From: a virus
Direction: 5' to 3' (one strand)
DNA: 64,000 nucleotides
IMG/VR virus record: IMGVR_UViG_3300012347_000193
Span: 32,001-96,000 of that record
The number at the start of each line of letters is the position of its first letter. Position 1 is the first letter of the stretch. Below the pieces are notes generated by a model. The model worked only from the letters and a program-made list of their open reading frames with translations, ran no database searches and had not been told where the DNA came from. Shown here one piece after another: positions 1 through 64,000 of the stretch. A program made the position numbers and the translations under genes.

Positions 1-1
1 T

Positions 2-397
2 CAGATTAAGTTTAAGCCATTGAGCTTTAAACTAATCAACCATGCAAGTGTGCAGCAATTTCAGTTTCAAAAGTTCATGCAATCATTATCCGAACTTAAT
101 GAGGAAGACCGAAATGAAAAGAGCAAGAACATCTTACTTGATATCAATAAAATCGCAAATGAGTTGATTTCCGAAAGTATCGAGTACGTCAAAGTTCCCA
201 CTGCCACTGTTATGGAAAAAGAATTCATCATTGAATTCCTAGCAAACTGTGACAAGAATACGTATGAACGTATCAAGGAACACAACATCAAACTCAGAGA
301 AAGCACTGAGACTAAGCCTTTAGAAATCAAATGCCCAAGCTGTAGCAATGAATACAAGCAGGCTTTTAGTATCAACGTATCTGATTTTTTCGATTAA
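2..397 (+). CDS. T4 gp26-like baseplate hub subunit / tail assembly chaperone, 5'-truncated by the window edge
   Basis: The frame is open from base 2. C-terminal CPSC motif followed by ...INVSDFFD*, as in gp26-family C-termini. A gp51-like ORF follows immediately. Confidence 0.7.
   Translation, partial: QIKFKPLSFKLINHASVQQFQFQKFMQSLSELNEEDRNEKSKNILLDINKIANELISESIEYVKVPTATVMEKEFIIEFLANCDKNTYERIKEHNIKLRESTETKPLEIKCPSCSNEYKQAFSINVSDFFD
385..391 (+). other. Predicted -1 programmed ribosomal frameshift site T TTT TTC
   Basis: X XXY YYZ heptamer in the correct phase, one codon before the TAA. The -1 frame is open from 385 to 621 and is the frame of the gp51-like ORF. Confidence 0.7.
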
Positions 398-444
398 GGC
401 TTCTCACCCTTAACTCCGAGGGTGTTAGTAAGCTGATTGAACGA

Positions 445-621
445 ATGGAGAAAGAATGCACCAGCATAAAAAACGACTCACTAAAGATGGCGTGGTTTAT
501 GAGAGGTGGTATATCCTACACGGATATTTTAAACCTCTCAATCAATGAGAGAAAATCCATACACACAATCATTGAAGATAACTTAGAGACTACTAAGACA
601 AGTAAATTGCCGTTCTTCTAA
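445..621 (+). CDS. T4 gp51-like baseplate hub assembly protein (58 aa from the ATG; probably made as a frameshift fusion)
   Basis: Not in the ORF track. Translates as MEKECTSIKNDSLKMAWFMRGGISYTDILNLSINERKSIHTIIEDNLETTKTSKLPFF*; the SY..ILNL...ER pattern resembles gp51. No clear SD upstream. Confidence 0.7.
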   Translation: MEKECTSIKNDSLKMAWFMRGGISYTDILNLSINERKSIHTIIEDNLETTKTSKLPFF

Positions 622-699
622 TATCAGGCTACATACCCATAGAGATTCATTATACTAAGTTTACTGTATTCTTTATCTTAACTGATGAGCTTCGCTCAT

Positions 700-746
700 C
701 TTCCTTCACTTATTTCTTCGCTATCGCTCAGAAATTACGTTCGGAC
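700..746 (-). other. Primosome-assembly-site (n'-pas / ssi)-like ssDNA hairpin
   Basis: The minus strand reads GTCCGAACG-TAATTTCT-GAGCGATAGCGA-AGAAATA-AGTGAAGGAAG. This keeps the motif order of the ColE1/pBR322 pas (CCGAACG..GAGCGCAGCGA..AGTGAGCGAGGAAG), with an ATTTCT/AGAAAT stem and tandem GA pairs. Confidence 0.5.
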
Positions 747-804
747 ATTCTTTAACATATTTGTTTAAGGAAATCTTATACTGAACTTCTATCATATCTA
801 CGGA

Positions 805-1170
805 ATACATATTGCCGCTTTGAAGCCATGGTAGTGCTGTTCAAGCACTACCAATGGTAAAGGGATTTGCCATGCCCGTCATCCTTGCTATCTGTACCCG
901 TTCAATCAGCTTCTTTGTGCTATTGAACGCCACCGGTTCCCCTGTAAAGTTTTTGGTCTGTAGTTGAACTTACGCACGTATGTTTTAATGCTTGGGTCCA
1001 GAAACGCATGTTCTATATCATCAAGATAGAGTAGATATAGACTCATTGAAGGTTCGCTTTTGTCGATTGCCTTCTCGGTGTTCCTTATCATTACTGATAA
1101 GCATACTCCAGAATCTGACGGCTTGTAACTTTCAAAGCAATCTCAAGGAGGACTGTCAACACAGCCTGCG
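805..1170 (-). ncRNA. Large structured non-coding RNA of unknown family (~370 nt)
   Basis: At least 9 helices (forward coordinates): 817-824/1131-1138, 876-881/1116-1121, 882-887/1144-1149 (crossing, i.e. pseudoknot), 829-838/844-853, 899-906/922-929, 931-935/1076-1080, 1012-1019/1034-1041, 1048-1052/1070-1074, 1084-1090/1095-1101. A G-U pair in the 1151-1166 hairpin favours the minus strand. No credible CDS. Ends are approximate. Confidence 0.6.
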
Positions 1171-1189
1171 AATTTTTATTTTAATTAAG

Positions 1190-1723
1190 TTAGGTTGTTT
1201 GTTTTGACGTGGTGTCTGAGATGCTGTATTGTTTGACTAATGTAGTATTAGATTTGAAAAAGTTAGAATGTTCTACAATGATCCAGTTGCCCCACTTTTG
1301 GCTACGATACTGTACACAGTTATCAGTAATCCAATTGAGTTTCTCCTGAACTACAACGTATTGACCTTTGCGATTGAATTTCATAAAAAGTAAATTCAAA
1401 TCACCTTCGTCTTCTACATCAAGTAGTTGTTCTAACCACGAATCAAGTTGCTTACACTCACCCGAAAGAGTTAAGTGCCACGGAAAGTCAGCATAGAATT
1501 TGCATTCTATATTCATTTTAGAAAAACTTTGTCCTGGAACAATGTCTCCTTTGAATGAACGAATCTGACCTTCGTGCAAGAATTCGGTTCTTGCTTGATT
1601 CTTGCCACCCACATAAGCGCCGGATCCGGGAGCACGAATGAACGACTCTCCGTATGTTTCAGAGAGAAATTTTGCAACTTCTCTCTCGTAACCTGATCCT
1701 TTGTTTTTCTGTGGTGATGACAT
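1190..1723 (-). CDS. Holliday junction resolvase (PD-(D/E)XK, Hjc-like)
   Basis: KNKGSGYEREVAK...RAPGSGA...GDI...IECK motifs; lies next to gp46/gp47. Confidence 0.8.
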   Translation of the reverse strand: MSSPQKNKGSGYEREVAKFLSETYGESFIRAPGSGAYVGGKNQARTEFLHEGQIRSFKGDIVPGQSFSKMNIECKFYADFPWHLTLSGECKQLDSWLEQLLDVEDEGDLNLLFMKFNRKGQYVVVQEKLNWITDNCVQYRSQKWGNWIIVEHSNFFKSNTTLVKQYSISDTTSKQTT

Positions 1724-1736
1724 ATAAGTACTTATA
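1723..1736 (-). promoter_or_regulatory. Late-type promoter TATAAGTA inside a 14-bp perfect palindrome; leaderless start
   Basis: Palindrome TATAAGTACTTATA. The minus-strand TATAAGTA (1729-1736) lies 5 nt before the ATG, with no SD. Confidence 0.5.
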
Positions 1737-1756
1737 CTAAAGAACAGTGCCCAAAA

Positions 1757-3829
1757 TTATTCTATGTCTACCGCTGTGTTGTAGCTTGTAAACCCATTCT
1801 CTTTGATAACCTTAAGAACGTTAGGTACTCGGCCGGCTAGTTCTTCGCGGTGAGAAACAAGCCAAATTGACTTATTACGCTTACGTGACATGTCTTTTAG
1901 AATCGCAACACTGTTTTCAACACCCATTGTGTCTAAACCGCTGTCAATCAATTCGTCAATGAACAACGTGTTGATTGGTGAGTACAATGATTCCCATACA
2001 TCACGGAAAGCAAAACTCAAGCCTAGAATCAATCTATTACGTTCACCGCGCGACAAGTTATCAAAGTCAAGTTCACGACCCAACTCTGTAATTTCAACTT
2101 GCAAGTCGTTTTTAAACACAACTTGATGAGGCAACCCGATAGCGTCTAAGTAATGAGTCAATCGACCATTGAGATAACTCAAGTTCTGGTCAATAATCTT
2201 CTTACGAACGAAGCTGTCTTTGCTTGTTAGAATGTCAAGCAAGAACTTTTGATGCTCACCTATCTTTGTCAACTTGTTGATAGCTTCAAAATCGATTTCT
2301 TGTAATGCACCTGATTCCATTTCAGTGATTTGTTCACTGTATGGGTCAGTTTCATCGCCCTTCTTAGCAATAGCATCAAGCAAATTGTTAACAGTAGACC
2401 TGTGCTCAATGGCTTTTGTTTCAGTATCATAGTGAGTCTTTGGCTGCGGCCCTAGAGTAACTGCGGTATGACTTTTTAATTGCTCTGCATAAGGGTCAGA
2501 CTCTGCTTCTTTTTCAAGAATCTTAGTTCTGATATTTTCTAAATCACTACCGTGACGAATTGCTTCTGCTTCTGTTTTATAATGTGTCTTTGGTTTAACC
2601 TCTGCTACAAAAATCTCAACTTGACGTAACTCTTCCCATTGTTTCGTTAACGAGGTTGAGTGTACGGTAGCTTCAATCAACATTTGCTCTTTGTCTGCTA
2701 GAACCTGAGCATGTTGCTCGTCATGGAACTCTTGACCACACGCATAACACTTGTGGTCATTCAATGTAGCAATCTCTGCTGTAAGTTTTTTGATTAGCTT
2801 GTCTTCTTTGTCAATATCTTTAGTAAGACGAGCCAACTCTTTATCACGTGTAGCTAGTTCGGCAGTCTTTGTATTGTATTCTGCTAATGCACGATGGGCA
2901 AGAATTTCTTCAACGACATCAATCTTGCTTAGTTTGATAGTCTCGTTTTCTAAGAAAGTAATGTCCTTTGCTTGTTTTTGCTGCCAAGCAATTTGATGTG
3001 CAACTAGTGCATCATGTGTCTCTTGTTGCTTCTTTTGTGTATTCCAGATTACTAAATCTTTGTGCGCAAGCAACTCGGCTTCGATATCAATGTGAGACAA
3101 CTCATCATATTGGGTAGCAAGATAAGCTAGGTCGCTGTCATACTTTGCTTGCCAAAGATTTCGTCTACGCTTTAAGCTATCAATTTGTTCTTTGACCCGC
3201 TTGTTAGCTTCTTCAACTGCTTTAACTTTAAATTCTTCTTGTTGAATGTTGTCTTTGGTATCCTTCAACATGCCTTTGATAATCTCTGCTTTTTCTGAAA
3301 GCAAAGTGACACCCAATAGCTGTTCGATAATCTCACGTTGTTCGTTATTCTTCAGCGCAAGGAATGGTGTCGAATATGTGTTCAACACCACGATGTGTTT
3401 GAACATATCGCTTGACATATTCAATATCTTTTCGATTTGAGCCTGCGTTTCTTTGTTCTCACCCTGTGCATCATCTTGCTTCTGAAGGGTATTGTTAACA
3501 TAAAACTTTAATACGTTAGGCTTACGTCCGCGTTCGATTTTGTATTCAATGCCGTTGGCACTGAACTCAAGTGTTACCAACATAGCTTTACCGTTTGTGC
3601 GGTTTACTAAGTTATCTTTGCGAATATCATTAATGGGTACGCCGAACAACGCATAGCTAAGACCTTGAATCAACGTAGTCTTGCCCGTACCGTTACGAGC
3701 ACCATCACCACCTAAGTCTAAGTTCTCACCTAGAATTAGTGTTAAGTCTTGTTTGTTAAAGTCTACTGCTTGTGTTACTTGTCCGATTGATAGGAAGTTG
3801 CGTAATGTAATGTTCTTTAAAATAATCAT
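1757..3829 (-). CDS. Recombination endonuclease ATPase subunit, T4 gp46 / SbcC / Rad50-like
   Basis: Walker A NGTGKTT, CYAC zinc hook, LSRGE signature, FIDE Walker B and VSH H-loop, with long coiled coils. Confidence 0.95.
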   Translation of the reverse strand: MIILKNITLRNFLSIGQVTQAVDFNKQDLTLILGENLDLGGDGARNGTGKTTLIQGLSYALFGVPINDIRKDNLVNRTNGKAMLVTLEFSANGIEYKIERGRKPNVLKFYVNNTLQKQDDAQGENKETQAQIEKILNMSSDMFKHIVVLNTYSTPFLALKNNEQREIIEQLLGVTLLSEKAEIIKGMLKDTKDNIQQEEFKVKAVEEANKRVKEQIDSLKRRRNLWQAKYDSDLAYLATQYDELSHIDIEAELLAHKDLVIWNTQKKQQETHDALVAHQIAWQQKQAKDITFLENETIKLSKIDVVEEILAHRALAEYNTKTAELATRDKELARLTKDIDKEDKLIKKLTAEIATLNDHKCYACGQEFHDEQHAQVLADKEQMLIEATVHSTSLTKQWEELRQVEIFVAEVKPKTHYKTEAEAIRHGSDLENIRTKILEKEAESDPYAEQLKSHTAVTLGPQPKTHYDTETKAIEHRSTVNNLLDAIAKKGDETDPYSEQITEMESGALQEIDFEAINKLTKIGEHQKFLLDILTSKDSFVRKKIIDQNLSYLNGRLTHYLDAIGLPHQVVFKNDLQVEITELGRELDFDNLSRGERNRLILGLSFAFRDVWESLYSPINTLFIDELIDSGLDTMGVENSVAILKDMSRKRNKSIWLVSHREELAGRVPNVLKVIKENGFTSYNTAVDIE

Positions 3830-4839
3830 AGGTTGTTGTAAATCTCTAGCAAAATCTTTTTGTCGAATGTATTTGATTCAATACTGTTAATCTGGTCAAT
3901 GACAATCTGGTCAACTGACTCAAACTTTAAGCTACCTGAGCCTTCGACTTCAACGTGGTCTACCTTCATAGGGATAAGAGCCATTTCACGTAGTTTGTGT
4001 TCGGGTATCATAGTTTCACGTATAAAGTTTGCTTCTTCGTAGCTAATATCAATGTCAAGATGTACTCTAACATGACTGTCGGGCAATAGCAAGCCAGCTG
4101 GGTTTTCTAAAATATCAGATAGTTTGTAGACACGATATAAGGGTTGACCTGGCCAACTGCGAAACTCTGGGTCTTTGTCCCACTCTAAAATCATCATGCC
4201 ACGAGCATCATCGCCTGCGTCAGCATAGTTGTGAGGGAAAGCGTTACCAATGTACCAAACGTTTTTCTTTGCTTGACGTTTATGGAAGTGACCTGAGAAT
4301 ACCATTTCAAAACCCACTAAGTGTTCTGTATTGATTTCACCATGGTCTGGCATTTCTACCATAGCATTCATGTGAAAAGTGGGTAGCTCAAAATGCCCGA
4401 ACAAATACTTGCCCTTCATTGTTTTGAGTTTTTTATAATCTTCCTGTACGAGCCAGGGAGCAATAACTACGTTGCCCTCTGTATGAAAGTCATTAATGAT
4501 TTTAACATTCGGGAGGTGTTTCGCCCATTCCACAGAATGTATATCGCGGCGGTCACGATAGTACAAATCGTGATTGCCAGGGATAAAGTAGACAGTATCA
4601 AATGCAGCATTTAACTTCTCCAATGCTTGTAAGCCAAATTGTAATGTGTGAATGTTGATGCTTGCTCTGTGATGATTGAAATCACCTAGAAACAAACATG
4701 TCTCACAGTTTTCTTTCTTAGCCTCACTAATGAACCAATCTACGAAATTGGAACAGTCTTGGTTGTGAACTAAGCTGTTTGACTTTAAGCCAAAGTGAAT
4801 GTCCGTGAAAACGGCAGCTTTTTTAAATAGGTTACTCAT
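3826..4839 (-). CDS. Recombination endonuclease nuclease subunit, T4 gp47 / SbcD / Mre11-like
   Basis: Metallophosphoesterase motifs DIHFG, GD, GNHD, GHFH; overlaps the gp46 start (ATGA). Confidence 0.95.
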   Translation of the reverse strand: MSNLFKKAAVFTDIHFGLKSNSLVHNQDCSNFVDWFISEAKKENCETCLFLGDFNHHRASINIHTLQFGLQALEKLNAAFDTVYFIPGNHDLYYRDRRDIHSVEWAKHLPNVKIINDFHTEGNVVIAPWLVQEDYKKLKTMKGKYLFGHFELPTFHMNAMVEMPDHGEINTEHLVGFEMVFSGHFHKRQAKKNVWYIGNAFPHNYADAGDDARGMMILEWDKDPEFRSWPGQPLYRVYKLSDILENPAGLLLPDSHVRVHLDIDISYEEANFIRETMIPEHKLREMALIPMKVDHVEVEGSGSLKFESVDQIVIDQINSIESNTFDKKILLEIYNNL

Positions 4840-4846
4840 AAACGTT

Positions 4847-4883
4847 AGTATACAGGAAGAGGGGCTGCAAAAGCAACCCCTCT
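4847..4883 (-). promoter_or_regulatory. Sigma70-type promoter TTGCTT-N18-TATACT overlapping a GC-rich hairpin (terminator-like for the sigma gene)
   Basis: -35 at 4871-4876, -10 at 4847-4852, ATG 8 nt downstream. Stem AGAGGGGTTGC/GCAGCCCCTCT at 4858-4883. Confidence 0.55.
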
Positions 4884-4890
4884 GGTTAAA

Positions 4891-5790
4891 TTATTCTTCG
4901 TAAGTTGTGCTTGATGTGCCCTGGCGCGACCAGCTTGGGTTTAAGCCATTCATTTCTAAAATATCGTCACGAATGTTTTGGTTACGTTTTTCGGAATTTA
5001 GAACACGGCAGAAGCTGTTAGTGATAGCAGCCGTGTAGTATGCGAATGGATTAGCTGATTTGGCTTCGTTGAATCGTAGACCTACATATGTTAACTGTAG
5101 AATGGCTGAGTTGCGCATTTCATCGTTGTAAGTGTAGCCACGCCAATTGAACTTCATTGCGTATTTCTCACACATCATAATGTACATACGGGCAAGTTTG
5201 TTTGTAATCTGCCCATGATCCTTAGAGAACTCTCCGTTTTCTAATGAACCCTTCCAATGACTCTTCCCGATACAACGGGCAGTGTTTGTTTCGTCAAATC
5301 TAAAGTGCTGGAATGGCGGGAAATTAACTTTTACGTGGACCATGTCGTCAACTTCACCTTTGGTTGTGTGGTCTTCTAAATCAGCAAAAATCTCTTCACC
5401 GTCACCATCAAAGTCAAAAATATCTTTAGCAGTTTTTTTCTTGTCAGTTTTGCGCGGAGCCTTCGGCGCAACTGGAATATGGTCCCAAGTCATAACTCTA
5501 AACACTAAATCGGTGACAGGTATAGAATCTGGACTAACTGAGTCTTTCTCGCCTGCTTCTAAACTTAATCGAGTAGCTCTAGTTTCTTTTGCTTCTTGTA
5601 TTACTGCAGGACTTAGGGCATGTGCAAGGCTGTTTTCGATAGACTCTGTGGGCATGTCTACGATGAAGTCATATCTATGGTCAGTTGGTGTTAAAAATGA
5701 GCAATAATGCGTCTTGCTAGTGTGTATTTCTTTCAGAATATCTTTGTTGTTTAGATAGTTTACTGGTTTCTTGTGGGGTATTAGGGACAT
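4891..5790 (-). CDS. Late-transcription sigma factor, T4 gp55-like
   Basis: NYLNNKDILKEI, YTYNDEMRNSAI and NPFAYYT motifs; gp55-gp47-gp46 synteny. Confidence 0.9.
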   Translation of the reverse strand: MSLIPHKKPVNYLNNKDILKEIHTSKTHYCSFLTPTDHRYDFIVDMPTESIENSLAHALSPAVIQEAKETRATRLSLEAGEKDSVSPDSIPVTDLVFRVMTWDHIPVAPKAPRKTDKKKTAKDIFDFDGDGEEIFADLEDHTTKGEVDDMVHVKVNFPPFQHFRFDETNTARCIGKSHWKGSLENGEFSKDHGQITNKLARMYIMMCEKYAMKFNWRGYTYNDEMRNSAILQLTYVGLRFNEAKSANPFAYYTAAITNSFCRVLNSEKRNQNIRDDILEMNGLNPSWSRQGTSSTTYEE

Positions 5791-5815
5791 AGTTCTCCGT
5801 TATTATGTTATGAAG

Positions 5816-5844
5816 ATTATAACACTTTTGTATTCAAAATACAA
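5816..5844 (-). promoter_or_regulatory. Sigma70 promoter for the late sigma gene: TTGTAT-N17-TATAAT with extended -10
   Basis: -35 at 5839-5844, TGn-TATAAT at 5816-5821, GGAG SD before the ATG. An inverted repeat TTGTATT/AATACAA overlaps the -35. Confidence 0.7.
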
Positions 5845-5877
5845 CGTTTTACGGTAAAAATGGGTGTTTTTTTATGC

Positions 5878-5885
5878 GATAAATA
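5878..5885 (+). promoter_or_regulatory. T4-like late promoter GATAAATA
   Basis: The same octamer recurs before structural genes at 13234, 13721, 33073 and 33859; compare T4 TATAAATA. Confidence 0.75.
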
Positions 5886-5908
5886 TATTTAGTAAAGGTA
5901 TAATCACT

Positions 5909-7261
5909 ATGGCACTAGATACGGAATCGCTATTAACAGAAAAAGCTAGGCTTGAAAAACAAATTAAACAAGCTGAACTTGAAATCAGCTACAACGGTGG
6001 ACTCGCCCAACTAAGCACCATCAACCCTAACAGTCCTACTGCCACCTCATTACGTGATTCAAAGGCGAGACTTGATTCTTCTACTTCTTACCTAGACACA
6101 ATTAACGAAAAGTTAGCTGCCTCAGAAACAAGTAGTACAGCACAACAATCAACGACCACACAAGAAAATACCCCATTATCTGAGCCTAAAGTAGTCGATG
6201 TTACTTCACAGCCTCCGGTTGTTCCGGTAGAAGCCGGCACACCGGCTGAGAAAGCAACTCCCACTGAAGAAGATCCAATGGCTGCAGCCATCGCTGCAAA
6301 TCAAGCAACCAATGAAGAAGAAAGTCCAACTGAACAAAAAGTAATTGACTCATCATCGGATGCAAAAATGTCACAGGAAGAACAGGGGCAGTTACGTGAG
6401 TACCAAGAGACTCAACGTGCTAAACTAAAAGCAGAAGAATCTATTGTACCTCCTAAGGCTACCCCTACCATCGATGTAGTAGCAAGTAGACCTAAAGATT
6501 GGCGAGTTAGAATGAGTCTTGCACCGTCCGCTGATTATCTATATAACGTTGCAAAAGAAGGGGACCTTTTATTCCCATTGCAAAAAACTCGTGGGGTCAT
6601 CTTTCCCTATGTGCCTACGGTACAAACAGGTTATAGAGCAAACTACGAACCGGCTGATATCGCACACACTAACTATAAAAGTTATTTCTACAAAAACAGT
6701 AGCGTTGATGACGTGTCAGTAACTGCGGAATTTACAGCGCAGGATATCACCGAAGCAAGATATTTACTAGCAGTGATACATTTTTTCAAGTCTGTGACTA
6801 AAATGTTTTACGGGCAAGATAAAGCACCTGTAGCGGGAACTCCTCCTCCGCTAGTATATTTGAGCGGCTTTGGGTCATATCAATATGACAATCACCCAAT
6901 GGTCATAACATCATTCACCTACTCTCTTCCCAACGATGTAGACTACATTAGAACTGAATCAACTAGTATATATAAGTCATCTAGTGGTACTACAACAAGT
7001 AAAACTGGAAGTTCTAGTATATTAGATACTATAAAGTCACGCTTGGGAATATTAAAGAAGGGTGGTGGCACGAACTCAACTGTACCTGATTACTCATATC
7101 TTTCAAGCAGCGAAGTAACATACGTACCTACTAAACTTCAAATCACACTAACAGGTCATCCTATCGTTACTCGTAGAGAAATTAGTCAACAATTTAGTTT
7201 AGCAGAGTATGCAAAAGGAACACTGAATAAGGGTTCAACTAGAGGAAGCGGAATATGGTAA
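5909..7261 (+). CDS. Baseplate / tail-tube initiator-like protein (gp54/gp48 class) with a low-complexity N-terminal extension
   Basis: ATG 5909 follows an AAAGG SD and the late promoter. GVIFPYVP...FTAQ...GTPPPLVYL core; first gene of the baseplate operon. Confidence 0.55.
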   Translation: MALDTESLLTEKARLEKQIKQAELEISYNGGLAQLSTINPNSPTATSLRDSKARLDSSTSYLDTINEKLAASETSSTAQQSTTTQENTPLSEPKVVDVTSQPPVVPVEAGTPAEKATPTEEDPMAAAIAANQATNEEESPTEQKVIDSSSDAKMSQEEQGQLREYQETQRAKLKAEESIVPPKATPTIDVVASRPKDWRVRMSLAPSADYLYNVAKEGDLLFPLQKTRGVIFPYVPTVQTGYRANYEPADIAHTNYKSYFYKNSSVDDVSVTAEFTAQDITEARYLLAVIHFFKSVTKMFYGQDKAPVAGTPPPLVYLSGFGSYQYDNHPMVITSFTYSLPNDVDYIRTESTSIYKSSSGTTTSKTGSSSILDTIKSRLGILKKGGGTNSTVPDYSYLSSSEVTYVPTKLQITLTGHPIVTRREISQQFSLAEYAKGTLNKGSTRGSGIW

Positions 7262-7557
7262 CTTATCCACAATCAAGCCCTTACGGGACTACGCAGGTCT
7301 ATAACAACAGTTTCTTAGACTTAATGAACAACAGACCTATACCACCTAACCTAGATGATACTGTTTGGGAAATAACTCAAACGTATCACCTCCGTCCGGA
7401 CCTATTAGCATATGATTTGTATGACGATAGTAGACTTTGGTGGGTGTTTGCACAGCGTAATCCAAACAAGATTCAAGACCCGTTGTTTGACTTTGTTGCC
7501 GGCACGACTATATTCATTCCGCAGATTCAAACTTTAAAAGATAGTTTAGGAATATAA
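7255..7557 (+). CDS. Baseplate wedge subunit, gp53-like (LysM-type)
   Basis: RPDLLAYDLYDDSRLWWVFA motif. Confidence 0.8.
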   Translation: MVTYPQSSPYGTTQVYNNSFLDLMNNRPIPPNLDDTVWEITQTYHLRPDLLAYDLYDDSRLWWVFAQRNPNKIQDPLFDFVAGTTIFIPQIQTLKDSLGI

Positions 7558-7558
7558 C

Positions 7559-10069
7559 ATGGGATCAGATGCATTAGGTAATTGGATTCCAGATGATGAC
7601 TCACGTAACGATGTTAGTACACCTACCATCGATGCGCAAATCGCCGAAACACAGACTCAACTTAATAAATTAAAAGAAAGCATTAGGATAGCTAAACAGA
7701 GTTTAGCAAATATCGATCCTAAGTACGAATCAAACAAAGCGTACATTGCTAAACTTAACACAACGATTGAAACTGACCAAAAAGCATATGATTCGCTAGA
7801 GGGAAAACTATCGTCCCTAAAAAAGCAAAAAGAAAATGCAACAAAGAAGCCAGCAGCAACAACTAACAAAAACAAACAAGCAGTTGCATCAGATGACGCA
7901 TTACAAAAAGAACAACCAGTAACCGGTGAAGTAAAGAAAAACACTAAGAATAGAACATGGAACCCATTGGGTAAATTTTCAAGCTACACATATAAACTTA
8001 GTTTGTATATGTTGTCAGGTGATGCGATAAGCAACCATAATAAAACCGGTGTCTGGAATACTAAGCAGATGGAATTAGTCGCACAAAGTGCAGGTGTCAA
8101 TGACAAAGTAGATAGCCCGAGAGCAGCCGGATTTGATTATGACTTCTATATTGACAACTTGCAGATAACTAATCAAATTGGCGCAGCCGCCGCTCAATTT
8201 TCAGGTACTACGACTGACGTTTTCTTTGAAATATATGAACCATATGGAATGACCTTCCCCTCAAGATTATTGAGTGCGGCTCAAGCAATTGATGCTAAAA
8301 GTAATAGTAAGATGGGTGCCGCTACTCAAATCGGAGAAGCAATGTCTCATTATTATTTGATAGTTATCCGCTTCTTTGGATATGACGAAAAGGGGGCAGT
8401 GGTAACTGCTTCAAAACCCACTGTAGGTGATAATGCTAAAACAGATAATCTTGGATCGTTTGAACGAGCTATACCTATTGGGATTACTGAATTTAAAACT
8501 AGATTAGATAATAAGATTGTCAAGTACCAAATTAAAGCGACACCGCATCCTGAACTCGCCGCGCTTAGTATGTTCACTGGTGTAGTTAATGAACAAGTTA
8601 ATATTGCAGGCGACTCTGTTAGTGATGTACTATCAACTGGCGTAACTAGTTTGCAATCTATATTAAACGAAAAAGAAGAAGCTCTAGTTAAGTCTGGTAA
8701 AAAGAAAATAGCAAACAAGTATAAGATTGTATTTGAAGAACTCTCTGGGATTGAGTCTGCTTTATTAGTAGACAAGAATCATTATGTACCTGGACAAACT
8801 CCTATCTCTGGTTTACCTGGACCGGTTAACGTGAGAGTCGCTGAAAGTGGTAAAGGTGCTACTGTTAGTAAACAAAAGAGAACTATACAAGTTCCGGCAC
8901 ATACTCCTATCCCTCAAATCATTGAACAAGTTATTAGTCAAAGCACGTTTATCTCAGATTGTCTATCTATCATTAACAAAGAAGAAACACAACCGGTAAC
9001 AGAAAACGCTAAAACGTTCTCAACAAACCCCTCTCCTCAAATATTCAATTGGTTTACGATTGTCCCGCAAATTACACTCTTAGGAAAAGACACTGATACT
9101 AAGACTGACGCTTTTGAAATCACATATTTCGTTGTGAAGAAATCTATGCCTTTTATCAGGTCACCGTATATACCTAAGACAGACTCTTATCCGGGTCCTC
9201 ATAAAATTTATAATTACTGGTATACTGGTCAGAACGAGGGAGTGCTCTCGTTAGAAATCTCATATAATAATTTATATGCTTCCACTGCATCATTGTTTAG
9301 TGATGGCTTTGTAAAAAACGAAGATACTGCTCCTGTGAGATTAGTAGCTGCTTCTAGTAGTGCCACACCAGGCGTCACTCCAGGTACATCAGAAGAAGTA
9401 GCATCATTCAAGTCTTGGTTATATGCGCCGGGTGACCAGCAAACTGCAAATATGAAAATATTAGGCGACCCTGACTTTTTATTCACAGCACAGTATGGTA
9501 CCTTTGATGAAATGACTAGTACCTCAGTATCTGATGAGGCTCCTATCAACCCACTAGATGGACAAGTATTCATTGAAGTTGACATGCGCTCCGTCAATGA
9601 CTATTCTAACAAAACGGGAGTTATGAAACCAGAAAAGAATCTAATCTTCTGGAACTACACCGAGAGTATGCAGAAACAAACTGAAGGTAGAATGCTCTAC
9701 ATGATTTCTACAGTTAAGAGTAAATTTGTTAGAGGACAATTCACTCAAGAATTTCCTGAAATGACTATCCCTAACGTTTCAGTAAACGGCGATAAAACTT
9801 CTCCAAACGGTGAAACTCAACGTGAAGGTAGTGCTACTGCTAAGTCTACACCGACACAAGCAGACGTTAGAAAAATTGATAATAAAACTGTTAAACCTAC
9901 ACAAGTCGCAGAAGATGATAATTCATATGACGCAATGGGAAATTATCAAGGAATACCGTCGTCTACTAGTTATGCATCAGACACTAAACGAGAAACACCG
10001 GTATCACGCGGGCGTGGGTCAACACGCACCTACGAGACAACAAACAAAACTAGAATTTTAGGTAAATAA
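7559..10069 (+). CDS. Baseplate hub protein, gp27-like
   Basis: Lies between the gp53-like and gp5-like genes. NPL..FSSYTY at the N-terminus; ILGDP and V.S.F..GQFTQ at the C-terminus. Confidence 0.6.
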   Translation: MGSDALGNWIPDDDSRNDVSTPTIDAQIAETQTQLNKLKESIRIAKQSLANIDPKYESNKAYIAKLNTTIETDQKAYDSLEGKLSSLKKQKENATKKPAATTNKNKQAVASDDALQKEQPVTGEVKKNTKNRTWNPLGKFSSYTYKLSLYMLSGDAISNHNKTGVWNTKQMELVAQSAGVNDKVDSPRAAGFDYDFYIDNLQITNQIGAAAAQFSGTTTDVFFEIYEPYGMTFPSRLLSAAQAIDAKSNSKMGAATQIGEAMSHYYLIVIRFFGYDEKGAVVTASKPTVGDNAKTDNLGSFERAIPIGITEFKTRLDNKIVKYQIKATPHPELAALSMFTGVVNEQVNIAGDSVSDVLSTGVTSLQSILNEKEEALVKSGKKKIANKYKIVFEELSGIESALLVDKNHYVPGQTPISGLPGPVNVRVAESGKGATVSKQKRTIQVPAHTPIPQIIEQVISQSTFISDCLSIINKEETQPVTENAKTFSTNPSPQIFNWFTIVPQITLLGKDTDTKTDAFEITYFVVKKSMPFIRSPYIPKTDSYPGPHKIYNYWYTGQNEGVLSLEISYNNLYASTASLFSDGFVKNEDTAPVRLVAASSSATPGVTPGTSEEVASFKSWLYAPGDQQTANMKILGDPDFLFTAQYGTFDEMTSTSVSDEAPINPLDGQVFIEVDMRSVNDYSNKTGVMKPEKNLIFWNYTESMQKQTEGRMLYMISTVKSKFVRGQFTQEFPEMTIPNVSVNGDKTSPNGETQREGSATAKSTPTQADVRKIDNKTVKPTQVAEDDNSYDAMGNYQGIPSSTSYASDTKRETPVSRGRGSTRTYETTNKTRILGK

Positions 10070-10071
10070 AC

Positions 10072-13000
10072 ATGGAAGATAATTTATCAGGCAAAGGCCC
10101 CGCAAGTGATTTTAGTGATAGCAAAGGTGGCGCTTCGTTATTAACTACTCCGGTTAAAGGTATTGTTAAAAACAATATTGACTCGACCCGCTCTGGGCGA
10201 ATTCAAGTTTTCATTAACAAATATAAAGGCAACAACCCGGATGATACTAACAGTTGGTTAAAGGTTGATTACCTAAGTCCCTTCTTTGGTTACACCCCTA
10301 ACACAGGCAGCCCCGACTCAAACGGCACGTATTCCGGTAACCCTAACAGCTATGGCTTCTGGGCAACACCCCCTGACATAGGTACGGAAGTACTATGTGT
10401 ATTCGAAAACGGTGATCCAAACTTTGGATACTACATTGGTAGCATTGTTAAACCCGGACTGAATCACATGGTTCCTGCAATAGGTTCTACTGATAAAATT
10501 ATTGCAAATGAAAGTGAAGCTGATGCATACGGCGGGGCAACTCGCTTACCTGCAGCAGAGTTCAACAACGCAAATGAATCACAAAGCGGCTCACCTGATT
10601 TATCTAATCAACCTAGACCAATACATAGCTACCAAGCAGCTATCTTAAATAAGCAAGGTTTGTTGCGTGATCCTGATAGAGGAACGATTGGATCAAGCAG
10701 TGTACGTGAAACTCCTAGTAGAGTATTCGGTATCAGTACACCAGGACGTCCTATCTATGGTGGCGGGTACGATGACATTTCTATTAAAGAAGCAGTAAAA
10801 GATACATCAGTACCGGATAGTAATTTTAAAGTAACCGGTCGCTTGGGTGGACATACGTTAGTAATGGATGACGGCGACTTACAAGGTCGAGACCAATTAC
10901 TTCGGTTGAGAACCGCTGCAGGTCATATGATTATGATGAACGATAGTGTAGGTGCAGTTTACATCGTTCATTCTAGTGGTCAAAGTTACATTGAGTTGGG
11001 TAAAGAAGGTACGATTGACATGTACTCAACCAACTCAGTCAACATACGCACACAGGGAGATTTAAACCTTCATGCAGACAACAACATGAACATTCATGTT
11101 GCAAAAGATTTAAGTATTCGTGCTGAAAATATCAAATTAGAAAGTACTAAAGAAACTTCTCAATTAGTTGGAACAAATTTAAAACAGCATGTTAAGGGCA
11201 ATCACACTGATAAAGTGGATGGTATGTTGTCTCTAGCATCTGCCGGCGACGGAAGTCTTAATGCCGGTGGCAATGCATTTATCAATGGTAAAAATGTAAA
11301 CTTAAACACAGGTGCAACATCACTTACTCCTGAAGTCGTATCTCCTCTAGTGTTAAACAAAATGAGTGACACATTGTATGATGAGAAAAAGGGGTATGCA
11401 TCAGCTCCCGGTAAACTCGAAAGTATTGCAAGCCGTGCCCCTGCGCACAGCCCATGGGAAGAAGCAGGCAAAGGCGTTGATGTTAAAGTTAATATGTCAG
11501 CATCAGCTAATTTACCTAGCGCACCTTCGCCGTCAGTGTCAGCAGCAAATGCAGCAGCTCCTGCATCTCCGGATGCATCTACAAGTCCTGCATTAACCGC
11601 AACTGTTCCGTCAGTTGCATCAGCTTCTCCGGCATTAGATAAAGCAACAACCGGAGCTATGGTGTCACAAATGGCAGTTAACGCAGCTACTGGACCAGCA
11701 GCCGATGCAGTGAAATCTGCGGCAGGTGTTGCAACAGTTGACGGAGTAAAAACTGCATCATTGGGCGCAATGGCAATGTCACCACAACAACTTGAAACTG
11801 CAGGGTATATTAAGCCCGGCGCAGGAGCCGCAATTGACGCAGCTATTCAAGGTGGTAAGAAACTAGAAGAAGCTATTCCGCCTAACATGATGACAGGTAA
11901 AGATGGCGTTAACACAGTATCAGATTTTGTAAAAAGTGTTTCAACTCAAACTAAAGCAGCTAGTGACTTGTTAGGCAAGGCATCTGACGGATTAAAGTCT
12001 GCTGGAATCATAACTGGTAAAGAAAGTCCTACTCAAACTGGTGGATTGATTATGGCAGCAGCTAGTGCAGGCGTCGGTGCAGTGGCTGGATTTATAAAGT
12101 CAGCGATGCCATCAACTGCTGGCATAACGTCAATTGCATCAGGCTTGGGATTAAATGCTTCTAAGATTCCTAATCCATTAGGAGGCGACATTGGTAAGCA
12201 GATTGCTAGTGGTAATTTTGCTAGCGGTCTTGCAGACAAAGCGTTGAGCGGCTTGGGAGGCTTAGGGGATAGTCTCAAGAGTGGATTAAACTCTGCAAAA
12301 GGAGCAGCGGCTGCGGCGTTTGATTCTGTAGTGTCTAAATTTAAATCATTTAAGGCAGGAGTCCCTATTAGTCTATCAGCAGAGAAGGCAAAAGTAGATG
12401 CAGAGAGTTCAGGATCGATGCTTGATTCTATCAAGTCTGGCGCCTCTGGTCTAATGAATAAAGCATCGTCAATGGCATCTGGTGCTGGATTAAAACTTCC
12501 AACATCGTTGACAAGTTTAACTTCAGGTCAAGGACTAAACTTAACTAGTGTTCTCAATGCTGCCAAATCATTGGGAGTACCTTCGAATATAACTGGTTCC
12601 ATCGCACTAGGTGGCTCACTGGTAAGTGGAGCTTCGTCACTATTAAGTAAAGTATCAGGCTCAAATCCATTATCATCTATGTCTACTGAATTGTCTGGTG
12701 GCAAACTAGCTGTACCTGGACTAAGTGAAATTGGTGATAAAGTCAAGGGATTAGCGAGTAACATTACGGGTGGTTCTGCATCTGATATCATGGGGAAAGC
12801 AAAGAGTTTACTAGGTGGTGGCGCAACACCGGACGGGCTAATGAAGATGGCTACTGCTGCCTTAGGCGGAGCATTGCCACCGGCTCTTAAAGGAGCATTA
12901 GGCTCGCTGGGCACAGGCGGCGGCATGGGAATTAAGTTGCCTACTATTTCAATCGGTGGCTTCGACTCTGGCGCTATCGCAGCACAAAGTAAAGCATTGT

Positions 13001-13233
13001 TGGGTGATCCTAAGATTCCTGCACTAAAATTTGGAGATGCTCCCCCTCTATTAGATTCTTCAGAGATGCTTAGAATATCAAGAGCTAGAACAGCAGCCTC
13101 GGATAAAGCACTTGCGGCTCAGGAAGTGTATGAAAAATCATTGGCTAAAACTGGTAGTAGAATTGATCCTGCTACATCGGCTGCGTTTGCAGAGTGGAAG
13201 CAAGCAATTGCTGATATAGACAAAGTAGCATAA
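10072..13233 (+). CDS. Baseplate central spike, gp5/VgrG-like, with a long Ala/Gly/Ser-rich C-terminal extension
   Basis: OB-fold motifs D..RSGRIQV and PPDIGTEVLCVF; GH...MDD / beta-helix repeats ending at GKNVNLN. Confidence 0.85.
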   Translation: MEDNLSGKGPASDFSDSKGGASLLTTPVKGIVKNNIDSTRSGRIQVFINKYKGNNPDDTNSWLKVDYLSPFFGYTPNTGSPDSNGTYSGNPNSYGFWATPPDIGTEVLCVFENGDPNFGYYIGSIVKPGLNHMVPAIGSTDKIIANESEADAYGGATRLPAAEFNNANESQSGSPDLSNQPRPIHSYQAAILNKQGLLRDPDRGTIGSSSVRETPSRVFGISTPGRPIYGGGYDDISIKEAVKDTSVPDSNFKVTGRLGGHTLVMDDGDLQGRDQLLRLRTAAGHMIMMNDSVGAVYIVHSSGQSYIELGKEGTIDMYSTNSVNIRTQGDLNLHADNNMNIHVAKDLSIRAENIKLESTKETSQLVGTNLKQHVKGNHTDKVDGMLSLASAGDGSLNAGGNAFINGKNVNLNTGATSLTPEVVSPLVLNKMSDTLYDEKKGYASAPGKLESIASRAPAHSPWEEAGKGVDVKVNMSASANLPSAPSPSVSAANAAAPASPDASTSPALTATVPSVASASPALDKATTGAMVSQMAVNAATGPAADAVKSAAGVATVDGVKTASLGAMAMSPQQLETAGYIKPGAGAAIDAAIQGGKKLEEAIPPNMMTGKDGVNTVSDFVKSVSTQTKAASDLLGKASDGLKSAGIITGKESPTQTGGLIMAAASAGVGAVAGFIKSAMPSTAGITSIASGLGLNASKIPNPLGGDIGKQIASGNFASGLADKALSGLGGLGDSLKSGLNSAKGAAAAAFDSVVSKFKSFKAGVPISLSAEKAKVDAESSGSMLDSIKSGASGLMNKASSMASGAGLKLPTSLTSLTSGQGLNLTSVLNAAKSLGVPSNITGSIALGGSLVSGASSLLSKVSGSNPLSSMSTELSGGKLAVPGLSEIGDKVKGLASNITGGSASDIMGKAKSLLGGGATPDGLMKMATAALGGALPPALKGALGSLGTGGGMGIKLPTISIGGFDSGAIAAQSKALLGDPKIPALKFGDAPPLLDSSEMLRISRARTAASDKALAAQEVYEKSLAKTGSRIDPATSAAFAEWKQAIADIDKVA

Positions 13234-13241
13234 GATAAATA
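13234..13241 (+). promoter_or_regulatory. Late promoter GATAAATA (leaderless start for the gp25-like gene)
   Basis: The octamer lies 5 nt before ATG 13247; no SD. Confidence 0.7.
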
Positions 13242-13246
13242 TTATT

Positions 13247-13702
13247 ATGGCAACATACATCGGCTTCAACTCTCAGTACACGGATAAAATCAAGACTCCA
13301 CAACAACCTCGCGGGATAGTTCCTATCGTAGGTTCAATGAAAACTCCTAACCAAGTTGGTAAGAAGTTTAGATTGACTGACGAACAATTAGTAATACAAG
13401 ACTTCATTAATGCGTTAAACATTAACTTGGGCGAGAAAGCTGGAAACCCTGCGTACGGAACCACTATCTGGGGTTTTATTTTCGAACCAAGTGACTTGGA
13501 AACTAAAGATAGACTTACGGAAGAACTCCGCAGAGTTGCCTCAGACGACCCTAGACTTACTTTGACGGATATCAACATGTACACCATGGATCACGCTGTC
13601 TTAGTAGAGATGCAAGTAACAGTAAATCCATATGATAACGCTATGGTATTACAAATCAAGTTCGACCAGGGAACTAACCAAGCCTACGCAAATAACCAAT
13701 AA
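13247..13702 (+). CDS. Baseplate wedge subunit, gp25-like
   Basis: GEK..NP.YGT.IW..IFEP...DPRL motif. Confidence 0.85.
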   Translation: MATYIGFNSQYTDKIKTPQQPRGIVPIVGSMKTPNQVGKKFRLTDEQLVIQDFINALNINLGEKAGNPAYGTTIWGFIFEPSDLETKDRLTEELRRVASDDPRLTLTDINMYTMDHAVLVEMQVTVNPYDNAMVLQIKFDQGTNQAYANNQ

Positions 13703-13720
13703 AACAGCACTTTTTTGTAT

Positions 13721-13728
13721 GATAAATA
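13721..13728 (+). promoter_or_regulatory. Late promoter GATAAATA
   Basis: Intergenic, upstream of the gp6-like gene. Confidence 0.7.
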
Positions 13729-13749
13729 CATAAAAGAGAGCATTTTAAC

Positions 13750-16700
13750 ATGGCTAACAGTTCAAGACAAACATCAATCTTCGGTATAAACGATTGGAAA
13801 TCAATCTATAAGAATTATAGTCAAGCTGACTTCCAAAGCTATGACTATGAAACTATTAGAAAATCGATGGTTGACTACCTTCGTGCTAATTACCCCGAGA
13901 CATTCAATGACTACACCGAGAGTTCTGAATACGTTGCGTTGCTTGACGTTATGGCATTCATGGGTCAAGGTCTTGCTTTCCGCAACGACTTGAACACCCG
14001 TGAAAACTTTATCGATACCGCTGAACGTAGAGATTCTGTCGTCAAACTAGCAAATTTAGTAGGATATACCCCTAAGCGTAACAACGCAGGTCAGGGATTC
14101 TTAAAGCTAATCGCACTCTCTACCTCAGAGCAAATTCGAGATATTAATAACTACCCACTGAACAACGTAACAGTATTGTGGAATGACCCAGCTAACGTCA
14201 ATTGGCAAGAGCAATTCAACTCAATTTTGAATGCAGCAATGATTGATGGTCAACGTGTTGGTCGTCCAGGACATTCAGCAAATCTATTAGATATTAAGAC
14301 AGATGAGTACAGCATAAGATTACCGGATGGTAAGCAACCTACTTTACCATTCAACTCAACCATTGACGGAATGAATATGTCTTTTGAGGCAGTCAGTGTT
14401 TCAAGTCTTGGTTCTACTAGACTTTACGAAATTCCTCCAGGGGATAGTCAACGATTCAACATGTTGTATCGTAATGACAAATTGGGTTACGGAAGTTCTA
14501 ACACAGGATTCTTTGTTTACTTTAAGCAAGGCACCCTACAGCAGTACCCTTTCTCAATCGAAACACAGATATCAAATCAACAAGTTGATGTAGACATTCA
14601 GGGCATCAATGATGAAGATACATGGCTGTATGCAATTGATTCTATTACTGGTGAATACACCGAATGGAAAAAAGTAGAAAGCATTTATGCAAGCTCGTCT
14701 CCTGAACGAAACAAACAAGTATTCAGTGTTGCGTCAAGATACAATGACCAAGTAACTTATAGCTTTGGAGACGGTGTGTTTTCTGATATGCCTATCGGTA
14801 ACTTCGTATCTTACGTTCGTTCAAGTAATTCGTTGACGTATGTAATTGATCCTAGCGAAATGCAAGGAACTACTGTTTCATTAAGTTATGTTAGTAAGAA
14901 CGGAAGAACCGAGACTCTTACAATGACGTTTGAATTACCATTACCAGTAGCAACTGCACAAGCACGTGAGTCTTTGGTGAATATCAAACAACGTGCTCCT
15001 CAACGTTACTACTCTCAAAACCGTATGGTTAACGGAGAAGACTATAACAACTTCCCCTTCACTCTGTACAGTTCAATTATTAAGAGCAAAGCTATCAACC
15101 GCTCAAGTGTAGGTGTTAGCCGTAACTATGACTTACTTGATCCTAGCGCAAAGTATTCAAGCACTAACGATTTTGCAGACGACGGTGGTTTATACTTAGA
15201 CAGAAATGATGATTTTGTAGTGTTTACTGCCAACACTACAAATGACGTTGTTAAATTCTTAACAGAGTCATTAGCTACTCTATTGGGTGGTCATCGTGCA
15301 TATCAATTCTATACACAAGCATACACACGCTTTTTAGTAGATGCAGATTCAGGTGACGGTACAACATACTGGAATCAGTCTTCATTCAATTCATCAAACA
15401 GTACAGGTTACTTTTATAATACGAGTGGCTCACCTATGCCAGTAGGATTGGTAACTTCAACTAATATCAAGTATTTTACTGAAGGAGCTATGGTTAAGTT
15501 CATTGCACCAGCAGGAAAATACTTCACTAAGAATAACAAATTGATATCAGGACTTCCTGGACCTAGCGACATAACAAGTATCTGGACTAGTGTGGCAAAG
15601 ATTGACGGAGAAGGTAACAACAACGGTTTAGGCAATCTAGCTTCCGGAGATGGACCTATTGCTTTGACAAATTTTATACCCGACGGTGCAGTTTTATCCA
15701 CTGTAATCCCATCGTTCACAAACGTGTTTAGCTCAGAGCTAATTCAAGAAATTGTTAATAAGATTCTGTTATCACAAAACTTCTCGTTAGTATTCAATAA
15801 TACATTACTAGCAAATCAAGAAAGATGGAGCACATCTACTTACGATTCTACTGAATATTTTGTTAGATTCAGAAGTTTGGGATATGGTAAATACGTTGTA
15901 TCATCTAGAGCAGTTGCTTTCTATTTTGGTAGTGTGTCAGATGTACGTTTTACATTTGACAGAGACAAGGTTATCTTCGATCCATCATCTGGGCAAGTAA
16001 TGCAAGATAGCATTACATTGTTAAAAACAAACGCACAACCAGGAACTAGTAACTACCCACTATCAACTGATATAAAATTAAATGTGAAGGGTCAGTCAAT
16101 GGAAGCCGACGGTTATGTTGACGACTTCAGTGTTGAAGTTAGTTCTGCTGATTTAGCTAGTCCAGGGACATACAAAGATCCTGACTTCTTTACCCAAGTT
16201 ACTGGATACCAGTTCAATACTAAAAATCTAACGCACTTTACTTTCTTTAAGATTGTGACAGACTCAAACCAACTTACTCGTGTTGAAATGGTTCCGTTGG
16301 GTGATGTTGTACAAAATTACGGAACACAAGCAGATATCGCAATTATTAAGTATGAGTACCCTGTTGGTCAAGTGTTCTATGCTGTTTTAGAAGACAAGTT
16401 CTACCAATCAGTAAATGACACGACTTCGGCAAATATTGTCAATCTTGAGTTACTATCAAACTATACAGTTAAGATAGGTCGTCAAGGTTTGTTCTTTCAA
16501 TACAAACATATTTCAAGCGAAACAACTAGAATTGATCCAGCAACCACTAACATTATTGACTTGTATTTGCTATCATCTTCATACAATACACAATATCAAA
16601 ATTGGTTACGTGACACAACTGGTTCAGTTGAAGAGCCAAAGAAGCCTACGCTTGCAGAGCTATCACAATCTTATAGCAAGATTAACGACTATAAAATGTT

Positions 16701-17106
16701 GACAGATAGTTTGGTATTAAATAGTGTAAGATTCAAACCGTTGTTTGGATCTAAAGCAGAACCAACATTACGTGCCACAATCAAAGTGATTAAATCAAGT
16801 TCCACCAATGCAAGCGATAGCGAGATCCGCTCTGCTATCCTTACTGAAATGAACAACTATTTCAATATAGATAACTGGGACTTTGGCGATAAATTTTACT
16901 TCAGTGAATTGAGTGCTTACCTACACTCATCGCTTGGTGATTTAATTAGTTCTGCGGTCTTGGTTCCCAACGACCCATCACTAGCATTTGGTGACTTGTA
17001 TGAAATTTCAAGCGCACCCTATGAGATTTTTGTAAACGCCGCACAGGCATCGGATATCGTTGTAATCTCTGCACTTACCCCGTCAGAACTACAACCAGCA
17101 GGTTAA
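13750..17106 (+). CDS. Baseplate wedge subunit, gp6-like
   Basis: DYETIRKSM...FNDY.ESS...ENFIDTAERRDSV..LA..VGY.P, FGDG and QNRMVNGEDY motifs. Confidence 0.9.
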   Translation: MANSSRQTSIFGINDWKSIYKNYSQADFQSYDYETIRKSMVDYLRANYPETFNDYTESSEYVALLDVMAFMGQGLAFRNDLNTRENFIDTAERRDSVVKLANLVGYTPKRNNAGQGFLKLIALSTSEQIRDINNYPLNNVTVLWNDPANVNWQEQFNSILNAAMIDGQRVGRPGHSANLLDIKTDEYSIRLPDGKQPTLPFNSTIDGMNMSFEAVSVSSLGSTRLYEIPPGDSQRFNMLYRNDKLGYGSSNTGFFVYFKQGTLQQYPFSIETQISNQQVDVDIQGINDEDTWLYAIDSITGEYTEWKKVESIYASSSPERNKQVFSVASRYNDQVTYSFGDGVFSDMPIGNFVSYVRSSNSLTYVIDPSEMQGTTVSLSYVSKNGRTETLTMTFELPLPVATAQARESLVNIKQRAPQRYYSQNRMVNGEDYNNFPFTLYSSIIKSKAINRSSVGVSRNYDLLDPSAKYSSTNDFADDGGLYLDRNDDFVVFTANTTNDVVKFLTESLATLLGGHRAYQFYTQAYTRFLVDADSGDGTTYWNQSSFNSSNSTGYFYNTSGSPMPVGLVTSTNIKYFTEGAMVKFIAPAGKYFTKNNKLISGLPGPSDITSIWTSVAKIDGEGNNNGLGNLASGDGPIALTNFIPDGAVLSTVIPSFTNVFSSELIQEIVNKILLSQNFSLVFNNTLLANQERWSTSTYDSTEYFVRFRSLGYGKYVVSSRAVAFYFGSVSDVRFTFDRDKVIFDPSSGQVMQDSITLLKTNAQPGTSNYPLSTDIKLNVKGQSMEADGYVDDFSVEVSSADLASPGTYKDPDFFTQVTGYQFNTKNLTHFTFFKIVTDSNQLTRVEMVPLGDVVQNYGTQADIAIIKYEYPVGQVFYAVLEDKFYQSVNDTTSANIVNLELLSNYTVKIGRQGLFFQYKHISSETTRIDPATTNIIDLYLLSSSYNTQYQNWLRDTTGSVEEPKKPTLAELSQSYSKINDYKMLTDSLVLNSVRFKPLFGSKAEPTLRATIKVIKSSSTNASDSEIRSAILTEMNNYFNIDNWDFGDKFYFSELSAYLHSSLGDLISSAVLVPNDPSLAFGDLYEISSAPYEIFVNAAQASDIVVISALTPSELQPAG

Positions 17107-17122
17107 TATATAGGTATAACTA

Positions 17123-20100
17123 ATGACATCTAGAATTAGAACACTTGATTTCTTACCAGAAATCTTTAAAACAAAGCCAAACGAACAATTCCTTTCTGCA
17201 ACGTTAGATACGCTAACGCAGCAACCTAAAGTAGAAAAGTTGCAAGGGTTTATCGGTAATAAATTTGGCTATGGGGTAAACTCAAAGGATAGTTACATTA
17301 ACGAACCAACAAAGAGTCGTAATAACTATCAATTAGAACCAGCTGTAATTTTTAAAAAGAAAGACACAGACGTTCCGTTAGACTTATTGACTTACTCTGG
17401 ATTAAACGATGCGCTCCGCTTAGCCGGTAGTAACCTACCTGAACACTCTCTGTATTCGAATCAATTCTATTCATGGGACAGTTTCACTGACCTTGACAAA
17501 CTAGTAAACTACAGCCAATACTATTGGTTGCCTACAGGTCCTGACCCAGTTACTGTAACCAACTTGAAGTTATCTACTACTGTGAGCTACACTGTCACTT
17601 CTCTTCCACTCTCTTATTCATTGAGCGCAAAGTCACAACTAGTAGGAGACTACAATCCTAAGCTCACGTTAGTGCGCGGTGGTGTGTACTATTTCAATGT
17701 GGATCAAACTACTCCCTTCTATATTCAAACGTCACCTGATATTTCAGGGAAACTAACTTCGAACCCAAGCATTAGTACAAGAGACATTTTTGGATTAACT
17801 AACAATGGTGCTACTACTGGAACAATTAAGTTCGTAGTACCACAGCTTAATGAACAGTCTGATTGGGAACTGACTTTTGGTTTAAATGCAGACCTGACGA
17901 CTGCAATGAGTTTGTCTGATATTGAGGCGAAACCGGTAGGCTCCGTGAGCATCGACGGCGTAACTGATTTAGAAGGTAAGACAATTCTATTTAGGTCAAA
18001 CACTCCTGGCACTAGAGCTAATCTAGTGTCATTATATGATGAAAATGATATCGGATTCGATGGTACTGAGTTCGACCCTACTACCGAGACACAATTAAAC
18101 AATCAACTATATACGGTGACGTATGTAGGAGATAATACTAACGGATTCTTTATCAACCTAGTTGAAGCAGATTCTCTTCCAATCAACAAGTTAATCAAAA
18201 TTCAATTTGGTGATGAATTCAATGGAAGAAGTTTTGTTAAAAATGCATTCGGTGAAATTTTACTAGTGCCACCAGTGACAGCTAACACTGACACTTACTA
18301 CTATGTCGATGGAGTAAATCCCGATAAGTATGGTGAAATCGAAATCGTAGATAGCATCGATAGTAGTTTTGTAAACGTTGAGCAAATTCTAGGTAAGAAA
18401 ACGTACACTAGCGCCAACGGCATCACATTCACTAATGGACTGTGTGTTCAATTTGCCGGTAATACTTTCCCAGCAGAATACACTAGAGGTTCGTACATCG
18501 TTGAGGGTGTCGGTGACAGCATCAACTTAATTTTGCTCTCTGAACTTCTTGTACCTGAGATATTTTCATATCAAGTATCGTCACCGTTCGATGCTCAATA
18601 CTTTGACACTTACTCGTTTGGCGAGACCTTCTTGTACCCTAAGGACAAAGACTATATTACAATTTCACGTAATGCAAAAAATAAAAATGCATGGAGCAGA
18701 AGTAATCGTTGGTTCCACGTTGATGTTTTAAAGGCTACTCTTGAATATAATCCTGACGCAGTTATTGTGTCGGAAGCTCTAGGTAATCCTGAAAAGATGG
18801 CAAAGCGTCCAATCATTGAATTCTATCCAAACCTACGCTTGATGAATTCTGGAGTCTCGTCAAAGAATAATGTATCTTATATTAATTTTACTGAATCTCA
18901 GGCATTGTTCACGGCTGCAGGTACTTCTGACTTTGTTCCAGATGGTTCTACTAGTTACTTGTATGATGGCGCGACAATAATTTTTGCTGCCGATGCGGAT
19001 TTAGCAGTGCGTTCTACGGTATACAAGATTCAAGTATCAGAAACGGTAAATACTGAAGTAATCTCAATCATCTCGTTATCCGGTTCATTGACAAATGCTG
19101 ATGGTAGCAAAGATGTAACATATCAAGTCTCTCCACAGACTAAATCGCTTCCTGCAAATAAATTGCTCTCTGTGTATGGAAATGAGAATGCATCGTTTAA
19201 TGGCACATTCAGAATTGTTTCAACGACCGCAACCACTATTACGTTGCGATACCCTACTGGAACATCGGGTACTTGGGATGAAATTAGTCCAACATATTTA
19301 AAAACTAATTTAGAAACTACGTTGACTGAGGATTCTACAGTAAACTACCTAGACCAAGTAGCAATTATATCTGGTTCAACTTACGGTGGAAAAACTTTTT
19401 ACTTCGACGGATCAAATTGGGTCTTAGCACAGCAAAAAGACAGAATTAATCAACCACCGTTATTTGACTTGTTTGATAATAACAATCATAGCCTTTCTGA
19501 TACCAACTTTTATCCTGCTAGTGATTTTGAAGGTTGCACGTTGTTCGAATATGCAATTGGTTCAGGAGTCAATGATACTGAATTAAACTTCCCTATCAAA
19601 TATAACTCAGTGGAGAATATTGGTGACATTGTTTTTAACAACTCACTTAACACACAGAAATTTCATTATGTACTAGGTAACGACTCAATCGAATCATCAG
19701 TTAGTATTGGGTATGCACACATTAGTACTTTTGAAAATGAGTTTACCCGACATTTAGGTTGGCAAACTGCAATTGAAGAAAGTTTTCAATATCAAGTCTT
19801 CAATATGCAATATACTGGCATACCGTTTACACCTACATTCATTTGTGATGTTCCGGTAAAAACTACGACAGCGTGGACTCCTATTGTAGTCTATGTTGAC
19901 AATGCACGTATTGCTGACACTGAGTATACTGTTTCAGTTAGCGGTGACATGACTACTATTAAACTAGTCAACTATCCGGTTATTGGTACTATGGTTGATA
20001 TCATGTTGCTAAGTGATACCCCTAGTAAAATCGGGTACTACCAAACACCTATCAACTTAGACCATAATCCATATAACTCACAAATTGAGACTTTAAGTTT

Positions 20101-23100
20101 AGGTGACATTCGTGGTCACTATAAGAGCATGTTCAACAATGCACCAAGTGTAACTGGTACAGCGTTTGGTCCTAACAATTTCCGTGATTCAGGTAATCTT
20201 ATCCCTTATGGAACTCGCATTATTCAAAATAGTGCCCCACTAACATTGCCAGCTTCATTCTTGCGTAACAATGATTACAATTTCTTTGAAGCACTAACGT
20301 TCAATAGTATTGAGTATATCAAGTACAAAGCAACAATGATTAATGCATTGGACAATAATGATTTCTCATATATTACTAGTGATGCTGCGTTGTTAGATGA
20401 AGTTATATCTATCATCACTGAACCTAAGACAGAAACAAGTCCCTTCTTTTGGAGTGACATGCTTCCATCTAAAAACATCACACAGTCAAAGACGTACTCG
20501 TTCAAGACCGTGCTCGATACTTCAATCTTCCAATTGTTGAAAGTTTATGATTATAACAATGCAAACTACAATAGCGTATTAGTATACCTAACTAGAAAAA
20601 CTGGTTCAGTAGTTAGCACCAAACAATTGATTAACGGAATCGACTACATAATTTCTGCGGAAGTAGCAGAGTTAACAGTACTAACTGATTTGATCCCAGG
20701 TGATAAAATTGTCATCAACGAATATGCACAGACGTTTGGTAACTTCGTGCCTAACACACCGACTAAGTTGGGATTATACCCTTCGTTTGTTCCTGAACTA
20801 ATATTAGATAGTAGTTACTTAACACCTACATACTTCATCAAAGGACATGATGGTTCTTATTCTAAGTTGTACGGTAATGTTGTCAATGGATACATGACTG
20901 ACGCACGTGACAGATTAGTATTCGAATTTGAATCTCGTATCTATAACAACTTAAAAGTATTGAATAAGACTATCTCGTTGAAGCGAGAGGATATTGTTCC
21001 TGGTTATTTTAGAAGTAACCAAACACAAGTAAACTCATTCAATGAAGCATACGAAACTCAACTATTAAATTGGGTAGGATTAAATCGAATCGATTTGAAT
21101 TCACAGTTCTATGACGCTACCAATGAGTTTACTTGGAACTACCGTGGATCTAAATTTAAGTTAGACAAAACATCCCTGTCGCAAGGTAACTGGAGAGGAA
21201 TTTACTTGTGGTTGTATGATACTGCTACTCCTAATGCAACTCCTTGGGAAATGTTAGGTTTGTCAAACAAGCCTTCTTGGTGGGATACGCATTACGGTGC
21301 AGCTCCTTATACGTCTGATAACTTAATAATGTGGACTGATATCGCTAATGGCTACGTATGGAATAACGGTGAGCCCTACACATCTGAAAACTTAAAGAGA
21401 CCGGGCTTATTGGAAATTTTACCAGTAGACTCTGCTGGTAAATTGATTTCTCCGTTCACTAGTTGTGTGGCTACCTACGATGCAAACACATTCAACACAA
21501 TGTGGGAGCCGCTTGACATGGGACCAGCAGAATACTCATATATCAAGAGTAGTTCTTGGCCCTTTGACATGGTTCGTATGATGGTACTAACTAAGCCGGC
21601 TAAATTCTTTAACTTAAACGTTGACTTAGATTTCTATCAATACAGTAGTGAATTCAATCAATATCTAGTTGGTGAGAGAATGCGTACACCTCCTACTGGA
21701 ATTAAAATTTACGGTACTGATGAAACAACTTCAGCACATAGTTATATCAACTGGATAGTTGACTACTCTACACAGTTTGGTGTAGTTGGATCAGATGAAA
21801 TCAAATCTATTTTCTCAAACACAGATGTTAGATTAGTTTACAAGGCTGCAGGATTCACTAGTAAAGATATGATTAAATTCTTTACAGAGAATAGTTCTTC
21901 TTCGTCAACTAAAGCATCGTTGATTCCTGAAGACAGCTACAGCGTTTTGTTATATAACAATCAGCCAACAGACACTATCATCTACAGCTCAATCGTTGTG
22001 CAAAAAACTTTGGCTGGATATAAAGTATACGGAAACAAACAGTCAAAGGCATACTTTACAGTTAGAACTCCTATATCTGGGTTGTATGAACCAGTAACAG
22101 TTAACGGTAAAACAGTTCAAATTGCAAAATCATATTCTCAGCAACAGATGAATGTTCCTTACGGTTTCGAGTTCAACACCATTGAACGATTGTTAGAATT
22201 TGTTAAAGGTTACGGTTTGTATCTTGAAAGTCAAGGTATGATTTTTGATGACATTGAAAATTCGCTAGAATTATCTTGGGATCAAATGTTAGCTGAAGTA
22301 TTGTATTGGACTCAGTCTGGTTGGGAAGTAGGAAGCACAGTAAGTATTAACCCTGCAGCTAACATCCTTCGTATTGATACCGGCAACGCATTAGTTCAAC
22401 CATTGACTCTAAGTAAGCAAAACTTTGTATTGAATCAGAACTTACTTCCAATCGCACTTAATGACTTATCAATCCACAGAGTAGGAACTGAGCTAAGTAT
22501 CAAGGCTTTAAATTCAGGTGATGCACTTAGTTTCTTTGTAGGAAATGTAAGCTCTATCGAGCACGTGATTGTATTCGATAATACAACTATATTCGGAGAC
22601 TTGATTTTTGATATCGTAACCGGACTAAGACAGCAGAGATTGTTTGTCAAGGGAACTAAAACAGCAGAGTGGAACGGCACACTAGATGCTGCTGGATTTA
22701 TTATGTCTCTTGATTCTATTACTGACTGGATACCTAATCAGAAATATAGTAAAGGCACTGTTGTTAAATTCAAGAGCGAGTATTGGATGGCAAACGTGTC
22801 AATCGTACAACCTAAAAACACATTTGACTACTCTGAGTGGTTAAAGACTACATATGAAATGGTTCAGCAAAGAATGTTACCTAACCAAAGCACTCGCTCG
22901 GCAGAAGCTGCTTTGTACTACAACAAAAATACTGCTAACCTAGCAAATGATGCTGACTTGTTAAGTTTCTCATTGATTGGATACAGACCAAGAGATTATT
23001 TAGATAGTGCAGACTTGGATGACTCCTCACAGGTTAATTTGTTCAGTAACTTCATCGAAGGCAAGGGAACAAATCAGACAGTTAGTGGTTTGAACGGAAT

Positions 23101-26100
23101 CACATTGAAAGATGATTCAGTTAATTATACTGTCCATGAAAATTGGGCTATTAAAACATCTGAGTTCGGTGGCGTACTAAATCATAACTACCTACAATTC
23201 ACACTAGATGAAAGTAAACTAGTTGGAAATCCTTCCGTAGTCAGCATCATTGAAGCAGACGCAGTTGAAGGTGCGCAACAACAAGTATCGATGCACAATC
23301 TTACAAACTACGGTAGAACCTTAGCATCTAACAACATTTTACCTCAAGTTGATCCAGATTCAATTGACTACTTACCTAGCGCTGGATATGTAAACTTAGA
23401 TGATGTCATCGAAATCGGATATAGAATCAACGACTTTAGTGATGCGGCGATAACCGGTGTCTACAAGAATGATTATCTATGGGTAGCTAATAAAAACAGC
23501 ACTTGGGATGTTTACACACCGGTGTCATCTGGTGCACTAGTTACTAGTGTAGTTAACAACTTAAACGATACTGTTGCTGTTATTTTTGATAAACCACATG
23601 CATTACTAGAAGGTCAGTCATTGGGCATTCTAAACTTTGATTCCCGTATAGACGGATATCACACAGTAGATTCAGTTACTAGTTTGACCAGCATCGTAAT
23701 TTCAATCACCTTGTCGGCAGCAGTTACGAACATCAATGGTTCAGGATTAGTCTTCTTGCTACAAAGTCAACGTGTAAGCACACCTAGAGACATACCAAAT
23801 CTACCGCTACTTAACACAGAGTACGATTCAACTAAAGTATGGGTCGACCAAGGTAAAGACGGGGGTTGGAAAGTATTCGAAAAGACTAACAACTATGAAC
23901 TTACTGATATTGAAAAAGAATTTCCAAATTCTTCTACAGGTACTGCGGTTGCATACGTACACGGTGTAGGATACCTTACAGGAGATCCAGCGACTGGTGA
24001 ATTGTCAGTCTATGACACTATCAATGACGACGGAAGATATTACGAAAAAGCTAAGATTAGCAAACCAAATACAACCTTTGGTCAAGTTATCGAACATAAC
24101 ACTGACGTAATTCTTGTTGCTGCTCCTAGTGACACTACAAGTCAGATTTTTGTTTATCGTAACGCATCTAGTGAAGGCATCACTAGACCGGTGTTTGAAC
24201 AAGTATTATCAGTATCAGGCGGTAAAGCAGGTACTGCACTTGCGATTTCAGGTGACAGTAACTATATCTATGTTAATGCAATTGACACTGATGCTGAAGG
24301 CGAAGCTCTACTAATGTTCTCATTAGATGCAAACTTATTGAAAACTGGTACAGGCATGACAACTGTATCTGACATTGCATTGTACTCAAAGACTTTTGTA
24401 GTTTCAGGAGACCAACGTGCTGCTATACAAGATGGTCAACGCATCTCTTTCATTACATCGTACTCATTAATTTCTACTATATCTGATACATTTAACTATC
24501 TAGTTACTAACGCATTCGATGGTACTAATTCTTCATTCAAGTTATCAGGTGACAAGAGAAGTCTATTAGGCAACGGCGATGTTGTTTCGTTTGGTAACTC
24601 AGGTGTCGATAAAAACAGATTGTACAATATCACATTGACTGGATATGACCCAACGTCAAATAAAACTACATTCTATGTAGAACAGCAACCTATATTCTGG
24701 GAAGACCCTGTGTTTGTTCCTCCTGTCGCAGGAACAAATGTATACAAGGTGTCATTTGCTACTGACGCGGTTTACACTGTAGCTACCGGAGCATACAATA
24801 CTCAAACACAGCAGACAACATTCTATATAACATCTGAGTTTAATCAAAGTATTGCAAGCGGTGCACAGGTTTACGTCGCCTCAATGAACTACGAGTTAGT
24901 TCAATTGTTTAACCCTTCACAAAGCTGGGTGTTCGGTGATGAGTATGCGGCAAGTATTGCTACTAACTATGATGGTAGTAAGATATTCGTCGGAGCTCCG
25001 AAGCACGACCAAAGTGCATCACAACAGTCTACTGGATTGATGTATGCATACGACCGACTATTCCAGAATTTTGAAATTCAACGTGACCAAAAGCCAGGGG
25101 CAATTTATGTTGTTAGATTACCTTGGTACCCTGCGATTTCATCTAAGGTATACTTGAATGGAAAGCTATTAGCATCTAACAAGTACACTCTAATTTTGAA
25201 CGCAATCATATTTGGACCTATCGGTATTCTTGCCGGAGACATTATTAAAGTAAGTAGCGACAATTTAGTATTGACTGGTACGTTTGTCAATGGTAATCCT
25301 AGTGACTTACGTTCTGGACAAATGTTTGGCTACGCACTTGATTGTAACAGAGAAGGTAGTGAGATAATTGTAAGTGCTCCTTATGCAGTTACTTCGGATA
25401 ATAAAGAAGGAGCGGTCTACCGCTTCACTGACCAAGGTAAACGTTACGGTACTTGGGTTGGAGTTACGTCTGCTGCATTAGTAGAACCTACTCAAATCTT
25501 ATTGAACGGATACAGAGCTAATTTGTTTAACGTGTTTGCTTTAAAATCAACTGTCACGAATGATTCAGCAGTTGGCGCAACATCTCATTCAGTATTTGTA
25601 AACCCAGCAGAAGCAGCATTAATGCCACCGTCAGGTTTGATTGGATTCAGAAAGATAGTATCCGGTGACACATATAACATTGCGTATCGCAGTGTTGATG
25701 CTACTACCGGAGAAATTAAATTTGCATACGCTGATGCAAACGATACTTCTTCTGATTACTTCAACCCACAAGTTTACGACTCTGTGCAGGGTGCATGGGT
25801 ATCTACTACTGTAACTCTTACAACCGATGACACTCAGATATATGCTCCTCTAGGAAGTGCAAGAAACATCGCTGATGCAATCGTTAAAGCGAACATAACT
25901 AATGTTTTTGCTTACTCGACTGAAGACAATCGTTTGGTAATTCGTTTACGTGATATGTCATTAGCTCCTAACATGAACAAACTATCTGTAGGTGTGTTCA
26001 ATGGTAATTATTGGACTATGCTAGGCATGCTACCGTATCCAATTGCTCAGACTATCACACCACCGCATGACGTTGCTCAAACAATGTTTGGTGCAGCATT

Positions 26101-29100
26101 AAAATTTAATGAAGCTAACTCTTTCGTAGTTGGAGCACCGACTGCTAAACGTTTACTACCTACTAAGTTTGACTTCAGCAACGATAAAAACGTACACAAT
26201 GATACGGTGTTCGATAATAACTTGACTGGATGGGAAGATAGTTTTGACGAAGCTGGCGCAGTGTACATGTACGATTATATTGATTCATATGATGAATCAT
26301 TGGACAACATCGGAAAATATATATACTCTCAGCCTTGTACAGATTTAGTGTCTGACTATGGTGTTAGACCTATGTTTGGTTTTGCAGTAGACTTCAACAA
26401 CTATAACGTTGTAGTAGGAGCACCTAAATTCAAAACATCAACAGTAGGTGGTAAGGCAGTAATCTTTAGAAATTACGCTAAGGAACCAAACTGGAAACTA
26501 TTCAGAGAGGCTGACCAAGTAGTTGATATTCATAAAATCAACAAGGTGCATTTGTTTAACAATGTAACAGATGTTACTAACATGGCTCTCGACTATATTG
26601 ATCCTCTACAGGGCAAGTTACTTGGTGTTGTCATTGAAAACTTAGACCATACTTCACCTGTAGATCCTGCATCATACAATAGTTCTGCGTCAACATCTAA
26701 CAAAGTATCTTGGAACAGTGCTCAATTAGGTAAGTTGTGGTTTGATACTAGTAACGTTCGTTTCTTAAACTACCATCAAAATGATGTAGCATACAACAGT
26801 AAATATTGGGGTCAAGTTTTCCCAGGAAGTGATGTTGCAGTGTACACTTGGATAGAAAGTTCAGTGCCTCCGGCTAGCTATACTGGTAACGGAACTCCGT
26901 TCGAACTAGAAAGTTATTCAGTCACATTCACTACGGATTCCACTGACACATTGGTACCTAAATATTATTTCTGGGTACGTGACACTAATATATTGAACAC
27001 CAAATACGGAAAGACTCTTTCGGATCAAATCATTGCTCGTTACATCGAGACACCTAAAGAATCCGGAGTTGCATTCTTAGCACCATTACGTGCAAACACA
27101 TTTGGATTGTATAATTCATACGATTACATCAATAACACATCTACTAATATCCATATAGGATTTAGCACAACTACAAATGACGTTTCAGGTCATAGTGAAT
27201 TCAAGCTAATTAGAACCGACTTCACAGAAGACTTCTTGCCTGGTTTCGTTGATATCAGAAAAGGATTCACTGAGCCAACTAGCTTGTACGAAAAATATAT
27301 TGATAGTTTTGCTGGTGCAGATAGTTCAGGTGCAGTAGTACCGGATCCAACTTTACCGTTGCTAATGCAAACTGGTATCAGTGTTCGTCCTAGACAGAGC
27401 ATGTTTGTTAACCGTTTGAGTGCGTTAGAAAATTATCTAACATACATCAATTCAGTATTAATTAATTATCCTATATTAGAGACTAGCCATGCTACCTTCT
27501 TGTATTCAGCGACTAATGAATTTGACACTACTGCGTATTGGGATGCAGTGTACTGGTGGGCAGAGGGATATTCTGCTACTACTCGTGCCAATCTTGAAGT
27601 ATCAGTTTATGACGACTTATATTCAGTTACTGCAAAAGAAAATCTAATAGTAGGAGTTTCTGCGAATGCTGTAGGAAAACGTGAGGTATATATTTACCAA
27701 AGCGGTACATGGAATAGAATTGGTCTAGAACAAGGCACCGTTCAATTCTCCTACAAATTATGGGACTACACAGCGAACAAAGTAGGCTTTGGTAATGAGT
27801 TCTTTGATACATCATTGTTTGATGCTTATCCATCGAACGAGACTAGAAACATCATTCGAGCTATTAATGAGCAACTATTAGTGGGTGAACTATTTGAATA
27901 TCGTAACAAGAGTTTAACTTTGATGTTTGAGTTTATTCAAAGCGAAAACGTTGAATTACATAATTACTTACCTTGGTTAAACAAGACACGTTTTGCCGAT
28001 GTTAGTTATGATATCCGCACGTTGAAGCAAACTCCTAGATACAAGGTAGATAACTCTCAGTTGCTAGAAGGTTACATCAATGAAGTGAAACCTTATAGTG
28101 TTGTAATCAAAGAATTCTTTGCAAAATATAATGTGATGGATACTGTTGCTAGTACTATTTCAGATTTTGATTTACCTTCATACTATGATACAGAGTTACA
28201 AAAGTTTGTGTCACCTCAAGTAGTATTTGGATCAACTGCTAGTCTAGATGAAAAAACTACAACTGATGCAATATGGAATGACTTTAAGTACTCAAATTGG
28301 AAAGACAACTTGGGTATGTTAATTAAAGGTGGCGAAACACGTTTAGTATCTTTCTTGAAAAAGTATGTCAGCTTAACATCGACCGACCTTGAAGTTGAGA
28401 ATGCCTACACGTTGCCAGTTGAAGGTATCTTAAAAATTAATTCGGAACAAATTGCATACAATAGAATAGACCGAGTTACTGGGAAATTAGAAGGCGTTAC
28501 TAGAGGAGTTAACGGAACAAGTACCGCAGTATACCTTACTGGAACCCCTGTCTATATGGACACACCGGATGTCACAGTGTTGGATTCAGGTAGAGATTAT
28601 GAATTTCCTCCTACTGTTACAGCATACATCAATACTACTGAATACCCTGCACCTCGCAGAGAAGCAGTATTAGAAGCAGTTATGAATAATGACCGAATGG
28701 TTGGTGTTAATGTAATTGACCCGGGTGAAGGGTATATAGTTGCTCCTGAAATTAAAATTTCAAGCAGCGTTGAGTATGTTTTTGACAACTTCGATTCATC
28801 CCAAGATGGTGCTACTAATTTTGTTGACCGCGAAAACAGTCAACTTCGTACAACAGTTGCCAACGTACTAGAAACAGGTGACACTGTACTAGTTACTAAT
28901 AACTCATCTTCATCAGTGCTAATACCTAATGGTTACTATTACGCACAAGTAGTGAAGAACACGTACGGTACTACTATTACCTTCTTCGATACTTTCCTTG
29001 AATCTTTCAATAGTTTAAATCCTATCAGATTCAATACGGGTGTAGTTACTTCTGGTTTCTCACTAACAGTGGGTATTGCAGCAAGAGCAATTGCAAATAC

Positions 29101-32100
29101 TGATACATCAGGTGTTAGAAACATATCGACTACTCTTAAATTTGACAGAGTAAGTTATACTAGTAGAGTAAAGAATTGGCAACCATACAAGTTCTGGTCT
29201 TCTGCATACACTAGTATTGGTAATGACGCATCATCTTCGGTTGACAGTAGTACTAATACAATGTTGTCTAGTTTACAGGGCGTTGTACTACCAATTCAAT
29301 ATTTGGACCCAACTGAAGAATTCGCAGTAGTCACTGTTGATTACAGCTATAGTAACATCTTACCAGGACAAGTAAATGAATCAATGTTGCAGTTCTACAA
29401 AGTAACCGGATCATACACTCCTGAGATTGTTGATGGTACTAATGGTAGAGCACACATTGAAATATACAGACCTAAATTTAGCAACGGTCAATTGTCTGAA
29501 GTATATACTATCAAGATTTTAGATGCAGGCTCAATCTATGCTAATGGTGATACTATTAGAATACAAGGATCAGACTTGGGCGGCGAAGACGGTACCAATG
29601 ATGCAACTATCTTAGTGAAGTTTGCAAATAAAGATACTGGTGCAATCCAAGTTGCTTCTATCTCAGGTCGTGCATCAGGCATCTTTGCAAAATATTATGT
29701 CAAAGCTATTGACAATACTAGACTGCAAATTTACTCAAACCCTACGTATACTCGCAAAGTACCTAGAGCGTCATTCGTATGGGGTGGTGAATTAAATGCT
29801 ACACAGAGCTTTGGTGCAGTAGGTAATGACTACGCATTCATGCCCGAGCCAATTGATGACGATTTCAGTGATTCGCATGATTCAGTTTCTTTAGTATCTT
29901 ACGCTGGCGTAATTTGGGCGTGTACTCAGAGTAATGCTGATGCTGAATTTAACCCAGCAAAGTGGCAACCTCTGACAACTACAGACTTGTCATTAACTGC
30001 ACTAGAAAGAATTGACGGATTCTATCAACCGGGTGTTGGAATGGTTCCAAAAGACCACCAACAATTATTGAAGGGTATCACTTATCCTAACCCAGTATAT
30101 CTAGGTAACAAATTTGCTCCCGATGAAGCGCTTCCAATCGATGTGGTATTGAATGATAACCAGTTTATCAAGAGTACATCAAACATTAAAGGTGTTGTCT
30201 TTAACGGTGAGACATATGTTGCTGTTGCAGAGACTGAAAACTCAATCACAGTGTTGGTCAGAAACGAGAATTTAACTTGGGATCCTGTTCCGTTATCGTC
30301 TGAACGCAAAACAGTTACTGGTATTTCATATTCAAATGAAATGTATGTAATCACAGTAGATGATGATGTGTGTCCAATGTATGTAAGTTTTGATTCTAAG
30401 AAATGGATTTCTACTTCTAAACAAACCTCATTCGACTCTTTAGATTATGATGACGGGTTATTTGACACATCATCAATCACGATTGAATCATTGGGACTGT
30501 TGGCTGTTAACAGAGTAGGTAATAGATTCTTTGTTAATAATACAGCTATCTCAACATCAGAAGATGGCATGATTTGGAAAAAAGTACACACGTTAGGTAA
30601 CAGAAAATACAGTATTATCAAAGATATCGCTTATGCTGAACTATCTGGATTTACAGGCTATATTGCTGTCGGAGAAGGGTACATTGTAACATCAGGGGCA
30701 AATACTCCTGCCCCGGTAGTAGAACTATCATCTAAAATCTTAATCAGTGCTGATGGATCAACATGGGAAGAAGTGTTGCCGGTGACTAGTGCATTTATAC
30801 CAGTCGCTGTTGCAACAAATGATGATGTGATAGTTATTGTTTGTAGAGATGGAAAGATATTTACAAGTGCTTCTCCTACTTCATGGGCAGAGTCAGTAAT
30901 TCTTGGTGATGATGTGACTGAGAATCTAATTGATGTAGCATTTGGTAACAATATGTTTGTTGCTATAGGTGAAGTTAATGCTGATGGCAATAGTGTAATT
31001 CTAATGTCATCTGATGGATTAACATGGACACAACAAACTAATGAGTTGATTGCAACTACTGCGTTGCATCACGTATACTTCGACGGCAGTAATTTCATCA
31101 TCAGTGGAGACCTTGGCACATTGATACAGAGTACAAACGGCGTAAACTGGGAGAATATCTTAGTTGTACGAAGCGAAGACCCGGTATACACCGTTAAGGG
31201 TAGTGACTTCTTGTTTGGTTATGGTCCAGAAGAATTAGTAGCGGGTGTAATCTCTGACAAACTTTCAATGAAAGTTAATACTGCCCCTGGTGCATATTGG
31301 AATCGCTCTGGTGCAGAAGAAATTTGGTACTATGCATCTGGATTTGGAATGAATCAGCAGTACTACACTGTTGATGGTCAACAGACTGTTAATTTTGATG
31401 GGCTAGCTGCAAATGGTATCGGGATGTCAGTATTCTTAGCTAATGTCGATGGAACAATGCAACGTTTGTATGAGGATAGAACTTATCCTAATATGGATTA
31501 TACATACAATGTCAACTGGAACTCTAAAGTTATTACATTTAATGATGTAGATTTAATCGGAGCTTCTGTCTTTGTTGAAGTGTATGAATTTGGAAACGCT
31601 GTAGAGAAGGCTCGCTCAAGTACTGATGCTCAGCCTCTTGTGCTTGATAGTTCTACTGGTCATAGTTCAATCTATACTGGTTTAGATTATGTAGCTTCTC
31701 CAGTAGATCCTGTGATATTTGCATACACTCCGACAACAGGCATGAAACAACTTGTACTTGGTGAAGATTTTAATATCGCAATAGAAGACGGTAAGTTGAA
31801 ACTCGCCCTCACAGAGGCATATAATCAAGAAACTGATTATGTTGTCTATACTATTCCTCGTACAGGTAAGAACCCTGATAATGTCGATGAACATTATGTA
31901 TCTTTCCCAGAAACTCAATTCTTTGTTAGCGGTGGTTCAGATTTTGTAATTGACCTTGATGTTTCACTACATAATATCCCTAACGCAATTGTAGAACTAA
32001 ATGGTTCACGCTTGGTATACGAGACTGATTATGTTATTGAGTTTGTAATTGATGAAGTTACTAACACATACTCTACTAAACCCGTGCTAACACTTGCCGG

Positions 32101-33070
32101 GGATGCGACAGCTCCTGGAACATTATTAGCAGTAACTATGTTTAATGGTACTTCTCGTCAATACTTAACGACTGCAAGTGAAGTCTTAGATACTGATGCG
32201 TCAGAATTTATAGTATCGCTACCTGCACCGTCAGTACCGTTCCCGATGGCTCCGATGACTTACACAAACGGAAAACGTATGTGGGTAACAGTCAATGGTA
32301 ATAGAATTGATCCGACATTAGTTTCAGTTACAGGAACTACTGCGACAATTCTACATCCAGTCGAAGCTGGTGACATTGTAGTGGCAACAGCTATGGTATC
32401 AAGTGCATCACCGAACGAGTCTAGCTTTAGATTCGAGATGGATAAGAATTCAAACATGAAGGTATATCGTACTAATGCCGAAGACACCTCTTGGCTAACT
32501 GAAGATATTAACCCAACTGATGAAATCATCAGTGTACGTGATGCTAGATATTTGGTTAGCTTGCATTCTACAATTTCTGTAGTACAGGAAACTATCAACG
32601 GAGAGTTGTTTGCATACTTAAACGCAACGTTCCCTGACATATCAAAGGTAACAGTGTATGACACAACCTTAGCTGAATCAGTACCGCAAGCAAACGTATT
32701 GACAAAATTAGTCAACGGCATCCCTGCAGTAGTGTTTACAGACTTTGTGCAAGTTGGTGATAACCTAGAACTTACAGTTTATCAAGGTGACGTATTAGAA
32801 ATCAACGGTGAGAAGATTCACTTTACTGATATTGACTTGGATACTAATGTGATTTCAGGCATTACACGCGGCGCTTATGGAACACAAGTAGCAATTCAGC
32901 ACCCTAAATATAGCAGAGTGTTCAGTCTAAGCCAGGGTAAGATGATGGATCCATCATTATATCGCAGAACCTGGACTGATACTACCATCTATCAAACACA
33001 TACATGGGATGTTCCGTTGCAGTTAAGCAATAATCCAGCAGCTAACTTCTTGAAACTCAACAATATATAA
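17123..33070 (+). CDS. Giant (5315 aa) baseplate wedge / tail structural protein, gp7-like, with beta-propeller repeats
   Basis: Follows the gp6-like gene. N-terminal LDFLPEIF; YINEVKPY; FG-GAP-like repeats (e.g. FGFAVDF...VVGAP); Asp-box-like S.DG..W repeats; a CBM5/12-like W.....Y..G..V segment. Confidence 0.75.
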   Translation: MTSRIRTLDFLPEIFKTKPNEQFLSATLDTLTQQPKVEKLQGFIGNKFGYGVNSKDSYINEPTKSRNNYQLEPAVIFKKKDTDVPLDLLTYSGLNDALRLAGSNLPEHSLYSNQFYSWDSFTDLDKLVNYSQYYWLPTGPDPVTVTNLKLSTTVSYTVTSLPLSYSLSAKSQLVGDYNPKLTLVRGGVYYFNVDQTTPFYIQTSPDISGKLTSNPSISTRDIFGLTNNGATTGTIKFVVPQLNEQSDWELTFGLNADLTTAMSLSDIEAKPVGSVSIDGVTDLEGKTILFRSNTPGTRANLVSLYDENDIGFDGTEFDPTTETQLNNQLYTVTYVGDNTNGFFINLVEADSLPINKLIKIQFGDEFNGRSFVKNAFGEILLVPPVTANTDTYYYVDGVNPDKYGEIEIVDSIDSSFVNVEQILGKKTYTSANGITFTNGLCVQFAGNTFPAEYTRGSYIVEGVGDSINLILLSELLVPEIFSYQVSSPFDAQYFDTYSFGETFLYPKDKDYITISRNAKNKNAWSRSNRWFHVDVLKATLEYNPDAVIVSEALGNPEKMAKRPIIEFYPNLRLMNSGVSSKNNVSYINFTESQALFTAAGTSDFVPDGSTSYLYDGATIIFAADADLAVRSTVYKIQVSETVNTEVISIISLSGSLTNADGSKDVTYQVSPQTKSLPANKLLSVYGNENASFNGTFRIVSTTATTITLRYPTGTSGTWDEISPTYLKTNLETTLTEDSTVNYLDQVAIISGSTYGGKTFYFDGSNWVLAQQKDRINQPPLFDLFDNNNHSLSDTNFYPASDFEGCTLFEYAIGSGVNDTELNFPIKYNSVENIGDIVFNNSLNTQKFHYVLGNDSIESSVSIGYAHISTFENEFTRHLGWQTAIEESFQYQVFNMQYTGIPFTPTFICDVPVKTTTAWTPIVVYVDNARIADTEYTVSVSGDMTTIKLVNYPVIGTMVDIMLLSDTPSKIGYYQTPINLDHNPYNSQIETLSLGDIRGHYKSMFNNAPSVTGTAFGPNNFRDSGNLIPYGTRIIQNSAPLTLPASFLRNNDYNFFEALTFNSIEYIKYKATMINALDNNDFSYITSDAALLDEVISIITEPKTETSPFFWSDMLPSKNITQSKTYSFKTVLDTSIFQLLKVYDYNNANYNSVLVYLTRKTGSVVSTKQLINGIDYIISAEVAELTVLTDLIPGDKIVINEYAQTFGNFVPNTPTKLGLYPSFVPELILDSSYLTPTYFIKGHDGSYSKLYGNVVNGYMTDARDRLVFEFESRIYNNLKVLNKTISLKREDIVPGYFRSNQTQVNSFNEAYETQLLNWVGLNRIDLNSQFYDATNEFTWNYRGSKFKLDKTSLSQGNWRGIYLWLYDTATPNATPWEMLGLSNKPSWWDTHYGAAPYTSDNLIMWTDIANGYVWNNGEPYTSENLKRPGLLEILPVDSAGKLISPFTSCVATYDANTFNTMWEPLDMGPAEYSYIKSSSWPFDMVRMMVLTKPAKFFNLNVDLDFYQYSSEFNQYLVGERMRTPPTGIKIYGTDETTSAHSYINWIVDYSTQFGVVGSDEIKSIFSNTDVRLVYKAAGFTSKDMIKFFTENSSSSSTKASLIPEDSYSVLLYNNQPTDTIIYSSIVVQKTLAGYKVYGNKQSKAYFTVRTPISGLYEPVTVNGKTVQIAKSYSQQQMNVPYGFEFNTIERLLEFVKGYGLYLESQGMIFDDIENSLELSWDQMLAEVLYWTQSGWEVGSTVSINPAANILRIDTGNALVQPLTLSKQNFVLNQNLLPIALNDLSIHRVGTELSIKALNSGDALSFFVGNVSSIEHVIVFDNTTIFGDLIFDIVTGLRQQRLFVKGTKTAEWNGTLDAAGFIMSLDSITDWIPNQKYSKGTVVKFKSEYWMANVSIVQPKNTFDYSEWLKTTYEMVQQRMLPNQSTRSAEAALYYNKNTANLANDADLLSFSLIGYRPRDYLDSADLDDSSQVNLFSNFIEGKGTNQTVSGLNGITLKDDSVNYTVHENWAIKTSEFGGVLNHNYLQFTLDESKLVGNPSVVSIIEADAVEGAQQQVSMHNLTNYGRTLASNNILPQVDPDSIDYLPSAGYVNLDDVIEIGYRINDFSDAAITGVYKNDYLWVANKNSTWDVYTPVSSGALVTSVVNNLNDTVAVIFDKPHALLEGQSLGILNFDSRIDGYHTVDSVTSLTSIVISITLSAAVTNINGSGLVFLLQSQRVSTPRDIPNLPLLNTEYDSTKVWVDQGKDGGWKVFEKTNNYELTDIEKEFPNSSTGTAVAYVHGVGYLTGDPATGELSVYDTINDDGRYYEKAKISKPNTTFGQVIEHNTDVILVAAPSDTTSQIFVYRNASSEGITRPVFEQVLSVSGGKAGTALAISGDSNYIYVNAIDTDAEGEALLMFSLDANLLKTGTGMTTVSDIALYSKTFVVSGDQRAAIQDGQRISFITSYSLISTISDTFNYLVTNAFDGTNSSFKLSGDKRSLLGNGDVVSFGNSGVDKNRLYNITLTGYDPTSNKTTFYVEQQPIFWEDPVFVPPVAGTNVYKVSFATDAVYTVATGAYNTQTQQTTFYITSEFNQSIASGAQVYVASMNYELVQLFNPSQSWVFGDEYAASIATNYDGSKIFVGAPKHDQSASQQSTGLMYAYDRLFQNFEIQRDQKPGAIYVVRLPWYPAISSKVYLNGKLLASNKYTLILNAIIFGPIGILAGDIIKVSSDNLVLTGTFVNGNPSDLRSGQMFGYALDCNREGSEIIVSAPYAVTSDNKEGAVYRFTDQGKRYGTWVGVTSAALVEPTQILLNGYRANLFNVFALKSTVTNDSAVGATSHSVFVNPAEAALMPPSGLIGFRKIVSGDTYNIAYRSVDATTGEIKFAYADANDTSSDYFNPQVYDSVQGAWVSTTVTLTTDDTQIYAPLGSARNIADAIVKANITNVFAYSTEDNRLVIRLRDMSLAPNMNKLSVGVFNGNYWTMLGMLPYPIAQTITPPHDVAQTMFGAALKFNEANSFVVGAPTAKRLLPTKFDFSNDKNVHNDTVFDNNLTGWEDSFDEAGAVYMYDYIDSYDESLDNIGKYIYSQPCTDLVSDYGVRPMFGFAVDFNNYNVVVGAPKFKTSTVGGKAVIFRNYAKEPNWKLFREADQVVDIHKINKVHLFNNVTDVTNMALDYIDPLQGKLLGVVIENLDHTSPVDPASYNSSASTSNKVSWNSAQLGKLWFDTSNVRFLNYHQNDVAYNSKYWGQVFPGSDVAVYTWIESSVPPASYTGNGTPFELESYSVTFTTDSTDTLVPKYYFWVRDTNILNTKYGKTLSDQIIARYIETPKESGVAFLAPLRANTFGLYNSYDYINNTSTNIHIGFSTTTNDVSGHSEFKLIRTDFTEDFLPGFVDIRKGFTEPTSLYEKYIDSFAGADSSGAVVPDPTLPLLMQTGISVRPRQSMFVNRLSALENYLTYINSVLINYPILETSHATFLYSATNEFDTTAYWDAVYWWAEGYSATTRANLEVSVYDDLYSVTAKENLIVGVSANAVGKREVYIYQSGTWNRIGLEQGTVQFSYKLWDYTANKVGFGNEFFDTSLFDAYPSNETRNIIRAINEQLLVGELFEYRNKSLTLMFEFIQSENVELHNYLPWLNKTRFADVSYDIRTLKQTPRYKVDNSQLLEGYINEVKPYSVVIKEFFAKYNVMDTVASTISDFDLPSYYDTELQKFVSPQVVFGSTASLDEKTTTDAIWNDFKYSNWKDNLGMLIKGGETRLVSFLKKYVSLTSTDLEVENAYTLPVEGILKINSEQIAYNRIDRVTGKLEGVTRGVNGTSTAVYLTGTPVYMDTPDVTVLDSGRDYEFPPTVTAYINTTEYPAPRREAVLEAVMNNDRMVGVNVIDPGEGYIVAPEIKISSSVEYVFDNFDSSQDGATNFVDRENSQLRTTVANVLETGDTVLVTNNSSSSVLIPNGYYYAQVVKNTYGTTITFFDTFLESFNSLNPIRFNTGVVTSGFSLTVGIAARAIANTDTSGVRNISTTLKFDRVSYTSRVKNWQPYKFWSSAYTSIGNDASSSVDSSTNTMLSSLQGVVLPIQYLDPTEEFAVVTVDYSYSNILPGQVNESMLQFYKVTGSYTPEIVDGTNGRAHIEIYRPKFSNGQLSEVYTIKILDAGSIYANGDTIRIQGSDLGGEDGTNDATILVKFANKDTGAIQVASISGRASGIFAKYYVKAIDNTRLQIYSNPTYTRKVPRASFVWGGELNATQSFGAVGNDYAFMPEPIDDDFSDSHDSVSLVSYAGVIWACTQSNADAEFNPAKWQPLTTTDLSLTALERIDGFYQPGVGMVPKDHQQLLKGITYPNPVYLGNKFAPDEALPIDVVLNDNQFIKSTSNIKGVVFNGETYVAVAETENSITVLVRNENLTWDPVPLSSERKTVTGISYSNEMYVITVDDDVCPMYVSFDSKKWISTSKQTSFDSLDYDDGLFDTSSITIESLGLLAVNRVGNRFFVNNTAISTSEDGMIWKKVHTLGNRKYSIIKDIAYAELSGFTGYIAVGEGYIVTSGANTPAPVVELSSKILISADGSTWEEVLPVTSAFIPVAVATNDDVIVIVCRDGKIFTSASPTSWAESVILGDDVTENLIDVAFGNNMFVAIGEVNADGNSVILMSSDGLTWTQQTNELIATTALHHVYFDGSNFIISGDLGTLIQSTNGVNWENILVVRSEDPVYTVKGSDFLFGYGPEELVAGVISDKLSMKVNTAPGAYWNRSGAEEIWYYASGFGMNQQYYTVDGQQTVNFDGLAANGIGMSVFLANVDGTMQRLYEDRTYPNMDYTYNVNWNSKVITFNDVDLIGASVFVEVYEFGNAVEKARSSTDAQPLVLDSSTGHSSIYTGLDYVASPVDPVIFAYTPTTGMKQLVLGEDFNIAIEDGKLKLALTEAYNQETDYVVYTIPRTGKNPDNVDEHYVSFPETQFFVSGGSDFVIDLDVSLHNIPNAIVELNGSRLVYETDYVIEFVIDEVTNTYSTKPVLTLAGDATAPGTLLAVTMFNGTSRQYLTTASEVLDTDASEFIVSLPAPSVPFPMAPMTYTNGKRMWVTVNGNRIDPTLVSVTGTTATILHPVEAGDIVVATAMVSSASPNESSFRFEMDKNSNMKVYRTNAEDTSWLTEDINPTDEIISVRDARYLVSLHSTISVVQETINGELFAYLNATFPDISKVTVYDTTLAESVPQANVLTKLVNGIPAVVFTDFVQVGDNLELTVYQGDVLEINGEKIHFTDIDLDTNVISGITRGAYGTQVAIQHPKYSRVFSLSQGKMMDPSLYRRTWTDTTIYQTHTWDVPLQLSNNPAANFLKLNNI

Positions 33071-33072
33071 GA

Positions 33073-33080
33073 GATAAATA
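33073..33080 (+). promoter_or_regulatory. Late promoter GATAAATA
   Basis: 7 nt before ATG 33088. Confidence 0.7.
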
Positions 33081-33087
33081 TACTATT

Positions 33088-33237
33088 ATGAGCGATAAAC
33101 CAGAAGAAAATCAAAATCCTAAAACAGTTGAACCGTCTAAAGTAGACGAGTTCAACGGGGTTTATTTTAGTTCAAGCGTGAAGATTCACGACCCTGACAC
33201 TCAGGAAGTGTTAGTACATATACGAGGCGACAATTAA
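33088..33237 (+). CDS. Small virion-associated protein (49 aa)
   Basis: Not in the ORF track. MSDKPEENQNPKTVEPSKVDEFNGVYFSSSVKIHDPDTQEVLVHIRGDN*; TAATG coupling to the next gene. Confidence 0.75.
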   Translation: MSDKPEENQNPKTVEPSKVDEFNGVYFSSSVKIHDPDTQEVLVHIRGDN

Positions 33238-33857
33238 TGACACAAGTTCTAATCCCTGTGCAAATCGAGGGCTTTTTAAAGATTCACGACCCAGTTACTG
33301 GGGAAGTTTTAGTAGATAAAAAGAACGCAATCCACTACGAAAACATGAGTATTGCACTAGCTAATGCACTAAGTAATCGAGGTACCGGCGCAATTTATAA
33401 AATGGCTTTCGGTAATGGTGGTTCTAGTATTGACCAAACTGGTGTCATCACGTACTTACCACCGAACACAACTGGTTCTAGCGCAGCTTTATATAACCAG
33501 ACATTCGCTAAGATTGTCGATGATACAAACATTAGCAATATCAACCCATCACGTAACAAAATGACAATTAGCCACCCATTAGGAAAGGTTTACACTGACA
33601 TTGTAGTTAACTGTTTGCTTGACTACAGTGAACCGGCAGGTCAGATGGCTTTTGATAATGGGACACAAACTCAGTCTCCGTTTGTTTTTGACGAATTGGG
33701 ACTACTTAGCTTTGATGGAGTAACTAGCGCCGGGGAAGAAATGACAAAAATGCTAACGCATGTTATCTTTCACCCGGTTCAAAAATCATTAAACAGACAG
33801 ATTCAAGTTGATTATACCGTCAGAATCCAGTCATTGACTAACTTGATTACAGGTTAA
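33237..33857 (+). CDS. Virion structural (baseplate / fibre attachment) protein
   Basis: MAFGNGG...FDELGL...LTHVIFHPVQKS pattern; located in the late operon. Confidence 0.6.
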   Translation: MTQVLIPVQIEGFLKIHDPVTGEVLVDKKNAIHYENMSIALANALSNRGTGAIYKMAFGNGGSSIDQTGVITYLPPNTTGSSAALYNQTFAKIVDDTNISNINPSRNKMTISHPLGKVYTDIVVNCLLDYSEPAGQMAFDNGTQTQSPFVFDELGLLSFDGVTSAGEEMTKMLTHVIFHPVQKSLNRQIQVDYTVRIQSLTNLITG

Positions 33858-33858
33858 A

Positions 33859-33866
33859 GATAAATA
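33859..33866 (+). promoter_or_regulatory. Late promoter GATAAATA
   Basis: Intergenic, followed by a GGAG SD and ATG 33888. Confidence 0.7.
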
Positions 33867-33887
33867 TAAGAATAACGGAGCAATTTC

Positions 33888-35111
33888 ATGGCATATACGA
33901 TTAAAAGAAGTGATACAACTACATTAACTACGATCCAAGATGGAACACTTAATGCAAACGCAACATCACTAAGTTTACCAGGACGCAATTACGCAGGTTA
34001 CGGAAACGTAATTGATACTAACTTTGTGCGCCTACTAGAAAACTTTGCATCAGATACCCCTCCTGCTAACCCAATTAAGGGTCAGTTGTGGTTCGATAAG
34101 ACAGACTCAAAGTTAAAAGTTCTAACTGACGAGACACGTACTGCTCGTTCTGATTGGACTGTACTCACTGCTTCTAACTCAGTGGGTGATACTGCTGTTG
34201 GTAATTTGACAGTTTCTGACGCTATTATTTCTAACACAATCACATGTAACTCTGCTACTGTTTCTCAAAACATTATCATTCAAGGTAACGCTACTATCGG
34301 AAGTAACATTACTGCTTCTTTGGCTAACGTTGCAACGGCAAATATCGGAACTACCCGTACTAGAGCTATTACTACTGGTAACCCTTCAACTTCGGGAACA
34401 TTAGACGGTTCTTGGACTGTATCTGCTACTGGTAATGCATTCAATATCACATCAGGTAACATCGCACTAGGTTCATCTCAGTCGATTCGTTGCGACAACT
34501 ACTTAGATTCTACTGGTAATCCTTGGGTTCCTTCAGGCACGTACACTAATGCTAACGTAGCAGAATACTTGACTGGTTCTAATCCGGGCGTTACAAAGTT
34601 CATTGGTAACATCTTCCCTGGAATTGTAACTACATCAAACATCACTACTGGTGGCAACACAGTTTCTGGTAATATTACTGGTAACTGGTCATTGACTGCT
34701 GGCTCACGTTTATTAGCAACATACTCTGCTGACATTGCAGAACGTTATGCGGCTGATGCAGCTTATTCAGTAGGTACTGTTCTTGAAATCGGTGGCGAGT
34801 TTGAAGTAACTGCTGCTAAAGAAGATGCAAGTTCAGCAATCTTTGGTGTCGTTTCAAATACATACGCACACTTGTTGAATTCTGCTGCTGGTTCCGATGA
34901 GACTCATCCACCGGTAGCATTAGTTGGTCGTGTAGCAGTTCGTGTTGTTGGACCAGTTAAGAAGGGTGAGCGTTTAGTTTCTGCTGGCAATGGTCTTGCA
35001 CGTGCAGGTAAACTTGAAGAACTAACTGCTTTTAACGTAGTGGGTCGCTCTCTAGTAAATAAGACAGACGACGGCGAAGGTGTTATTGAAGCTGCCGTAA
35101 GTATCAAATAA
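33888..35111 (+). CDS. Tail fibre / baseplate fibre protein
   Basis: N-terminal GRNYAGYG...LLENFA..PP.NPI.GQLW, a Thr/Asn-rich beta region, and a C-terminal ADIAERY...VALVGRV.V.V.G domain. Confidence 0.7.
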   Translation: MAYTIKRSDTTTLTTIQDGTLNANATSLSLPGRNYAGYGNVIDTNFVRLLENFASDTPPANPIKGQLWFDKTDSKLKVLTDETRTARSDWTVLTASNSVGDTAVGNLTVSDAIISNTITCNSATVSQNIIIQGNATIGSNITASLANVATANIGTTRTRAITTGNPSTSGTLDGSWTVSATGNAFNITSGNIALGSSQSIRCDNYLDSTGNPWVPSGTYTNANVAEYLTGSNPGVTKFIGNIFPGIVTTSNITTGGNTVSGNITGNWSLTAGSRLLATYSADIAERYAADAAYSVGTVLEIGGEFEVTAAKEDASSAIFGVVSNTYAHLLNSAAGSDETHPPVALVGRVAVRVVGPVKKGERLVSAGNGLARAGKLEELTAFNVVGRSLVNKTDDGEGVIEAAVSIK

Positions 35112-35120
35112 GAGGCAACT

Positions 35121-36053
35121 ATGACATATCAACAATACGGGCAAGTTCAGGCATCTGATTTTAACACTCTGGTTAATAATTTCAATGCCGTATATGGTCC
35201 AGGATCAGGCAACTCGGGTTACGGAATGACTCCTTTAAGTCAAGTAGCTGTGGGAAGCAACGTATCGTATGCTGATTGGGCTAACCTAATTAACGCAATT
35301 TATAGCGTTGACAGGCATCAAAGCCCGTCTACTGCTATTACTGCAATCTCTGCACCCTCAGCTGGTGATTCAGTCAAATATCTATCAGAAATTACCTCAA
35401 ACATTACTACTATTACTAACAATAGACTTAATGCATCGGTTCAGGGGTCTACTTCTACGACTACTAAATCTTCTGCTTCGACTTGGTTGAATGCTATAAC
35501 ATTCACCACTAGAGTAACGTTCCCCTCAGCCGCAGCCGCACGTTATTTCTTTAACGGTGGCGGTCAGATTGCTATTTCAGCAAGTCACGGTACTAGTGGT
35601 TCTACTGGTATCAACAAACTGTTTTATGATATTGCTAATGCAATGGGAACAGTCACGTTGAGCAGCGGGACAGCTAATATTGCTGGTTCTTCTTTTACTG
35701 GTGTTACTAAGACAGGTGGTTCTGGTAGTCTTGGTACTAACTTTACTATTAGTACTGGTACAGGATACCATGCATTAACAACAACTCCTACAGAAATTTT
35801 CAAACAAACAGCAGTGGGTGCAATTGCATTGTATGTAACATCATTTATCAAAATTTCAGCAAACGTTGATGCAACGGGTGGCGTAATCACTATTACTACT
35901 GTGTTTGATGAGAATTGGTCAGCCGGAACCGGACTAACAGTTTCTACTGGTACTACAGTTAACGCATCAATCAAACCTCCATCAGCTACCTATATCACTT
36001 CTGCTCCTTGGGGAACTCCGACAGTTGACACTACTGTAGCAACTGTAGCTTAA
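35121..36053 (+). CDS. Virion structural protein (Thr/Ser/Gly-rich)
   Basis: ARYFFNGGG motif; in the late operon. Confidence 0.55.
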   Translation: MTYQQYGQVQASDFNTLVNNFNAVYGPGSGNSGYGMTPLSQVAVGSNVSYADWANLINAIYSVDRHQSPSTAITAISAPSAGDSVKYLSEITSNITTITNNRLNASVQGSTSTTTKSSASTWLNAITFTTRVTFPSAAAARYFFNGGGQIAISASHGTSGSTGINKLFYDIANAMGTVTLSSGTANIAGSSFTGVTKTGGSGSLGTNFTISTGTGYHALTTTPTEIFKQTAVGAIALYVTSFIKISANVDATGGVITITTVFDENWSAGTGLTVSTGTTVNASIKPPSATYITSAPWGTPTVDTTVATVA

Positions 36054-36105
36054 TAAATATTTTGGGCAATTGGTATTCATTTAAATATTCTACGGAGTAT
36101 ATTAA

Positions 36106-36411
36106 ATGGATACCAAAACCATATTGAGCCAGGCTAAAGCTAGATTTAGTCACAACCAGAATAAAGAGTACTTGAAGTCTAAGTACAAAGGTAAGCTAAT
36201 CTTTGCCCAACAAGGTGGAATGTGGACGGCATCTCCTGAGCTATTATCACAATTAGCAAGTAGCACAGCTAAATCTCTAGTGTTGTTAGACAACTATGAG
36301 AACCCTATCAAAGTAGACCGTTTCGATTTGCTGACATTTGCTAACGACCTCTATCTGTCAGTAATGCATGAATGGCATGAAGAATATACTAAACTACAAT
36401 CACTAAGATGA
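36106..36411 (+). CDS. Hypothetical protein, first gene of the glycan cluster
   Basis: GGAG SD; (A)TAAATA late motifs at 36053-36059 and 36082-36087. Confidence 0.7.
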   Translation: MDTKTILSQAKARFSHNQNKEYLKSKYKGKLIFAQQGGMWTASPELLSQLASSTAKSLVLLDNYENPIKVDRFDLLTFANDLYLSVMHEWHEEYTKLQSLR

Positions 36412-37181
36412 GAGGTGTTTTACTTTTTGCCTTTAATAATCCTACCACTGATTATTACAAAATGGCAGTTGCAACAGCAAAGAGAATCGACTTCTTCTTA
36501 GACCTACCAGTGACTATTGTAACTGATTCACAACCAGAGAACCCAGAGTTCAACATTATTAACGTTAACGCTGAGACTAGCAACACTAAGGATAGTAACC
36601 CCTGGTATAATAAGGGTCGTTACAGGGCATATGAATTGTCCCCATATGATGAAACAATCATTTTAGACACAGATTATCTAGTGAACAGCAGTCAATTATT
36701 AAAGTTATTCGATATCTATGATGGGTTCATGTGTCACGGATCAACGTTCTTTCTAACTGAAGGCACTGACGTAGAATATATTAGCGAACACAGTTTCAGA
36801 ACACTATGGGCAACTGTGATTATCTTTGACAAGTCAGAGCGAAGCAAGCATATATTTGAATGCTTGGAGATGGTACAGAACAACTACAGTCACTATATTA
36901 ATCTCTATCACATAATGAGTCCAATGTATCGCAACGATTATGGAATCACAATCGCTACCCGAATAGTTGATGGGCAACTAGATAACCCCGCTAACGTCAT
37001 TCCCTGGGACTTGACACACGTTGGTAAAGATGTTATAGTGTATAGAGATACGGGTGAGCTATTCAACACTGAATACACAATACTAAACACAAAAGGAAAA
37101 CGACCTGAGTATATTAAAATTAAAGATATGGACTTTCATTGCATGAGCAAGACGACATATATGGAGCTAGTCGATGAGTAA
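36408..37181 (+). CDS. Glycosyltransferase, GT-A fold (GT8-like)
   Basis: SPYDETIILDTD DxD motif; short N-terminal beta strand. Confidence 0.7.
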   Translation: MRGVLLFAFNNPTTDYYKMAVATAKRIDFFLDLPVTIVTDSQPENPEFNIINVNAETSNTKDSNPWYNKGRYRAYELSPYDETIILDTDYLVNSSQLLKLFDIYDGFMCHGSTFFLTEGTDVEYISEHSFRTLWATVIIFDKSERSKHIFECLEMVQNNYSHYINLYHIMSPMYRNDYGITIATRIVDGQLDNPANVIPWDLTHVGKDVIVYRDTGELFNTEYTILNTKGKRPEYIKIKDMDFHCMSKTTYMELVDE

Positions 37182-37911
37182 AGGCTTCGTTATTATGGCA
37201 CAGAACACCGACACGACCGACTACGTTGCATGTGCAGAACAACTAAAGAACAGTATCCATCGTCATATGCCCGACGCCAATGTGACTATCATCACTGACT
37301 TACCTTATGGTAACTTGGGTGGCTTTCAGAATGATTGGCAAGTCTACGAAGCAAGCCCGTACGATTACACGATTAAGCTAGAAGCCGACATGGTCATGAC
37401 AAAGAATGTTGACTATTGGTTCGATGTGCTGGCTATACAATCAGTGGTTGTCTGCGATACAATCAGAGACTACAAAGGTAACATCTCACCCGTAAAAGCG
37501 TACAGAGAGTTCACGCAAGTCAATAATCTGCCTGACGTATACAATGCCATGACGTTCTTTAAGAAGTCAGAAGAAGCAAGACAGTTCTTTTTATTAGTGA
37601 GAGACATATTTGAACACTGGGACGACTACAAGGCAACACTAGTATGTGATACTGACGAAGAGGTAAGCACTGACTGGGTATACGCTATCGCTTGTCATAT
37701 TATGGGTATAGAGAAGACGACATTGCCATATGATGACTTCAGTATGGTTCATATGAAGCAACTGATTAACAACACTGCAACAGAAGATTGGACACAATCA
37801 TTGGTGTATGAATTGAATGATTCGGTCAGAGTACAAACGATTCCTCAACTGTACCCATTTCATTACCATGTAAAGACGTTCGCTAAAGAACTAGAGAAGC
37901 ATTATGGTTGA
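37174..37911 (+). CDS. Glycosyltransferase-like paralog, GT-A fold
   Basis: SPYDYTIKLEAD (ExD variant); paralogous to the upstream gene. Confidence 0.65.
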   Translation: MSKGFVIMAQNTDTTDYVACAEQLKNSIHRHMPDANVTIITDLPYGNLGGFQNDWQVYEASPYDYTIKLEADMVMTKNVDYWFDVLAIQSVVVCDTIRDYKGNISPVKAYREFTQVNNLPDVYNAMTFFKKSEEARQFFLLVRDIFEHWDDYKATLVCDTDEEVSTDWVYAIACHIMGIEKTTLPYDDFSMVHMKQLINNTATEDWTQSLVYELNDSVRVQTIPQLYPFHYHVKTFAKELEKHYG

Positions 37912-38188
37912 ATTCAGGCTTTATTATGATGACACAGGCAGAGCTTTATGTTATACTTGTGAGAATCTTGAGGGTAACTATTTGGTTATCGATGCCGACA
38001 CATATCATCAATGTAGACCTGATGTTTACGTAGTCGATGGTAAGCTAATTAAGCGTGAGCAAGCAACAGTGATACAAAAATTAAAACCCTCAAACACTGG
38101 AGTAACTTGTAGTAGTGATGACATTACTATGATAGCTACTGAAGGGACAACATGGGAACTAAAAACGAATGAGTACAGACATAATTGA
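37904..38188 (+). CDS. Hypothetical protein
   Basis: 94-aa ORF overlapping both neighbours. Confidence 0.7.
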   Translation: MVEFRLYYDDTGRALCYTCENLEGNYLVIDADTYHQCRPDVYVVDGKLIKREQATVIQKLKPSNTGVTCSSDDITMIATEGTTWELKTNEYRHN

Positions 38189-39116
38189 AGTACAGGACTT
38201 AGACTGCATCTATCTTAGCTATGATGAGCCACAAAAAGAAGAATTCTGGGTCAAGATTAAGAACATGGTACCCTGGGCCCGACGTGTCGACGGTGTTAAG
38301 GGCAGTGATGCGGCTCATAAAGCAGCCGCACAAGAATCTGATACTGAACGATTTATTCTAATCGACGGTGACAACATGCCCGACATGAAGTTCTTTGATT
38401 TGACATTTGACTTCACTGGCAAAGATGAATCATACAAGAATGCACAATACCGATGGAGAGCACGTAACGCTATCAACGGTTTGCAGTACGGCAACGGTGG
38501 TATGTCCAGCTGGACAAAAGACTATGTGATGAACATGAAGACACATGAGGCTAGTGATGGTAACAACACTACCACCGTTGACTTCTGCTTAGACTACGAC
38601 AACAGTTTATACTGGAGTATGCACGATTGCTATTCGACCACTTACCCTAATCAAAGTCCCTTTCAAGCATGGCGTGCAGGGTTTCGTGAAGGTGTAAAGA
38701 TGTGCTTAGTCGGTGGGTTGACCCCGAGTATAAATGAGTTCAAACGCTCAGTACCTGGACGTAACTTCGACAATCTTACTATCTGGCACAACGTAGGTGC
38801 AGACGTAGAGAACGGCATCTGGGCTATTTACGGGGCAAGACTTGGAACATACATGACAATGTTACATGACTTTAATCCACAGCATGTTCAATGGTTCGAT
38901 AATCTAGCTAAACTCTGGGAAGATTATAAGGACAGAGACCCTCATTATTCGTCAAAGTTCTTCGGTGAAGCGTTAAGTGATAAGCTAGACTTGCCAATGT
39001 GTACACTCTCAGCAGAGCAAAGTAAGTTCTTTAAACGTCACTGCGCAAAAGATAAACAAAATTTAGGTCCGTTAGTTAAAGAGATAGATATTATTAGAAA
39101 GTTAGAGGGCTGGTAA
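38169..39116 (+). CDS. Putative glycosyltransferase, GT-A-like
   Basis: LSYDEP...DGVKGSDAAHKAAA...FILIDGD (DxD), NAINGLQYGNGG and AWRAGFREGVKM motifs. Confidence 0.6.
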   Translation: MSTDIIEVQDLDCIYLSYDEPQKEEFWVKIKNMVPWARRVDGVKGSDAAHKAAAQESDTERFILIDGDNMPDMKFFDLTFDFTGKDESYKNAQYRWRARNAINGLQYGNGGMSSWTKDYVMNMKTHEASDGNNTTTVDFCLDYDNSLYWSMHDCYSTTYPNQSPFQAWRAGFREGVKMCLVGGLTPSINEFKRSVPGRNFDNLTIWHNVGADVENGIWAIYGARLGTYMTMLHDFNPQHVQWFDNLAKLWEDYKDRDPHYSSKFFGEALSDKLDLPMCTLSAEQSKFFKRHCAKDKQNLGPLVKEIDIIRKLEGW

Positions 39117-40498
39117 TGAACCACAATGAACGTGCTAAAAAAGTACAACAAGAGATAAATGATGTAAGCCCTAGCTTCTGTGTAGCTAAGTGGAAGCAAG
39201 TTACAATGCACTTGCAAAACGGACACACCCACTCGTGTCATCACCCGGGGACTCACTATGTCTCTGTGAATGAGATTAAACGCAACCCAACAGCATTGCA
39301 TAACAGTGAATTCAAAAAGACACTAAGAAAACAGATGCTTGAGGGTGTTAGACCAACTGAATGTGATTACTGCTGGCGAGTAGAAGATGCCGGTGAGATT
39401 TCCGACAGAACTTATAAAAGTTCAGACCCTTCATGGGCTTATGAACACATTCAAGATATCGCAACTAGACCATGGGATGACAACATCGATCCTAGCTATG
39501 TTGAAGTTAGCTTTAGTAATGTATGTAACTTTAAGTGCAGTTATTGCAGTCCTAATATCTCTAGTCAATGGATGGAAGAAATCGAGCGTCATGGTGCATA
39601 TCCAACATCGTCTAACTATAATGACTTGACATACTTACAGTCTAGAAATCAAATACCTATTCCGAATAGAGAAGAAAATCCCTACGTGGATGCTTTCTGG
39701 AACTGGTTCCCTGACATGTACAAGAGCTTGAAACACTTTAGAATTACTGGTGGCGAACCTCTATTGAGCAAAGATACCTTTAAGGTATTAGACTACATTA
39801 TCGCAAATCCTAACCCAGACTTAGAAGTTTCTATTAATACTAATATGAACCCGCCTAAGGAATTGTTTAACAGATTCTTAGAAAAGGTAAAGATTATTAT
39901 CAACGAAAAGAAAGTAAAACGATTTAAATTGTTCACTAGTGCAGAAGCACATGGGAAACAAGCAGAGTATATCCGTCATGGCATGAACTATAATGAGTGG
40001 TTAGAGAACATCCATCATGCTTATAAAGAAATTCCGACGCTGCAATTTACTATTATGAGCACTTACAATATTCTAAGTCTCACTACGTACATTCCTTTCT
40101 TGCAGGATATACTAGCTATCAAGAAACAATACGGTACTGCAACATATGACCCTGTACTGCTAGATATTCCATACTTGCGATACCCGAGCCATCAAAGCAT
40201 CTTTATCATGGAGCCATTACAATTAGAATTGATTAAGTCCCACTATGAATTTATGTGCAATAACACAGAAGGTGCGGAGAAAAATCGAGGATTCCATGAC
40301 TATGAGATTGAGAAACTAAAGCGCATATATAACACTGCTGTTAGTACACTGAATAACCAAGTTACTGACACTACACTTTATGCGAACCGCAAAGACTTTA
40401 CTATATTTGTAGATGAACATGACAAGCGCAGAGGGACTAACTTTTTAGAAACCTTCCCCGAATTAGAAGATTTTTATGAACTTAGTAAGGGAACTTAA
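39116..40498 (+). CDS. Radical SAM protein with an N-terminal Twitch/SPASM-like Cys cluster
   Basis: CNFKCSYC (CxxxCxxC) and GGEP motifs; N-terminal FC...SCHH...CDYCW. Confidence 0.9.
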   Translation: MNHNERAKKVQQEINDVSPSFCVAKWKQVTMHLQNGHTHSCHHPGTHYVSVNEIKRNPTALHNSEFKKTLRKQMLEGVRPTECDYCWRVEDAGEISDRTYKSSDPSWAYEHIQDIATRPWDDNIDPSYVEVSFSNVCNFKCSYCSPNISSQWMEEIERHGAYPTSSNYNDLTYLQSRNQIPIPNREENPYVDAFWNWFPDMYKSLKHFRITGGEPLLSKDTFKVLDYIIANPNPDLEVSINTNMNPPKELFNRFLEKVKIIINEKKVKRFKLFTSAEAHGKQAEYIRHGMNYNEWLENIHHAYKEIPTLQFTIMSTYNILSLTTYIPFLQDILAIKKQYGTATYDPVLLDIPYLRYPSHQSIFIMEPLQLELIKSHYEFMCNNTEGAEKNRGFHDYEIEKLKRIYNTAVSTLNNQVTDTTLYANRKDFTIFVDEHDKRRGTNFLETFPELEDFYELSKGT

Positions 40499-41941
40499 AT
40501 GACACAGCCTACAAAATATACTGTACCCTTTCTATATGATTATGTGTTCCCTAGTTACGTATTACCCAACGCACTGATTACAGAGATGGGTATCATTAAC
40601 TACATGCATACCCTACATTCGAATAAAATAGAAAAAAATAGAGATTTTTTCGACAAGGTTGAGGGTTTTAAAGACCAGACCCCGGTAGTAGCACTATTCG
40701 GGGATGCATTTGGATCTTGGCCTAATAGCCTCTCAAGTTCTAATCTGTATAGCCCTTGTTATTCAAACCATTTGGATGCAAAGATTGAATCTGTCTTTCT
40801 TGGTAAACCAAAAGGTGAAAACTCTCAGTTTAAACGTTATGTCTACTTAATACGAATAACTCCGCATTTAGATATGTTTACGGGAGTAGCACCTATCGGA
40901 AGTAAGATGAACGGTGAGTATTTCTGGAAGCACATGTCAGCCGAAGCATTACGTGACGCCCAACAAGGTACTGCTGTTATCTTATTAGACTATGGGCAAG
41001 AAAACTTTGTTGAGAGAGAAACGTATGTTAACTTACATAGAGGATTAGAAAATTCAGGAATACATAGTTCTAATATTATTTTAGCAATTAACAGTTTCAA
41101 CGCAAAAGAAGTATACGAGTCTTGGTTTACACCCGAAGAACGTCAAATCGAAGTTTTTAATTGGCCCTTTGTTATCGTAAATTCAATCGAAGAATTTTTC
41201 AAGAACCCTAGCATCCGTGTTAGTCTTCAAGATTTCCAAGCATCACGTAACACCCTGCGAGACAACCATTATTTATTGAAGATTCGCAGAGCAAGGGTCC
41301 ATCGTCAGGCACTGTTATTTAAGTTAGCCTCGGAAGATTTATTGCAATACGCAGACTGGTCGTGTTTGTCCCCGATAGAATTGAATCAATACGAGTTATT
41401 AGGTTTAACCCAGCGTTACAGATTCGAATTCAATGAATCAAAGATTAACGAATTATTGACACAGATACCTAAAACATTAAATCACGAAAGTGTATTAGAT
41501 TATACACAGATTAGTGCATGGACAGATACTAACCCTGACGCACATATTTCATCCTACTTCTACGTGTGTACAGAAACATATACTCACGGTGAGCATAAGT
41601 CTTTAACTGAAAAGGTCTTTAAGCCTATTGCTAACTTTCAACCATTCTTGTTCATGGCTTATCCCGGAGCACTCAAACTATTAAAGTCTTTGGGTTTTAA
41701 GACCTTTAGCCCGTTTATTGACGAAACATATGATGACGAACCGGACGAAGGTAAACGTTTGGGTATGATTTACCAAGAGATAGCTAGATTATCTACTATG
41801 AGCAAGGAAGAAATTCATAATTGGTATTGGTCAATGGAAGAAATTCTAATACATAATCAACGTCATTTATTAAGTCTCAGAGATGATGAGGGTCTTACTA
41901 CCGGATTGATAAAATATCTACACACGAGGGTAACTCAATAA
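40499..41941 (+). CDS. Putative glycosyltransferase (GT-B-like C-terminal domain), paralog 1
   Basis: C-terminal TET...TEKVFKPI..FQPF...G.L..LKSLGFKTF..FIDETYD. Confidence 0.5.
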   Translation: MTQPTKYTVPFLYDYVFPSYVLPNALITEMGIINYMHTLHSNKIEKNRDFFDKVEGFKDQTPVVALFGDAFGSWPNSLSSSNLYSPCYSNHLDAKIESVFLGKPKGENSQFKRYVYLIRITPHLDMFTGVAPIGSKMNGEYFWKHMSAEALRDAQQGTAVILLDYGQENFVERETYVNLHRGLENSGIHSSNIILAINSFNAKEVYESWFTPEERQIEVFNWPFVIVNSIEEFFKNPSIRVSLQDFQASRNTLRDNHYLLKIRRARVHRQALLFKLASEDLLQYADWSCLSPIELNQYELLGLTQRYRFEFNESKINELLTQIPKTLNHESVLDYTQISAWTDTNPDAHISSYFYVCTETYTHGEHKSLTEKVFKPIANFQPFLFMAYPGALKLLKSLGFKTFSPFIDETYDDEPDEGKRLGMIYQEIARLSTMSKEEIHNWYWSMEEILIHNQRHLLSLRDDEGLTTGLIKYLHTRVTQ

Positions 41942-41951
41942 ATATTTTGCT

Positions 41952-42497
41952 ATGAATTACAAAAACAACAGTTGGGACCATTTCGCTGTATCATACTTGA
42001 ACACATTTGGCACTGACGTTCCGGTATATTCCCCCTCAGTATACCGTGAATATCGCGGGGAAATCTTCACAACATATCACTCAACCCAGCACCCTGTAAG
42101 CAAGTTATTGCCCAATCAAGTTAACGTTCACGGAAGATTCTCAAAGTCATATAAGAATGTGCTCAGAGGACTACATTATGACAACAAGACTTGGAAACTA
42201 GTTCAAGCATTAGTAGGGGACATTTACTTAGTTGTATTAGATGTTAGAGAAGACAGTGCGACTTTCGGTAAATGGGAATCATATATCATCAGTGAAAAGA
42301 CAAGAGACCAAGTATTAATCCCACCGGGGTTTGCTAACGGGCATTATGCTCTTACAGACTGTATCTTTCACTATAACTTATTCTACGAGGGCGACTACGT
42401 AGACGAGAATCAGCAGGGCGTTATTAAATGGAACGACACACGATTCAATATCGAATGGCCTACAGATAAACCAACATTACAAAGACGAGACAGATGA
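41952..42497 (+). CDS. rmlC: dTDP-4-dehydrorhamnose 3,5-epimerase family
   Basis: RG.IF, NVLRGLHY, KLVQ...G.I..V.LDVR..S.TFGKW and IPPGFANG motifs. ATAAATA at 41938-41944 upstream. Confidence 0.9.
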   Translation: MNYKNNSWDHFAVSYLNTFGTDVPVYSPSVYREYRGEIFTTYHSTQHPVSKLLPNQVNVHGRFSKSYKNVLRGLHYDNKTWKLVQALVGDIYLVVLDVREDSATFGKWESYIISEKTRDQVLIPPGFANGHYALTDCIFHYNLFYEGDYVDENQQGVIKWNDTRFNIEWPTDKPTLQRRDR

Positions 42498-43120
42498 CTA
42501 ACTTAGAACAATACCCTATCGTGCGTGAAGCACAATATACCAAAGATGACTTGATTAATTTTGAGAATTTAATCGTAAGTCACTGGGAAAATGCTAAAAT
42601 TAGAGGCCCAGTACATCTATCTAGTAACAATGAAGAACAACTAATTGAGATATTCAAAAGAATTAAAACAACTGATTGGGTTTTTAGTACTTGGCGTAAT
42701 CATTATCATGCTATGTTAAAAGGTATCGATCCTTCATATATTGAGAACGAGATATTAAAAGGTAAATCAATCAGTGTGTGTAATATTGACGAGAAGTTTT
42801 ATAGTTCCGCAATCGTTGGCGGCACACTCTCTATTGCATTAGGAGTAGCACAATCTATTAAATCTAAGGGTGGTACGGACAAAGTCTGGTGCTTCATCGG
42901 GGACATGAGTTTTGAATCAGGTCTTTTCTATGAAGTACACAAATACGCACGTAACTTTGATTTGCCATTGTACTTTATTGTAGAAGACAATGATGTTTCT
43001 ACGTACACACCCACTGTCGTTACTTGGGCAAAGAAACGTGAAATCCCTTCAGATGTGATTCATTATAACTACACAAGCAAATACCCTCACTACGGTACAG
43101 GTAAATGGATAATGTTTTGA
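42494..43120 (+). CDS. TPP-dependent enzyme, E1-alpha-like (PP-binding) subunit
   Basis: GPVHLS, STWRNH, SAIVGG and the GDMS...EDN TPP-binding motif. Confidence 0.85.
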   Translation: MTNLEQYPIVREAQYTKDDLINFENLIVSHWENAKIRGPVHLSSNNEEQLIEIFKRIKTTDWVFSTWRNHYHAMLKGIDPSYIENEILKGKSISVCNIDEKFYSSAIVGGTLSIALGVAQSIKSKGGTDKVWCFIGDMSFESGLFYEVHKYARNFDLPLYFIVEDNDVSTYTPTVVTWAKKREIPSDVIHYNYTSKYPHYGTGKWIMF

Positions 43121-44493
43121 AGTTAGTATATGATAACTGGATGCTTAATGGATTCCCGTTACCCAACGGTCGTCATCCTATTGTCAATCAACTAATTATT
43201 AGAGATAGTAGTGAAGCATGGCATATAGCACAAACTAACGTACAACAAACAATTTCAGGTAATATTTACGCCTTTGACCACTCTAACTTTTGGACAAACG
43301 CTAAGAAACACCTATCAAGAGAAGATATTGTCAATCCTGCACAAGTAGAAGACAGTTCTTGTGTGTATATCTGGCCTATTGAGATTGTAACAACTATTAA
43401 CTCAGTATATGAACCAATTGAGATGACAGTTGACGGGAACACTATTACTTACACAATAGTTGATACAATGAGCCCGGAACTTCTCAAGCTAGTACAACAG
43501 GGCAAAGTCAAGATAATGATTAACTTGGCACATGATCCTTTAGATGATGGGTTCCACTTAATTAAAATTGAGACATATTTTAATCAGTATGGAATAAAAG
43601 GCAGTGACATTATATTTGTTCCTGGTAACGACCTACGCGGTGAACGAAACAAGTACTTCCCTGAATGCACAATAAACATTGTACCATCAGTGATGATGAT
43701 TACTAGACAGTTCGCAGCAATATCACAGGATTATCCCTCAGTAACCAGTCTGGGATATGTTTCAGATATCATGCGAGAAGAGGATTTAGATAGAAATCGA
43801 ATAAGACCTAAGGTCTTTTTATGCTTCAATCGTAGTATGCGCCCACATAGATATCTAATGGCTTACTATGCGTTGAAACTAGGCTTGCTACCTGATAGCA
43901 TTTTCAGCTTTTTGAACCGTCATGGACAACGTGTTGGCGATATTAAGCAAATGATTGAACGATACCATCCAGATGAAACTGATAGCAACATGTATGCACA
44001 GACTATCCATGACATGATTCCATATGAGTTAGATACCCAACATTTAACTCAGGATGAGCGTCAGGGCTTTAGTATTGCAAACAACCGCAAAGACTTGTAC
44101 AATGACACTTACGTTCATATCACTATGGAAACTAGATTCATTTACGGTGAGACCCCGTTCATAAGTGAGAAAACATGGCGCCCCATTATTAATCTACAAC
44201 CCTTCATATTCGTAGGGAACGTTCACTCACTGAAACTATTACAAGAACTTGGATTTAAGACGTTTGCACCCTTCATTGACGAATCATACGATGATGAAAT
44301 GAACCCCGTGATTAGGTTCAATATGATTTATAAAGAGATAGAAAAGATTAAAAATCTACCAATAGAAGAACTACATAATTGGTACTATTCAATTACTGAT
44401 ATTCTTCTACATAACCAGAAACATATAGACACATTTGCATCAACTAATCCGTTTTTAGAAGTATTTGAAGAAATTAAGAAAGTATACACATGA
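43105..44493 (+). CDS. Putative glycosyltransferase (GT-B-like C-terminal domain), paralog 2
   Basis: FLCFNR..RPHR and MET...ISEKTWRPI..LQPF...LGFKTF..FIDESYD; paralog of 40499-41941. Confidence 0.5.
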   Translation: MDNVLKLVYDNWMLNGFPLPNGRHPIVNQLIIRDSSEAWHIAQTNVQQTISGNIYAFDHSNFWTNAKKHLSREDIVNPAQVEDSSCVYIWPIEIVTTINSVYEPIEMTVDGNTITYTIVDTMSPELLKLVQQGKVKIMINLAHDPLDDGFHLIKIETYFNQYGIKGSDIIFVPGNDLRGERNKYFPECTINIVPSVMMITRQFAAISQDYPSVTSLGYVSDIMREEDLDRNRIRPKVFLCFNRSMRPHRYLMAYYALKLGLLPDSIFSFLNRHGQRVGDIKQMIERYHPDETDSNMYAQTIHDMIPYELDTQHLTQDERQGFSIANNRKDLYNDTYVHITMETRFIYGETPFISEKTWRPIINLQPFIFVGNVHSLKLLQELGFKTFAPFIDESYDDEMNPVIRFNMIYKEIEKIKNLPIEELHNWYYSITDILLHNQKHIDTFASTNPFLEVFEEIKKVYT

Positions 44494-45428
44494 TTAAAGT
44501 ATTAATTACCGGGGGAGCAGGATATCTTGGCTCTACACTAGCAGAACATTTATTGAATAAGGGTTATTATGTCACAGTACTTGATAACCTAATGTTTAAA
44601 CAACTGTCAGTATTACACCTATTCAAATACAACTGTTTTAAGTTTATTCAGGGTGATGTTAGAGATACTGAGAAGTTATTAGAGATAGTAACAGAGCATG
44701 ACGTTATCATTCCCCTAGCTGCCATTGTGGGTATGCCTGCTTGTAAGGCTAATCCAGAACTAGCGGTAGATGTTAACTTTAAACACATTGATAACATTGT
44801 TAAAGTATTACGCAAAAATCAAAAAATAATACTACCCAATACTAACAGTCAGTACGGGTCATCGGACAAAGTTATCACAGAAGAATCACCCTTCAAGCCA
44901 TTGTCACTGTATGCACAAACTAAGTGTGACGCAGAAGATAGCGTATTAAAGAATGGGAACGGGGTAGTTTTACGATTGGCAACAGTGTTCGGGGTCAGCC
45001 CACGAATGCGTCAGGACTTATTGGTCAATGACTTTGTGTATAAATCGGTCACTGATGGGTATCTAGTTTTATTTGAGGCACACTTCAAACGCAACTATAT
45101 ACATGTACGAGACATTGCCCGCACCTTTGAATTTATGATAGAGAACTATGATAAGTGCAAAGGACAAGCATTTAACGTAGGGCTATCAACTGCTAACTTG
45201 AGCAAACTTGAGTTAGCATTAAAGATTAAGGAATTTGTTCCAAACTTAGTTATTAAGCAAGACGAGTTTAAAGAAGACTTTGACAAACGAAACTACATCG
45301 TTTCCAATGAGAAACTTGAGAGTTTGGGTTGGAGACCTTACTATAGCTTAGACTATGGAATTAAGCAATTGATTGACGCTTATCCTTTAATCATAACACA
45401 CAACAATAGAAATTTCACAAACTTATGA
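44490..45428 (+). CDS. NAD-dependent nucleotide-sugar epimerase/dehydratase (extended SDR)
   Basis: TGGAGYLG, YAQTK (YxxxK), RLATVFG and RNYIHVRD motifs. Confidence 0.92.
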   Translation: MIKVLITGGAGYLGSTLAEHLLNKGYYVTVLDNLMFKQLSVLHLFKYNCFKFIQGDVRDTEKLLEIVTEHDVIIPLAAIVGMPACKANPELAVDVNFKHIDNIVKVLRKNQKIILPNTNSQYGSSDKVITEESPFKPLSLYAQTKCDAEDSVLKNGNGVVLRLATVFGVSPRMRQDLLVNDFVYKSVTDGYLVLFEAHFKRNYIHVRDIARTFEFMIENYDKCKGQAFNVGLSTANLSKLELALKIKEFVPNLVIKQDEFKEDFDKRNYIVSNEKLESLGWRPYYSLDYGIKQLIDAYPLIITHNNRNFTNL

Positions 45429-45868
45429 CACAACGCAGATATATCCAAACACTATCAGAATTAATTGACCGTCTATCAATCGTTCAATTAAAAGAAGTCT
45501 TTATTGTCGAGCATAAAAAAGAATACGCACAAGAAATTAGTGATATTGTACATGATATTCAGTTAATCCTTGACGAGAATGATGGTAAAGTAACAGCAGA
45601 AACTATTCGTGCTATCATTGTTGTATCACAGATGAATCTACATATCTGGCACAATGAATCAAACTACCGTCGTGGAATCAAAGACGGAAACAATCTTGAA
45701 TTAACTCACGGATTGAACGGTATTCGTAACACTAGTAAGAACATTATCCAAGAGTGTGTCGGTGGACGCAAAGACTATAAAGTAGATTGCTTGGCGGCAG
45801 ACTTTAATGGTTGGGAAGTCTCTTGGGGTCGTGACGTTACAGAAGATAATAAGCCATCAGTACCATGA
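45425..45868 (+). CDS. Helical protein with a DRLSI..LK motif (DUF4254-like)
   Basis: LSELIDRLSIVQLKE and N..IWHNE...R motifs. Confidence 0.5.
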   Translation: MTQRRYIQTLSELIDRLSIVQLKEVFIVEHKKEYAQEISDIVHDIQLILDENDGKVTAETIRAIIVVSQMNLHIWHNESNYRRGIKDGNNLELTHGLNGIRNTSKNIIQECVGGRKDYKVDCLAADFNGWEVSWGRDVTEDNKPSVP

Positions 45869-46401
45869 GTCAACCACAACTTTCCCCATATAAAGACGCA
45901 TTAACAGATGCAATGACTAAACTAGCACAAGATGACAATGTTGTGTTTGTGGGTCAGCAGATTGTATATGCGGGTAACCCAATGAGTACTACACTTACCA
46001 ACGTTCCTAAGGACAAAATGATTGAACTTCCTGTATTAGAAGAAGTACAGATGGGCATGACTTTGGGGTTAGCAATGGAAGGCAAGACTGTAGTATCATT
46101 CTACCCACGTTGGGACTTTATTGTTTCAGCTACTAATCAACTGGTCAATCACGTTGACAAGTACGAGATTATGACGGGCAAACGCGCCAATATCTTAGTA
46201 CGATTGGGTAAGGGCTCAGATAACCCACTAGACCCGGGACCTCAGCACAAGAACAATTACTTCACTGAGTTTAGTTCTATGTGTCCTAATATTACCTTCC
46301 ATGACATGCACAAACCCGCAGATATCGCCAAGGCTTACGAAGAAGCTAGTAAAGGTGGTGTGCATGTGTTAGTAGAATATCCTGAATTATATTACGTTTA
46401 A
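45865..46401 (+). CDS. TPP-dependent enzyme, E1-beta / transketolase pyrimidine-binding subunit (lacks the C-terminal domain)
   Basis: ELPVLE..QMG..LGLA..G, NQLVN and GPQH motifs. Confidence 0.85.
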   Translation: MSQPQLSPYKDALTDAMTKLAQDDNVVFVGQQIVYAGNPMSTTLTNVPKDKMIELPVLEEVQMGMTLGLAMEGKTVVSFYPRWDFIVSATNQLVNHVDKYEIMTGKRANILVRLGKGSDNPLDPGPQHKNNYFTEFSSMCPNITFHDMHKPADIAKAYEEASKGGVHVLVEYPELYYV

Positions 46402-47178
46402 ATGGACGATTTTAAAAAATATAAAAGATTCTTTGCATTCGGGTGTAGCTTCACAAACTATCATTGGCCAACATGGGCTGATATTATCGGTGCAGAGATT
46501 CCTGAATATTATAACTACGGAAACCCCGGTTCTGGTAACACATACATATTTTCAAGTATAGTAGAAGCAAACATTAGACACAAGTTTACTAAAGATGATT
46601 TGATTATTGTAATGTGGTCTAGCTTAGACCGTGAAGATAGATATATTGACGATTGCTGGCAAGCAAAGGGCAGTGTGTTCCGTTCACTTGACAACTTCTA
46701 CGACAAAGATTTTGTTATGAAATATGTAGATTCTAGGGGTTTCTTTATCAGAGATGCCACTATGATTTCAGCTACATGTGAGATGTTAAAAGAAATAGAC
46801 TACCATTTTCTAAGCATGGTTCCAATTAATAACGCAGAGTTCAAGGAGAAAGAAAAGACGGAAGATTATCTACAAGTCTTTTTTGAAGAAGGCTTGACTC
46901 AAGTTAAACCCAGCGTTTGGGAAACTGTTTATAACTGTGACTGGACGCAACATAGTATTGTGAAATATTTGGATAAAAAGGGTAAGGAACAGAATGATTT
47001 GCACCCTACTCCCATGCTGCACTTATTATATCTGCAACGCACATTTCCTAAAATTAATATAAAGTCAGAGACTGTAGAGTACTTAGAGGAACAAGAAAAA
47101 ATAATATATTCTGAGAAGTACTTTGACCGCACTAAGTACTCTTTCACTAATACAAGAAAAAAGCACAACAGAATATGA
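46402..47178 (+). CDS. SGNH/GDSL-like hydrolase or acyltransferase
   Basis: FAFGCSFT (block I), G.GN (block II) and DLHP (DxH). Confidence 0.6.
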   Translation: MDDFKKYKRFFAFGCSFTNYHWPTWADIIGAEIPEYYNYGNPGSGNTYIFSSIVEANIRHKFTKDDLIIVMWSSLDREDRYIDDCWQAKGSVFRSLDNFYDKDFVMKYVDSRGFFIRDATMISATCEMLKEIDYHFLSMVPINNAEFKEKEKTEDYLQVFFEEGLTQVKPSVWETVYNCDWTQHSIVKYLDKKGKEQNDLHPTPMLHLLYLQRTFPKINIKSETVEYLEEQEKIIYSEKYFDRTKYSFTNTRKKHNRI

Positions 47179-47276
47179 TTGATTTTATTAAAAAGTTAAT
47201 TGACCGTATTAAACGAGAATACAAGTATCGCAAACGGTTAAAAGAAATGAAAAAACGAGACCCGTTTATCTACTGA
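47175..47276 (+). CDS. Small basic peptide (33 aa) ending RDPFIY
   Basis: Not in the ORF track. MIDFIKKLIDRIKREYKYRKRLKEMKKRDPFIY*; ATGA overlap upstream, ends 1 nt before the carbamoyltransferase start. Confidence 0.7.
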   Translation: MIDFIKKLIDRIKREYKYRKRLKEMKKRDPFIY

Positions 47277-47277
47277 T

Positions 47278-48759
47278 ATGAATTATGTGGGAATTAGCTG
47301 CGGGTTCCACGATGCCGCCGTTACAGTTATAAATGATTTGGGTACAGTTAAGTTCTCGGGGCACAGTGAACGATACAGTAAGATTAAGCACGACAAAGAC
47401 CTATGCGTTGATTTAATTAACGATGCAATGAGTTATGTGTACGGACAACACGAACTACACTATTACGAAAAGCCTTTATTAAAGTATCTTAGACAAGTAC
47501 GTGCAGGAGAGAATCCTAAATTAAGTAATCTATCAGTCAACAATATTATTGGTTCAACGAATGTAGAACTCTTGGGTGATAAGAAGATTCACACACATAG
47601 TCATCATTTAAGTCATGCGGCAGCAGGATTTCAAACAAGTCCCTTTGATGATGCAACCGTTGTAGTTATTGACGCTATTGGCGAGTTTGAGACTATTACT
47701 ATATGGGACGCAGTATATGTGAATGGTGTAGCACAATATAAAAAGTTATGGAAACAAACATACCCGGACAGTATTGGGTTATTGTATAGTGCTATGACTA
47801 AACGGGTAGGACTAAAGCCACTAGACGAAGAATACATTCTTATGGGCATGGCTGCATATGGTGAGCCCAAACACTATACTAGTTTACATTTAGATATGCT
47901 AGAATCTACTAGCGAAATAGAGTTTAAGCAGAATCTGCATGTTGGAGTGTCAGAAGATTATCTATTAAATGCTGATAACATGGATATTGCAGCCAGTACG
48001 CAATTACTTACTGAGCATTTAATTAAGAATGTAATGCGTAAAGCAAGAATGCTAGGCAGCAGTAAAAATCTTGTATATGGTGGCGGTGTAGCATTAAACT
48101 GTTTAGCTAATAGATTATTAGGGGAATACTTTGAACAAATATGGATTATGCCTAATCCCGGTGATGCTGGTAGTAGCCTTGGTGCTGCCGCTTTGGGTTA
48201 TGGGGGTAGAATTAACTTCAACAGTAGTTATTTGGGGCATCTTATTCCTGGCAGTTATCCTGTTAATGATATACTTGATGAGTTACTTACTAAGTCTATT
48301 GTGGGAGTGGCAAGCGGACGTGCCGAATGTGGCCCTCGTGCCTTGGGGAACCGTAGTCTCTTGGGCGATCCAAGAGGGATACATATTAAGGAAAAAGTAA
48401 ATGCAATTAAAAGACGACAACAATTCAGACCCTTTGCGCCAGTTATTCTGGAAGAATTGGTGCATGAGTATTTTATTATGCCTGATAATTGGGATAGTAG
48501 TCGGTATATGCAAGTCATCGCTACTTGCAGGTATCCTGAGTTATTTCCTGCTATCGTTCATCACGACGGCACTAGTCGTGTCCAGACTGTGCCTAAAGAC
48601 GGCTCAGGAATCAGAGAGCTCCTTGAAAAGTGGTACATAATGACTGAATGTCCTATGTTACTTAATACAAGTCTAAACATTCGCGGAGAGCCAATGGTTA
48701 ACGATAGAAGTGATGCAGATAGATTTGAAGAATTATATAACGTAAAGGTTTGTACATGA
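47278..48759 (+). CDS. O-carbamoyltransferase, NodU/CmcH/TobZ family
   Basis: FHDAA, HHLSHA, DAIGE, MGMAAYG, GGVALNC, GPRALGNRS, FRPFAP, DGTSRVQTV and LLNTSLN motifs. Confidence 0.95.
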   Translation: MNYVGISCGFHDAAVTVINDLGTVKFSGHSERYSKIKHDKDLCVDLINDAMSYVYGQHELHYYEKPLLKYLRQVRAGENPKLSNLSVNNIIGSTNVELLGDKKIHTHSHHLSHAAAGFQTSPFDDATVVVIDAIGEFETITIWDAVYVNGVAQYKKLWKQTYPDSIGLLYSAMTKRVGLKPLDEEYILMGMAAYGEPKHYTSLHLDMLESTSEIEFKQNLHVGVSEDYLLNADNMDIAASTQLLTEHLIKNVMRKARMLGSSKNLVYGGGVALNCLANRLLGEYFEQIWIMPNPGDAGSSLGAAALGYGGRINFNSSYLGHLIPGSYPVNDILDELLTKSIVGVASGRAECGPRALGNRSLLGDPRGIHIKEKVNAIKRRQQFRPFAPVILEELVHEYFIMPDNWDSSRYMQVIATCRYPELFPAIVHHDGTSRVQTVPKDGSGIRELLEKWYIMTECPMLLNTSLNIRGEPMVNDRSDADRFEELYNVKVCT

Positions 48760-50894
48760 TTGACATTGACCGACGAATCGAATTATTCAAGCAAGGTTAT
48801 TGGGAAACTCCTGGGGGGTTAGACACAAGTAACTTTGATTTTGATTGGCGCCCTGAACCATGGGATAGACCGTTTATTCATCAATTTGGTACACAGCATC
48901 AAAAGACAGGTGGACCAAGATTTGTGATTCCAGAAGCAGAAGGAATCAAACATCACAGTCATCAACATGCTATTAAGTTACCTGATCCAGCTAATAGATG
49001 CTGGAGACCGTTGTTAGCAAATTGCACAATTGATTATAGCTGGCATCCTGACGAGACAGAAGAACCCTACATATATATTTTCGGTAGTCAATGGTACCCT
49101 GCTGAGATTATGAAAACGTTTCAGTACAGAATGCCGGGAGCAACTGAAAAGAAATATGTTAGCAATATAACTGCTACATTATTACCCAACAAAGACCGAT
49201 GGGAAATACCCGAAGATATTAGTGATGACTTTGATTATAGCTGGGTCCCGCATCCGTTCGACCCTCCTGAATATAATTATCAATTTGGTACACAGCATCA
49301 AAAGACAGGTGGTCCTAAGTTTATTAGACAAGGTGCGACTAGCGTAAAATACGTATCAGACTTAGTTGCAACTAAACTACCTAATAGAAATAAGCGTAAC
49401 TGGAGACCGTTATTACCTAACATCGGCGATGAAAGTTTTGATTGGTCTTGGCATCCAGATGATACTGTGCCACCTAGCACATATGTATTTGCAAACCAAC
49501 ATCACGCACATCAGCCTACACTATTGTATAGAGTACCGGAAGCTACTGAAAAGACATTGATGCCACAGGTAGTTAAACTTCTACCTAAGCCTGATAACTT
49601 TGAAGTCTTAGTAGAAGACGATATTGAGTTTGATTTTAGTTGGTTGCCTGACCCTAACGAACCACCTATGAATTTTGTGTTCGGAAATCAATGGTATGAT
49701 AGTGTAACGATGCCTACAGTCAAGTTCATTAACAATGAAACTAGTGTTGTAAAGTACATGGACGATATTGTAGCAACTATCAAATCTAATCCTAGAAAGT
49801 TCAGAGTAATTGAACCAGTAAGTGATTTTGATTATAGTTGGAGACCCGACCCTAACGAGCCTGCATATAACTATATCTTTGGTAATGAGTATCACTCAGC
49901 AGAGTTTATGCCAACATTGATGTATAGAGTTAAAGGTGCAACGGAAACCAAGTACTTAGATACAGTTAAACCTACTCTAGCAATAGAGAAAGTATCATTC
50001 GAAGACAGTATATTTGATGCTGTAATGGAACACGACTTTCAAACCAAGTACGTTCATTTTCAGAATACAAATCATCCGTTAGATTATAAGATGGCTATCC
50101 CTAAGTACGATCCTGAGCGTGAGTATGTACACTTGTATGAAGATTGTGCAATCGTACCTAATGGCATTAAATCGCATTTGTTTGATAAGTTAACAGACTA
50201 TCCATATGTAGTAACAGATAAGTTGATGGGTTACGTTAAGCCGCTGGATATTATCTTTATCAGTAACGGAGAAAGTTGTGCAGAAGACAATTACAATCAC
50301 TTAGTAAGTCTAAACTTACCTAATCGCATTGTAAGAGTATCTAACGTTAATGGACGTGTGGCTAGTCAATATGCGGCTGCAAATGCTAGTGAGTCTCCTT
50401 GGTACTTCTTGATTAATGCTAAACTTAAAGTTAGTGAAGACTTTGATTTCAATTGGCAACCTAATATCATGCAGACACGTAAGCACTATATCTTTAGAGC
50501 ACGTAATCCTATCAATGGGTTAGAGTACGGTCACATGGCAATGGTAGCCAACAACAAGAAACTAACACTAGCAACTAAGGGCTTGGGTCTTGACTTTACT
50601 ATGGAAAGCCCGCATGAAGTAGTGAATATTCTGTCAGGAACCGCAGTATTCACTAGTGCATGGGATGCATGGCGTACAGCGTTTAGAGAGATGATTAAAC
50701 TATGTTGCAACGATGACCAAGAATCTATTGATAGAGGCTCAGCTTGGATCAATAAGGGTGAGGGCGAGTTCGGTGAATATAGCAAGAATGGTGCAAGAGA
50801 TGCAGTTGACTATTATACTCATGTCGGTGGTGACTTCGACAAGCTAAAACTAAGCTATGACTGGGCCTGGCTATACGATAGATTTGCTAAATAG
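48756..50894 (+). CDS. Repeat-containing protein with a C-terminal glycosyltransferase-like domain
   Basis: About 6 copies of FD(W/Y)SW.P....P.Y...FG.Q. The C-terminal domain is paralogous to 38169-39116. ATG 48756 overlaps the upstream TGA. Confidence 0.65.
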   Translation: MIDIDRRIELFKQGYWETPGGLDTSNFDFDWRPEPWDRPFIHQFGTQHQKTGGPRFVIPEAEGIKHHSHQHAIKLPDPANRCWRPLLANCTIDYSWHPDETEEPYIYIFGSQWYPAEIMKTFQYRMPGATEKKYVSNITATLLPNKDRWEIPEDISDDFDYSWVPHPFDPPEYNYQFGTQHQKTGGPKFIRQGATSVKYVSDLVATKLPNRNKRNWRPLLPNIGDESFDWSWHPDDTVPPSTYVFANQHHAHQPTLLYRVPEATEKTLMPQVVKLLPKPDNFEVLVEDDIEFDFSWLPDPNEPPMNFVFGNQWYDSVTMPTVKFINNETSVVKYMDDIVATIKSNPRKFRVIEPVSDFDYSWRPDPNEPAYNYIFGNEYHSAEFMPTLMYRVKGATETKYLDTVKPTLAIEKVSFEDSIFDAVMEHDFQTKYVHFQNTNHPLDYKMAIPKYDPEREYVHLYEDCAIVPNGIKSHLFDKLTDYPYVVTDKLMGYVKPLDIIFISNGESCAEDNYNHLVSLNLPNRIVRVSNVNGRVASQYAAANASESPWYFLINAKLKVSEDFDFNWQPNIMQTRKHYIFRARNPINGLEYGHMAMVANNKKLTLATKGLGLDFTMESPHEVVNILSGTAVFTSAWDAWRTAFREMIKLCCNDDQESIDRGSAWINKGEGEFGEYSKNGARDAVDYYTHVGGDFDKLKLSYDWAWLYDRFAK
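48880..49312 (+). repeat. Exact 34-nt direct repeat (48880-48913 and 49279-49312) within the protein repeats
   Basis: ATCAATTTGGTACACAGCATCAAAAGACAGGTGG occurs twice (QFGTQHQKTGG). Confidence 0.9.
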
Positions 50895-50897
50895 TAG

Positions 50898-50993
50898 ATG
50901 ACTTACTTATTCTGGCTTGTTATTTTGGGCATTGTTGGTGGAGCAATCTACTGGATCATGGACTGGAAAAAGCAGTTCCCTAACGGCGAATAA
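50898..50993 (+). CDS. Small single-pass membrane peptide (31 aa)
   Basis: Not in the ORF track. MTYLFWLVILGIVGGAIYWIMDWKKQFPNGE*; TAAATA at 50888-50893. Confidence 0.6.
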   Translation: MTYLFWLVILGIVGGAIYWIMDWKKQFPNGE

Positions 50994-51013
50994 GTGAGAT
51001 AAGGATATAAACA

Positions 51014-52858
51014 ATGGCAGCAGGAATTACATTTAATGGTGGAGTAACAATTACTGGTGGAATACTTCTGGGACCTACCCCAGACTCTATCGAAGTTGTT
51101 GCCACTGGCCCGTCAGCTCAAGATGGTTCATATGCATGGGGAGCCTCAGCAGGCAGCTTTGGAATAGTTAATAGTAACTATATCTCAGCTCTGTTCAATT
51201 TTGAGATGACTAATAACGACAGTAACGGATACACGTTCTTGTATGTAACACCTGGTTCTTATTCTGGTTTCTCAGTTTCAAATAACGTAATCGATGGTGA
51301 CTTACCATCTTACCCTAGAATATTCACAATCGGTGGCACTAATTATGAATTTAGTGCCTACCCTTATGGGTACTTTGCTACAAGTGATGTAGCAGATTTA
51401 AAAAATAAAGTAGGTCAAGTAGTTAAAGTAATTTACAATCCTGCAGTGCAGGGCGCTGCGCCCACACCAAACACAATGTTGATTAAGTCATATTATAATC
51501 CATCAGGCATGGGTAACACTAGTTACGGTGCATCAGGATACTTTAACTACATGACGTTTGGTGGATTGTATAGTCAATATTTCAATGCTATTGTGTATAA
51601 CACTAATACGGCTGATACTTTGATTTCATTACGTGAAGGAAATTATACTACCTTTGCAGTAAACAGTAGCGGTGCAATCGATACTGACACAAATGGTTCA
51701 ACAAGAAAGTTTACTTTCGATGGCGTAGAAGTTATTGGCACGTTTGCTTCTTCTGCATTTGCATATATTGCATCTGGTGATGCATTAAGTTTAATGTCAA
51801 AAGTAAATTCAACTATCACAATAGTGTATGATCCGGAAGCACAAGCCGGCGGTGGCGGTGGTGCAGCCGGCGAATTAGCATCAGGTACTATTACTGTCGG
51901 CGACCAGTTCGGTATGGTTTACGGTTGGCAAGCTGGGCAGTTCGGTGACTCAACCTTCTCAATGATGGGTCCGATTATAGCAATTAAATATGACTCTAGC
52001 TACCCTAGAACACAAATTAATTTCTTAACAGGAACTTATGGTAGCATAGTTATTGATTTTGACACAGTTGGCGGCGAAACTTCGGTTACTGTTGTAATCG
52101 ATGGAATTACTGAAGTACTAACTATTGCAAGCGGAACTGCCCAAGCAACTGTAACAGGAGATCCATTCGGATTAGCTAACAAAGTTGGGCAAACTCTCAA
52201 CGTGTCAGTAACACCCGGAATTCCGCAAGCCGGCTTTGTTGCAGGTAATGCATACACTATGAATAATGATTATAGCTCGTTAGGTATTACAATCAATGGT
52301 AGCACGAGCGAATATGAAATTCGAATAGTTTCATTTGCATGGTACAATAGTGCAGGCTACAATGAATTGCTTGCATTGACCACTGGATCTCAGTTCCAAG
52401 TACTTGCTAATCTTGACGCAGGCGGAACCGGAGACTCTCTGTTCACGTTAACAAGTGGATTTGTTGACCAAGGCCCGTTCTATCAAGCAACTGCAACAGC
52501 ATCAGTGGCACTCCAAACAAATGGAGTTACACCGGAAACTGTAACTTTACCTGCAGCAGCCGCAGGCACTACTTATACATCAAGTAACTGGACTAGTGGA
52601 AGCTGGGAAGATATGGGAGGTTGGAGAGTATCTCTCAGCTTAGGCTCAACTCCTGAATCATCTTTCTTAACTGCACTTAACGCATTAACTACTGGCGACA
52701 CCATCGCTATAACAGACAACAATAACGTCACTGAGACTAGAACTATCACTAGCATATCGGGACAACCTTATTCTAGCTACAGTCAAGTAATCATTTACAC
52801 AGATAGCGCACCTCCTGGTAATACATCATGGTGGACTATTGATAGTATAGCTATTTAA
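51014..52858 (+). CDS. Putative virion adhesin / fibre with tandem beta-rich domains
   Basis: AAGGA SD; N-terminal GITFNGGVTITGGI; three domains ending L..KV(G/N)....V...P; aromatic- and Gly-rich. Confidence 0.55.
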   Translation: MAAGITFNGGVTITGGILLGPTPDSIEVVATGPSAQDGSYAWGASAGSFGIVNSNYISALFNFEMTNNDSNGYTFLYVTPGSYSGFSVSNNVIDGDLPSYPRIFTIGGTNYEFSAYPYGYFATSDVADLKNKVGQVVKVIYNPAVQGAAPTPNTMLIKSYYNPSGMGNTSYGASGYFNYMTFGGLYSQYFNAIVYNTNTADTLISLREGNYTTFAVNSSGAIDTDTNGSTRKFTFDGVEVIGTFASSAFAYIASGDALSLMSKVNSTITIVYDPEAQAGGGGGAAGELASGTITVGDQFGMVYGWQAGQFGDSTFSMMGPIIAIKYDSSYPRTQINFLTGTYGSIVIDFDTVGGETSVTVVIDGITEVLTIASGTAQATVTGDPFGLANKVGQTLNVSVTPGIPQAGFVAGNAYTMNNDYSSLGITINGSTSEYEIRIVSFAWYNSAGYNELLALTTGSQFQVLANLDAGGTGDSLFTLTSGFVDQGPFYQATATASVALQTNGVTPETVTLPAAAAGTTYTSSNWTSGSWEDMGGWRVSLSLGSTPESSFLTALNALTTGDTIAITDNNNVTETRTITSISGQPYSSYSQVIIYTDSAPPGNTSWWTIDSIAI

Positions 52859-52874
52859 AACGGGCAAGTTACTA

Positions 52875-52903
52875 TTGACACAATCGAAAGGTTGTGTTAT
52901 AGT
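52875..52903 (+). promoter_or_regulatory. Sigma70 promoter for the tmRNA: TTGACA-N17-TATAGT
   Basis: Near-consensus with extended -10 TG. It overlaps a GACACAATC-GAAA-GGTTGTGTT hairpin. Confidence 0.85.
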
Positions 52904-52909
52904 ATGAGT

Positions 52910-53250
52910 TATTGCTGTATGAAGCAAAGAGAAAAGTGTTCTGGACGCGGGTTCGAAACCCGCCAGGTCCACCATAAAGCATACTAGTCGGCGACTAAGC
53001 GTAATTAATGCGGTCTCTACGGAGTGAAAGGGTCAGTGGTTCGATTCCACATAGTGTGTTTTATAATGGGCCTGACTTGGATTCGACAGGGCAACAAGTA
53101 AATTAGTGGACAGCTCGGGAATGTGAAACCCGTAGGGTTGGGGGAACTCGGCCGCAGAAGCAAAAAACCATAAATGCAAACGATTCAGTTTACGCATTGG
53201 CTGCTTGATAAAAGCATCCTAGGGTAAGACATACCTCGTAACAGAAACTC
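52910..53250 (+). ncRNA. ssrA: Circularly permuted (two-piece) tmRNA
   Basis: The acceptor piece (T-arm GCGGG-TTCGAAA-CCCGC, CAGGTCC-A-CCA ending 52974) comes before the 5' half GGGCCTG-ACTTGGATTCGAC (starts 53068). The stem has the G3-U70 Ala determinant. Tag ORF 53176-53208 reads ANDSVYALAA* after ATAAAT. Outer ends are approximate. Confidence 0.93.
52980..53059 (+). other. tRNA-like element in the tmRNA intervening segment
   Basis: Acceptor-like stem CATACTA/TAGTGTG directly next to a T-arm GTGG-TTCGATT-CCAC; internal hairpins include C(TACG)G. No CCA and no canonical anticodon arm. Confidence 0.6.
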
Positions 53251-53252
53251 AA

Positions 53253-53280
53253 GAAAAGGCTCTTCGGAGTCTTTTCCTTT
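53253..53280 (+). terminator. Rho-independent terminator of the tmRNA
   Basis: GAAAAGGCTC-TTCG-GAGTCTTTTC followed by CTTT. Confidence 0.85.
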
Positions 53281-53326
53281 GTCAACGTAATGTAAGGCAA
53301 AGGCGTTGTATATGTATGGAGCTAAT

Positions 53327-53461
53327 ATGCAACTAACAAAACCCAAAGAACATTCTGACGATAAGCCTAGCAAGTATGAGACAATTTTTTTAATTAGAAC
53401 TTGCTCACGAGGTTGCCCTAATTGCGACAAGAAACGCATAGGAACATGTCAGTGTAAGTAA
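53327..53461 (+). CDS. Small Cys-rich peptide (44 aa)
   Basis: Not in the ORF track. GGAG SD; MQLTKPKEHSDDKPSKYETIFLIRTCSRGCPNCDKKRIGTCQCK*. Confidence 0.55.
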   Translation: MQLTKPKEHSDDKPSKYETIFLIRTCSRGCPNCDKKRIGTCQCK

Positions 53462-53504
53462 CCTTTTTTGTTGCACTAGTCCTAGAATAATATATACTAG
53501 CACT

Positions 53505-53795
53505 ATGAGTAACGAAACAGCTAAATTTATCAACTCTCAACGCCGTCACAAAACGGACGTTCACATTGCTAGACAAGTGAAGATTGCCAGACAAAGTTTG
53601 ACACACGACACTTCTAAAGTTGCTAAACAACCTCACCGTCTAGCAAAACGACACGCTATGGATTGTGGCAGTCCAAAATGCTATCTATGCGGAAATCCCC
53701 GCAAGACCCATAAAGACAAACTAACCGTACAAGAGAAACGATTGTTTCAAGACTTGGAAAAAGTTACTGACAAGCACAGTAATGGGTTACTATAA
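53505..53795 (+). CDS. Basic hypothetical protein with an H..C....C..C putative Zn site
   Basis: HAMDCGSPKCYLCGNPRK. TTGCAC-N16-TATACT promoter (53471-53498) ends 6 nt upstream. Confidence 0.75.
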   Translation: MSNETAKFINSQRRHKTDVHIARQVKIARQSLTHDTSKVAKQPHRLAKRHAMDCGSPKCYLCGNPRKTHKDKLTVQEKRLFQDLEKVTDKHSNGLL

Positions 53796-53904
53796 AAATA
53801 TTTATAGAATTTTACCCAAACAAACTAGTGTTTACACTAACATTAGTGTACACTACTGTTATCAAGATTATCTTGAAAATTAATAATACATAAAGGAAAT
53901 TAAA

Positions 53905-54444
53905 ATGAAAACAGTCGGCGATAAGTTAGAAAAATTTGCAGTCACGGGTGTTAAGCCAGGACAACCAGAAGATGCATTCTTCGACATTACAGATGAAAGT
54001 TTCGCTGGTAAGTGGAAAGTAATTGTTTACTATCCAAAAGACTTTACATTCGTATGCCCTACAGAAATCGTAGCATACGACAAGTTGACTGGTGACTTTG
54101 CGGATCGTGACGCAGTATTGCTAACCGGTTCAACAGACAATGAGTTCTGTAAGGTCGCGTGGCAAAAGAGCCACAGTGATTTGATTAAAATCACCCACAA
54201 CCAATTCGCTGATACACAGCGTGGCGAGTTGAGCTTGATTGAACAGTTGGGTGTATTCTACGCACCAGCTGGTGCAGCACTCCGTGCAACATTCATTGTT
54301 GACCCAGAGAACGTTATTCAACACGTGACTGTAAACAACTTGAACGTTGGTCGTAGCCCAGAAGAAACATTGCGTATTCTTGACGCATTGCAAACTGGTG
54401 AATTGTGTGCATGTAACCGTACAGTCGGTGGAGAGACACTATAA
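53905..54444 (+). CDS. ahpC: Peroxiredoxin (alkyl hydroperoxide reductase C)
   Basis: YPKDFTFVCPTE, RATFIVDP and GR...E.LR.LDALQTGELC motifs. Confidence 0.97.
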   Translation: MKTVGDKLEKFAVTGVKPGQPEDAFFDITDESFAGKWKVIVYYPKDFTFVCPTEIVAYDKLTGDFADRDAVLLTGSTDNEFCKVAWQKSHSDLIKITHNQFADTQRGELSLIEQLGVFYAPAGAALRATFIVDPENVIQHVTVNNLNVGRSPEETLRILDALQTGELCACNRTVGGETL

Positions 54445-54950
54445 TGGCATTCATTGACGCAATTAAAGGTGCGTTGCCAGAATACGCAAAGGACACCAAG
54501 TTAAATCTTGACGCTGTTCTTTTGCGTAGTACATTGGATGCTGATGTTGCTATGGGTTGTGCCGTAGCTGCATTAGCTGCAACTGGTAACGGTAAGGTAC
54601 TAGCAGTAATGTTAGCAGATGCTCCTGTTCACGCAGACAGCGCAATGACAGCCGCAAGCATTATGGCCCAGAACAACATTTGGTATCCCTATGTTGAAAT
54701 GGCAGATGACCCTGCTCTCAAAGGATTGCCGGCACAGTTACGCATGAATGCTATTGCTAGTCACGGCGGAACTACTAAGTCAAACTTTGAAGCGTTTAGC
54801 TTGGCAGCTAGTATTGTTGGTAAATGTCACTTCTGTGTTAAAGCACACTATGAAACATTGAAGCAAGAAGGCTACTCGGTGGAACAGCTTCGTGACATTG
54901 GTCGTATTGCCTCTGTAATGAACAGTGTTGCTAAGGTTTTGAATAGCTAA
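54444..54950 (+). CDS. ahpD: Alkylhydroperoxidase AhpD (carboxymuconolactone decarboxylase family)
   Basis: LPEYAKD.KLNL, MAQNN.WY and CHFCV.AH (CxxC); TAATG coupling to ahpC. Confidence 0.95.
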   Translation: MAFIDAIKGALPEYAKDTKLNLDAVLLRSTLDADVAMGCAVAALAATGNGKVLAVMLADAPVHADSAMTAASIMAQNNIWYPYVEMADDPALKGLPAQLRMNAIASHGGTTKSNFEAFSLAASIVGKCHFCVKAHYETLKQEGYSVEQLRDIGRIASVMNSVAKVLNS

Positions 54951-54958
54951 AATTTGCC

Positions 54959-54987
54959 CATAAATAGATGAAAGGAATCTATTTATG
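54959..54987 (+). promoter_or_regulatory. Start-codon-sequestering hairpin with a late promoter in its 5' arm
   Basis: CATAAATAGAT-GAAAGGA-ATCTATTTATG is an 11-bp perfect stem. The SD is in the loop, the ATG in the 3' arm and ATAAATA in the 5' arm. Confidence 0.7.
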
Positions 54988-55086
54988 TTCGCAATATTAA
55001 CGTGTTTAGCCATAGTCATTGCAAGTTTTGCATTTTCGTGTATAATAGTAGGTACACAAGAGAAAGACGAAGATGACCCTGGCTGA
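54985..55086 (+). CDS. Small membrane peptide (33 aa) with an acidic tail
   Basis: Not in the ORF track. AAAGGA SD; MFAILTCLAIVIASFAFSCIIVGTQEKDEDDPG*. Confidence 0.6.
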   Translation: MFAILTCLAIVIASFAFSCIIVGTQEKDEDDPG

Positions 55087-55468
55087 ATACTTTGACACAG
55101 TTTGCTATCACGGAACCTACAATTTAGGCGATAGAATATTGGGACGCTATAAAGGCGTCCCCTTTATTGGCACTGTCGGTAACGATAACCAACTCAACCC
55201 CATCGACGGTCCTTTCTTGACAGTGCATCTTGATTTGCCCATTAAGATTGATGAAGAAATAAAAAATGTTATAATTGTAAAACATCACGAAGTCAACAGA
55301 CTGAAGGAGTATGCGTCTGAAGCTGAATGGATAGCGAAAGCCTCTAAAACTTCTGGTAGTGGGTTCGATTCCCACCAGACGCACCAAAAACCCAAGAAGG
55401 TTGTGAAAGAAATATCTAAGAGAGAATCTTTACTAGACCGACTTAAAACACTTAAAGGTAAAAAATAA
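55073..55468 (+). CDS. Hypothetical protein (SH3-like N-terminal part); its 3' part overlaps a tRNA
   Basis: LGDRI.G.Y.GVPFIGTVGND...VHLDLPI; the frame stays open across the tRNA. Confidence 0.65.
   Translation: MTLAEYFDTVCYHGTYNLGDRILGRYKGVPFIGTVGNDNQLNPIDGPFLTVHLDLPIKIDEEIKNVIIVKHHEVNRLKEYASEAEWIAKASKTSGSGFDSHQTHQKPKKVVKEISKRESLLDRLKTLKGKK
55313..55386 (+). tRNA. Degenerate tRNA, best-fit anticodon CTA (amber suppressor-type; Arg-like body)
   Basis: Perfect acceptor stem GCGTCTG/CAGACGC plus A-CCA, D-arm GCTG/TAGC, loop CT-CTA-AA (55342-55348), 5-nt variable loop, T-arm GTGGG-TTCGATT-CCCAC. Defects: A instead of U8, and only 3 of 5 anticodon-stem pairs. Confidence 0.7.
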
Positions 55469-55693
55469 ATGGATATGGATAACGCAGCCGTCTTTTTAGC
55501 CGGTACAATTTTATATGCAATCGGGTTGATAATCATCTTGGCTGCAACTATCATTGCTAATAACTTGATTCATAAGTTCTGGAAAAGTTTTGGATGGTCA
55601 TTCATGCCTAATTACTGGACGCAAGAAACCACGAGATTCGCAACACCTGAAGAAGCAGCGAAGATTGCCCCTACATTAGACGAGAAAAAATGA
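55469..55693 (+). CDS. Small membrane protein
   Basis: One long hydrophobic helix near the N-terminus. Confidence 0.7.
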   Translation: MDMDNAAVFLAGTILYAIGLIIILAATIIANNLIHKFWKSFGWSFMPNYWTQETTRFATPEEAAKIAPTLDEKK

Positions 55694-55998
55694 AGACTTG
55701 GTACTTACTTCCACCCTACACAGAAGCAGACATCGAGTGGCTTGCTAACTGTGGATTAGAAGTTGAAGTTGAAGTACCAGAACTTCTAGGATTGAATGAC
55801 AGTGGGTGGTGTGACATGGCTACAGGCCATCACATCCTCTCAGACTATCATAAAATCTATGTCAGAACTTATGATAGCAAACAAGAAATGTGGCTCTCGT
55901 TGAGATACGACGGTAGAGCAATTTTTAAGTATAACAACGAAGAACTAAATAATATTGACACAACACAAGGAGATAAAAATGTCACAACAATAGATTGA
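55690..55998 (+). CDS. Hypothetical protein
   Basis: 102-aa ORF with an ATGA overlap. Confidence 0.6.
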   Translation: MKTWYLLPPYTEADIEWLANCGLEVEVEVPELLGLNDSGWCDMATGHHILSDYHKIYVRTYDSKQEMWLSLRYDGRAIFKYNNEELNNIDTTQGDKNVTTID

Positions 55999-56554
55999 AT
56001 ACGCATGTAAAGACGTAGTGTTCCACTTTAACAAGGCACACTTACAAGACGAGACCATTCCAATGTGGGTCTTAAAATCACATGGAGAAACCTTTTATGT
56101 TAATCATGTGGAATGCAATGTTCCATGGAGTACGAAAGAGACCCCAGATAACCCAAGTACAAAAGGTAGTATCAAAGTCAAGAATGTATTATTGACGATT
56201 GATCCAGACAACAACGCAAACTTAACCAAGCTAACTGTTTTTGATAAAGTACGATTACGCAACCAGAAGATGGGCATTACTCGTATCATGTTCTTGCCAA
56301 ACTCTGACATTCATACTGCATTATTAGAGAACAAACTAAAGCATGGACCAATGAAACGAATCACTGCACCTTGCACTACAGCATACATTGTGTGTGACTT
56401 GCTTGATAAAGCAGAGGCTACATTCGCTACATTGAAGTATGACACTTTCAGAGTACTACAACCCAATGACAGCTACTACCAACGTTATGACGAAGATAAA
56501 GACTACATCAGTCCTGACTACTCGGATAAAGACACCCCGTATGAGTACAGTTAA
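55979..56554 (+). CDS. Hypothetical protein with an in-frame TAG at codon 5 (readthrough or pseudogene)
   Basis: TAAATA (55946-55951), AAGGAG SD (55967-55972) and ATG 55979 give MSQQ*IEYACKDVVFHFNK..., continuous with the track ORF 56018-56554, whose GTG lacks an SD. Confidence 0.65.
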
Positions 56555-56750
56555 ACTTTTTGTACCTAATAGTGACTTCTCTGATGTGTGTAAACATGTC
56601 AGTGAGAGTGGGGTAAAGTATTACCCCATTCGTAGACACGGTGAAATGGTTGGTAGTCTATATCGTGCCGGGTATCTCTTTGAAATGGATAAGTATCACC
56701 CCATTGTGTCCTTTTTGATTCTCAAATTTGACCTAAAAGTTTCTGATTGA
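56541..56750 (+). CDS. Hypothetical protein (69 aa)
   Basis: ATG 56541 overlaps the upstream gene end and is preferred over the track start at 56439. Confidence 0.55.
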   Translation: MSTVKLFVPNSDFSDVCKHVSESGVKYYPIRRHGEMVGSLYRAGYLFEMDKYHPIVSFLILKFDLKVSD

Positions 56751-56847
56751 GGGAGTTTGTGTTATAATAAATACATTACTAGATAGGCTAGTAATTCAAC
56801 AGACTTTAACCAACATGCTCTTAGTCTGTGAGCAGTAAAAGGAAATT

Positions 56848-57654
56848 ATGATGTACGCAAACAAGCTCGTGGCGAGCCTAAAAGCCAATGGTAAAATTCT
56901 CCGCGAATTCAAAGACAATGTTTATATTCCCTTCGGCAGCGAATATAGCTTCTTACTAAAAAACCTCAACACAAAACGAGCATTAGTCAATGTATTCATT
57001 GATGGTGAAGACATGACACCTGGTGGTCTTGTTCTCAATGCAGGTCAAGAAGTTGACTTGGAACGCTCAATCAAAAACGGCAATCTACGTGAAGGTAACA
57101 AGTTCAAGTTCATTGAACGTACTAGTGCAGTAGAGAAGCATCGTGGTATCAAACTAGAAGACGGATTGATTCGTATTGAGTTTCAGTTTGAATTGAATCA
57201 CCCGATGCAATCGTTCTTTGATAACAATGCTAACAGTTGGGCGAAGAGTCCTATGCGTGGATTCACCGATATCACTTACGGTGTACCACAAGGCACCGGT
57301 TCAGCATGGTATGCTACTACAAATGCTTCCACTGACGCTAGATGTATCAGTGCGAGTGGCTCAACCTCTATGAACGTTTCAGCACAAGCACAATCAATGC
57401 CAGCTAACGATGTTGGCATCACTGTAGCAGGTAGCAAGAGTGAACAACGATTCACTACAACTACAATGGGTGTGATGGAAACTGAAAAGCATTCTATCAT
57501 CTTTATGTTGTTAGGTGAGACAGAAGACAACAAGCCTGTATTAGAACCCGTCAATGTCAAGATGAAGCCAAAGTGTACATCATGTGGTAAGCAAAACAAA
57601 GCAACTGCAAAGTATTGTTCGGAATGTGGCACACATTTAGAACTATTTGCTTAA
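56848..57654 (+). CDS. Protein with a C-terminal zinc ribbon
   Basis: CTSCG...YCSECG; AAGGA SD. TATAAT/ATAAATA promoter motifs at 56763-56773. Confidence 0.8.
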   Translation: MMYANKLVASLKANGKILREFKDNVYIPFGSEYSFLLKNLNTKRALVNVFIDGEDMTPGGLVLNAGQEVDLERSIKNGNLREGNKFKFIERTSAVEKHRGIKLEDGLIRIEFQFELNHPMQSFFDNNANSWAKSPMRGFTDITYGVPQGTGSAWYATTNASTDARCISASGSTSMNVSAQAQSMPANDVGITVAGSKSEQRFTTTTMGVMETEKHSIIFMLLGETEDNKPVLEPVNVKMKPKCTSCGKQNKATAKYCSECGTHLELFA

Positions 57655-57683
57655 TTGACTTATACCCTAAGTTGTGATATACT
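57655..57683 (+). promoter_or_regulatory. Sigma70 promoter TTGACT-N17-TATACT (extended -10); leaderless mRNA
   Basis: The predicted +1 coincides with ATG 57690. The spacer pairs with the start region (57662-57672/57681-57691). Confidence 0.75.
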
Positions 57684-57689
57684 TGGGGT

Positions 57690-57944
57690 ATGCAAATAGA
57701 AAACTCTCTCGACTGGCAAGCTGTCCATTCTGAATTAAGAACTCAGATTGGGCAGCTTCCGTATAATCCCGATTTGCGTAGAATGTTGAACAACATCAGC
57801 AACATGGTATCAGAGTTAAGTTCTGCCGAAGTAGAATCAAGACGTATCAATAAGCCAGAGTACAATAAACTAAAGGTCGATGCTATTAATAAAGCCATCG
57901 ACCACTTAGAGAAACTATTGCTTATCGCAAAATTAATGAGTTAG
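57690..57944 (+). CDS. Hypothetical helical protein
   Basis: 84-aa ORF ending in TAG. Confidence 0.7.
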   Translation: MQIENSLDWQAVHSELRTQIGQLPYNPDLRRMLNNISNMVSELSSAEVESRRINKPEYNKLKVDAINKAIDHLEKLLLIAKLMS

Positions 57945-59719
57945 AATGTTCCGGTGTAAGTTGTCGGGAACTGTCTAACATCACCTGGCCAAATGATTCT
58001 GACTGCTCCATTTCCAGGAGGCGTCACTGTATCAGAAGTACTTGAACCTCCTCCGCTTCCCCCTCCGTATATTCCACCTACAGTACCCGACACTGATGCA
58101 GGATTTGGGTCTATTCCTCCGCTACCAGGACCGCCCTTACGACCATTCGCTGTGCTGCTTGCGCCACCAACACCGTCAGCGCCTTGACCTAGTAGACCGA
58201 CTCCGCCACCACCTCCACCGTACACTGTAGTGTTAGTGTAGCCAGCTCCACCACCACCGCCACCTCCACCTGCACCGTTTGCACCTGGCAATGTGCCATT
58301 ACCGCCAGTAGCACCTGCGCCACCTGCTCCTGAATAGCCACCAGCACCACCTCCACCACCACCTTTTGTAACTGTAGCACTGCCGCCTCTGCCACCAGCA
58401 CCGCCTGTTCCAACTATAACGGTGCCTCCTAACGTAGCATTCGCAGTAGGGACTGAGCCACCGCCACCAGCCTTACATATCACTGTGCCATCGGATTTGG
58501 TTACTGCACTAAACCCACCGTCTACGTTGTATCTGCCGTACGCGCCTGCAACAACTGTTAAAGATTGACCCGGTGTGACTGCATAATTATTTACGTAAGC
58601 TAAGGCACCGCCTCCACCGCCACGATATACTGTACTGTTTGTTAAAGAACCTCGACCGCCACCACCGACTGCAACCATACTGATTGATGTGACACCTTCA
58701 GGTACTACCCAAGTAGATGTGCTGGAATTAGTAAATTCTACCTGCCCTGCATTGTCGAGAGCATCAGCTATACCAGTAGAGGGATATAGTCTTGATAGTC
58801 CGGGATATATTATTCGCACCGCACCGCCACTACCAGCTGCGCCCGCAGCAGCACCGCTACCACCAGCACCACCGGCTCCTCCACCGTAGCTACCACCTAT
58901 ACCGGTATTAAACGGTGTGAGGTGAGCATCGCCACCGGCTCCTCCACCCGAGCCACCGAAACCTGCATTACCGGCTCCGGTGCCACCGGTTCCGCTTGCT
59001 CCCTCTCCGAAAATTCCGACACCACCACCGCCACCGCCACCTGGTCTAGTAGTTAAATTATATCCACCGTTACCGCCGTGACCCGCACCCCCTGTACCAG
59101 GTGAGCCTCCGTAGTTGTTGGCACTATTATAAATGTCTCCACCTTTGCCGCCTGCCCCTGAGTAGCCACCAGCTCCTCCACCAGCACCACCGGCCCCTGC
59201 TGCTTGCGCACCCCAATTATTGGATCTACCACTTGCACCACCGGCACCACCACCACCGCTTGATGATAGTATTGAGCCACCTGCAACTGAATCGCCGTTA
59301 GTTGCGCCACCGGCACCACCACCTGCTCCGCATAATAAAGTTGCGCCACGCATTACTTTAGTATCACCACCGTTACCGCCGGTGCTTGTACCAGATGCTC
59401 CTGCTGTTCCACCAGAACCAACTATGACTGTTAGTGTTTCTCCGGCGGTGACTGAAATAGAGTTGACATACGATAACGCACCACCGCCTCCACCTGCTCC
59501 ACCGCGAGAACCAGTTCTACCACCGCTTCCACCACCAGCGCCGACAGTAACAACACTAATCTCAGTGACATTAGATGGAACTGTCCAAGAATATGTTCCG
59601 GCAGAGGTATATGCTACCTGTCCAGTTAATGTTCCGGATGTTATTGAAGTTCTGGAAAGGATAGCTCCTGCGACAGAAACCCAAGAGAACCCGCTAGTCA
59701 TTGATGAAAGTCTTGACAT
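57941..59719 (-). CDS. Glycine-rich virion / fibre protein with two tandem Gly-rich domains
   Basis: Two units of the form GQV.(Y/F)T.....W.VP..VT.IS.V.VG.GG ... GAVRII(Y/W)PG..R..P. Confidence 0.8.
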   Translation of the reverse strand: MSRLSSMTSGFSWVSVAGAILSRTSITSGTLTGQVAYTSAGTYSWTVPSNVTEISVVTVGAGGGSGGRTGSRGGAGGGGGALSYVNSISVTAGETLTVIVGSGGTAGASGTSTGGNGGDTKVMRGATLLCGAGGGAGGATNGDSVAGGSILSSSGGGGAGGASGRSNNWGAQAAGAGGAGGGAGGYSGAGGKGGDIYNSANNYGGSPGTGGAGHGGNGGYNLTTRPGGGGGGGVGIFGEGASGTGGTGAGNAGFGGSGGGAGGDAHLTPFNTGIGGSYGGGAGGAGGSGAAAGAAGSGGAVRIIYPGLSRLYPSTGIADALDNAGQVEFTNSSTSTWVVPEGVTSISMVAVGGGGRGSLTNSTVYRGGGGGALAYVNNYAVTPGQSLTVVAGAYGRYNVDGGFSAVTKSDGTVICKAGGGGSVPTANATLGGTVIVGTGGAGGRGGSATVTKGGGGGGAGGYSGAGGAGATGGNGTLPGANGAGGGGGGGGAGYTNTTVYGGGGGGVGLLGQGADGVGGASSTANGRKGGPGSGGIDPNPASVSGTVGGIYGGGSGGGSSTSDTVTPPGNGAVRIIWPGDVRQFPTTYTGTF

Positions 59720-59725
59720 ATTCCT

Positions 59726-62700
59726 TTAACCGTATGATGCTGATTGACCAAGAACAGTCCATGTTCCTGAACTGCTTCTAATTAGTGAGTAAGAAACAAC
59801 ATCAATTTTATTGCTTGAAGCAGTGGGAGCAGTAGAACTAATCCACTTAATTGTTTGCGATGCACCTGCAATCTGAAAATCTGTTGGCAGATATCCAGTA
59901 GCCCCTTGAGTTACTATAAATGTTACTATAGTTGTTCTATTAGTTGTAGTGGGGACGTTAATTAAATTTATTGACCATGATGCTGTCGTAGTCACATCAA
60001 ACACTGACCCGGTAGTTAAGTCATATTCTTTGAGACCCGACGGGGATGATGAAAGTGTAACATCTTGTGTTGCCTGAAACGTAACGAACCCTGTAGTGAA
60101 ATTAGTATTTCCTGCAACGTTTAACCCAGTCAGCATACCAACACTAGTGATATTGGGTTGTGCTGATGATGTGACGGTTTCGGCAACTAATGCGTTAGCG
60201 ACTTGACCTGATACATTAGCACCTGCTACTGAATTAGCAGTTGTTGCGTAAGTAACTGCACCTGATACGTTTGCTCCAGCTACTGCGTTAGCGATTGCGG
60301 CATAGCTTACTTGACCGGTTACGTTAGCACCCTGAATGTTACTTAGATTGTTACCGGCACCTATGAAGTAATTAGCTGTGATTTCGTTCACGCCAGTGAT
60401 AGAACCGCCTGATCCTGATCCTGCGACAATTTTTGTAGTAACTGTTAAGTTGCCTGAGATTTCGGCACCTGAACTAGAAACTGATAACACATTTGCAACA
60501 CCTGCTACGCTTGTTGTAACTTCACCGCCTGATGTGCTAACGCTTACATTACTTGTTCCGTTGCTAATGATTGAGGATGTACCACCTGCTACTGATGCCC
60601 AAGAAAGAGTGCCGCTGCCATCGGTTCTTAAATACTGACCTGACGTGCCCCCTGCAATATGTAAGTTACCTACACTACCTAAAGTGACGTTCGCAGTTGT
60701 CGTAAAGTTAACGACACCGGTTGCATTACTTACAGTCAATCCAGTTAATGAACCTACACTGGTGATATTAGGTTGCGCATTTGTGTAAACAGTACTAGCA
60801 ACTAATGCATTAGCTACTTGTCCTGAAATGTTTGCACCTGGCAAGCTAGTTAACAAGCTACCATCTGCACTGATTTTATGACTAAAGGTAAACGAGTTAG
60901 TGCTGTTGATATACAACATATTTGCACTAGCGCCGTTGATAATGATACCGGCACCGTTTGCTAATGTAGAGCTTGATGCGTCATTTGCTAATACTAATGC
61001 CAAGTCATCAACTTGTACTATAGTGGAATTAATAGAAGTTACTGTACCGTTAACAGTCAAGTTCCCACCGACTACTAAGTTTCCATTAATGCCTAAGTTA
61101 GTTAATGTGCCAACTGATGTAATGTTAGGTTGAGCGTTAGTGTAAACCGTACCCGCTACCAATGCGTTAGCTACTTGGCCTGATACATTTGCACCTGCAA
61201 CACTGTTAGCAGTCACCGCAGTTGTTGCTACTAAAGCGTTAGCTACTTGACCCGATACGTTAGCGCCGGCTACACTGTTGGCTGTTGTTGCGTAAGTTGC
61301 TAATCCAACTGCACCTGTTATATTTGCACCCTGAATGTTGCTTAGATTGTTACCGGAGCCTGAAAAATAATTCGCAGTTACTAAGTTGCCTAAGTCGGCG
61401 TTACTAGTGATTAGCTTGTTGTTAGCGTAATCAAACACTAAGCTACCACTTGCCCCAAAATCCCCTGCATAATTAAATTGAATTTGAGTATCTGCACCTG
61501 CTACTGTACTAGTGCCACCACCGCCACCGGTCGTAGCTGTAATCCAAGACAACTGACCTGCACCATCCGTAGACAATACTTGTCCTGAGATGCCTCCCGT
61601 GATATGAATATTACTGACGACACCTAAATTAACGTTACTTGCTCCTGCAAGATTAACTACTCCAGTGCTAACTAATCCAGTAAGAGTGCCAACACTCGTA
61701 ATGTTGGATTGGGTAGCATCAGTTACAGTATTAGCGGTACTGATGATAGTGGGCTTGTTAGTTAAATCAGTATAACTACCGCTGAATAGAGTTGGCTTAT
61801 TAGCTAATGATGAATACTCTCCGTCGAACAGTGTAGGCTTGTTAGTTAAATCAGTATAACTACCGCTGAATAACGCCGGCTTATTGGCTAACGATGCATA
61901 CTCCCCATCGAATAACGCAGGGGTATTACTTAAATCGGTGTAGTCACCCGAGATTGCTACTGCTGCCAAGTCACTAGTATCTGCTTTATTGGCAAGACTG
62001 TTAGTTATTGTAGTTGTGAAAGAAGCGTCATTGCCTAACGCATTCGCAAGTTCATTTAAAGTGTTTAATACTGCAGGAGCACCACCAACTAAGTCGCTGA
62101 CTGCACTATCAACGTATAAGGTAGAAGCAAAGTACGTGTCAGGGTGACCATTCAATGAAACAGCATTCACATTAGTAACTGAGCTACCGTTACCTGCCAA
62201 GAACGTAGCTGATAATGTACGTGAAGTCTTGTTAAATGTTAAGTTACCGTCTCCGGCAGTTGTACCGTTATCGTTAAATTGAATTTGCGTATTACTACCT
62301 GCAGGATCACTGACACCGCTAGTACTAACCCCAGTCAATTGACTACCGTCACCAAAGAAACGTGTAGCAGTGATGTTGCCGTTGACTGTTAACCCGGTCA
62401 GTGTACCTACACTAGTGATGTTGGGTTGAGCGTTAGTAAACACTGTACCGGACATGTGAGAACTAGGCACTTCACCGTATATGTTTGCCGCTCTAATATT
62501 ACCTATCATGTAGCCATCACCCTGCAAGAATGATGCTTTTAATACATTTGTAGTTCGGTTGAAGGTTAGATTAGAACTAGCACCTAGATTACCGTTGTTA
62601 TTGAATTGAATTTGAGTGTTACTACCTGCAGTCGTCTGTCCGCCTGTCAGATAAGTAGTAACCTCAATAACCTCACCGTTTAATGGTGTACCCGTAAAAG

Positions 62701-63082
62701 TAACTACATTACCAGAAAGATTGAAGGCTGCACTTTGCTGTAAGATACCATCAATGTTGATAATAACGTGGTCAACGTCAGTGGGTATGGAAGTCAATGT
62801 GAACTGAGTAGCGGTTCCGTCTCCGACAAAAGAGTCTCTACTGATTCCAGTGAACCCGTTAACAATTTGAATTCCACCACCAGTATTTTCTACCCAAGAT
62901 AGATTACCACTACCGTCTGTGCTTAAAATATGCCCGTCAGACCCACCGTCAATTGTGATATTTGACGCAGGTCCTAAATTAGTTAAACCTGAAACGTCTA
63001 AGTTGCCGGTAACATTGGCATTAGCAAAGGTAAATGTTGCACTGGTATTTACACTGTTTGGTTCTAATTTTGTGAATGCCAT
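59726..63082 (-). CDS. Long tail fibre-like protein with mosaic repeats
   Basis: Repeats of AQPNITSVG.LT (x5), AG.(N/D)TQIQFN (x3), GANVSGQVANALVA and LSTDG.G.LSW; an AP..LNTLNELA.ALGND motif. Late motif TAAATA at 63104-63109 (minus strand). Confidence 0.8.
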   Translation of the reverse strand: MAFTKLEPNSVNTSATFTFANANVTGNLDVSGLTNLGPASNITIDGGSDGHILSTDGSGNLSWVENTGGGIQIVNGFTGISRDSFVGDGTATQFTLTSIPTDVDHVIINIDGILQQSAAFNLSGNVVTFTGTPLNGEVIEVTTYLTGGQTTAGSNTQIQFNNNGNLGASSNLTFNRTTNVLKASFLQGDGYMIGNIRAANIYGEVPSSHMSGTVFTNAQPNITSVGTLTGLTVNGNITATRFFGDGSQLTGVSTSGVSDPAGSNTQIQFNDNGTTAGDGNLTFNKTSRTLSATFLAGNGSSVTNVNAVSLNGHPDTYFASTLYVDSAVSDLVGGAPAVLNTLNELANALGNDASFTTTITNSLANKADTSDLAAVAISGDYTDLSNTPALFDGEYASLANKPALFSGSYTDLTNKPTLFDGEYSSLANKPTLFSGSYTDLTNKPTIISTANTVTDATQSNITSVGTLTGLVSTGVVNLAGASNVNLGVVSNIHITGGISGQVLSTDGAGQLSWITATTGGGGGTSTVAGADTQIQFNYAGDFGASGSLVFDYANNKLITSNADLGNLVTANYFSGSGNNLSNIQGANITGAVGLATYATTANSVAGANVSGQVANALVATTAVTANSVAGANVSGQVANALVAGTVYTNAQPNITSVGTLTNLGINGNLVVGGNLTVNGTVTSINSTIVQVDDLALVLANDASSSTLANGAGIIINGASANMLYINSTNSFTFSHKISADGSLLTSLPGANISGQVANALVASTVYTNAQPNITSVGSLTGLTVSNATGVVNFTTTANVTLGSVGNLHIAGGTSGQYLRTDGSGTLSWASVAGGTSSIISNGTSNVSVSTSGGEVTTSVAGVANVLSVSSSGAEISGNLTVTTKIVAGSGSGGSITGVNEITANYFIGAGNNLSNIQGANVTGQVSYAAIANAVAGANVSGAVTYATTANSVAGANVSGQVANALVAETVTSSAQPNITSVGMLTGLNVAGNTNFTTGFVTFQATQDVTLSSSPSGLKEYDLTTGSVFDVTTTASWSINLINVPTTTNRTTIVTFIVTQGATGYLPTDFQIAGASQTIKWISSTAPTASSNKIDVVSYSLIRSSSGTWTVLGQSASYG
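61752..61945 (-). repeat. Tandem 42-nt (14-aa) repeats LF(S/D)G.Y..L.NKP., including an exact 37-nt duplication at 84-nt spacing
   Basis: GGCTTGTTAGTTAAATCAGTATAACTACCGCTGAATA at 61752-61788 and 61836-61872. Confidence 0.85.
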
Positions 63083-63139
63083 TCTTTTTCCCTGTTTATT
63101 ATGTATTTAGTCAAAAATGAACTAAACACCTACAGGGAG

Positions 63140-64000
63140 TTAGATGAACCAAGTAATGATGCTGTATCTAGTACCGCTAGTCACTGGCATAATCTCATGA
63201 GGGTACATGAAATTGCTAGGAAACATGATAATCGACCCCTTTTTCACATTGTAGGTCTTTTCTCTATTCCAGAATGCCCACTCGCCGCCTTCGTAATCGT
63301 TATTCAATGCGATACTACATGATACTGCTCTTGGTTGTTGCATGAAACTATCAGTATGTTCGACATAAAACCCGCCTGTTTTGTATCTAAGCAAGTCATA
63401 TCCGGTATCTTGCTGGATCATTGCCAGTGGAAATTTCTTATTATACTCGTTGATAGCCTTGTTGGTGCAGTTAAAGATTTTAGTATCAAGTTCTTTTCTT
63501 ACTTCATAGTTTCTGTCAATAACTTCAGCTATGCTTATACCTATAATATCATTGTTTCGAACATCTTTGTTTGAAGTTCCGGATGATATAGTTGATGGAT
63601 ACCAATCGTTACCGTCTCTATACTCGTTGAGAATCTGGTCACAAAGTTCTTCAGGAACTGCATTCTCTAATACCACTACATAGTCTTCGATGTTTCTACT
63701 GAATGTAGTAACCTCAGGTTCTGATACCTGAATAGTTGCAGATGGCTCGTCTTGAATTAGTTTAGTGTTTTCTTTATCTCTGTTATCAAAAAATGCAAAG
63801 TTTCTGTCTCCTCGGCTTCTAACATAATGTAAGAAAACCTGAACATATTTAGAGCCTTCAAATTTATCTCGCCAGTGGTCTGCCTCGCAACCTAAGTACA
63901 TCATCGCATCACCTGAATTAAGACTTAATCTTGCTTCTTCTCCGTTTGGCTTTGTGATACAAATAGGCCAGTCACTGTCACCTGCTAAATGCAACGTCAG
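63140..64000 (-). CDS. Tandem 2OG-Fe(II) oxygenase (prolyl 4-hydroxylase-like C-terminal domain), 5'-truncated
   Basis: C-terminal domain HTD...LNNDYEGGE...FPS...HE..PV..GTRYS; N-terminal domain remnant GDA..Y.GC...HWR....Y.QVFLHY. Confidence 0.9.
   Translation of the reverse strand: MTLHLAGDSDWPICITKPNGEEARLSLNSGDAMMYLGCEADHWRDKFEGSKYVQVFLHYVRSRGDRNFAFFDNRDKENTKLIQDEPSATIQVSEPEVTTFSRNIEDYVVVLENAVPEELCDQILNEYRDGNDWYPSTISSGTSNKDVRNNDIIGISIAEVIDRNYEVRKELDTKIFNCTNKAINEYNKKFPLAMIQQDTGYDLLRYKTGGFYVEHTDSFMQQPRAVSCSIALNNDYEGGEWAFWNREKTYNVKKGSIIMFPSNFMYPHEIMPVTSGTRYSIITWFI

Follow-up and report, generated by a model that had tools for sequence, protein, structure and literature searches.

Few large RNAs combine several pseudoknots with long invariant loops, and where such RNAs are understood they are mostly ribozymes or the cores of RNA-protein machines. 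The GOLLD/ROOL-type ornate RNAs are large, multi-pseudoknotted and non-coding, carried by phages or prophages, and conserved by covariation; our literature search on large structured RNAs of jumbo phages yielded nothing relevant. An RNA motif catalogued in 2010, Polynucleobacter-1 (RF01718), was recorded from Burkholderiales and from freshwater and estuarine samples, function not given (Weinberg et al., 2010, PMC2864571), and a literature search found its name confined to a single paper. Two replication systems are also relevant here. In the origins of ColE1 (RNA II and its primosome assembly site, pas) and of T4 (oriF/oriG), the parts come in the order RNA, A+T stretch and same-sense hairpins, and the T4 pair needs only a promoter and an A+T-rich unwinding element and acts via an R-loop (PMC3016281).

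Here, we describe a locus in an uncultured giant T4-like lake phage (IMG/VR record IMGVR_UViG_3300012347_000193, 110 kb), whose positions 32,001 to 96,000 constitute the 64,000-nt stretch that was analysed (the window, to which all coordinates refer). It contains a large RNA that, unlike GOLLD/ROOL, is smaller and is fixed beside recombination genes rather than tRNA genes, and that corresponds by position to RF01718.

A protein-free gap between convergent genes

As a first-pass annotation made from the letters alone had proposed, the largest protein-free gap (622-1189) is the longest stretch in the window without an ORF of at least 80 aa, and it indeed separates convergent units, namely:

1190..1723, minus strand: PD-(D/E)XK resolvase-like gene, 177 aa (PF24608, E 2e-24; phrog_244), the same-strand upstream neighbour of the RNA and outside it
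445..621, plus strand: 58-aa ORF, convergent, called gp51-like in the first-pass annotation; the downstream boundary of the locus

Relatives were fetched in two ways, 80 loci via the resolvase gene and 119 more via the RNA motif alone. The region ~805-1190 is conserved in all 80 resolvase-fetched loci (70-96% nucleotide identity) and in the 119 others, and blastn similarity ends at ~805. The RNA is present as a single copy at a fixed position in all 200 fetched relatives, and its copy number is likewise one in its own record and in three complete 360-kb relatives. In 105/105 motif-fetched loci that show that side, the RNA is preceded on its own strand, at a distance of 25-88 nt, by the resolvase-like gene, and a homologue of the 58-aa ORF (itself without match in family searches) converges 137-161 nt past the RNA core in nearly all listed motif-fetched loci. 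No open frame in the gap is kept across relatives, the longest being 43-48 aa and found in some of them.

A covarying RNA with two pseudoknots

The minus strand of 815-1171 encodes a real, non-coding folded RNA of ~355 nt, organised as follows from 5' to 3':

1172..1180, minus strand: A/U-rich leader, AAUAAAAAU here and AUAAAAAUU in most relatives, immediately 5' of the closing helix
815..1171, minus strand: structured RNA core, ~355 nt, closed by helix P1 (1171-1168/818-815); 99-pair model
1151..1166, minus strand: hairpin Ha, compensatory changes in 4/6 pairs, followed by invariant CCUCCUUGAG (1151-1142)
1084..1101, minus strand: hairpin Hc, covarying stem with a GNRA tetraloop cap (GUAA here, GCAA/GUGA in relatives)
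931..1080, minus strand: central four-way junction, in which H3 (1080-1076/935-931) encloses H4 (1074-1048), H5 (1046-1008) and H6 (1005-1000/941-936)
1024..1029, minus strand: 5' arm of pseudoknot PK2 in the H5 loop, partner 893-888; 98.3% of cells pair
999-965, minus strand: inner hairpin Hd, inside H6
955..957, minus strand: 5' arm of pseudoknot PK1, after invariant ACUACAG (964-958), partner 898-896; 97.8% of cells pair
900..929, minus strand: hairpin H7, compensatory changes in 8/11 pairs
888..899, minus strand: 3' arms of PK1 (898-896) and PK2 (893-888)
869..875, minus strand: box 1, GCAUGGC; the word CAUGGC recurs at 830-825 (box 2)
826..857, minus strand: hairpin H9, 12 bp with one bulge, 97.3% of cells pair; the CCAUGG word of box 2 takes part in its base

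In the alignment of relatives, 94.5% of the cells of the 99-pair model are paired, against 33-43% when partners are slid, and compensatory (both-side) changes affect 61/99 core pairs, a figure reached by 0/500 shuffles. Folding scores are better than those of shuffles for both strands (z -3.7 and -4.4); it is the excess of G-U (7.1%) over A-C (0.8%) in core pairs that fixes the RNA on the minus strand. Support extends to the interior of the fold, where 10/11 pairs of H5 show compensatory changes. The two pseudoknots are well supported, since PK2 varies at pair 223-380 (UA 31, CG 27) and pair 225-378 (AU 54, GC 4), and PK1 at pair 304-372 (UA 44, AU 11, CG 2, GC 1). A 40-nt insertion was seen at Hc in two relatives.

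The earlier description of ~370 nt with at least nine helices captured a covarying multi-helix RNA, but overstated the length of its core and misplaced its closing helix. The 8-bp closing helix it proposed (817-824/1131-1138) is fully canonical in 2/59 sequences and fails because its 5' arm sits in a variable hairpin. PK1 and PK2 also differ from the crossing helices that it suggested: one of these (876-881/1116-1121) is compatible with the alignment, pairing in 89% of cells with one compensatory event, but does no better than shuffles, and the other (882-887/1144-1149) is made of nearly invariant bases.

The word shared by boxes 1 and 2, CAUGGC, occurs twice in 52/59 sequences, and the base before each box-like word (875, 818) shifts from G to U jointly (columns 394/457: GG 51, UU 7, GA 1). 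At a 90% threshold, no column pairs were found in which both bases change and yet remain the same as each other ('twin boxes'), this single position coming from the repeat-word count and a direct test. Self-association through the palindromic CCAUGG words is conceivable.

Could this be a classical RNA in disguise? The size of the RNA is near that of RNase P RNA and tmRNA, and short words in it recall RNase P CR-I/CR-V and the group I R element, a resemblance that we take as a lead only. Rfam models, those for GOLLD, ROOL, OLE, raiA and HEARO included, matched neither 1-3000 (E up to 1) nor the 421-nt piece 780-1200 (E up to 10), in keeping with the earlier failure to assign the RNA to group I/II introns, RNase P, SRP or 6S. 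In addition, ARAGORN places a tmRNA, of betaproteobacterial type, elsewhere in the window, the topology is unlike group I and RNase P, the downstream exon of a group I intron is absent (conservation ending at 805), and so is a conserved frame. A degenerate group I intron, RNase P RNA or tmRNA, or an overlooked protein gene, is therefore largely refuted as an explanation and deserves hardly any credence.

Promoter and expression

Contigs from two metatranscriptome runs of one study cover 883-1102 and 1125-1700, and one metatranscriptome contig spans the resolvase stop codon and the 5' end of the RNA, DNA carry-over being possible in both cases. Two more runs of uncertain type were left out of the expression evidence. 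Positions 300-848 have no contig cover in the two true metatranscriptomes, which is uninformative as to the 3' end of the transcript.

A consensus scan of the minus strand upstream of the RNA found no sigma-70-like site. The leader is at least 90% conserved at its positions in alignment A1, and its word has a single occurrence in the window; it may be where the transcript is processed or what is left of a promoter. As the phage's usual promoter it was rejected, since it differs from the TAAATA box, and a late-promoter claim was dropped because neither the T4 late box TATAAATA nor the leader word is enriched before genes in this phage.

The reading to which we lean, with modest confidence, is that a single-copy gene occupies the gap and that its product, a large pseudoknotted RNA ending in the hairpins described below, functions as RNA. 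Read from the minus strand, the RNA would probably be co-transcribed with the resolvase-like gene just upstream and possibly released at the conserved A/U-rich leader. Its four-way junction, GNRA hairpin, pseudoknots and long invariant single strands are typical of ribozymes, of ligand- or protein-binding RNAs, and of large ornate phage RNAs. Against this reading we count that no promoter of the RNA was found and that the U tract past the last hairpin is weak.

An A+T-rich linker and a conserved pair of hairpins

Beyond the core, the minus strand continues with three further elements:

749..814, minus strand: A+T-rich linker, variable in sequence, between the RNA core and the hairpins
702..745, minus strand: hairpin A, long and irregular, with two tandem G.A / A.G steps, a 2-bp GC stem and a GAUA loop
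684..700, minus strand: hairpin B, in which a GAA triloop closed by C-G (GCGAAGC core) caps a stem of 7 bp

The AT-rich stretch noticed earlier between RNA and hairpin is confirmed at ~76% A+T (mean 75.7% over 114 relatives, against 59% for the genomes). The pas-like downstream hairpin is equally real (702-745) and has a neighbour (684-700), and both are structurally conserved. They are unique in the 110-kb record. A strict descriptor has matches on the RNA strand in 105/123 unique relatives and none on the opposite strand; scanned over the entire genome of a 364-kb relative, it matches once, directly after the RNA, compared with 0.2 matches in shuffles. Only this strict version was taken as evidence, a relaxed tandem-G.A descriptor having been discarded as too unspecific (222 matches in one genome). 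Hairpin B is found in 115/123 relatives with covarying stems (AAC/GTT, ACC/GGT, AGC/GCT and others), and G-U makes up 3/910 of its pairs, versus 7% in the core. Such near absence of G-U would also fit selection at the DNA level.

If the RNA gene is as we read it, hairpins A and B after the linker would form the 3' end of the transcription unit, where they would terminate the transcript or make it more stable, and protect the convergent baseplate genes. A role mainly as a boundary element, with the hairpins acting as a back-to-back terminator between the convergent operons and the RNA as a structured 3' untranslated tail by which the resolvase message is stabilised or antisense read-through into the baseplate genes controlled, would account for the convergent arrangement kept in every relative, for an A run before hairpin A in many relatives (a U run past the hairpin on the other strand), and for the metatranscriptome contig that links the resolvase gene and the RNA. 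Nevertheless, we think it quite improbable, since neither a tail nor a terminator needs 355 nt with pseudoknots and invariant loops, and the motifs of the cassette are strand-specific (as the descriptor counts illustrate) and used nowhere else in the genome.

Is the locus a replication origin?

The loops of the hairpins are GCGAAGC / ACGAAGT / CCGAAGG words. A review describes mini-hairpins of the GCGAAGC/CCGAAGG type from ssiA and from the sites where primase starts on G4-type single-stranded phage DNA, this motif being far more stable as DNA than as RNA (PMC13037366). This match gives some substance to an RNA-primed origin, the other half of the earlier proposal. In such an origin, the structured transcript would enter the linker and form a persistent R-loop, to be cut into a leading-strand primer, and the displaced same-sense strand would fold into hairpins A and B and recruit primase or a primosome for the lagging strand. 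The order of the parts fits (RNA, 76% A+T linker, same-sense hairpins), the linker providing the A+T-rich unwinding element that is a trait of T4 oriF/oriG, as do the scarcity of G-U pairs in hairpin B, the single-copy locus beside recombination genes, and the related RNAs in integrase-bearing bacterial islands (see below).

Several observations nonetheless make this origin unlikely, and distinguish the locus from those of ColE1 and T4. In the 110-kb record GC skew does not switch at the locus, being negative to its left and to its right, and in the complete 364-kb relative G154 the skew extremes are at ~195 and ~333 kb, the locus being at 293.6 kb. The site is convergent, and the more active T4 origins are found near transcriptional divergence and compositional shifts (PMC3016281). 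No antisense regulator was seen, and an early- or middle-type promoter is not evident in the sigma-70 consensus scan of the minus strand upstream of the RNA. The RNA is over-constrained for a primer, its two conserved pseudoknots and long invariant loops going beyond what a primer needs, and no copy could be detected in three cultured relatives, PA5oct, SCTP-2 and Phosso. Of the earlier interpretation as a whole, the alternative of an unrecognised large phage ncRNA finds support in the strong covariation, the lack of a coding frame and of an Rfam match, and the fixed single-copy site in every fetched relative, and its primer RNA plus pas is weakened by skew and convergence, its A+T linker and mini-hairpin words still speaking for it.

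Relation to Polynucleobacter-1 and wider distribution

DNA similarity searches with 1-2000 and 600-1200 against deposited phage genomes gave no match. Judged by the resolvase protein, the closest cultured phages are SCTP-2, PA5oct and Phosso (39-43% identity), in which the RF01718 model and model R1 (built on the 3' domain of the RNA) detect no copy and other genes directly follow the resolvase. A degenerate core pattern tried on 185,579 bacterial/archaeal genomes was rejected, as it hit four places, with about five expected by chance, none of which holds the RNA.

A parallel comes from RNAs bearing RF01718 words, which are found at the corresponding place in 76 other viral contigs: gp46 precedes them on their own strand in most, a member of the same nuclease (PD-(D/E)XK) family lies at -600 in 8, and a gp26-like gene converges at +630 to +720 in 17. 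The phage-borne RF01718 loci that were tested, from T4-like or jumbo phage contigs, are true matches (9/9, at 55-98 bits). Because our RNA sits in the same genomic slot as these phage-borne RNAs, it is most likely a member of RF01718, and probably a divergent full-length relative, the catalogued motif (141 positions) covering only a portion of a longer element. What speaks for this homology is synteny together with short collinear motifs, since models match in neither direction: the RF01718 model (37-bit threshold), which scores 55-98 bits on controls, finds nothing in 780-1200 at E up to 10 nor in the whole 110-kb record, and neither model R1 nor a profile HMM of A1 has a significant match on RF01718 loci. 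The collinear words common to both are AUGGAA, CACUA...CUUUACAGG, GAUSACGRGCAWG and UUCAAAGCGGCA, and a tandem-G.A hairpin lies 330-470 nt past the motif start in 3/3 bacterial and at least 13/63 phage RF01718 loci. The core of the present subfamily has other helices and pseudoknots than RF01718.

Bacterial RF01718 copies lie in variable islands that carry (two loci) a Zorya-like pair (EH_Signature, SNF2 plus Mrr), type III restriction, an integrase and a conserved divergent DUF6641 gene. This company has suggested to us a counter-defence or conflict RNA, in which the related RNA stands beside defence genes in islands of the host lineage and the phage copy is a decoy, mimic or antidote; the betaproteobacterial-type tmRNA of the phage points to the same host group, and freshwater Burkholderiales are the probable hosts. 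We regard it as doubtful, a shade more so than the origin, because a defence-family search of the proteins neighbouring the bacterial RF01718 copies gave no match, two bacterial loci are its basis, and the homology between phage and bacterial RNAs is without statistical support.

These same islands allow a bolder, and in our opinion improbable, idea, that is, that core and hairpins together make up a strand-specific module for initiation, common to giant T4-like phages and to mobile islands of betaproteobacterial hosts. In such a module, the RNA would control or prime DNA synthesis at the linker, and the mini-hairpins on the displaced strand would load primase. If true, it would place ColE1-like replicon logic within a jumbo phage.

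Concluding remarks

The single-copy RNA gene that we favour is held at one fixed site in 200 fetched contigs of uncultured giant lake phages, and it corresponds by position to a motif catalogued in 2010. What is now defined is (i) the full extent of the RNA, (ii) the distinctive hairpin pair that comes after it and (iii) related copies in mobile islands of the likely host group, and there are concrete alternatives for what the RNA might be, namely a stable RNA machine, a replication start or a conflict RNA. Should it prove to be catalytic, self-assembling or origin-forming, it would represent a new functional RNA class for phage biology.

A conserved large RNA

The RNA encoded at this locus is real, large and doubly knotted, and lies outside all catalogued families by model match. 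It sits in the largest protein-free gap of the window (622-1189, the longest stretch without an ORF of at least 80 aa), where the first-pass annotation had suspected an unrecognised large phage ncRNA. Folding is better than in shuffles on both strands of the gap (z -3.7 and -4.4), which is little proof by itself, and it is the comparative evidence that is decisive. All 80 loci fetched via the resolvase protein align to 805-1190 (70-96% nucleotide identity) and lose alignability over 622-805, and no open frame is kept across relatives over the RNA, the longest in several being 43-48 aa. When 59 distinct sequences are aligned with MAFFT, without reference to any structure, compensatory changes are evident and RNAalifold finds double changes in 37 of 64 pairs. 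Our curated fold (18 helices, 99 pairs) is paired in 94.5% of cells vs 33-43% after a shift of the 3' partners by 1-3 columns, with changes on both sides in 61 of the 99 pairs; none of 500 shuffles matched the observed values. The RNA folds as the minus strand, of the same sense as the resolvase gene, since G-U accounts for 7.1% of cells against 0.8% for A-C. No Rfam 15 model matches, including when E values up to 10 were allowed for a 421-nt piece.

The RNA holds a fixed position in the relatives fetched. A 22-base word from its 3' end occurs in at least 119 additional viral contigs, and its profile has exactly one match in each of 200 loci. The source record and each of three complete relatives have a single copy. 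In 105/105 motif-fetched loci whose contig extends far enough, the resolvase gene is on the same strand, 25-88 nt upstream; the convergent 58-aa ORF lies 137-161 nt past the core in nearly all listed loci. A degenerate core pattern run on 185,579 prokaryote genomes gave chance matches only. As for expression, among contigs of public runs (two metatranscriptome runs, one study), contigs from 90-99% similar relatives span 883-1102 and 1125-1700, and one joins the resolvase stop codon to the RNA 5' end, a weak hint of co-transcription with the resolvase gene; such contigs may also stem from DNA in the libraries.

The phage

The source record is a 110,650-bp IMG/VR virus (the window being bases 32001-96000), estimated to be 32% complete. 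It represents a giant T4-like phage, as judged from complete relatives of 360-367 kb, a Rad50/SbcC-like gp46 gene downstream on the minus strand and, beyond it on that strand, frames that we take, from their translations only, to be gp47-like and gp55-like. Among cultured phages, SCTP-2, PA5oct and Phosso have the closest resolvase proteins, which share only 39-43% identity with that of this phage. The phage also encodes a permuted, two-piece tmRNA of betaproteobacterial type (52861-53299, plus strand; ARAGORN tag ANDSVYALAA; Rfam beta_tmRNA 102.7 bits, tmRNA_permuted 119.2 bits), which points to a freshwater Burkholderiales host, the same group as the bacteria carrying the Rfam Polynucleobacter-1 motif (RF01718). 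A tRNA with anticodon CUA (55313-55386, plus strand; Rfam tRNA 57 bits), labelled tRNA-Pyl by ARAGORN, is possibly an amber suppressor.

Architecture of the RNA

Features of the locus (window coordinates)
1190-1723, minus: PD-(D/E)XK resolvase-like gene (PF24608)
1171-1168/818-815, minus: P1, domain-closing helix of the curated model
1166-1151, minus: hairpin Ha, followed by invariant CCUCCUUGAG
1138-1121, minus: hairpin Hb, variable, curated model
1101-1084, minus: hairpin Hc with GNRA loop, curated model
1080-1076/935-931, minus: H3, enclosing H4, H5 and H6
957-955 with 898-896, minus: pseudoknot PK1; variable pair U-A 44, A-U 11, C-G 2, G-C 1
1029-1024 (H5 loop) with 893-888, minus: pseudoknot PK2; one pair U-A 31 vs C-G 27
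929-900, minus: hairpin H7, after the four-way junction
857-826, minus: hairpin H9, after H7
702-745, minus: hairpin A; covarying outer stem, tandem G.A/A.G step, 2-bp stem, GAA or GAUA loop
684-700, minus: hairpin B; covarying 7-9-bp stem, GAA triloop closed by C-G
445-621, plus: 58-aa ORF, convergent neighbour bounding 622-1189, without family match

Around Hb, the CUCC of CCUCCUUGAG has a potential pairing partner in an invariant GGAG (1109-1106). H3 forms a four-way junction with H4, H5 and H6, the last of which contains hairpin Hd and an invariant ACUACAG. Both pseudoknots, PK1 and PK2, are well supported by the sequence comparison. Long stretches of the core are unpaired and near-invariant, e.g. 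GGAUGACGGGCAUGGCAAAU, and the word CAUGGC is present twice in 52/59 sequences, the base preceding each box-like word changing jointly from G to U (GG 51, UU 7, GA 1). Two relatives (L021:4568-4984, L027:4569-4985) have a ~40-nt insertion in GNRA-capped Hc, which thus tolerates expansion.

The original observation was right in substance, with two of its three named helices not upheld. Of 59 sequences, only 2 can form the proposed 8-bp closing helix (817-824/1131-1138) with canonical pairs throughout; it is thus a coincidence of this phage. The helix 876-881/1116-1121 is compatible with the alignment (89% of cells pair, 22-56% when slid) but does not rise above shuffles. Its variable arm changes by transitions only, none of which disrupts pairing to the invariant arm, and there is one compensatory event. 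One position fails to pair in 33 sequences, and a local covarying helix is a rival. In 882-887/1144-1149, both arms are nearly invariant words.

A conserved hairpin cassette

The spacer (622-805) is unalignable by blastn, and folding it in relatives gives the same two hairpins everywhere. As a real and conserved component of the locus, not described before, the pair bears out the hairpin first noticed for its likeness to the ColE1 primosome assembly site (pas). Hairpin B is present in 115/123 distinct relatives; hairpin A was found in 88/115 by a first search anchored on B, and in 105/123, with none on the opposite strand, by a strict free-standing descriptor. In this phage and its closest relatives, hairpin A has an added second G.A step. 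The 110-kb record has a single occurrence of each motif, and the combined descriptor has one match in a complete 364-kb relative, directly past its RNA (shuffles 0.2). Past RF01718 copies, too, there is a tandem-G.A hairpin, in 3/3 of those read in bacteria and at least 13/63 of those in phages, the latter figure being only suggestive given the wider descriptor's 10-14% background. Between hairpin B and the 58-aa ORF stop codon, a conserved word (~640-665, minus strand) reads GATAAATGA in most relatives and TATAATGA here; resembling the phage's TAAATA box and lying on the RNA's strand, it would putatively drive antisense transcription into baseplate genes.

A positional counterpart of Polynucleobacter-1

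The RF01718 model has no match in the source genome, SCTP-2, PA5oct or Phosso; it scores above cut-off in three small Burkholderiales genomes and more weakly in a fourth. A word from its conserved centre occurs in 76 viral contigs (9/9 tested were true matches, 55-98 bits), in most of which gp46 lies upstream on the same strand, with a homologue of this phage's nuclease (49-52% identity) at -600 in eight and a convergent gp26-like gene at +630 to +720 in seventeen. The RNA in these contigs occupies the same genomic slot as ours, and the two have short words in common, in the same order; RF01718 loci match neither the profile of our RNA nor R1, a covariance model built for its 3' domain. With slot and collinear words set against the lack of a reciprocal match, our RNA is the positional counterpart of RF01718, and probably a distant relative, rather than a demonstrated member.

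In two Polynucleobacter-like genomes (L213:6730-15738, L214:2734-9695) the RF01718 RNA is divergent from a DUF6641 gene, followed in one of them by DUF6876. The surrounding regions are variable and contain an integrase, a type III restriction-modification system and a Zorya-like pair (EH_Signature plus SNF2/Mrr); no neighbour matches a known defence family.

Replication origin or RNA gene?

The first-pass annotation also proposed an RNA-primed replication origin, a reading that could draw on the A+T-rich linker between core and hairpins (75.7% A+T, genomes 59%), on related RNAs within integrase-bearing islands and on the DNA-type hairpins. G-U is nearly absent from hairpin B (3/910 pairs), and the loop words GCGAAGC, ACGAAGT and CCGAAGG are the 'mini-hairpin' motif, which a review locates in the single-strand initiation site ssiA and where primase starts on G4-type phage DNA; as DNA, the motif is reported to have a much higher stability than as RNA (PMC13037366). 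However, cumulative GC skew does not switch at the locus in the 110-kb record, nor in G154, a complete relative of 364,247 bp with terminal repeats, where extremes fall at ~195 and ~333 kb and a monotonic arm carries the RNA, at 293.6 kb. Transcription is convergent here, whereas the more active T4 origins lie near transcriptional divergence and compositional shifts; T4 oriF and oriG combine a middle-mode promoter with an A+T-rich unwinding element (PMC3016281), and no promoter of that type is evident, the conserved A/U-rich leader differing from the phage's usual TAAATA box. Pseudoknots and invariant loops would also be superfluous for a primer. Having failed on skew and transcription context, an origin is still a candidate, albeit an unlikely one. 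Elsewhere in G154, skew is negative over ~35 kb (300-335 kb) where long ORFs are all on the plus strand, turning at ~333 kb; as it does not simply follow transcription there, this turn is a better replication-switch candidate than the RNA locus.

Conclusion

This work adds the synteny link to RF01718, a test of skew over a whole genome, and a definition of the 3' hairpin cassette together with a measure of how specific it is. By position, the RNA corresponds to the uncharacterised Polynucleobacter-1 motif, which was listed without any function (PMC2864571). Integrase-bearing islands and a shared host group indicate that this RNA family belongs to the mobile elements of one ecosystem, a home that fits equally well a role in element propagation (origin, conflict RNA) and a general RNA machine.
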